Assembly (NCBI RefSeq): GCF_009914755.1
Contig: NC_060936.1
DNA length: 64,000 nucleotides
Origin: the human T2T-CHM13v2.0 reference genome, Homo sapiens
Reading direction: 5' to 3' (one strand)
Position 1 is the stretch's first letter. The number at the start of each line of letters is the position of its first letter. The notes under the pieces were generated by a model. It was not told where the DNA came from, searched no databases, and saw only the letters and a list, made by a program, of their open reading frames with translations. Below are positions 1 to 64,000 of the stretch, in pieces. Position numbers and translations under genes: made by a program.

Positions 1-369
1 AGTAGCTGGGACCACAGACGTGCACCACCATGCCCAGCTAATTTTTCTTATTTTTTGTAGAGTTAAGGTCTCCTGTGTTGCCGGGTTTGTCTCAAACTCC
101 TAGTCTTAGCAACCCTCCCACCTCGGCCTCCCACTGGGAGGTGTGAGCCACTGTACCCAACCATGTACTTTCTGATTTGTTGTAATGAGTACATATTTTA
201 TTTATACTTTATTCATTTTTGAGACCAGGTCTTGCTCTGCTGCCTAGGCTGGCATGCACTGGTATGATCATAGCTCACTGCAGCCTGGAATTCCTGGGGT
301 CAAGCAATCCTCCTACCTCAGCCTCCCAGGTAGCTGGGACTACAAGCATGTGCTACCACACCTGGCTAA

Positions 370-537
<168 letters not shown>

Positions 538-595
538 TGATAATGGTATTGTAGTTACATTTTAAAAGAGTTCTATTTTTAGAGATTGATAATGA

Positions 596-1366
<771 letters not shown>

Positions 1367-1721
1367 AATGAAATGATATATCTAGAATTTGTTTCATAAT
1401 AATCAAGGATAGGAGAAAGTGAGTGGGGACACAGTGAAACATGATTGCCCATGAGTGGATAAATTATGGAAGCTGAGTGATGAGTACATGTGAATTCATT
1501 TTACAAGTTTATCTGCCTTTGTACATATTTGAAATATTCCATTAAAAAAAAGTTCATCAGATCTAAGATGGTAAACCAATAACAACAACAAAAAGTTCAA
1601 AAGTAAGATTCCCAGGCCCTACTCCCAGAGAACTTGCATTTAAAAATATTTCCCAAATGATTCTGATATACACTCAGCTACTGAATTAGATGATAGCTAA
1701 TAACCCATTAATATAATTTTA

Positions 1722-2008
<287 letters not shown>

Positions 2009-2100
2009 GGAAGGAAGGAAGGAAGGAAGGAAGGAAGGAAGGAAGGCAGGAAGGCAGGCAGGCAGGCAGGCAGGGAGGGAGGGAGGGAAGGAGGGAGGGA
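2009..2100 (+). repeat. Compound (GGAA)9-(GGCA)n-(GGAG)n microsatellite
   Basis: Directly visible tetranucleotide arrays. Confidence 0.95.
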
Positions 2101-2169
2101 GATTTCTCTGTTCCCAAAATGACAGTCAGCAGCAAGAAAAAAGGTAAATTCCTTTATTTTTATTTTTAC

Positions 2170-4285
<2,116 letters not shown>

Positions 4286-5111
4286 CTGTTATTAATATTT
4301 AAAGTGGGTTTTTGAGAAGGAAGGAGAAAAGCATTATATTAAAACAAGTATTGTTGAGAAAACTGTAAACTGTGCATGGCTTTTAAGTAAAATGTGAGCC
4401 CTGAAGACATTTTTTACTTGAGAGACTGTTTTCAGCTATAGCCATAGGTTCCTCTAGATAGATGAGGTTAGAGAGGTTGGGCAGGGACACTTCTCTCATG
4501 GGGGCTTTTGTGGAAAACTTTGAGAGGCCCCGATATAATGCATTTGAAACTCAGCTAGACCTGAATGCTATCCATGTCTATCACCTCTCAACTAGAAAAC
4601 CTGAGAGCCAAACCGTCATACTGATGTCAGTGCTAATGCAAAAGACATGTGGATGAATAAGACCCAGTCTCTGTTCTCATAGGACCCTCACTTATAAACA
4701 GGCAATTACATGTAGTAAGAAAGCCCTGAGTCTTCTGCCTATAACCCCCATCTTGGAAGGAGATACCATCATCCTGCGAAGTCCAAGTTAGAATCTCGGG
4801 AGTTGCCTTCAACTACTTCTTCATCCTCTTCATTGAATCCCTCGCCATGTCCATCTCTAGAAACCATCTTATTCCCCTGGTCTCACTGCCACAGCCTTAG
4901 TCTAGGCCCTCACTGTTTATTACCTGGCCTGCTGCAATAGGTCTACTATGCTGCTGCTCCTTAAAATCTTCTAATGGTTCCCCATTCATCTGTTCAACAA
5001 ATTTTTATTAAATGCCCAATATGGGCTAGGCGCGGTGGCTCATGCGCCCGGCCTTGGGAGGCCGAGGCAGGCGGATCACTTGAGGTCAGGAGTTCGAGAC
5101 CAACCTGGCTA

Positions 5112-5306
<195 letters not shown>

Positions 5307-6201
5307 TCAAAAAAAAGAGAAAAAAAAAGTCCAATATGTATCTTTAAGTAATAGTTCAAATTCTAGCATGCATGCAGGTCCCAAGGCTACATTAAGCTTC
5401 ACTTCTCATACTCCTCCTCTCTGCAGGTCTCCTTTCCTAACACTTTTTTAGTTTCCCAAATAACCCACACTGTTGCTTGTCATAGATGCTGGTCCCTCTT
5501 TCTAGAATGCCTTTCCTCACCTTGTCTGCCAGGCAAGTATCTTACAAAACCCAGTTCAACTCCGTATCTTTTGTGATACTTAACCACATCCACTTCATCC
5601 CATTGATCGATTATTCACTCCCTTCCAAGTGCTTGCAACTTCTGTATCTTGTATACAGTCCAATTGTTGTTTTATTACTACTACTACTATTATTATTATT
5701 ATTATTTTGAGACAGAGTTTCGCTCTTGTTGCCCAGGCTGGAGTACAATGGCGTGATCTCAGCTCACCACAACTTCCGCCTCCTAGGTTCAAGCAATTCT
5801 TCTGCCCCAGCCTCCTGAGTAGCTGGGATTACAGGCATGTGCCACCACGCCTGGCTAATTTTGTATTTTTAGTAGAGATAGGGTTTCTCCATGTTGGTCA
5901 GGCTGCTCTCGAATTCCCGACCTCAGGTGATCCGCCCGCCTCAGCCTCCCAAAGTGCTGGGATTACAGGTGTGAGCCACTGTGCCCGGCCTGTTTTATTA
6001 TTTCTATTTGTTTATTCTCCTAAACTATAGGCTCCTTAAGGTTTAGGTACTTGCTTTGTTCATTTGGATTTCTCAGTATCCAGGAACTAGATATTTAATA
6101 ATTGTAACAGGAAGGAGAGTAAGACTGATCTAGGAGAGGATATAGGACTGAATGAGTGGAGCCTTGGAGTAGGATTTTCTAGACTGAAATAGAGTATAGG
6201 G

Positions 6202-6835
<634 letters not shown>

Positions 6836-7062
6836 TAGAGTATAAAGGGTGACAGCAGAAAGAGGATTCCAGTTAGAGACAACAGCATCAGGAAAATCAT
6901 AGGAGTACACAGCTTCACTAGCTGGTTCAGCATGGCTGTTATGGGGAGTGGTGGGGAATGAAGCTAGAAAGGGAGACTGGAGTTTCATTGTGAAGGGCTT
7001 TGAATGCCATGCAAGAGTGCCCAGATCTGGGGAGTGTGGCAGGTTCTGTGGAGAGACTCTGA

Positions 7063-7386
<324 letters not shown>

Positions 7387-8720
7387 TAATCCGGGGGTGT
7401 GTCTCATTCCTGGAGCTCTTGCTGTAGTGGATAAGATCAAGCATTCTGGAGTTAGACAGATATGGGCTCCTATCTTGGCCTTTCTACTTACTGACTGTAA
7501 GTCTTCAGGCAAGTCATTAAAACTTTTGAGCCTCGGTTTACAGAACTCCCTTTCCCCCATTAGATAATATTTATCTCCTTGAGTTGTCAGGAGGATTAAA
7601 TGATATTTTGCATGTAAATTGCTTTCTCAGAGCTGCCCTACAAAGAGCACTCAATAGGTACTCACTGTCATTATGTTTAGTTTTGCTCCCTTGCCTGTAA
7701 ATGCTTATATTTTTGGTTTGGCCATATCTGTTTGGTTTGGCCATATCTGTTTTTGTCCGTCTCTAACTGCACCTCACTTGCCACCCAGCCCTGGATGTGC
7801 AGTCTGCCATCCTCCCTGGCTCCACCCTTCTCAGCTAACAAAACACTGTTCTCTACCAGAAAGTTGCAAAACCACCTTGTTAGTGGTAAGTGCAGCTCTT
7901 AACTTCCTTTCTGCTACCCCTCCCTTCCTTTGTCCCTAATTTGGTTCTTCTTAGGTGGAGAGGACAGAAAAAACAGAAAAGAGAAAACTCAGTCTAGAGT
8001 CAGTGTAAGGGATGACTGGGGCAGACCAATCTCCCCAATCCCCAAAAGGCTCAAGGCCAAAAGGCTTGGAGAGTGTGGGGTCGGGGGTTGGGGGGTACTG
8101 AGAGAAACTTCCTCACCCTCCAACTCTGAAAGTGAAAAGGTGTTACCACCCTGAAACATACCCCAGTACTCTGGAGCCAAAGTAATTTGTTGCCATAAGC
8201 AACAGGTACATGTTAGGGCACTTATACTGTGTCATGGGTGTTCTTCCCAACGAAAGACCCTTGAGGGAACAGGGTGTACAGATGCTAAACAGATGTTTGT
8301 TGAAACAATGAATAAATTCTACTTTTGGATCACTTCCTAATGAAAACCCATATAATGCTAATCCCTAAAATCCTGCTTTGAGAATTCTGTCCCAATTTAT
8401 CTGGCCTGGCAGCTAAATTAGAATATAGATATTTAAGGAGAAAGAGCAAGAGCAAGGCAAAAAAGTAAATGTGGCAAAACGTTAACACTTGGTGAATCTG
8501 CATGAAAAATATTCCAGTGTTCATTGATTATTTATAACTTTTCTGTAGATCAGGGTTGGGGTGGAAATAGAGCTTTAAAAAAAATTACTACATATATCTT
8601 TGGTGGCTATAGTTCCCTACCATTGCCTCTCCCATAATCATTTATTATATTTTAGTTAATTCCCTCAATTGGGGTAATTTGCATAGGGCCTGGATATTTG
8701 ATATTATAAAATTTTGCTAA

Positions 8721-9071
<351 letters not shown>

Positions 9072-9751
9072 TGATCTACCCACCTCGCCCTCCCAAAGTG
9101 TTGGGATTACAGGCATGAGCCATGGCGCTTGGCCGGAAATCTTTATTTTTAGGATATATGATAAAGTAAGCTTTCCTTAAAAGGTCCTAATATACTTTTT
9201 CCAGCCTTTGCTCTGACCACTCCCTGTGCTCCAGCTGAGCTGTAGTTCTCACTCCAGTCTCCATGCCTTGCTTATGCTGGCACTTCTCAGCTAGAATGCT
9301 CTCTGATCACGTGTCTGAAAAACTACTAATCTCCCATAATTCCTATTTCAAATTCAGCCTCCACTATAAAACCTCTCGATTCTCCCCAATCCTTTTGTCC
9401 TCTGAATAGACCTGCATCTCTCAGGTCAGTTATTTTATTATCATTATTCTTTTTTTTTTTTTTTTTTAACTAGATCTTAAGCTTTTGGCAAAGCAAGAAT
9501 GTCTCTTACCCCTAAATTCCCTGCTGGGTCCAGCCCAGTACCCTGAACAAAGGAGTTTTTCTGTAAATATTTGTGGAATTTAACCCTCTGGGATTTAAGC
9601 TGAGTAGATGTCAACAGAGGAGAAGACCAACAAAGGAGTGGTAAACAACGCCCCTTCTCAGGGGGATCTGAGAGGTTTGCCACAGAGAAATCACAAACAG
9701 ATGGTGAAAGCAGTACTATAGTTGGAAATGAGAAGATGTATCATACTAAAA

Positions 9752-9784
<33 letters not shown>

Positions 9785-9785
9785 C
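9752..9785 (+). repeat. (CA)n microsatellite, interrupted
   Basis: Visible dinucleotide run. Confidence 0.95.
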
Positions 9786-10233
9786 TCTAAAGCCAGCTTA
9801 AATTCAGTCCCATGTTGAGTTTGGGCGGGAAATGGAAAACAGACCAAGAATGTTTCATCCCTATTGTGTTTAATGGTCACCAGACCTCCACTCCCAGCTT
9901 TTCAGAGGATGCCTGAACAAAAAGTGTTTCTACTTCTGAGCTCTGTTCCTGAGAGAGGATCAGCAGGAAGTGGGGGAGGCACAGATGTGAGAGTGGCTTA
10001 TCAGGAACGTTGTAAAGCAGCAGCCTGAGTGAGGTTAGGATTCAGAGGCAGGACACCTGGGTTTCAGTAATATTTCTGCTACCTACCAATCTCTTTTGAG
10101 CCTTGTTTCCTTATTTCTAAAACAGAGATGCTAATAACCTGCTTAAAGTGTTGAATAGATGAAGGGAGATGACATCGGTAGAATGTTGGCTCCATAAAGG
10201 GAGAGAGAATCACTTTGTCTTTTTTTTTTTTGA

Positions 10234-10338
<105 letters not shown>

Positions 10339-12619
10339 TGAGTAGCTGGGATTACAGGCATGCGCCACCACACCCGGCTGATTTTGTATTTTTAGTAGAG
10401 ACGGGGTTTCTCCATGTTGGTCAGGCTGGTCTCGAACTCCCGACCTCAGGAGATCCACCTGCCTGGGCCTCCCAAAGTGCTGGGATTACAGGCGTGAGCC
10501 ACTGCACCCCGCTGATAATCACTTTCTTATATCCCTGTCTCTGGTCCATAATAGGCGCTTGATATTTGACACATTTCACTATTTGACACATTAGCTATTA
10601 CTTATTACTCAGAAGATTACATCCAACTGCTTGCAGAAAAAGCAAAAAGTGTTGCAAGGAATTCTTTCATTTTAGTGCAAATTTCTCCCTCTTTATCTTG
10701 GTCTCAATAACTTCCCAAGACTCAAGGACTGGCTTCAGGCTGACGGAGCTGAGCTCCCTTCCGGCATCCCAGGCCATTCCCACCTTATCGAAGTTCAACC
10801 TTTGCCTACCCTTTTGTCTAGTCTAGGTTCAGAATATCTTGTTTTCTTCATCAGCTGGGAATTCCTCATGGCAGATTTGAGTTTGCTCCTCTTTCTCTAC
10901 TTCCTCAGGGTTCAGGCCAGAAGAACCTGAGAGACTGGTTCTGTCTTTGGGAAGTATTTGACTCTGAGTCTAATGTGACAGCTTTTCAATTTAGTGTTCT
11001 TACCATATTGAGTTTCATCAAGAACATCAACCCTCTCATTTTACAGGTGCAAGATCTGAAGCCCAGAGCAGGACATTATTTAGCCAAGGTTTGGAGTCTA
11101 TGCTTACAAAGGAGTGAAAGCCCAAAGCAAGGTTTTAGTGTTGACGAGAGGCTAGATGAAGACAGAAGATGCAAGAGTGAAATACAATCAATTGTATGTC
11201 TTTTATTTTTATTTATTTATTTTTATTTTTTGAGACAGAGTCTCCCTCTGCTTGAGTGTGGTGTGGTGTGATCACTGCTCACTGCAGTCTTGATCTCCTG
11301 GGCTCAAGCAGTCCTCCCACCTTGGCCTCCCAAAGTGCTGGGATTACAGGAGTGAGCCACTGTGCCTGGCTGGTATGTCTTTTTAAAATTACTATCATTC
11401 ATGAGTGTTTTGTCTTTTAGGGTTTTTTTTTTTTTCAACCACAGTGTGGCCTTCTCTCCAGTACCTCCTGCTCGCCCACACTGTTTCGAGCTAGACCTTC
11501 CCATAGGCCCTGCTCTCGGGTCTACCAGATTTGTAAGTCTTCAGAGAGGCTGAAACTAGGATCAAGGTGAAGTTAGGGTAAGTGAAGTAACGAAGTCTGG
11601 CTACACGAACTCTTTCCCTTTTCCTCCTCTCTTTCACATGACCTCAAATGATAGAAAATAACCTCCCTTCCATTGTGGTCTCTTAAAGTCAGGAGCTACA
11701 TCTACATTCCATCAGTTTTCTGCTGATAAATCAACTCGGGAGAGCTGGTTGCCTTTAAGCCTTCCCAGGGCTCAAAGCAGTGCTCCACTTTTAGAAGATA
11801 ATAGGGATATTTCAGTTGGTAAGCAGAGCTGTTCATCCAAATGCTTCTAAGTCCATCAGCTCTTAGAAAACCAAAACTTCTCCGTTGTAGAAGGCAGGTT
11901 GGGCTTAATAAAGAGAGAGAGAAAAAAAGGAAAACCGAAACTCTATCTCAGGTCCTTCTTGTCTTTCTTCCCTCGCTCTTTCTTCTGGCTGACATGTCTT
12001 CCCAAACCGCCTTGTCTACTAGAGGGTTGGTAGGTGGAGAGCAGAGGCTCAGGTTAGAAGCAAAGAAAATATTCTGTACAGGTAGAAACAAAAATGCCAT
12101 CAAAATGTGTAGAGAATGTCCCCACAATTTAGATTGCCAAGCAAGTAATAGATGGGCAGCCCACCTAAGTGCCAGTGCTGGAGCAGGGCTACCTGACACT
12201 AACCAAGGACACACTCTGAACACAGATGTGGTTCATCACCCTGGGAGGTGTACTCCCCAACGCCAAAGGGAGGGTAGAAGAAGCAGATTTGGGCTCCTGC
12301 TTACGTCAGCTGAAACACCACCCAGAGGCCAGGCAGGGTCAGGTAGGGGGAGAACTATGCAGGATTATTCTAAGCCTTTGGTGGGGGGTGCCTGCTGGCA
12401 TCCGCTGCATCGCTGTTTTTGGGGAAATTGCCCTCTATGGAAAATTACCCTCCAATTTCATCATCTGTAAAATACCAATTTTGGATTGCTAGCACAAAAT
12501 TTGATACAAAGGTGGCCACCACCATCACTTCCTTTCTTTCACCTTTTCTGGGTCAGCCTGAGGGTTGTCGAAGGTTCTGCCCAGAGACTGTTGTCTCCCC
12601 AGCTTCCCTTATCCTTGCC

Positions 12620-13836
<1,217 letters not shown>

Positions 13837-14791
13837 TTAGGCAAGAGAATGATCACATTGAAAAAAGGCTGAGGAGGATAGTATGGACGCCCGTGCTGAG
13901 CATGAGGAGCAAGTTTTTCTAGTTGGAGTACAGTGTACTGGATGGAGGCAGAATGTGAACACAGACACAGATTGTGCAAATTGGGGTGCGGCTGTTGAGA
14001 TGACAACTATTGTTTCTTTAGGGAGAAGTTCTCCAAAAAATTCCTCCCTGACCTGTTTGAGGGGATAGCTTGAGATTAGGACACTAGGTGTGGAGGAACC
14101 ACGTACTCAGATTTTACAGTGCAGGTTAAAATTTCCTCAAGGCAGGGAAGAAGGTCAAAATAACACTTCCTAAGGAGTGGAGGGGGAAGATAGGGCCTGA
14201 CACAAAATTAGAGGCCCTTGTATGCTACTGTGTTCCTCTTCTTTCTCCAAAACAATCATTACTGCACTCAAGGTCAACTGTGTACCAGGCATTGCTGGGT
14301 GTTCTGAAACAAGGATGAATAAAATGCAGTCCCTGACCTTAAGATGCTTAATGAAGTCTGGCCGGGCACCACGGCTCACACCTGTAATCCCAACACTTTA
14401 GGAGGCTGAGGCAGGCAGATTGCTTGAGCCCAGGAGTTTGAGACTAGCCTGCGCAACATAGCAAGACCTTCTCTCTGCTAAAAATACAAAAATTAATTGG
14501 GCGTGGTGGCACACACCTGTAGTCCCAGCTATCAGGGAGGCTGAGGTGGGAGGATCACCCGAGCCAAGGGAGGTGGAGGCTGCAGTGAGCCCTGATGGTG
14601 CCACTGCATTCCAGCCTGGGCAAAGCGTGAGGCCCTTTCTCAACCAATAAAGAATAAGTATTAATAAATAAGTACATAAATAAAGATGCTTAAAGTCTGG
14701 AGGTGGAGATAGGTGGGTAATCAGGTGATTCTAATGTAATGTGCTTAATTTATTTGTAGAGATGGATACAAAATTTTCTGGGAATAGGTGA

Positions 14792-14926
<135 letters not shown>

Positions 14927-16609
14927 TGAGTAGCTGGGACTAAGGTGCGTGCATGCCACCACTCCTGGCTACCCAGGCTGATCTGGAACTCTTGAGCTCA
15001 AGCAATCCACCCGCCTCAGCCTCCCAAAGGGCTGGGATTACAGGTGTGAACCACCTTGCCCTGCCAGGCGATTAGGGTTTATTCTGGATGTTAGCTTTGG
15101 TGATGCCCTGGAAGAGGCAGGGTGATGAAAATAGAAGGACTTGATATTGGATGGGGAGAAGTGGGGAGAAGCATGGAGAATAGCAGTACTGCGGGAACAC
15201 TGAGAGTAGATGGCAATGCTAACAGGTGTGTCACTGGCAGAAGGAGGCCAGTACCTGTGTCCCTGCCAGGACTACATGGCATCCTCAGCAATGCAACCCA
15301 GCCACTGTCTCCTAAGAAACTCTGTTTAGTGCCAATATCTTGCAAACTGAAATTGATGGTCACCAAATCATGTAGTGTTAGAGAAGAAACAACCCTTAGA
15401 AGTTAATTAGATAGGGAAATTGAGTCACAGAAAGGGCTGATGACTTGACCACAGCCACCCAGCTCCTCAGTGGTGGAACTGGGATGGGAACAGACTCAGC
15501 CTCTTATAGCACATGGAGTGTTCTAGAGGCCTCTGCTGAGCCTGTCAATTCCAGGGTCTGTCTCAGCCAGTTTCTCCTTCTGTAATGTTTAATACCCTAG
15601 TCCCTCTTGTCTGGTCTTAAGTGATTGACATGAAAAGCTGCTTCTCATCCTTTTTAGCCTTCCCCTTTCAGTTCCCCCTTTGCTTTCTCATAGGCCACTC
15701 TAACAGACTGAGCCCTGGCCAGGATACAGCAGAATTATCAGTTTCCCAGTTCTCTGTGGTTTATAGAACCCTGGATCCGGTTGCCTAATTTTAGTCCCAG
15801 CCTTAAAGTGCTGATTCACACTTAGCTTGAGGCCCTATGTTGTTGTTGCCTCTTCCTTTCTGTTCTGCCTCTTCCCCTCAACCCTTTCGTTTCTTTGTTT
15901 AGTATCTTCTCTTCTCTCCTTTTTTCTATTCTTAGCTCTCCAGTCTCCATTGTTGTTTTTTTTTTTTTTTGAGACAGAATCTCACTTCATTGCCCAGGCT
16001 GGAATGCAGTGGCGCAATCTTGGCTCACTGCGGCCTCCACCTCCCAGGCCCAAGCGATTTTCTCCAGTCTCCTTTCTAATTTGTCACTTTCTTAGTCTGC
16101 TGGTATCTGCCCTGCCTCCTAATCTTATACTTCTATCTCTGGTGTATCCTAGTAGTTGCCATCACCCAGAAACTTGGAGTGGGCGTTCGTTTTAGGCACT
16201 AAAGGGGGAAACAAAAGAAGGATGAACCCACAGTATACCTGGGAAAGACAGGGCACATTCAGTCACTCAGGAAGTTTTTTGTTTGTTTGTTTTGAGACGG
16301 AGTCTTGCTTTGTTGCCCAGGCTAGAGTGCAGTGGCACGATCTCAGCTCACTGCAACCTCCACCTCCTGGGTTCAAGTAGTTTTCCTGCCTCAGCCTCTT
16401 GAGTAGCTGGGATTCCAGGCGCCTGCCACTGTGCCCAGCTAATTTTTGTATTTTTAGTAGACACGAGGATTCACCATCTTGGCCAGGCTAGTCTCGAATT
16501 CCTGACCTCGTTATCCACCCACCTCGGCCTCCCAAAGTGCTGGGATTACAGGCGTGAGCCACCGTACCCAGCCCACTCGGGAACCTTTTTTTTTTTTTTT
16601 TTTTTTTGA

Positions 16610-16738
<129 letters not shown>

Positions 16739-16935
16739 TAGCAAATATCCACAGGAATAGGGCAGATGGACAGATTAGTGGATACATAGATCCTAAAGTA
16801 ACCCAAAATGGATAACATAAAGCTACTCCCACTGGGTTTGTGTTGTGGACTGGTAGAGGTAGCAGCAAAGGGAAGACCCAGCCTGCAGATGTGGTGAAAT
16901 CCAACTTGGATCCTATAACTGCATTTCTTCTAAAT

Positions 16936-17212
16936 CAGTGGTCCCCAACCTTTTTGGCACCAGGGACCCGTTTCGTGGAAGACAATTTTCCACGAACCAG
17001 GGTGGGGGATGGTTTCGAGATGATTCAAGGGCATTACATTTATTGTGTACTACATTTCTATTATTATTACACTGTAATATATAGTGAACTAATTATACAA
17101 CTCACCATAATGTAGAATCAGTGGGATCCCTGAGCTTGTTTTCCTGCAACTAGACGGTCCTGTCTGGGGGTGATGGGAGACAGTGACAGATCATCAGGCA
17201 TAGGGACCCCTG
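16936..17212 (+). mobile_element. MER1-type hAT-Charlie MITE
   Basis: Termini CAGTGGTCCCC...GGGACCCCTG form imperfect TIRs. Internal sequence matches MER1 as recalled. Confidence 0.8.
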
Positions 17213-17263
17213 CTCTGGAGGGCTTAATTACAAATAGACACAGTATGATAATGTATATCTAGT

Positions 17264-17269
17264 TTTATT
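17264..17269 (-). terminator. CELA1: CELA1 polyadenylation signal AATAAA
   Basis: tttatt on the + strand about 115 nt past the stop codon, followed on the minus strand by a GT/T-rich tract. Confidence 0.85.
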
Positions 17270-17383
17270 TGCTTTTCTATCAATGGCTCAATAGTCTTTC
17301 AGAATGTGTTTTACTTTTTGATCGCAAGTCCTATTGCAGATCTAAGAACCATTTTGGGAAGGTCGTTGGACTCAGGAAAATGT

Positions 17384-17401
17384 TCAGTTGGAGGCGATGA
17401 C
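17384..17401 (-). CDS. CELA1: CELA1 exon 8 coding part (VIASN-stop)
   Basis: ctttccttcag|GTC ATC GCC TCC AAC TGA. Completes the 777-nt CDS in frame. Confidence 0.95.
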   Translation of the reverse strand, partial: VIASN

Positions 17402-17747
17402 CTGAAGGAAAGACAGTTATGTCCACAGTCAGTAACTCCTGCCTACCTCCTTTCTTGTTTCCTCAGGGCTCCCAGTTAAGTATGGTTTTGTACTGGGTTT
17501 ATGGGAAGTTGACAGGGTGTGGGGACAGGGAGGCAGGAAGTCAGCCTCAACTGTGATAGGACAGCTCAGTGTTATAGGTACATACCCAGAATACAGTGGC
17601 AAAGACAGACCTTGAAATGGCCGTGAGCCAAGATTAATACACAAGGCTCCAGAATGTGTTTGAAGGGTGGAGGGCACAGTGAAATGTGTTGTGTGGCCTT
17701 TCCACCAGGTCAGTGTAGGCAGAGCCTCACCTAACTCTCAAGCATTA

Positions 17748-17912
<165 letters not shown>

Positions 17913-17915
17913 TTA

Positions 17916-18254
<339 letters not shown>

Positions 18255-18490
18255 CTAAGCAATAAACAATACAGTGAAGTCTGCTCTGTGGGTATGTGGA
18301 GGGGAGGGAATTCAGGATGGCAGCCTTATTGAAGGAAAGTACACCGTGGAAGGAAGGGAAGGGAGTAAACACATGAATGTGGTAAGGAAGATGACGGCTT
18401 GCCCAGTCCATCCAACGTTTGTTCCCCAACCCAGCCAGTGCGTAGGTCTCCAGGTGACCCCATTTCAACCCATCATTTGAGAGGACTCAC

Positions 18491-18640
18491 ATTATTTATC
18501 CAGGAGATGTAAGCAGAGACCTGGGTGAAGACTGTAGGCTTCCTGGAGACATTACAGCCCCGGCTGGACACAAAGCTGGTCACTCCATGGACAGAATACT
18601 TGCCATTCACCAAGCAATGGAGGGGGCCCCCAGAGTCACC
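18491..18640 (-). CDS. CELA1: CELA1 exon 7 ([13 protein letters not shown]...SWINN; catalytic Ser206)
   Basis: ctgcag|GGT GAC TCT GGG GGC CCC...AAT AAT|gtgagt. 150 nt. Contains the GDSGGP serine-protease motif. Confidence 0.97.
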
Positions 18641-19149
18641 CTGCAGGGAGGAGAAACAGAATCCTAAAACTCCAGATCTTCGGGCTTTTGCTTGCACTCC
18701 CCCCGCCCCCGTCTCTGGTTGTGAAATTCTGTACGGTTTTAAAGCTCCAATGCAAATCTCCACCTCCTTCATGTCCCCACAATCAAAATGAATCTCTTCT
18801 TCCTTTCTAAACAACCACAATACTTCTTCTCTTTTGCTGCACTTATTTCATGTTCTGCCTTGTATTTTGGTTTCATAATTTGTTTGTACCTCCTCACACA
18901 TGTCTATGAGCTTCCTGAGACAAAAACTCTTACCAAGATCTTTCCTCTCCACAATGCTAGCATAGAACTTTAAATATCTAAAGTTCAATCGCTTTTATTG
19001 GCTTAAATTGAACCTGGGGTGGCAAAAATAGGGCATTCTAATAATTTCTTTATCCCCAGCATTTAGACCAATGGGTATAATTAGACCAAGTATTTAGACT
19101 TGGTAGTCAAAACATGCTAAACTAAACTGGAATGAAGAGGAAAGTGATG

Positions 19150-21700
<2,551 letters not shown>

Positions 21701-21704
21701 CTAG

Positions 21705-21860
<156 letters not shown>

Positions 21861-21927
21861 TGAGTAGCTGGGAGTATAGATGTGTAGCCCCACTCCCCGT
21901 TAATTTTTTTTTTTTTTTTGAGACTGA

Positions 21928-22190
<263 letters not shown>

Positions 22191-22229
22191 TGAGCCCGAC
22201 TGTTTTTTTTTTGTTTTTTTTTTTTTTAA

Positions 22230-22373
<144 letters not shown>

Positions 22374-23182
22374 TAAATTTTTGCAGAGACAGGGTCTCCC
22401 TATGTTGCTGAGGCTAATCTCTAACTCCTGAGTTTAAGTGATCCTCCCACCTCAGCCTCCCAAAGTGCTGGGATTATAGGCATGAGCCACCATGCCCAGT
22501 CAAGGGTAATTACTTTAAAGTGGAACTACCTGTACTCCACCCTAACTGCTATTTAGGAAACGATGTTTTCTTTAGATTATTGTACTCAAAACAAAACAAT
22601 CTCTTCCACCAAAATTCTATTAGGGATTTGAGAGTATTTCAGGGGCTAGAGGAATGATAGATAAATGAATTGTATATAATACTATTGTCTTGTGCTAATT
22701 GACCCGAAAAGAGACCAAGCCTCAGGAGAGAGGGAGGGTGTGGCTGAGGATTTTAGAGCAGAAGGAAGAGTTGGAAAAGAAATCAGTGGGGATGGGTTGA
22801 TTGAAATGGGAGGTTCTAAGTGAATCCATTCTGAGGAGAAGGGTTGGAGACCCAGAACTGTGAAAGCCCAGAAGACACACTATTTGAGAAACTCCAGTGG
22901 GGAGGGACCTGGGGACACAATTGCCTCTGAGAACTGTCAATTTGGAGTGGCAGCCAGAAGAAAAGTACTCGTTTTTTTAGAGCTCAGGGCTTATGGGAGA
23001 GCACAGGCATGTGTATTCACTCAGAAAGGTTAAACCTTAGGAGGTTATAGGTGAAGCTGGCTGATGAAGGCCTAGAAGAGGTTGCATTATGCATTAGTCT
23101 ATTTTCCCCCTTATTCCCATGTAGAGTCCCTGGGATACAGGACTTTTAAATGTTAATACCAGGAAAGTCTAGGGCAAACTAG

Positions 23183-23479
<297 letters not shown>

Positions 23480-24398
23480 TGATCCGCCTGCCTTGGCCTC
23501 CCAAAGTGCTGGGATTACAGGCATGAGCCACTGCGCCTGGCCTAATCCTTTCATTTTTTATAGTTTCAGCCAGCCTGCCAGCTTCTCTCTCTCCTCCATC
23601 TAGTTTGGACCTTGCAGTTGATCTGCAATCCTGTCCTTTTACCCCAATCATGCAGGAAACCGTCTTTGAGTAAAACAGAGTGAATCATATATCCATGTGG
23701 TCGTAGTCTGGTCTCCAAACAGCCAGTCAGCAACATCTTGGAGGACTGTCCTCCCATTCACACTAACTAGTCCAGACCCATACAACCCTTTCCCCTTCAT
23801 TTTCAGCAGTCAAGTTGACTCCTCCTAGTTCATGAGTAACTAGAAGCAATAATGTAGAACACCTGCCAACGTTCGGCTACCAAATCCAGCAAACTTTTCT
23901 ATGTCTGTGTGCACATCTGGTATCCCTCTTCCTGTTCAGAGCCAGCTCCACCTGTGCTCTTAGTTCCATCTCTTTCTTCTGTGGGATCTTGTGCCATCCA
24001 TTATTATTATTACCTCTGTCTGACTCTACAGGATTCTTTCCTCTCTGCCTATTTATGCACTCAATTTTCTTTTCTCTTTTTTTGAGACGGAGTCTCACTC
24101 TGTCACCCAGGCTGGAGTGCGGTGGTGCGATCTTGGCTCACTGCAACCTCTGCCTCCTAGGTTCGAGCAATTCTCCTGCCTCAGCCTCCTGAGTAGCTAG
24201 GATTACAGGCACGCGCCACCATGCCTGGCTACTTTTTTGTATTTTTAGTAGATGGTGTTTCACCATGCTGGCCAGGCTGGTCTCGAACTCCTGACCTTGT
24301 GATCTGCCCGCCATAGCCTCCCAAAGCACTGATATTACAGGCGGGAGCCACCGCGCCCGGCCAATTTTCTTCTCTTAGAAGATCCACTCCCTCCATGA

Positions 24399-24665
<267 letters not shown>

Positions 24666-25952
24666 TAACTCCTGGGCTCAAGCGATCCTCCTGCCTCAAT
24701 CTGCCAAAATCTTGGGATTACAGGCATGAGCTACTACACCCGGCTGGTTATATGTCTTATTGCCTCTTTATTTCTTACCCTTCGGACAAGCTTCTGCCCT
24801 CACCACTCCACTGAAACTGCTCTTGCCAAGGTTACAATTGCCAAAGTGGCCACTTTCAGCTCTTACCTACTGTGGCTTCTGGGTGAATTGTATATTATGT
24901 GATATCTGTAAGTACTTCCTGAGATTTCATAATATCCTTATTACCAGGTTTTTATCTTACATCTACTTCTCCTTTCTTAGATCCTAGTGGTTTCTTTATC
25001 CTCCACTTATCCCTGAAACACTCAAGTATTTATGTTCTGACAGTTCTTTCCCAACCCACTGCTCTTTTCTCATTGAACAGTTTTTCCCTGGAATGGGATC
25101 TGATTTGTTCTCAGTAGGTATCTCTAGCCCAGCTCTTCCCCCAGGCCCCACTTTTTCTATCTAATTTCTTGGCCAGGCGTGGTGGCTCATGCCTGTAATC
25201 CCAGCACTTTGGGAGGCTGAGGTCAGGAGTTCGAGACTTAGCCTGGCCAACATGGGGAAACCCCGTCTCTACTAAAAATACAAAAATTAGCCAGGTGTTG
25301 TGGCACATGCCTGTAATCCCGGCTACTTAGGAACCTGAGGTAGTAGAATCACTTGAGCCCGTGAGACAGAGGGGGCAGTGAGCTGAGATCGCGCTACTGC
25401 ACTCCAGCCTGGGTGAGAGAGGGAGACTCCGTCTCAAACAAAACAAAAAAAACACCAAATTTCTTACTGGTTGCTATACCTGAATGTCCCACTGGGATCT
25501 CAGACAAAGGTTGTCCAGAACCAAACTCATCATCTTCTCTCTCAAACTCTGTAAATCTTGTCTCAGGGCAACAGTGCCCTCCCCCAAATCACTTAAACCA
25601 GATGCTTGGCTGTTGTTCCAGATCCTCCTCCTTCCCTCCTCCGGTTCCTATCACCACTGCCTTAATTCAGGCCCTCAAATTTCTTGCTTAGATCATTGCA
25701 ATAGCCCTCTAGGCAATCTCCCTGCCTCTCTTGTCTTCTTCAAAAACATGCCTAAAGAACAATTCTAAAAGGTGAATCTGGTTGTGCTAGTCTCCTGTTT
25801 AGAAGTCTTTGATGGCTTCCCAATGCCCAAGAGATAAGGTTCATGTCCCCAAGCCTGGCATTTGAAGCCCTGAGTTGTACAGCTCTTGCTTGCCTCTCTA
25901 GTCTTACCTCCTGACATTTCCTAGTATGGTGGTAGCTTCTATTCTAGCCCAC

Positions 25953-27220
<1,268 letters not shown>

Positions 27221-28666
27221 TACTCTAGCCTTAGGGAATGCCCCATAATTCTGTATGTACTCTAGGTTGTTTCTTGGCCCCCTGCCTTTATTCATGCCGT
27301 TCCCTCCCTCTGAATGTCTTTTCTCCTTTTTGCCTGGCCTATTCCTATTTGCCCCTCAGGACCCACTACAAATTCTAGTTTCTTGGGGAAGGAAAGTCTT
27401 TTCTGGCCCCAGTAGGTAGAGGTAGGTACCTACCCTTGGGCTTCCATATCACCTGTGCACATCCTGATTATTAACACTTAACCACATTGTATTACAATGT
27501 TCTATTGTATGTCTGTGCCTCTGGTTTCTTTACTTGACACTGTTTGATCCATCTTTGTAACCTTAGCACTTAGCACAATGCCTGGCATATAGTAGATATA
27601 TAATGAATAGTTGTTAAACTGCATTAAGAAATCTGGGGTGGGGCATGGTGGCTCACGCCTGTATTCCCAGCACTTTGGGAGGCCAATGTGGGAGGATCAC
27701 TTGAGCCCTGGAGTCTGAGACCAGCCTGGGCCACAAAGCAAGACCCCATCTCTATATTAAAATAATAATAATAAAAAAAGCTTAAAAAGAGAAATCTGTA
27801 AGATAGTTTATGGCTGATTGATCTTGTCAAAATAGAGGAAGGTTATATTTGTTATATATAAGCTATTATAAAATTATTTTGTGCACTTTCCCCTATCAAA
27901 CTCACCTGTACATACTGCCAGAAATATCACTGGGGTAAAGGGATGGTGGTAGAGGAACTGCAAGAGAAGTAGGACTGATAGGTAAGAGGGAGCAGGGTAC
28001 TGCTTATACAGCATCACAACCACCTGTCCAGGCTCAGCTGCATCGCTGCCATTAAAAAATCTAGGTAACAAATTTGGCTGGGCATGGTGGCTCACGCCTG
28101 TAGTCCCAGCACTTTGGGAGGCCAAGGCGGGTGGATCACCTGAGGTCGGGAGTTCGAGATCAGCCTGAGCAACATGGAGAAACCCTGTCTCTACTAAAAA
28201 TACAAAAAATTAGCCGGGCGTGGTGGTGCATGCCTGTAATCCCAGCTACTTGGGAGGCTGAGGCAGGAGAATTGCTTGAACCCAGAGGCGGAGGTTGCAG
28301 TGAGCCGAGATCGTCCCATTGCACTCCAGTCTGGGCAACAAGAGCAAAACTCCATCTCAAAAAAAAAATCTAGGTAACAAATTCTAAGAACACACACATA
28401 TACCAACAACAACATATAAATGTTGGGCCACGTACAAACTTTGAAGTGAGGGCATCGAGCAAGATCAATTTTAAGGTTCCTTTCAACTTTGAGTTTCTGC
28501 ATGTGTAGAATTACCAGCACAGGATCATTCTCACTTAGACGCCAGAGTAGAAAATTGAGTCTGTGTAGGACTAAGAGTAAGTGTCGAATAGGGAGGTGAG
28601 GAAGAGGGGTGGAGGGATAGGCAGAGAGTGGCGGGACCTGGGGTGGGACCCCCTGCAAATGTTCAC

Positions 28667-28812
28667 CTGGCATCCAGAGCGAACTCCATCTCCACCAGCA
28701 CACACCATGGTGTTCTTCACAGTGGAGCCCCAGTAGGAGGAGCTGGAGCAGATGGCGTAGTCCACAGAGGGCAGGTAAGCCTGCTGCAGGGTCTGGGCCA
28801 GCTGCCCATTGG
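28667..28812 (-). CDS. CELA1: CELA1 exon 6 ([48 protein letters not shown])
   Basis: gttcag|CC AAT GGG...TGC CAG|gtgaac. 146 nt. Peptide present in ORF 28571..29089(-). Confidence 0.97.
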
Positions 28813-29214
28813 CTGAACAGGACACACGGCATTGGCAGTCAGCTCCAGATGTGGTCCAGCAGAAAAACCTTCCACCCCTGCCACACCTTCCCAAACTCTC
28901 GTGAAAGCTGAGCTCAGGGCAAACTCCTTCTCTCTCCCTGTTGCATGTGGTGGATCCTCTGTCTTCTCTCTTTATATGGCCGCACAGGACCCTTCCCTCA
29001 GGGAGGCAGCCTTGCTTACTGTACCTAGGCTCCAAGCCACCAACCCTACTCCTGCTTCTTTTCACTCGTGGATAACTTAGTTGCACCATGGAATGGCCTT
29101 ATTTGTGGATGATTTATCTGTCTGTTCTGTTTGCTCCTGCAAGCTCCATGGAGCAGAAATGGGATTGTGCATGCTTGTTTCCATTTCTTTCTTTCTTTTT
29201 TTTTTTTTTTTTGA

Positions 29215-29373
<159 letters not shown>

Positions 29374-30049
29374 TAGTAGAGATGGGGTTTCTCCATGTTG
29401 GTCAGGCTTAAGCGATCCTCCTTCCTCAGCCTCCTGAGTACCTGGGACTACAGACTCATGCCACCACACTCAGCTAAGGATCCTTAATTTCTCTGGACCT
29501 TGGTTTCCTCATGTATAAAATGAAGGGCTGGCTGGCTGCAGTGGCACATGCCTGTAATCCCAGCACTTTGGGAGGCCAAGGTGGGAGGATTTCTTAAGCT
29601 CAGGAGTTCGAGGCCAGCCTAGGCAATATAGCGAGATCCCATCTCTACAAAAAAATTTAAAAATTAGCTGAGTGTGGTGGTACATGCCTATAGTCTCAGC
29701 TACTCAGGAGGCTGAGGTGGGAGGATCACTTGAGCCCAGGAAGTGGAGGTTGCAGCCTGGGTGACAGAGCAAAACCCTGTCTCTAAATAAATAAATAAAT
29801 TTTAAAAATGAGGGGCTGGTAAAAAAAATTCTCTGATAAAGTCTTTTTTTGTTCTAAGAGTCCATGAATCTGTCAACTACTTCACAGCCCATTCTTAGCT
29901 TGATATAATGCATCAGTTATTGTATCTATGGTTCTTTTAGCTCCTGGTCTCTGGCCATAAGCACCTAGGACCACAGAAAAAGGTGTCTTAGAAGCTCAGC
30001 TACCTAATCAAGATCCCCGTGGTGGATTGTGCCAATGTAGGCATCTTAC

Positions 30050-30186
30050 TCTTGGTCTTGCCCCAGCCTGTGATGTAGCAGGGACTGTTGTTAGCCAGGA
30101 TGGCTCCCTCCTGGGGCAGAACACCCAGCTGGACATAGCTATTGAGGGTAACGCTCTGGGCCAGGCGCAGCAGGGCGATGTCATAG
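30050..30186 (-). CDS. CELA1: CELA1 exon 5 ([10 protein letters not shown]...ITGWGKTK; catalytic Asp111)
   Basis: cctgcag|C TAT GAC ATC...AAG A|gtaaga. 137 nt. DIAL and GWG motifs. Confidence 0.97.
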
Positions 30187-30961
30187 CTGCAGGAGAAAAG
30201 GAGACTGCTCACTCATGGGATCAGCTCTTCCCTGAGGTCAGCATATACACTGGCCCTCTCTAAGCATTTGTATCCCCGTGGAATTGGAAAGTGACGACTT
30301 TGAAGAAGGACGGGGCTCACTTGCTAAGCCTCAAACTAGAGCAATTACAATTTAACATGTAAACATTCTATGTTTAACAGCAGCATCTGCTGGTGGGACA
30401 TTGGTATTGCAGCCTAGCTCTGACCTTTGCAACCCCGGGAAGTAGAGAATGGGGGAATCTGAAAGGAGCAGAGTGGCATGATCTTGGTGGCAGAGTTCTC
30501 AAACAAGAAAAATGTAAAAGGCTGAGTGGCTCTACAAGCTCAGTAGAATATCCCAATTCCTTGAACCCACCCCCACCTCCACATGCTATAGAATTGACCA
30601 CCGTTTTAATTATTTATTTTCCAGAAGTTTACAACTCAACTTGCAATTTTCCCGTGTAAGATTCACTTTAGGAAATTTACTTTTGCTGATGGAGTCTATT
30701 CTATAATGTGAATAATAAATAATGATAAAACCCCCCATAGAAACAGAACATTAAAATCTGCAGAGAATGGTAATCCACTGTGCAAACCAGCCTGGATCCA
30801 ACAAATCCTAAAGGTCTTCAAAGACTCTCAAGCCCTCCAGAACGTCAGTTCTCTTTTTCTTATGAGACAGAGTCTCACTCTGTCACCCAGGCTGGAGTGC
30901 AGTGGCGCGATCTCAGCTCACTGCACCCTCTTCCTCCTGGGTTCAAGTGATTCTCCTGTAA

Positions 30962-31147
<186 letters not shown>

Positions 31148-31380
31148 TAAATTCTCAAAGTCCTCCTGGACGAATGAGCCAGCTCATTGCTCCCTCTAGG
31201 ACATGGTGCCTTCTCTCAGGCTCAGCTGGGCTCCTTAACTAAAGGCCAGGCCAGGAGCCACGGACCAGGTTTCAGGCCATGCAATCCCTCTAGCCCTCTG
31301 AAAGAACAGGTGAAGGCAGCCAGTTGTTGGCTAGTCAGGCCTCACCGCCCAGCCCAGGGCCAGCTTGGACTTGCTCCTAC

Positions 31381-31506
31381 CCGGCAGCCACGTTATCGCT
31401 GTTCCAGTATGGATGCACCACGATCTTCTGCACACTCACGTACTGCTCAGTGCCATCATTCTGGCTCAGGTTATGGTCTCCAGCCACCACGCGGAAAGTC
31501 TTCTGG
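31381..31506 (-). CDS. CELA1: CELA1 exon 4 ([42 protein letters not shown])
   Basis: cgccag|C CAG AAG ACT...GCC GG|gtagga. 126 nt. In frame with the flanking exons. Confidence 0.96.
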
Positions 31507-32014
31507 CTGGCGTGAGAGAAGGAATCCCTGAGTCATCCAGGGGACTCAAACCTTCTCTACCCCACTTAGAGAAAAGTTGAAAAACCATCTTTTTTTTTAA
31601 TCATTATTATTTAGGAAATTTTTTTTTTTTTTTAGAGATGGGGTTTTGCTGTGTTGCCCAGGCTGGCTTCAAACTCCCAGGCTCAAGTGATCCTCCCACC
31701 GCAGCTTCCCTAGTAGCTGGGACTACAGGTGTGAGCCACCGTGCCCAGGTTTTGTTTATTATTTTAGGACAGGAACCCATCTTATCTGGTCTAGGCAGAG
31801 GAGGGATATAAGACTCTCCAAAATGAGAAAGTAACAAGCTCTTTCATTCCCTAATTGACTAACTTGTGGAAGTGAAAAAAACTACCATCACTTTGATTTT
31901 CTCGGTTTAACATCATAGGCTGAATATCTTGTAAACTGGGAGAGGTGTAGTGCGCATAAATGAAATAATGGCTCTCAGCCACCAAGATTTTGAAGGAAGC
32001 ATAGACTTTTAGGC

Positions 32015-32194
32015 TAGTTGTTCTTAAAGCGTGGTTCCTGGGCCGCAGCATGAGCATCACCTGGAAACTTGTTAGAAATGCAAATTATCAGGCCTCACCC
32101 TGGACCTACCAAATTAGAAACTCTGCTGGATGGGGCCCAGCAATCTGTGCCTTCCAGGTGATTCTGACACATGCTCAAATGTGAAAACCATTGC
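32015..32194 (+). mobile_element. MER5A-type hAT element
   Basis: GTTCTTAAAGCGTGGT...AGCATCACCTGGAAACTTGTTAGAAATGCAAATT hallmark. Confidence 0.8.
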
Positions 32195-32414
32195 CCAAGA
32201 CAAATAGGAAAAAATAGTCACCAGTCAGACATTGACTAGGCACTTACATATTTACTCAATCCTCACAACATTTCTACAAAGTAAATGTTCTTAGCCCACT
32301 TTAGAGATAGGAGAATGGGGGCATAGTTGCCCAAGGCTACATAGCTAGAATTTGGTGGAGCAAGATTTGAATTTGAGTCTCCCTGACTCCAAAGTTTGTA
32401 CTTTCACCATACTA

Positions 32415-32951
<537 letters not shown>

Positions 32952-33390
32952 TCATCTGACCTGCCAATTGCTACTGATTGCTTGGTAGTGGCCACCTGGA
33001 GTGTGGCATTGATAAGGGGTGTGTAGATGCTTCTGGGGCCAGCAGGAAGGGATGCTCCATCGCTTGGTGATGTTTGCTGTGTACATGGATGGAGGAGTAA
33101 AGGCACACAGTGTATTTGGCATTATCTCTCTAGGTTGTTGCAATGGACCTAGAACCCATTGTAACTCCTTTTTTGGAACTCCTTCTACCTCTGTTCTCCC
33201 TTAAAGAGGAACTATAGGCCAGGCACCATGGCTCACGCCTGTGATCCTAGCACATTGGGAGGCCAAGGCGGGTGGATCACCAGGTCAGGAGATCAAGACC
33301 ATCCTGGCCAACATGGTGAAACCCCATCTCTACTAAAAATGCAAAAATTAGTCGGGCGTGGTGGCATGCACCTGTAGTCCCAGCTACTCA

Positions 33391-33522
<132 letters not shown>

Positions 33523-33711
33523 CTATAGGCAAAGATTTGCTCCATCACCTAAGCCCAACAGGCTTAGGTCTCCAGAGCTGTACCTTTAGTGTTTTCAAGA
33601 CATCTCCTGTCTCCCCACTTCAGGGACTACTTAGAAATACCAATGGGAGGCCAGGCGCGGTGGCTCATGCCTGTAATCCCAGCACTTTGGGAGGCTGAGG
33701 CGGGTGGATCA

Positions 33712-33972
<261 letters not shown>

Positions 33973-34197
33973 TCATGTCTCTTCTTCTAGCACCTCATGT
34001 TATGTAATAGCTCTACTCCTGAAAACTGGGGCTCAGACTTTTATAAGCTAAAACTCTGATTGCAGTGATATCTTCTCAAAGTGTGGATCTTCATCAGTTA
34101 ATTTGCCAGGTTTACATATTTAGATCACTTAAATCAGGGCCCAGCTGCCCTGTTAGCAAAGTGGAAACTCTAAATAGCCAACTAAGCAGCATGCTGT

Positions 34198-34234
34198 ACG
34201 TGTGTGTGTGTGTGTGTGCGCGCACATGCGTGCA
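34198..34234 (+). repeat. Alternating purine-pyrimidine tract (TG)n(CG)n
   Basis: Visible tgtgtg...gcgcgcacatgcgtgca. Confidence 0.9.
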
Positions 34235-34600
34235 AGCATTGTGACACACACAGTGTGGAGTGGTGTGCGTGTGAGTTTCAAGGTATGTGGAGTCCAAGGT
34301 GACTGTCTGGCACCCAGTCTTTCTTGCGTGGCACAAGTGCTGTCGCTGAGAATATAAATGTATCTTGTGTTTGGGTGTGTGCCTTGAAGAGGGACTGTGG
34401 TTGGTGTATAAATCCCCTCCTCCAAGCCTTTTGCATTTAGAAAACCACCTAAGCCTGATCCCATCCATCTTTAAAATCGAGAACCTAGACAATTGGAGAG
34501 CTGCTTGTTGATAGGGACATGCACAAATACACATGATACCTTATGTCATGCACTGAGCTCTTATTTGGGTGGAAGTCTGGGGCTGGGAAGGAACACCCAC

Positions 34601-34683
34601 CTGAGAGGGCCAGGAATTCCTCCCGGCCTCAGTCCCTCCGACTACGCGGGCATTGGTTTCCGGAAGGTCCTGGGTGCTGTGTC
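34601..34683 (-). CDS. CELA1: CELA1 exon 2 (propeptide [12 protein letters not shown] plus mature N-terminus [15 protein letters not shown])
   Basis: cacaaag|GA CAC AGC...TCT CAG|gtgggt. 83 nt. R-VVGG activation site. Confidence 0.97.
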
Positions 34684-35428
34684 CTTTGTGGGGCAGAAGA
34701 AAAGTGAGTGATGACTAAGCATGGGGTCAGCCAGGGGTAGGGGTGGGGGGTGGCGATTGTGCTTTGAGGAATGTTAGCCTTGTCTGCAAATTCACAGTTC
34801 CTCTCTAACGAATGAGGGGCCCAGCTGTGAGTTCTCTGAGCCCCTTTTGAAAACAGGGGTGCCTGGGTGCCTTCTGTTTCCCCCAGGTGTTCCCAGAACT
34901 CCGGCATGCTATGAAGGACCTCTCTCAAACCACCAGGCTAGGCCCCAGAGGCTCCTTGTGGTCTCCTCTTTGCTCAAGATCACCCTTTGGCCTGAAGAGA
35001 CCCCCCCCCACTCTTTGACCCCCACCAGCCCCCTAATGCTTTGGCAAGATTCTCCAGGGTTCAGGGCCTGCAGTGCACACCCCAGCCAGGCACCTGCTGA
35101 GGAAGTCCTCCTGTCAATGGGGGTGGTGGGGAAGCCCAGGGACCCACCCCACTACCAGATGGGGCTTCTCTCTGCTTTGTGGCCCAGGGACCTGCCACCC
35201 AGAGGGGCCTGAATAGCCAGTGGCCCTGACCTTTTCTATCTTGGCCTCCAGGAGAGTAAAGGACGCTCTGCAGGCAGAGCGTCCCACCTGCCCTGGGACA
35301 GGGTGCTGGCCTGGACTTAGGGAAAATTTGCTGACCTTCCTGCCCAAGTCCCCCTCCCTATAGACCTCAGGCCACATGATCCACTTACCATAAAGGACCA
35401 GGGTTGCGAATGGACCATATCCACTTAC

Positions 35429-35444
35429 CATAAAGGACCAGCAT
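35429..35444 (-). CDS. CELA1: CELA1 exon 1 coding part (MLVLY-G, truncated signal peptide)
   Basis: aacATGCTGGTCCTTTATG|gtaagt. 16 nt, phase 1, in frame with exon 2. Gives the known 258-aa human protein. Confidence 0.92.
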
Positions 35445-35491
35445 GTTGCCGATGGAGTAGACCACTGCCTTCTTGCTTGGACCAAGCCCTC

Positions 35492-35497
35492 TTTATA
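35492..35497 (-). promoter_or_regulatory. CELA1: CELA1 TATA box (TATAAA)
   Basis: tttata on the + strand, about 50 nt upstream of the ATG. Confidence 0.85.
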
Positions 35498-35554
35498 CTC
35501 CTCTTAGCAGCAAAGCTGACTGTCTTCTTGCCAACTGGCAGGGCTGAGGGTGCA

Positions 35555-35640
35555 AGGCAGGGAAAATCACAAGTGACATGGAAATACAAATGAAAATATT
35601 TCTTTTCAAGTAAACTAATGTATCTGTTATTCAAAGACAG
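35555..35640 (-). promoter_or_regulatory. CELA1: Remnant of the elastase-I pancreatic acinar enhancer (PTF1 A-element, with a B-element-like sequence upstream)
   Basis: Minus strand reads ATGTCACTTGTGATTTTCCCTGC: E-box-like CACTTG at 35570-35575 plus TC-box TTTTCCC at 35560-35566. This resembles the rodent elastase-I A element as I recall it (CACCTG...TTTTCCC). Confidence 0.7.
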
Positions 35641-36233
35641 AACAAGGCCAGGGCTGAATTAATCATCTGCTTTTAATTGAAAAGCATCCAACAAACTCTT
35701 TTTCAGAAATAAGATGGAGAACCAGGGCTGGTTTTTCTCTAAGGGAGCACCCCTTGTCATCCATCACTCTCTCGTTGTCCTCAGTGGCACCATAAATGCA
35801 GAGACTTGCCCTGTGCACTAGCAGCTGGAGGCCAGGGGGATAGTGGAAGAGGGGGGAGTGGTTAGCAAGGGCAAGGAAGACACAGCAACTCTCTCTGCCC
35901 AAAGAGGGAGATGGCACATGCCCCCAGGATGCAGGCATAGGTGTAAATGCAGACACAAAAGCCAAATAGATGCAGTGGAGATAATTCTGGGGGAGGAAAG
36001 TACTGAGAAACAGGCTTGGGCCCTCTCAGATGGAGAGCCAAGAAGGGGCTCCCAGAGGAGAATATGAGGCAGGGTAGAGGAGGGGATCCTTGGGATGTGA
36101 AGACAGTCTGAGGGCTATGAGGGTAGATGGAGGGTGGAGGGCAGAGGGAGAACGAGGGTAGGAGCCGAGGTTCCTGCAGGAGATGAAAGGCTTTGTTCAT
36201 CACAGTTCGTAGAGGAGAGAGAAGGGAGTTGCG

Positions 36234-36841
<608 letters not shown>

Positions 36842-37363
36842 AGAGAGAGAAAAGAGTTGCAATGTGCCTTGAGGTGGGCAGAGGACCCTTGGGTTGGCCA
36901 CAAAATGATCAGAGCCACTGCAGGCTCCAGAGCAGAGGACTGTGGGTGCAGCAGTCATGGTAGCAACGCATGGGGTTTGGAATTAGGCAGGGAGAAGCCA
37001 GGAACCTAGACAGAAGCAGGACCATCACCTGCCCACCCAGGGCTTTTGTTGCCTAAACACTCCAGAATCCAAGCTTCATGGCTGCAGGGGTGGGAGAAAC
37101 CTGGAAAATGCTCTTTGAAGGAATCTGCACAGTCACTTTTTCAGTGTCTAGAGCTGTTCAGAGGAGTTGCACTTTGATGCTCAGATAACCTGAAGAGCTT
37201 GCTCTCCAGCCTGCCCTCCAGCATTCTGGCACACTCAGGGAAGAGGGGTGAGCTGCGCTAGGGAACCCGGGGCCTCTTTGGTCATTCTCCTCCCGCTTCC
37301 CTGCTTCCTCTGGCCTCTAGCCCCAGGATGAGGAGTCCAAGAGGAGGCTTGAGGGCCTCCTGA

Positions 37364-37993
<630 letters not shown>

Positions 37994-38701
37994 TAAATTT
38001 TGAGGCATTGCATTTCTTCTGACATTGCATACCAATTCTAGGAATGAATTCTTTTGAGATAAACACTGGTCGGGCATGGTGGCTCATGTTTGTAATCTCA
38101 GCAATTTGGGAAGCCAAGGCGGGAGGACTGCTTGAGGCCAGAAGTTTGGTATCAGCCTGGGCAACATAATGAGACCTTGTCTCTACAAAACATGAAAAAA
38201 ACATGGTGGCGCATGCCTGTAGTCCCATTACTTGGGAGGCTGAGGTGGGAGGATCCCTTGAGCATGGGAGGTCGAGGCTGCAGTGAGCCATGATTGTGTC
38301 ACTGCACTCCAGCCTGGGTGACAAAACAAGACCCAGTCTCAAAACAAAACAAAACAAAAAAACAGGCAGAAAAATAAATGTTCAAGGTTGTGGGTTACAG
38401 TATAGTTTGTCACAAAGCTTGTTGCAAAATTGGAAAAAAGCTAAGTATTCATCAGTAGAGGAAGACTGAATAAATTGGGTTTAACCCTGCTATGGAATAC
38501 TATATAGCTTTATTATTTTTTTGAAACAGAGTCTCTCTCTGTCACCCAGGCTGGTGTGCAGTGGCACGATCACAAATTACTGCAGCCTTGACTTTCTGGG
38601 CTCCAGCAATCCTCCCACCTGAGCCTCCCAAGTAGCAAATTTCACTTTTTTAAACCTCACTTTTCTAGATCACTTGACTTTTCTCCACAATATTACTTTA
38701 A

Positions 38702-38932
<231 letters not shown>

Positions 38933-39954
38933 TAATTAAAAATAAGAATAAATTCTGGGACATCTAGCTATTTGTGGCAATGGCCCCAGTACTCTTCATG
39001 TGGGAAACAGATCCCCAGAGAGGCCTAGCTCTTTAATGCTAGAGTGAGAGACTCCTAGAGCCGGGAGATAGTAGCACAGGGCTAGCAGCAGGGTTTTAAG
39101 AGGTAGGGGCCTTAGGTTAGCTGAGAGTGGTCAGAGGGGTGGGTTTTAAGGAAGAATACGGGTGTTGTTAGGGCCAGGCCAGGCTTGACTAAGGAAAATG
39201 CCATGAAGAAGCTAGTTTCTTGTTTGTTTGTTTGTTTTTTTGAGACAGAGTCTCACTCGGTCACCCAGGCTGAAACACAATCTCAGCTCACTGCAACCTC
39301 TGCCTCCCAGGCTCAAGCGACTCTTGTGCCTCAGCCTCCCGAGTAGCTGGGATTACAGACGCCTGCCACCACGTCTGGCTAACTTTTGTATTTTTAGTAC
39401 AGACTGGGTTTCGCCATGTTGGCCAGGCTGGTCTTGAACTCCTGACCTCAAGTGATCTGCCCGCCTCGGCTTCTGAAAGTGCTGGGATTACAGTTGTCAG
39501 ACATTGGTGCCTGGCCAAAGCTAGTTTCTTGAGCCTTCCCACCACTCCCATCAGTGCCTTCTCCCTCTTCTCCACCACCTCCCTTCCCTAGTCCTCCCCT
39601 CATCCCTGAACCCAGACCTCCTCTCTAGACACAGCCTGTGTCTCCCTCCTGCTGCATCTCCCACTCCCTGCGAGTAGCTCTTGGCTGACTGTGCCTGGGA
39701 AGTGCTATGCTATTTGGGGGCAGGTGGAACCTTCTTGACACAGCTGGGCACCTTGGTTGGGCTACATGGTTGGGCTACATCATATGATTAGGCTGGGGAG
39801 CTGTTGGGTGATACCATAGACAGTATGAGGGATACTGGGATCCACGTTTGGATATTTAATGCAACCAAGAATAAGGCTAGGGTTAGGCTCCACGACTCCC
39901 TGTGGCTTACCGGACCTACCAAAGCCTCTCTCAACTGGGCCCCAACCCACTCTT

Positions 39955-40180
39955 GTACGGGGCTGAGTTACCCAGTAGGCACAGCAGGTGCAGTGCCCAG
40001 GGCCCATAGAAATGTTTTAGCTTCTTTTAAAACCAGAAGAAATAAAGTAAATCCAATCAGCCTGGATTACATTCATCTTTATACCAACATAGTCATAACA
40101 TTAATTTTTTTTTGAATGGAGCAAGAGCTCCGTGAAGGCTAAAGTGCCTAGGGCCCCTGAAATTCATGATGTAACTCTGA
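39955..40180 (-). mobile_element. MER96B-like hAT element
   Basis: AGTGCCCAGGGCCC...AAAAGTGCCTAGGGCCC motifs. Confidence 0.5.
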
Positions 40181-40704
40181 TCTTCCAGCTTCTACACCAG
40201 TCACTCCCTCACCCCAATGTCCTCTGGGTTTCTCAGACCCACTGGGGCCACATGTCCTCTGTGGCTTTGCTCCTGCCAGGCTGCTGCCTGTGTAACAACT
40301 CTGCTTATTGAGCCCTTCCCATCTGAGGACTCATCTTCCGAGGTCTTAGGTCAAACATTGCCATCTTTGTGAGGCCTTATCTGATTCCCTAAGTGGAAGG
40401 AATTGCTCCTTCTAACTCATCCAGCACCTCTTGGAGCATCTCCAGGCTTGCTATGATTTGCTTACATTTAGCGTGTGAGTTCCACGGGGACAGGACCTCG
40501 TTTGACGTCTCACGTCTCCACGTGCTTGACACAATACATAAGCTAGATTTAGGGCCAGAGAATGTTTGGGGACATGAGACAGTGGCTGTAACAGAACTTT
40601 TCAGATGTGTGTGGTTCTTCATAGCCCAAATCAACTGATTCAGCTAAGGGACAACACAGGTAAGAGAACACAACGCGAGTTTCCTTGACCAATGCCAGAA
40701 AACC

Positions 40705-40710
40705 TTTATT
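40705..40710 (-). terminator. GALNT6: Candidate GALNT6 polyadenylation signal AATAAA
   Basis: tttatt on the + strand about 2.5 kb downstream of the stop, in unique sequence, followed on the minus strand by a GT-rich tract. Other sites may also be used. Confidence 0.6.
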
Positions 40711-41484
40711 TCCACCGAGACCTCTCATCCAATTCTCTTCTTTCCGGGAACTTTTTCCCTTCCCTACTCCAGGTCGTACCCTGGCCACTCCTTTCCTTTT
40801 GGCTGGCCAATGTCTCCTCTGTAGGCTCCAGAAGGCTCTCAGGGATGCAGGCGGCCTCCCGCAGGGTTGAGTTGCAATGGGAACAAAGACAGCTGTGGTC
40901 CCATAGCACCCTCATCTGGTGACATCCTGCTACTGACAGTCAAAAGAAGCCTTCCCAGATGAAATTTTAGTCCTCTGCGCAGCCATGCTCTTCTTCCAGC
41001 AAAAGAGCCATGTGCAGTCGGGTCTGCTCCCCATGGGGGCTTTGATGTGGGCCCAGCAGTGGATCAGCCTTCCAGACACGCTCAACTCTGCACACTCTTC
41101 CTGCCGCCTCAGGCTTTCCAGGACCCTCCCGAGCCTTATCAGAGTCCTTACCCTCAGGGCTACTGATACCTTGCTGGGTGACCTTGGACAGATTCACTTA
41201 CCTGGACTCAGTTTCATAATATGAAAATGATAGGGTTGGGCTACGTGATTTTCACGTTGTGCTTCCAGATTGTTAGAAGTTAGGGGCTGAAAGGCATTAC
41301 CTGTCCCTCTCTCAATTTCACTCATGCTACTTTGTTTTTTTAATCTACCTTTTATATGGGGCTTAGAAAAAAGGGTTCTGGGACAAACCTGAGAATCACT
41401 GGCTCCAGGAGCTTTCTTTTAACACTAACATCCCAGGATTCCTAAGTGTGCTCTCTCCACAATGGCTACCTGGCCCTGTTTTTC

Positions 41485-42906
<1,422 letters not shown>

Positions 42907-43188
42907 TGAACCCTCCCCCAGCTGCCTTCCCTACTTTGGGAGCCTCTATTTCTAGAACAGGAAAACGCTAGGCTAAATATATGTCCTAATGGTCTCTTCC
43001 ATCGGTGTGAAGGAAAGAAAATGGGCCCAATGTTGTTGCAAGGATTAGGAAGGTCCTGCCTTGCCACCCAGTGGGTTTAGAAATCCATCTTTACGGCCTC
43101 CAGAGAAGCTGGTGATCAGGTTCCCAGACATCAGCAATCCTGTTTCCTGAGGAGCTTGTGGGGGCTCTCTCTGGGGATGATCTGGGTC

Positions 43189-43302
43189 CTAGACAAAGAG
43201 CCACAACTGATGGGGGTCACTGGGATTGCAGGGGGCCATGGCTGGCTTTTTGTCCTGGGATGTCAGGCAGGTACCAGATCCTGAGTTCCTGATGAGCTGA
43301 TC
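43189..43302 (-). CDS. GALNT6: GALNT6 last coding exon (DQLIRNSGSGTCLTSQDKKPAMAPCNPSDPHQLWLFV-stop; ricin-B lectin gamma repeat)
   Basis: cttttag|GAT CAG CTC...TTT GTC TAG. 114 nt. QxW lectin motif. Confidence 0.96.
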   Translation of the reverse strand, partial: DQLIRNSGSGTCLTSQDKKPAMAPCNPSDPHQLWLFV

Positions 43303-43955
43303 CTAAAAGATGACAAAGCAAAAGGTCAGTCTGGGCCACAGACCTCTTAACGGTGCTACCAGGGACAATGCGATGGGGTGCAATTGACAAAAGCCAAGGG
43401 AACCCCACAAGGCACAAAGAAGACACTTCCCCATTCCTTTCCTGCCCTCTCATGAGACACATTCCTGAGTTCCCACCTCTATCTGGTGCCAAATCCCCAT
43501 CCCTAGCTTCAGACTGAGTGGATGAAATGGTGAAAGACAAGACCATGGGCTGAGAGAAAAATGCTTTCAGGGCCTCCCGCACCCCCAGATGGCCAGGCTC
43601 AAAGACCCAGGGCCACTGCTCCACCTCCAATTTTCTGCCTTGGATTATGTTTAGACTGCTCCCTTCCCTGCAGCCTCCAGGTTAGGTTCCTCTTTCCTAA
43701 GCTGGGGTGGAGTAGGGAGGCTCACTTGGGGTGCTGGCTTGAGCTCAGCATGGTGGCGGTTACATGGCATATCCTGGAGCAGTGTGGTGTAATGGAAAGA
43801 GCCCGTGCTTTCAAGTCAGACCCATCTGGGGCTAAATCCCAGGCCTGCCATTTACTAGTGATGGGTCTTGGGCCAGTCACAGACATGCTGGGCTTCCTCC
43901 GGCTCCAGCTCATCTGTAGAAACAGTGACTATTCCTGCTTGGAAAGAGCCTCTGA

Positions 43956-44513
<558 letters not shown>

Positions 44514-44615
44514 TGATCTGCCCTCCTCGGCCTCTCAAAGTGCTGGGATTACAGGCGTGAGCCACCACACCTGGCCTCAAGTTCTTGATTCTGAGCTTTC
44601 TGGACACTGACTCAC

Positions 44616-45208
<593 letters not shown>

Positions 45209-45301
45209 TTAAGCTAGAGTGTGGTGGCATGATCATAGCTCACTGCAACCTTGAATTCGTTTGTTCAAGCGATCCTCCATGTCAGCTTCCTGAGTAGCTG
45301 A

Positions 45302-45466
<165 letters not shown>

Positions 45467-46156
45467 TAATCATATTTCCTTTAAATTAGATTAAAATTCA
45501 ATTTAACTTAGCCTCATTTTAAGTAACATCCGTGAAATCATGTGATATGCTTGTTCTATTTTTGCTAATACATTACTATTAAAATAAAAAATGTTCTCCA
45601 GTGCACCACTGGAAATCATCTTGCAGGCCAGTGGTACAGGAAACTGCTGTAGAATGACTGTCTTCACCTACATATGCCAGCGGGCTTGTTCAGTGACCCA
45701 CACCACTCCTTTCCCCACTCTGGCTCTGTTTTCAGTGCCTCTCACTTACTAGTGCTGGGCACCTAGTTTTGGGGTCACTGGAAGGTGGTAGGATCAGAGT
45801 GGTAGCTTCTGGGCAGAGGATGCATTGAAGATAGAAGTTGAGTGCAGGTGATGGGATGTGCTGGAAAATTTTCCACCCTCACCCCTAAATATCCCCCAGC
45901 AGCTAGCCTCCTCAAGCCTCCTCTGATGAACAACCCTCCCTCCCATCCCCTTCTCACACCCAGCACCGATGCCTCGTTCTCTCCGGATGTCCCTTATTCA
46001 GACCTTGTGTGTGTTATGCCTTCTCCTCCGACTGGAAGCTTCCTGAGGGCAGGGATGGTATCTCCTCCCTCCCAGTCCTCAGGAAAGGACTCTTTAGGGT
46101 AGAGAAAAGGAGCCGGTGAGGAGAGGAGATGCTCCGGAGATGGGTGGGCTGCATAC

Positions 46157-46258
46157 CTGGTTGCCGCCAAGGCCGTGGCAGGAGTACATGATGAGGGGCT
46201 TCCCCCCGCGGTTGTTCTCACCCACATCCAGGCATTGGTTGGTGCCGAGGTTCTTGAT
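46157..46258 (-). CDS. GALNT6: GALNT6 exon ([34 protein letters not shown]; lectin alpha repeat)
   Basis: ctgcag|ATC AAG...AAC CAG|gtatgc. 102 nt. CLD motif. Confidence 0.97.
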
Positions 46259-46561
46259 CTGCAGAAGGGTGAGCAGAGAGGGGAAGCAGGATGGCACAGT
46301 CAGGAGGTTCCTCATGTGTGGTATGGGGCCCCACTGGAACAAATTCCAGTCAACTGCAACAAATTTGCATGGCTGGATTTCCCCCGTCATTTCTCTCCTC
46401 TGTGCGTTAACCCACATGCCTGGAGCTAACAGCAAAGTGAGCTGCAGAGCCCCAGAGGCTGGAAAGGGCAGGACTGAACCCCTCTGTGGGGCAGGCAGGG
46501 AACCTCCCAGGATGCCAGGTCCCTGGAAGAAGCCCTCAGCACGTGGGAGTTTCCTTATAAG

Positions 46562-46737
46562 CAGTGGTTCTCAAATGTGAGCCCTGGACCATCAGCATCA
46601 CCTGGAGACTCGTGAGAAATGCAAGTTTTCAGACCTCCCCTGAGGCCTTCTGAATCAGGAACTCTGGGGATGGGCCCTAGCGTTTTACCGTGCCTTCCTG
46701 GTGATTCTGATGCATGCTAATGTTTCAGGACCACTGC
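46562..46737 (+). mobile_element. MER5A-type hAT element
   Basis: CAGTGGTTCTCAAA...GGACCACTG termini and the AGCATCACCTGG core. Confidence 0.85.
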
Positions 46738-46937
46738 TTGTGGGTTGTTTTGCCCTTTATAAGGTTTTTTGCTATCTCTAGAAGCCCCAACGTGGCCTCT
46801 CAGTCCTCCTCCTGGATAAAGGAGGGTGCAGGGCAAAACTCAATTCTTGTTTGTCATCCATCTGTGGGGTCAGTGGTCTTGAACTTCTCCAAGGGGTGCT
46901 GTGGTGATGGGCAGGCAGGTTGGTTCTCAAGACTTAC

Positions 46938-47408
<471 letters not shown>

Positions 47409-47939
47409 AGTTCCACCAGTCTTTGACCTTCCTGTCTGGGCTGAAGTAGTGCAGATAGCATGGAGCGCCTGGGGCTACTGTCTCTCATGTTCATTCCCAC
47501 TCAGGACCTGTTAAAGATACTGGCCCAGCCCTCACATCCAATCCCAAAAACCCCGCCTTAGCTTTGGAGTCCCCTGCTTATCGGTCCATCTCCTGTGACT
47601 CCCCAGACAATTATGTCCCACTCCCCAGTGCCGAGGCTCTCAGAGCCATTCCTCCAAAGCCTCCAAAGCCTCCGTAAGAGGCTTTTCCTCCAAATCTCCT
47701 TTCCCTCCCTTCCCCTCCAAAGGGATGCAGAGACTCTATGCGTAGGGACAACATTCTCTAGCTTTTGAAACCTATGTGCCTTGTGGCCTTCTCCTGGGCT
47801 CTAGCTCACAGGTCCCTGAGGGTGAAGGGAGGCGCCAGATGGTAGAGATGAGGTGGGTCCCAGCCATTAGGCCCATGAACAGGGTCTGGGGGCCGTACTT
47901 CTCTTCATCTAAACCTCTCCGAGAACCATTTCCTCTCAC

Positions 47940-48140
47940 CTCTTGGGCCATCTTTGCTGCCTGCAGATTTCTCCTATAGAAAATCTTCTTGTAGCTGTCC
48001 ATCCAGACCTCTGCCAGGCGCACTTGATTGCGAGCAATGACACTAGTGCCCTTGGGGAAGGTGTGGGGGCTCTTGGTCCGGAACACATGGCCTACGACAG
48101 AGCAGGGGATGATCTCCAGCTGGCCCCCACACTGCCACAC
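47940..48140 (-). CDS. GALNT6: GALNT6 exon ([21 protein letters not shown]...AKMAQE)
   Basis: acatcag|GTG TGG CAG...CAA GAG|gtgaga. 201 nt. PCS-VGHVFR motif. Confidence 0.97.
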
Positions 48141-49528
48141 CTGATGTAAGAGGAGACAGGATGAGGCCTTCAGTGGGCTAGGTGAGACAGTCTCCCCATA
48201 AGCAGCTCTATTCTATTCCCAGAGCACCAGACCCCAGGTCCAAGGACTTGGGCAAATGCTGCTCTCTCTCCCTGGGAAAAAGGATACCGACCAGGCTTCT
48301 TCCTAGGCCATGACTACACGATCCCAGGCTTTCTGATGTTGGTTCACTCTGACTTAAGCACAGGGAGACTGCAGGGTCCTGTGTTTACCAGGGCCCACTT
48401 TAGGGAAAAGCCTGCTGGTTAATTTTTGTTACCTGTGCCTGTATACCTACTCTGAGCTCTGATCACTTGGCTTTTTGACCTGGAAATGTGAGTTTATCAG
48501 CTCCCTCAGGTGATAAAAACCAGAGCATCAGTCTGTTAATTAATAGCAAGGATAGTTGGCTGCTAGGTGGCTAGTGGTAGTCACTTGGGCCCTTAGCACA
48601 CTGGCTGCCTAGGAAGGTGAACAGAGGTCAGAGGCTCATGGAGGAGCCTAGGATTGGGCCGCTGGGAGTTGGGGTGACTGGCAGGTGACCCTTTTCTATG
48701 CTGGTGGGCTGGCTGAAGACATCCCTCCCACTGGTTTCTTCTTTTGGGTTTTAGGTGGGAAAGTATGTTGTTATTCATTTTAGTGTGGCAGCAACAGAAA
48801 TACATAATCGTTATAGTAACAGCAGGCATCAATTACGTGCTTAATATGCATCAGGCACCGTGAGAGGTGACTTCATAAATGAGCTCATCTACTTACTAAT
48901 TACTTTTCCATGGCATGGAGATTTGTGTAGGTTTCATGGAGAGGCAATCCTTGCTTCCTGACCTAATCCTGATTTGCCTAATTCCTGGAATCTCTCAGAG
49001 TTCTGGGGTCCACCAGAGTTGGGGCCACCATCTTCTCTGACTGTTATGAAGGGCTTATTGTACATAGGTAGGGAAACTTCAAAGGTTACCAGGGCATGTG
49101 TCCTTTGAACTGGGAAGGGGAGCCTGATTTTTCCAGAAAAAGGATGATGACTGGTTACTCATCTGTTTTTTTTTTCTAGCCCTAGTTGTGAACATACTAA
49201 CCTGTTTCTATCTTCACCCTAACCCTTTCCCACAGACATCGCAAAAGAGTCCCCAGTCACCAGATGTCCAGTCCTCATTACCCCTATTATTCCTTGCCTC
49301 TGAGAAGTTGTGCCCAGTAGTTTGTTTTGAGCTGTCCAGGCTGACTGCCCAAGCCCTACTGCCATGGACAGGGGGAGCAGAAAAGAGGAAGAGGCACACT
49401 GGGAAATAGCCACCCTTTCTAGTTCAGTTCCAGATGGGATGTCCCTGATGCCACCTCTGCCTGAGAGATGTTTCTCAAGCTGTCGCCTGGGATGTTGTGG
49501 TTCCCCCCAAAGCCCTCTTCACTCTCAC

Positions 49529-49646
49529 CCGGAAGGACATTTCCACGTTCTCCCCTCCCCAGATCTCCATCTGATTATCATAGGTACCGATGTGCTCAAA
49601 GTAGGACTTGGAGATGGAGAAGAGGCCACCAGCAAACGTCGGGGAT
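49529..49646 (-). CDS. GALNT6: GALNT6 exon ([39 protein letters not shown])
   Basis: ctccag|A TCC CCG ACG...TTC CGG|gtgaga. 118 nt. AGGLF and WGGEN motifs. Confidence 0.97.
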
Positions 49647-52600
49647 CTGGAGGGACAGAGGGAGAAGTGTGTGCATCTTCTGGGAGAGGAGGAGCGGAGC
49701 CTGGCGGGGAAAGCTGTTTGTGGACTCCCCTCCTAACCCACCTCCCCCTCCTTTCCTCTTTCTCAGGACGTGCAGCCCCTCATCCACTAACTCACTCATC
49801 ATTTAGCTTTTACTATGTCCTCTTCCCCTTCTAGGACCAGGTCAAGGAAATATGTAATTATCCTCTAAAAGGCACTCATTCATTCGTTCAACCTAGGATG
49901 CACGTAACACTGGCCACCAGGGCCCGTGCTACATGATGGACACACAGAACGGAGAAAGACAGATCCTATTCCCCCAGAGCTCAATCTAGTCACAGAGGTT
50001 AAAGCTACCATTAGTTACTTTTTGGCAGCAAAGTGCCTGGAGCCTAGGAGATACTCAACTTTCAGAAGCTGTGTGAAATTGTTTTTGAAAATAGGCAGGA
50101 TTCAAACCATGAATAAATGAATGAATGAATATTGTCAGCTGGGCTGACTCCATTCTGTTTCAGGGCCCCTGCCCCTCAGGGACTATTAAGCCACAGTTTT
50201 AGTAGGCGCCTAGCCCTGGTGATTTACACTGCATGAGAAACTGTAGATTTGGGGAGAAGTTGCCAGTTGCTTTTAACAGAGAAAGCTGATAAAAGGTGCT
50301 CCTGGAAACAGTGGAAAGTCAGGTGAGATCAAGCTCAATTTGGGCTACAGGGAACATTTAGAAGGTTATAAAAAGATTCTGGCTTTCAGACACAGGCAGG
50401 GAGGTGTGGACTCAAGATAAGATAAATTGACAAAAACATCTAATTCCTAGAATTTAGATACCAGGTTGCTTCGAAGAGGGACTGGGCTAAGCGTTAGGGT
50501 ATCGAAGCGGACCCGGGGAAGTATAAGCAAGATGGAATGCTGGGGTGGGGGCCGGTGAGACATGGCAGGAGCACAATCATCAGCTGCTGGTTTCTGTTTG
50601 GGCCAGCCTGGCATGGCTAGGGCTTTGCTGCCCTCAGTGGGCAGCTTCATGTGGTACAACCAAGCAGAAAGATACAGAACCCCTGTAACCCCAGAACCTA
50701 TCTAGGTGCCTTACACACAGCTGGGGCCCAATCACTGTTCATTCGCATGATCCATCAAGGTGCCTACCCAGGAATGTGACCCTGGTGTTACCCTGTGGTT
50801 GCTCTTGTCTACCCGAAGTTGGCTCCTGCAGCCACTTTCTGGAAGGAATTTCAGTCGTGCTCAGGCTGGCTTCCTATCACTTTGGAAGAGGCTCTGGCCT
50901 CTCCCAGGGGTCTTAAACCAGCACAAGTAGCACCCTGAGAGGCTCAGAGAGTGCTGGAACTGCAGAGGAGCACTTGGAAGCCAACCTGCTTCCTCCCCCA
51001 CAGGCCCTGAGTCTTGTCTTTGAGAAGTCTCCCAGACCGAGAAGTCACTGATGGATTAGCCATGAGGACAAACCCTGCATGGGAAGCTTCACTGTAAATT
51101 CACAACCACAGGCAACCTCTAGTAAACACCCTTTATGTCCTGGCCTACCCCTAGAATCCCCCAGGTCCTCTGCCTCTCCTCTTAGGCTCTGGTTGGCTTG
51201 AGATGGGAGGCCGGGAGGGGACTGTCAGCAGTCCTCCTGGGGTGGGGGCGCTACATGAAGAGCCTCGGCAAGCCATGCATGCTACCGGGGCACGTGGGCC
51301 AAGGAGCACATTCATTCCTCAAACACTGGAGCTTTGTCTTCCAGTTGTATGGCCCTTGGACATTGAAGCCTGCGACGTCAGTGATGGGTGGGGGCCAGGT
51401 GCCCTCTTTCTGACTGTGCTGCTGTGTGCCTGGTCACTGGCATGGGGGTGGGGGTGGGGATCTGTTGCAGTGCACACCAAACAAAAGGCAGCTATGAAAC
51501 AAACATTGGGTCAGTGGAAAGTTCCAATTTCTTTTCTCTCTTTTGCCTTTTCCTTTCCCTCTCTCCTTCTAATGGAGACAGAGCAGCTGGCTGTTCAGGA
51601 TCTGTGGGATTTCTCCCTGTGGCATTCACCTGAGTTCCTTTCTACTGGGACTCTGAGCAGGTTTTTTTTTTTTTCTTTTTCTTTTTTAAGAGATGGGGTC
51701 TTGCTATGCTGCCCAGGCTGTTGTTAAACTCCTGAGCTCAAGCAATCCACCTAATCCACCTCAGCCTCTCATCTAGCTGGGATTACAGGTGTGGGCCACT
51801 GTGCCTGGCATGGACAGCATTTTTTAGGATTCTGGGCACGTGGAGAGGAAGAAGCACCAATCCTTTCCTCCTTTCAAACCTTCCCTCTTATCTCTGGCTA
51901 CTGTATCTCCAACCTCTGCATCCCTCCGTCCTGGATGTATATTCAGTTGAGCCTTAAGTATACTGGCCAGTCTAAGATAACAATGACACAAATAATCCCA
52001 AACCACAGGCTACACTAAAAGTCACTCCTCAACTTGGTTTGTCTGAGACAACTGTTAAAATAAACTTACAGTCTCCAATAACACCAACAGGCTGCCTGGA
52101 GAGGGGAGGATGGGGTGAGTATAAGAGGGAAAGGTGAGCCCAGTGGGCATTAAACTGTGGGTTGACTTCCAATTGTCTACCCTGCAGCTCAGGGGCTGGC
52201 ACACAAGAGCCTGTGGGCAAAATCTGGCTGCCTGGTTTTAGAAGCCTCTGGGGCAAAAAATTATTTTTACATTTTTTAATGTTTGTAAAAAAAATAAAAA
52301 ATAAATAAGATGAAGAATATGCAGCAAACTATATGTGGCTGGCAAAGCCCAAAATATTTATCATCTGGCCCTTCACCAAAGAAGTTCAGGGCAACTGCTA
52401 CAAACTTCACGCTGCAGAAAATGTGTCTGTTTTCTTTTAGTATATTCTCAGTCTTTTCAAAGACAGTCACCTGGGGGCACATACCACTCCCTCTTATTAC
52501 AGTGACTATTCCACAATGGCCTCCATCACATCTCTTGCCCCATCTGCAAGCATGGGCCACTCCTTTTATGTGTAGGGAGGAATAAACTAAAGAATGTATA

Positions 52601-52928
52601 GCCCTTAGTTCAGTGCCTGGCACATGGTAAGTGGTGAATAAGAGCAAACTGTCATGGTGAATAAGAGCAGTGCCACGGTTAGGGCCAGACAGTCCGGGAA
52701 GTGTGTCCTTGCTCCACTGTTGCTAGCTGCATGATCTTAGGTCAGTGTTTATCACTATGAGCCTTAGTATTCTTAGTATTGTACCTGCTTCATAGGGAGT
52801 GAGGATTAATCACAATATGTCAAGTGCTTGATAGAGCACCTAACAAATGTTGATGTGAGATGGCACAGGTTCCTGGAACTGGGTAGGACTGGGGCCAGGT
52901 TGGGGGCTCACCAGGCTGCGGTCCTTAC

Positions 52929-53163
52929 TTGATGGGGTAGGTTTCATCCTTGCGCCTCTGCTTCTCATGTGGAGGAAGTGTTTCCCAGCCGAAGGTCAGG
53001 CTCCAGTCAAAGTTGCCTCGGCTATGGACTCTGCCCCTCTGGACGGGCTTGGCGAACTCAAAAGTATTAAGGTCGATGGTGACGATGTCTGGGCTCACCA
53101 CCACTGTCTTGTCCTCAGCGATTCGAGCCAGGAGGGGCTCCAGCCAGCCGTGGAAGCACTCAC
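52929..53163 (-). CDS. GALNT6: GALNT6 exon ([18 protein letters not shown]...KDETYPIK)
   Basis: cctgcag|GT GAG TGC...ATC AA|gtaagg. 235 nt. GWLEPLL motif. Confidence 0.97.
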
Positions 53164-54237
53164 CTGCAGGCCCCAACCAGGAGGCAGCAGTCAGGGCCCT
53201 GCCCACAGCAGAGCCCAAGCTGCATCCTGGAGGGAATGCCCAGGAGGATAAGAGACAGTCCACCTACTCCTGGGTTACAGGCAGCAAGCCCCACAGCTAC
53301 AGGGAGCACACAGAATTTCCTAAAACCCTTCTACCACCCCTCTACCCCCAAAGGCGGAGGCAGCTTTGGCAGGGAGAATGGAGGTCTCAGGGGAGTAACA
53401 TGGTCAACTCAGATGACCCAAAAGCACAGGGAGGCCCTGGATGGTATCTTCCGGGGTTCCAGCCGATCCATTGGCCCAGCCCTCCGGGCCCACGTGTGGA
53501 TTTCAGAAGAGGGTGTTCCCCCTCCCAGGGGCATCTGCATGTCAAGCTTCAGCCCTAATCGTAGAAGAATAATCTCTTTCATTTGTCTAGCTCCTTGAGA
53601 TTTTCAGTGAGCTTCTGCACGTATTATTACTTCATTCGGCCCTCAGAGTAATATTTCTGTTCAGTAAGGTTAGTATCCTCATTCCTATTTTATAAATGAG
53701 GAAACTGAGGCTGTTAGTGGGGCAGGGTCAGAATGCAAACCAAGAATTCTGACTCCAAGACTAGAGCTTCCCCTAATATATATCACCACTCCTAGGGAAA
53801 ATATTTCATCCTCCACAACAGTGGGGAAGTGTTTTGGTTTTGGGCAAGAAGGAGGCCTTCCTGGCTCCATGTTGCCCTAGAAGAAAGCCCCAAACAAGCC
53901 AGTTCTGTCATAGCAGGAGGCCTCTCTGAGGGGCCAAGCTCAGAGCAAGGTGCAGATGGGAGTACAGGGAGGGATGAATGTCCGGGGCCCCGGTGATCAC
54001 TGGAAATCACTTCCAGTGATTTTGGGGTCACCAGTTGTTTTAGGGATGTTTGTCTTCTTGATGAAACATCCTTGGGATTGGGGTGAGAAAGGGGTAGAGG
54101 CACCTGGAGTGGGTCCCAAGCCTCCTTCACTCCCGGAAGAGAGAACAGGAAGGGGCCTTGGGGAGGCTGTGGCCCTGGCTCATTCTAGCAGGGAGGGAGC
54201 CTCCAGGTTACACCCAGGCCGGTGCCCTGGTACTCAC

Positions 54238-54387
54238 AGTGGGCATCCAGGAACGTGAGCACCTCCGCCTGTGCCACGCTGGCCCCCAGCAGCCGGGCGG
54301 TGATCAGCCCCTTCCGCTCCTCCTGCCGCACCACCCTCACCACCTGCAGCTGCTTCACGTACTGCTCCAGCTTCTCCTTTAGGTGCT
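54238..54387 (-). CDS. GALNT6: GALNT6 first in-window exon ([14 protein letters not shown]...VLTFLDAH; DxH metal-binding motif)
   Basis: cttccag|AG CAC CTA...GCC CAC T|gtgagt. 150 nt. Upstream exons lie beyond the window end. Confidence 0.96.
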
Positions 54388-54852
54388 CTGGAAGGGACAG
54401 TGTCATTGTGGCCAGTCCACCACTTTGCTGTATACCCAATCCCCTGTGGGCACCAAGCTAGGGGCTCTCAGGCCTCTAGCAGGCCTGAATTTTAAACCCC
54501 CAACACCTGCTGTACTGAGCCATTCCACAGAAGCCGGAGCTGGGGAAGGAGGTTAACAGGGAAGATGGGGAGAGGAAGAAAGAAGCCCTGTCTGTGGTCA
54601 AAACTGCCTCACCAGGGCTCTGGCTCTGTGGTGCTAGATCCTATGCCTGTTCACCTGGGCACCCTCTCTAATGTCAGGGACAGCACCTCAGAGTTGTGTT
54701 TCTGTGGTCACGTATCAAGTACAAACTTTTTGTTGTTGTTGTTGAGATGGAGTCTCATTCTGTCACCCAGGCTGGAGTGCAATGGCGTGATCTTGGCTCA
54801 CTGCAACCTCCACCTCCTGGGCTCAAGTGATTCTCCTGCCTCAGCCTCCTGA

Positions 54853-55143
<291 letters not shown>

Positions 55144-55653
55144 TAGGATTCCCTGTCTCCCAGGCTCTTCACGGTAACGTCGATGGGTGGGCATACACAA
55201 ATGGTGACTCCTTGCTTGCTGGATCAGCAGCAGGACATCTGACTCTAATCCCCTTTGTAACCTCCTCTGCAGATAGAATTCTTTAAGGTGAAAACATGCC
55301 CAGCAGCTTTTTAATTATATTAAGAAAATACTTGCACCAAGCACCTACCATGGACCAGGCACAGTGGCGAGCCCAGCCGGCTTGACCATTTGTCCTAAGG
55401 AACAAACCACCCAGAAGCAAGGCTGACCAGGAAACAGGCAATTCCAGGGCAGGTGATCCATGATCTAACAGAGGTAGTGCTGGGGTGTGGGTCCCAAAGA
55501 AGGGCCAAATCTCCTGGATTTGAGGAGCGGGGAAAGCTTTTTGAAGGGAAGATGTCTCTACTGAGACCTCCAGCTCCTTTCAAAGAAGAGTTTTAGTTCA
55601 TGGCCCTGTAATTTAGTCTGAAATCCTCAGAGCATTAACAATAGCTCTATTCT

Positions 55654-56268
<615 letters not shown>

Positions 56269-57146
56269 CTATTCTGAAGCAGTCCATCTTGAAACATACC
56301 GAATTCCAAACCTTACTATGTTTTACTAACTGCCATTTTGGTTTATCTCTGCCACGGTTCTGTTCTGTGCAGAATGGAGTTGCCTGCAGTTTCAGATGTG
56401 GGGGACAGATGTGACAATTGTGTGTCCTTTTCCTTTTGGACTGTGGGATCAGCCCAGAGCTTGGGCCTTGCTCTGAATGCAGCATTCTACAAACGGCAGG
56501 TCCTGAAATTAAGCAGCTTAGGGGGTTGCATGCAATTGATCTCCCACAAATGCACGCACACAATAACCCAGCACTGAGCTGGAGTGTGTGCCGGTGTGGG
56601 TGAGGTAGGTGTCTTCATGGTGACTTCTTTATTTAATCTTCTCTATGATAGTTCACAACTCTATGAAACAGGGAGTATTGTCCCCAGTGTTTATAGATGG
56701 GGAAAGTAAGACTCAAAGTGACTAGCCCAGGGTGGCAGAAGCACAAAGGGCAGCAGCAGGATCCTAGTCAGTCTGCATGTGAGGACTCCCCACCTTCTCC
56801 CTCCAGGGGAAGTGAGGCCATGGAATTTTTTTTTTTTTTAATTTTTTAATTCTGGAGCAGATTAAGATCAGAAGGCCAAGGACTTAATGCACCTGAGTTT
56901 CAAGGTGGTCTCTTGACCACCAGTGAGGCCACGGACTTTTTTTTTTAAATTTTTTTATTCTGGAGCAGATTAAGATGAGAAGGCCAAGGACTTAATGCAC
57001 CCGAGTTTCAAGGTGGTCTCTGCTTCCTCTCGCAGTCACCCAAAGGCCTTGCCATTTCCCTGTGTGTGAGATCCCGGGAGGGAAAGGGAGAGAAAGGGGT
57101 TTGTTGAAGCTGTTCTTTAGTCACTGTCCTGGAGAGTGGCGCCTAG

Positions 57147-57449
<303 letters not shown>

Positions 57450-58811
57450 TGATCTGCCCGCCTCGGCCTCCCAAAGAGTTGGAATTACAGGCGTGAGCCA
57501 CTACGCCCCGCCCACTTTTTCCTTCTTCAATCCTACTGGACAGACAGGTGAGGTGATTATGACATGGCGCTCATTTATGAATGGATTCTTCAGGCAGTCA
57601 TCTGAGGAGGGGGCTGTATCTTACTTAACTCCAGGAATGAGGCCTCTTATCTCTGGGGGCCAGGACCTCAGGAATCAAAATCAGCCTCATGCAGCAGCCT
57701 CAGCCCAGCACTCACTCCACAAATGTCTGTCAATGTGCTGCCAGGTGCCAGATGCTGTTCTGGGAAGGGAGGGGCCTGGTCTGGGTCCTGCCCTTTGAGA
57801 CTCATAGTGCACCTGCAGCCCCGGGTGCTGGCCCTGACAGGAAGGAGGGAGGAAGCCCAGGCTCCTCAGCATGGCTGCTGTGTTTCCCCGAGAGCTTGCC
57901 CAGCTCTGCGCACAGGAAGTTCACGGTAGTGGAGATAACCCACGGACAAAACATCATAGGAAGTGGGTTTTGTGGTGAGAGACAGTGAAGCACTGAGCTG
58001 TGAACCTCAGGGGGGGCCCCGAGCACTACAAAGCCCTTCTCCCACGCCTTCCTTCCAGTCTGGTGAGGCCAGACCCAGGGATTCTCAGCCTGAGAGGCTT
58101 CCAGCCTCTGGCCTCAAGCCCTTCTGGGGAGACAACTCCCCTAAGCAATGCCCCTCGTGATACTCCACCTGTTCCACCCCCAGACCTACTGGACAGACCC
58201 AGAACTGAGGAGACTGGAGCTGAGCATAGCTGTACCGGTGAGCCCAGCCACACACTCATGTCCCCGCCGTGACAGCCTTCCAACTTAGGTTCAACACCCC
58301 ACCACCCCAACCAGCTTCACTCCTCACAACTCAAGTCCACAAGACCCCTGGGATGCCAACACAGACACCGCACTCAGTTCCATGATCTGAAGTATCATGC
58401 AGATGGCTCCCAGGGATTCCTTCCTGACCTTGCCATCTTCACTTGGATGTGGAACAAAATGGAAAATTCAACATATGCCCAAAACAGGCTCTGAATTTCC
58501 CCTGCAAATCTGCCCCCCAGTCTCCCTCACGTCAGTACACGGTGCCAGCATCCCTCCAGCTGCTCTAACCTGGAAGTCATGCTAGAATCCCCCCTGCTGT
58601 CCCCTTCCACAATCAGCACATCTGCAGGTACTGCCAGCTCTCTCTCTCATCCCCACAGTCACTGCTTTTCTGCCTTCTATACCACTCTCCTCAATCTATT
58701 CTTGACACGGCAGCTACTGTGAGAAGTAAAATTCTCTCTAAAAATCATAAATCAGATCATGTCACTACAGCGGCTTCAAATTGTATTTAAAAACAAATCC
58801 ATGGTGTTTCC

Positions 58812-59780
<969 letters not shown>

Positions 59781-59858
59781 CTACATACACACATGAAAAA
59801 TCCAAACACTGTCGGTGGCTTACGGAGGTCTCACAATTTGGTCCCGCTAGCCTTTTAA

Positions 59859-60281
<423 letters not shown>

Positions 60282-61654
60282 TAACAAGTCAAGCCTCAGG
60301 CCTCTGTGTTGGCTGCTCCCTTTGCAGGGAGTACTAAGAGTAGTCTTTCCTGGCTACTCCGGTGAAAAGAGCTCCCTAATTACTCACTCACTAACCCATT
60401 GCCCTGCATTCTTCTTTTTTTTCCCTCTAATTTAGTTAAGCTGGTGGAGTGTGCCAGACAGGGAGGGAACCCTGGCTGCTGACCTAGCCACTCAGGAATG
60501 AGGTCTGTGCCCTGGTTCTGACTCAGAGGTGGGGAAGAAAAAGCTCCCCAGCTCAGCACGCGGTCTCCTCCCCCATGGTATCAAATGCCCTTAGACTCAC
60601 TCTCATAGGGCTACTACTGGGTGCCTGGAGTGGAGGTCAGAGAGCAGGGACATTGTATTTCGGCAGAGACACAGTCCTGTTTGTGTGTGTGTGTAATGAG
60701 AGCTGGTTAATCTGATCAAACAGTCAAACGTGTGGGAAATTTTATCCCACTGTGGACGGCAGAGATTTCTGACCATGGATCTGAGGGTTTTTTCCTCCTT
60801 TCCTCACTGAACTGAATGTTGCTTAAAGTATCTCTAGCGTCTGAAAGCCCTCTGGGTAGGGTTGTTTATCATAGGGTCCACAAATTCCCTGGAATTAAAT
60901 GCAAAAATGTGGGTTTTGCATATTATTGTGGGCAGTGGTGCACTATTCTAGGGATTTTAACAGATTCTGAAAGGATGCCAGGACCCAGAAAAATAAGAAT
61001 GACTAGCTTAGGTTTTTCAGGCAGGTGATTGTTTTGTTTTTGTTTTTGACACAGGGTGTCGCTCTGTCACCCATGCTGAATACAGTGGCATGATCAGGGC
61101 TCACTGCAACCTTGACCTCCTGAGTTCAGGTGACCCTCCCACCTCAGCCTCTCGAGTAGCTGGGACTACAGGCACATACCACCATGCCCAGCTAATTTTT
61201 TATTTTTTTGTAAAGACAGAGTCTTACTATGTTGCCCAGGATGGTCTTGAACTCCTGGGCTCAAGTGATTTTCCCACCTCAGCCTCCCAAAGTGCTGGGA
61301 TTACAGGTGTGAGCCAGTGCGTCCTGACCATGCAGATGATTTAGAGATGCTGGAATTGGCCTTTGGAGAGAATTGGCTTTAGAAGAGAGTCCAGGGCAAC
61401 AAGTCCAGGACAGACAGAGAGAAGGTGAACGTGTATATGGTGGCCTGCTAGGGGCGGGTGCTCTGGAGGGGATACTGGGGCTACTGCCAACTCTGCCCTA
61501 CTGAACACAGGCTACTCTGCCTGTTAGATGCTGCCTATGCCAGCCTGGCATTATCTCACTTGTCTAGCTAGTCAGAGGAGTTGCCTACCTGGGCACTTGC
61601 AGCTCACAGAGTCACAAAGTTTAGGGTGAAAAGTTAACAGTTTAGAACCCCCAC

Positions 61655-62394
61655 GTCCAAGGCTACGGGAGCCCACCTCTTGCATCAGCGTGACCTGGAT
61701 GTGAGACACGAAGTCAAAGGAAATCACTTTGGAACTTTAAGGCTTAATGAATGCCCTGTTGGATTTTCGATTTGCATGGGGCCTGTAGCCCCTCTGTTTT
61801 GGCTAATTTCTCCCATTTCAAATGGTTGTATTTACGCAATGCCTATACCTCCATTGTATCTAGGAAGTGACTTAACTTGCTTTTGATTTTACAGGCTCAT
61901 AGGGGAAGGGACTTGCCTTGTCTCAGATGGGAGTTTGGACTTGGACTTTTGGGTTAATGCTGGAATTAGCTAAGACTTTGGGGGGACTGTTGGAAAGGCA
62001 TGATTGTGTTTTGAAATGTGAGGACATGAGATTTGGGAGGGGTTAGTGGTGAAATGATATGGTTTGGCTGTTTCCTCACCCAAATCTCATCTTGAGTCGT
62101 AGGTCCCATAATCCCCACATGTGATGGAAGGGACCCAGTGGGAGATAATTGAATCATGGGGCAGTTTCCACCATGCTATCCTTGTGATAGTAAGTTCTCA
62201 CGAAATCTGATGGTTTTATGAGGGGCTTCCCCTTTTGCTCGGCTCTCATTCTTCTCTCTCCTGACACCTCATGAGGAAGGACATGTTTGCTTCCCCTTCT
62301 GCCATGATTATAGGTTTCCTGAGGTCTCCCCAGCCCTGCAGAACTGTGAGTTAATTAAACCTCTCTCCTTTATAAATGAGAATGGACTAATACA
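61655..62394 (+). mobile_element. MaLR THE1/MST-type element: internal 3' fragment plus 3' LTR (62055-62394)
   Basis: Internal-region sequence GGAGCCCACCTCTTGCATCAGCGTGACCTGGATGTGAGAC. LTR runs TGATATGGTTTGGCTG...GGACTAATACA. Confidence 0.85.
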
Positions 62395-62724
62395 CTCCAG
62401 TACAAGAGATTCAGGTGAAAGAGCTTCCGAAGGATGGGTAGCATAGGGTTAGGAGGAGAAAGATAACGAAAGAACCCAGTTTGAGAGGAAGGACCGCTAA
62501 TATGCTTGCTTCCATTCCATACAACCTTTCCATTGCTACAAAGATTCCCTAGAGATCACTGCCAAGCTCCTCCCATCTCTGCCAAACTCTTCACCCTTCC
62601 CTTTCCAGAAGCCTAATCTATACATTCCTTGTCCACCAGACCCTGTCATTGCATCCCTGATACTTGCTTGCCTTGATTTATTTATTATTTTTTTTTAGAG
62701 ACTGGGTCTCACTCTATTGCCTAG

Positions 62725-62877
<153 letters not shown>

Positions 62878-63007
62878 TGACATTGCCCAGGCTGGTCTTG
62901 AACTCCTGGCCTCAAGCAATCCTCCTGCCACAGCCTCCCAAAGTTCTGGGATTACAGGCATGAGCTACTGTGCTTGGCCTATTTTACTTTATTTGTATCT
63001 TTTTTAG

Positions 63008-63151
<144 letters not shown>

Positions 63152-64000
63152 TAATTTTTTATTTTTGTAGAGATGGGATTTTGATATGTTGCCCAGGCTG
63201 GTCTGGCCTTGCTTTATAAGTGCTGCCAAGTATCTGTCTTCCCTGGGAAGATGTGAGCTTCCTGAAGAAATGAACTCAACAGGGCTCACACTCAGCCCTT
63301 CCTTCCACAGCCCTAGTCCTCTTTTCAGCATCACCCCTAACCTAGAGGAAGGAGGGAGGCTGGGGGAGGACAAGGACAGGAAGCAGCTCTACTGGAGTGG
63401 CCCCAGCGCTTACACTGGGAAGTGTGGAGTCAGTTCCTGCCCTCACTATTGGGAGTTTGAGCACAGGAGGTCAATCTGGGAGAGCCCCAGACACCACATG
63501 CCTCCTACGAGGAGGGCTAAGCTTGTGGAGACTCTCAGCCTAAAGGTGTCTCAGTCCCACAGCCTTTCCTAGTTCAGGCCCCATCATCTCCTACTCTCAA
63601 GTGAGTGTAAGAACTTCCTCTCCAGACTGTGAGTCCTCTGCCTCTCTTCCTGCCGATTATCCTCCTCCAAAGCTGCCATCCTTCTGAAATGAAGTCACAG
63701 TACAGATGAAACACTTTCAACGACTCCTTCTTACTTTCTAAATAAATGCTTTTAGCATGACATGAATGTCAATTCAACATTTTTTTTTTTGAGACAGGGT
63801 CATGCTCTGGCTCAGCCTCCCGAGTAGCTGGGACTACAGGCACATGCCGTCATGCCAGGCTAATTTTTGTAATTTTTATAGAAAAAAGGTCTTGACATGT
63901 TGCCCAGGCTGTCTTGAACTCCTGGGCTCAAGTGATCCACCCGCCTCGGCCTCCCTAAGTGCTGGGATTACAGGGGTGAGCCACTGTCCCTGGCCAATTT

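What the first reader, a model, noticed from the sequence alone, without database searches (positions are those of the whole stretch)
35379..35444. 23-bp duplication in CELA1 exon 1 creates a premature donor, truncates the signal peptide and leaves the ancestral exon end in intron 1
Seen: an exact 23-bp direct repeat (minus strand CTGGTCCTTTATG|GTAAGTGGAT) at 35419-35441 and 35379-35401 gives two identical 5' splice sites 40 nt apart. The first donor gives MLVLY-G (16 nt, phase 1, in frame). The second gives 56 nt (phase 2, frameshift). Just before the second copy the sequence reads TTC GCA ACC CTG GTC CTT TAT G = F-A-T-L-V-L-Y-G. Knowledge (from recall): other mammalian elastase-1 proteins start with a signal of the form MLRFLVFATLVLYG. 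Inference: a template-switch insertion replaced the RFLV codons, so this allele makes either a zymogen with only about four hydrophobic N-terminal residues (poorly secreted) or a frameshifted mRNA. An intact-signal allele may segregate in humans and be miscalled as clustered SNVs/indels by short-read pipelines.
Basis: partly seen in the sequence, partly recalled or inferred. Interest (0 to 1): 0.85.

Follow-up and report, generated by a model that had tools for sequence, protein, structure and literature searches.

The report
Duplicated splice donor shortens CELA1 signal peptide
In the human elastase gene CELA1 a 23-base copy of the end of exon 1 and its splice signal sits 40 bases upstream of the original, so the annotated protein has lost 8 of the 14 residues that exon 1 encodes in monkeys and other mammals, leaving an unusually short secretion signal.

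Summary
An exact 23-nt direct repeat lies on the minus strand at 35441-35419 and 35401-35379. It gives two identical ATG|GTAAGT donors 40 nt apart. RefSeq uses the first donor, which gives a 258-aa protein beginning MLVLYG. From the same start codon the second donor shifts the frame and stops in exon 2. Just before the second donor, intron 1 still reads FATLVLYG. That equals residues 7-14 of macaque, snub-nosed monkey and proboscis monkey CELA1.

Human has 4 uninterrupted uncharged residues in the signal core. Of 123 relatives with a normal-length N-terminus, 119 have 9 or more. The change is therefore derived and arose after the split from Old World monkeys. I could not see ape sequences.

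The short signal itself is known: a review calls it the shortest annotated human signal peptide (PMC8745461). I found no paper that describes its cause.

The idea of a segregating intact allele has no support. "Poorly secreted" is untested, and published reports of CELA1 in human lung matrix and serum weigh against it. One new point: an ATG at 35431-35429 spliced at the second donor gives an open 267-aa frame that keeps the relic signal.

The parts
35419..35441 (-). Repeat copy 1: codons 2-5 (LVLY), the first base of codon 6 and the first 10 nt of intron 1. Contains the donor that RefSeq uses (exon ends at 35429).
   Evidence: exact 23-nt repeat; donor GTAAGT, in-frame 258-aa CDS; NM_001971.6 is the only annotated transcript.
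35379..35401 (-). Repeat copy 2, inside intron 1: relic of the ancestral exon-1 end (LVLY + G) with the ancestral donor (exon-like end at 35389).
   Evidence: FATLVLY reading, and frameshift if spliced from AUG1; the same residues in three Old World monkeys.
35402..35418 (-). 17-nt spacer between the copies. TTCGCAACC (35410-35402) = relic codons F-A-T. It is preceded by CA and by TGGTC (35417-35413), a probable remnant of the L-V codons.
   Evidence: for the sequence; comparison with P0002 residues 5-9; the L-V remnant is inference. A weak likeness to the 5'UTR (10 of 12 nt; 92 of 5000 shuffles reach the score) comes.
35442..35444 (-). Annotated start codon (AUG1), context GGCAACATGC (A at -3).
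   Evidence: Models P0027 and P0034 read the conserved 5'UTR through as ...VVYSAGNM, so this is the ancestral ATG.
35429..35431 (-). Second ATG (AUG2), formed by the last 3 nt of annotated exon 1. It is in frame with the relic and, through the second donor, with exon 2. Context TCCTTTATGG (T at -3, G at +4).
   Evidence: 804 nt with no internal stop, 267 aa, starting MVSGYGPFATLVLYG and identical to the RefSeq protein from exon 2 onward.
35429..35485 (-). Annotated exon 1 (41-nt 5'UTR without an ATG, plus 16 coding nt).
   Evidence: Given annotation.
35492..35497 (-). TATAAA upstream of exon 1.
   Evidence: read directly; not tested.
34601..34683 (-). Exon 2: rest of the signal c-region (HS), the activation peptide and the R|VVGG activation site. 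Its acceptor is shared with other species.
   Evidence: Read-through models P0003 and P0013 show the same intron-end translation LLPHK before GHSTQ.

Best explanation
The first exon of CELA1 was rearranged after the human lineage split from Old World monkeys. Just after the start codon, 23 nt were copied in: the last 13 nt of exon 1 plus the first 10 nt of intron 1, donor included. A few ancestral bases were lost in the process. The copy carries a full-strength 5' splice site, so the exon can now end 40 nt early. Spliced there, as RefSeq annotates, the mRNA stays in frame but encodes 6 residues in place of the ancestral 14. [quoted passage not shown] The old exon end (F-A-T-L-V-L-Y-G codons plus the old donor) is stranded in intron 1 as a second, identical donor. 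If that donor is used with the annotated start codon, the frame shifts and translation stops in exon 2. That is upstream of five exon junctions, so nonsense-mediated decay is expected. The rest of the gene is an intact S1 protease. Shown: the repeat, the reading frames, the relic, the intact N-terminus in monkeys and other tetrapods, and the intact protease domain. Inferred: the direction and mechanism of the event (microhomology-guided templated insertion or replication slippage among the repeated TGGTC words), its date, and its effect on secretion.
For: Repeat and donors. Frames. Relic FATLVLYG matches 8 of 8 residues (7-14) of P0002, P0004 and P0006, directly followed by GTAAGT. Derived state: 170 relatives were fetched. 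139 of them start with M and have a recognisable activation site. 123 of those have that site at residue 24-31 (mode 26, 60 sequences); human has it at 18. Longest run free of D, E, K, R, H, N, Q, P, G after Met1: human 4; 119 of 123 have 9 or more, and the lowest is 5, in a mis-modelled protein. The gene is otherwise healthy: 239 of 258 residues match Rhinopithecus. The script called 11 human-lineage changes, 10 once the Met1-versus-T column (an artefact of aligning the shortened N-terminus) is set aside, against 8 Rhinopithecus-lineage changes, using 15 outgroup mammals. The motifs TAAHC, YDIALL and GDSGGP are present. Pfam PF00089 matches exon 3 (E 9.3e-11) and exon 7 (E 7.3e-11). The locus is single-copy. 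Context from the literature: CELA1 has the shortest annotated human signal peptide, 8 residues, against a usual h-domain of 7-15 (PMC8745461, passages). CELA1 is a pancreas-specific transcript in macaque (PMC3496626, passage) and is not expressed in human pancreas (PMC4961393, passages).
Against: No ape, monkey or other outgroup DNA could be reached, so the ancestral nucleotide sequence, the mechanism and the date are inferred from proteins only. Apes and human are hidden inside one 90%-identity cluster (P0004, 74 members). I saw no RNA data, so use of the first donor rests on the RefSeq annotation alone. Established splicing work (recalled, not read here) suggests that of two strong identical donors the one nearer the acceptor tends to win, which would favour the relic donor. 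One lemur model (P0019, Propithecus, 257 aa, activation site at residue 17) also has a short N-terminus. I take it for a gene-model artefact but did not test that. 29 and 23 candidates of untold source were left out.
Confidence: 0.8

Rival explanations
1. Two-step origin. First came a roughly 40-nt tandem duplication spanning the 3' half of exon 1 and the donor. It would be harmless, because the first copy still made a full exon 1. Later a 24-nt in-frame deletion between short direct repeats in the upstream copy, plus small changes at the junction, produced today's structure.
For: The copy spacing is exactly 40 nt, which equals the inferred ancestral coding length of exon 1 (14 residues in phase 1). 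The loss from the protein is exactly 8 codons. The word TGGTC recurs in the 5'UTR, the spacer and both copies, giving substrates for slippage.
Against: It needs two or three events where one templated insertion-deletion suffices. The spacer does not align without gaps to what a clean tandem duplication predicts: a CA insertion and a changed base are needed (inference). Without outgroup DNA neither route can be ruled out.
Confidence: 0.2
2. The secreted human enzyme comes mainly or partly from a different mRNA and start codon than annotated. Splicing at the relic donor (35389) with initiation at the ATG at 35431 gives a 267-aa precursor that starts MVSGYGPFATLVLYG and keeps 7 residues of the old hydrophobic core.
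For:: open frame of 804 nt, identical to RefSeq from exon 2 on; uninterrupted run of 7 against 4. The two donors are identical. CELA1 is reported in human lung matrix and in serum (PMC10906462; PMC5078036), which is hard to square with a 4-residue core if the review's 7-15 range holds.
Against: AUG1 lies 13 nt upstream in a better context (A at -3, against T at -3), so scanning ribosomes should mostly start there and meet the frameshift. RefSeq lists no such transcript. No RNA, ribosome-profiling or N-terminal peptide evidence was seen. Seven residues with no positive n-region is still a weak signal.
Confidence: 0.12
3. The short-signal structure is only one human allele, and an intact-signal allele segregates.
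For: Two published variants lie 4 nt apart inside the first copy. One is rs117443541, Y5S (PMC5739789). The other is rs143199509, annotated as splicing in exon 1 (PMC4450850). By strand logic they fall at window 35431 and 35427. Clustered calls can be a sign of a mis-aligned structural allele.
Against: Two single-base variants are not evidence of a structural allele. The short form is the RefSeq Select transcript on CHM13 and the form in UniProt (PMC8745461). PMC10906462 says predicted loss-of-function variants are rare. No paper found in 9 searches mentions such an allele.
Confidence: 0.04
4. The repeat is a chance match or an assembly artefact.
For: None found.
Against: 0 of 100 shuffles give 2 matches. 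The first copy is confirmed by the cDNA-based RefSeq exon. The second copy encodes 8 of 8 monkey residues.
Confidence: 0.01

Closest known systems
CELA1 / pancreatic elastase 1 of other mammals (pig, rat, mouse, macaque; PDB porcine elastase, e.g. 1b0e and the 266-residue chain 8b04)
   Same: Same gene and exon structure. Exon 7 matches porcine elastase at E 2.1e-26. Exon 6 is 92-100% identical to mammalian CELA1. Catalytic motifs and the activation site are present.
   Different: Human exon 1 encodes 6 residues instead of 14. The pre-pro segment is 18 residues instead of 26. A second, relic donor lies in intron 1.
Evolutionary silencing of human ELA1 in the pancreas (Tani 1987; Rose and MacDonald 1997, both known to me only as cited in PMC4961393)
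   Same: Another change in the same gene on the human lineage. Macaque still shows pancreas-specific CELA1 (PMC3496626), so both changes post-date the split from Old World monkeys.
   Different: That work concerns enhancer and promoter mutations. The exon-1 duplication acts on splicing and the signal peptide. I could not read those papers, so I cannot say whether they noted the exon-1 difference.
Small duplications across an exon-intron boundary that create tandem competing 5' splice sites (a known class of disease and evolutionary mutations; recalled, not read here)
   Same: A copied donor gives two identical sites. Which one is chosen decides the frame.
   Different: Here the upstream site is in frame and fixed in the reference gene. 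The copy was placed near the start codon, so what it removes is signal-peptide residues.
Signal-peptide h-domain shortening mutants (PMC8745461)
   Same: The hydrophobic core is shortened. The review says such shortening is the main cause of severe transport defects in reporter studies.
   Different: This is a natural state of a reference gene whose product is nevertheless reported outside cells.

Membership tests
Chymotrypsin-like elastase 1 (peptidase S1, Pfam PF00089) | Trypsin-fold domain detectable by profile | tested here: met
   exon 7 E 7.3e-11 and exon 3 E 9.3e-11 to PF00089, both above the curated cut-off; orthologue P0004 E 1.7e-70.
Chymotrypsin-like elastase 1 (peptidase S1, Pfam PF00089) | Catalytic His, Asp, Ser motifs and the R|VVGG activation site | tested here: met
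   the translation contains TAAHC, YDIALL, GDSGGP and NARVVGG.
Chymotrypsin-like elastase 1 (peptidase S1, Pfam PF00089) | Orthology to CELA1 rather than CELA2 or CELA3 | tested here: met
   the best 97 of 108 hits are named CELA1, pancreatic elastase or hypothetical protein, and the first CELA2A-named hit is rank 98; the top PDB matches are porcine elastase 1.
Classical cleavable ER signal peptide | Hydrophobic h-domain of about 7-15 residues (PMC8745461) | tested here: not met
   the longest uninterrupted run after Met1 is 4 (LVLY), and the best 9-residue Kyte-Doolittle mean is 0.81, against a median of 3.18 in 123 relatives. This is a crude measure; SignalP was not available.
Classical cleavable ER signal peptide | Positively charged n-domain | tested here: not met
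   the human form has no residue between Met1 and the hydrophobic run. Most mammalian relatives listed have R or H at position 3.
Classical cleavable ER signal peptide | Actual translocation and cleavage | not testable with these tools
   Indirect evidence only: CELA1 reported in human lung matrix (PMC10906462) and in serum by MRM (PMC5078036).
Functional U1-type 5' splice site (both copies) | Match to the consensus MAG|GTRAGT | tested here: met
   both copies read ATG|GTAAGT, matching 8 of 9 positions (the consensus is recalled).
Functional U1-type 5' splice site (both copies) | Use in vivo | not testable with these tools
   The first donor is used in NM_001971.6. No RNA data for the second. 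No unusual RNA structure around the two sites (z = 0.72).

The most novel reading that the evidence does not exclude
Human CELA1 is the target of an anti-emphysema antibody programme validated mostly in mice, which have the full signal peptide. It may be produced very differently from the mouse enzyme. Either most transcripts use the relic donor and are destroyed, or the secreted enzyme arises from the unannotated second ATG plus the relic donor (267 aa, MVSGYGPFATLVLYG...). In both cases the annotated N-terminus would be a minor or non-secreted form.
Probability: 0.12. Interest if true: 0.7.

Novelty: new member of a known kind. Interest (0 to 1): 0.5.

Why it matters
CELA1 is being pursued as a drug target in emphysema and alpha-1-antitrypsin deficiency (PMC10906462). 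Most functional work uses the mouse, whose precursor is 266 aa with a normal signal peptide. The human precursor has what a review calls the shortest annotated signal peptide in the proteome (PMC8745461). The 23-nt copy explains how that came about. It also shows that the gene carries two equally strong donors, and the choice between them decides between a protein and a frameshift. That makes three questions directly testable: how much productive CELA1 mRNA human cells make, how the protein reaches the matrix, and whether variants in the first copy (Y5S, donor +2) shift the balance. Together with pancreatic silencing, this is a second change on the human lineage in one gene, and it could be dated with ape genomes.

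Tried and rejected
Ape status. Two of three protein word searches returned no separate human or ape entry, because 90% clustering hides them under P0004. The DNA collections on hand hold no primate genomes, so no outgroup DNA alignment was possible.

Literature. Nine searches found no description of the duplication. Tani 1987, Kawashima 1992, Rose and MacDonald 1997 and Talas 2000 are not in the library, and PMC1447606 is not held. One of them may well describe the exon-1 difference. Supplements are closed. I therefore could not see the body of Table 1 of PMC10906462 (CELA1 variant frequencies; not in the held text), the loss-of-function allele list of PMC3868571, or the serum peptide list of PMC5078036.

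RNA structure as a way to favour one donor: none found (z = 0.72).

A longer duplication reaching into the 5'UTR: only a weak 10-of-12 likeness (92 of 5000 shuffles). I rejected it as the main explanation because the spacer matches the monkey coding residues better.

My first hydrophobic-run measure was broken up by S and T residues. I replaced it.

Gene decay: rejected (the two lineages show similar numbers of changes).

Full report
**What is in the sequence.** Read on the minus strand, the CELA1 start region is: a 5'UTR ending GGCAAC; the ATG at 35444-35442; then CTGGTCCTTTATG|GTAAGTGGAT (35441-35419); a 17-nt spacer ATGGTCCATTCGCAACC (35418-35402); and the same 23 nt again (35401-35379). 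The repeat finder reports one family of two exact 23-nt copies spaced 40 nt apart, and nothing else in 35000-35900. With up to 3 mismatches the pattern occurs only at these two places in the 64-kb window, and 0 of 100 shuffles reach 2 matches. The 191 nt around exon 1 are single-copy in the whole T2T genome.

**Reading frames.** Splicing the eight RefSeq exons gives 777 nt, that is 258 codons plus a stop. The protein begins MLVLY, then a G codon split across the first junction. All eight exons have canonical splice sites. NM_001971.6 is the only annotated transcript.
- Ending exon 1 at the second donor (35389) adds 40 nt. From the annotated ATG the frame then shifts, and translation stops after 36 codons at nt 111, inside exon 2 and upstream of five more junctions. 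By the established rule this should trigger nonsense-mediated decay.
- Bases 35410-35389 read F-A-T-L-V-L-Y and the first base of G.

**Relatives.** No tool takes a spliced protein by reference. I therefore used a natural stop-free stretch of 175 aa (28574-29098, minus strand) that contains exon 6, and scored only the exon part. That search gave 108 hits, nearly all named CELA1. A second search with the N-terminal 60 residues of hit P0004 gave 171 hits, of which 120 were listed. In all, 170 proteins were stored.
- Macaca mulatta P0002 and Nasalis P0006 start MLRFLVFATLVLYG, and Rhinopithecus P0004 (266 aa) starts MLHFLVFATLVLYG. The same pattern runs through placentals, marsupials, reptiles, birds and amphibians.
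- 139 of the 170 start with M and have a recognisable activation site. In 123 of those it lies at residue 24-31 (mode 26, 60 sequences). In human it lies at 18.
- The longest run after Met1 without D, E, K, R, H, N, Q, P or G is 4 in human. It is 9 or more in 119 of the 123. The four lower values (5, 6, 7, 8) include obvious model errors such as P0118, which reads the intron end LLPHK.
- The relic FATLVLYG equals monkey residues 7-14, 8 of 8.
- Models that read through the 5'UTR (P0027, P0034) show that the sequence just before the ATG is conserved. The annotated ATG is therefore the ancestral one.

Human has the derived state, and it arose after the split from Old World monkeys.

**What I could not see.** Human and ape proteins never appeared as separate entries. 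The database is clustered at 90% identity and human is 239/258 identical to P0004, so they sit inside that 74-member cluster. No primate DNA is reachable with these tools. I cannot say whether chimpanzee, gorilla, orangutan or gibbon share the duplication.

**How it arose (inference).** A 14-residue exon 1 in phase 1 implies 40 coding nt. In human the distance from the ATG to the relic donor is 56 nt, a net gain of 16.
- A plain tandem duplication of 40 nt would give 80 nt, so something was also lost.
- The spacer holds TGGTC, then CA, then the F-A-T codons. TGGTC fits the L-V codons that precede F-A-T in monkeys. Only the R-F codons have left no trace.
- The simplest account is one break-and-repair or replication-slippage event. 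The end after the first two codons primed on the downstream CTGGTC word, copied about 20 nt across the donor, and rejoined with one or two untemplated bases.
- The word TGGTC occurs in the 5'UTR, the spacer and both copies, which favours such slippage.
- A two-step route, with a 40-nt tandem duplication followed by a 24-nt in-frame deletion, is also possible. The spacing of exactly 40 nt speaks for it.
- A weak likeness of the spacer to the 5'UTR (10 of 12 nt; 92 of 5000 shuffles) does not change this.

**State of the rest of the gene.** The catalytic motifs and the activation site are present. Exons 3 and 7 match Pfam PF00089 above threshold. Exon 7 matches porcine elastase 1 structures at E 2.1e-26. 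Against 15 outgroup mammals the script called 11 changes on the human lineage. One of these is the Met1 column, an artefact of aligning the shortened N-terminus, which leaves 10. The Rhinopithecus lineage has 8. There is no sign of decay. Two human-lineage changes hit columns that are invariant in all 15 outgroups and in the monkeys that cover them: W to R at residue 44 and R to Q at residue 243.

**Function.** A review of ER targeting states that CELA1 has the shortest annotated human signal peptide (8 residues), that h-domains are usually 7-15 residues, and that shortening the h-domain is the main cause of severe transport defects (PMC8745461, passages). On that basis the annotated human N-terminus is a poor signal.

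Even so, published work reports the protein outside cells:
- PMC10906462 reports CELA1 in the extracellular matrix of human lung next to elastin, and complexes with alpha-1-antitrypsin in lung homogenate (passages).
- PMC5078036 reports CELA1 peptides in human serum by targeted mass spectrometry (passages).

Antibody specificity, complex formation after lysis and leakage from cells are caveats, and the peptide list is in a supplement I could not open. 'Poorly secreted' therefore remains a hypothesis.

CELA1 is a pancreas-specific transcript in macaque (PMC3496626). It is not expressed in adult human pancreas, which is attributed to enhancer and promoter mutations (PMC4961393 citing Tani 1987 and Rose and MacDonald 1997). 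Two separate changes therefore hit this gene on the same lineage.

The last three bases of annotated exon 1 form an ATG (35431-35429).
- It is in frame with the relic codons and, through the second donor, with exon 2. The frame is open for 804 nt and encodes 267 aa, starting MVSGYGPFATLVLYG and identical to RefSeq from exon 2 on.
- Its uninterrupted hydrophobic run is 7 residues.
- Its context (T at -3, G at +4) is weaker than that of the first ATG (A at -3), which lies 13 nt upstream. It would therefore need leaky scanning.
- The two donors are identical from -13 to +10, so no sequence score separates them. No RNA structure distinguishes them either (z = 0.72). Recalled splicing literature suggests that the acceptor-proximal of two strong donors is often preferred, while the cap favours cap-proximal sites. 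Only RNA data can settle which is used.

**Variation.** Two published variants lie in the first copy.
- rs117443541, T>G on the plus strand, Y5S (PMC5739789). This can only be the middle base of the TAT codon, window 35431. It also removes the second ATG.
- rs143199509, A>G, annotated as a splice variant of exon 1 within the GT of the intron (PMC4450850). By strand logic this is donor position +2, window 35427.

I infer nothing about their bearers. They show that variation in the first copy exists. They do not show a structural allele. PMC10906462 states that predicted loss-of-function variants are rare, the commonest at 0.03%. PMC3868571 lists CELA1 among genes with biallelic loss-of-function alleles, with the details in a closed supplement.

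**Novelty.** The 258-aa protein and its 8-residue annotated signal are in the databases and have been remarked on. Nine literature searches found no account of the duplicated donor, the relic exon end or the second ATG. The four papers most likely to hold one (1987-2000) could not be read. The kind of event, a micro-duplication that creates a competing donor, is well known. I therefore rate this a new member of a known kind, of moderate interest because of the drug-target context and the direct tests it allows.

Noticed in passing
window 35429-35431 (minus strand), with 35389 as exon end: An ATG formed by the last 3 nt of annotated exon 1 is in frame with the relic signal codons. Spliced at the second donor it gives an open 267-aa CELA1 frame. 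The published Y5S variant (rs117443541) would remove this ATG.
   Followed up: partly
window 35427 and 35431: Two published single-base variants fall 4 nt apart inside the first repeat copy. One is at donor +2 (rs143199509, PMC4450850). The other is the middle base of the Y5 codon (rs117443541, PMC5739789). I could not tell whether they are independent real SNPs or reflect alignment trouble around the repeat.
   Followed up: partly
CELA1 residues 44 and 243 of the 258-aa protein (exon 3, 32559-32659, and exon 7, 18491-18640): Two human-lineage substitutions at columns that are invariant in 15 of 15 outgroup mammals. W to R at residue 44: W also in all three monkeys. R to Q at residue 243: R in Rhinopithecus, V in the macaque isoform, gap in Nasalis. 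Whether apes share them, and what they do to the enzyme, is unknown.
   Followed up: no
window about 35555-35575 (minus strand), roughly 60-80 nt upstream of the TATAAA at 35497-35492: The sequence CACTTGTGATTTTCCCTGCC looks like a bipartite E-box plus TTTCCC element of the kind bound by the acinar factor PTF1 (recalled). Its E-box differs from the preferred CACCTG. This may be one of the silencing changes credited to Rose and MacDonald 1997 (cited in PMC4961393).
   Followed up: no
protein P0019 (Propithecus coquereli, UniRef, 257 aa): This lemur model also has a very short N-terminus (MLLPGHSTQ..., activation site at residue 17). It is probably a gene-model artefact that borrows the intron-end reading LLP, but an independent exon-1 change was not excluded.
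   Followed up: no
window 28574-29098 (minus strand): Exon 6 (146 nt) lies inside an unusually long stop-free stretch of 175 codons that runs well into both introns. I used it as a search handle and saw no sign that the flanks are coding.
   Followed up: no
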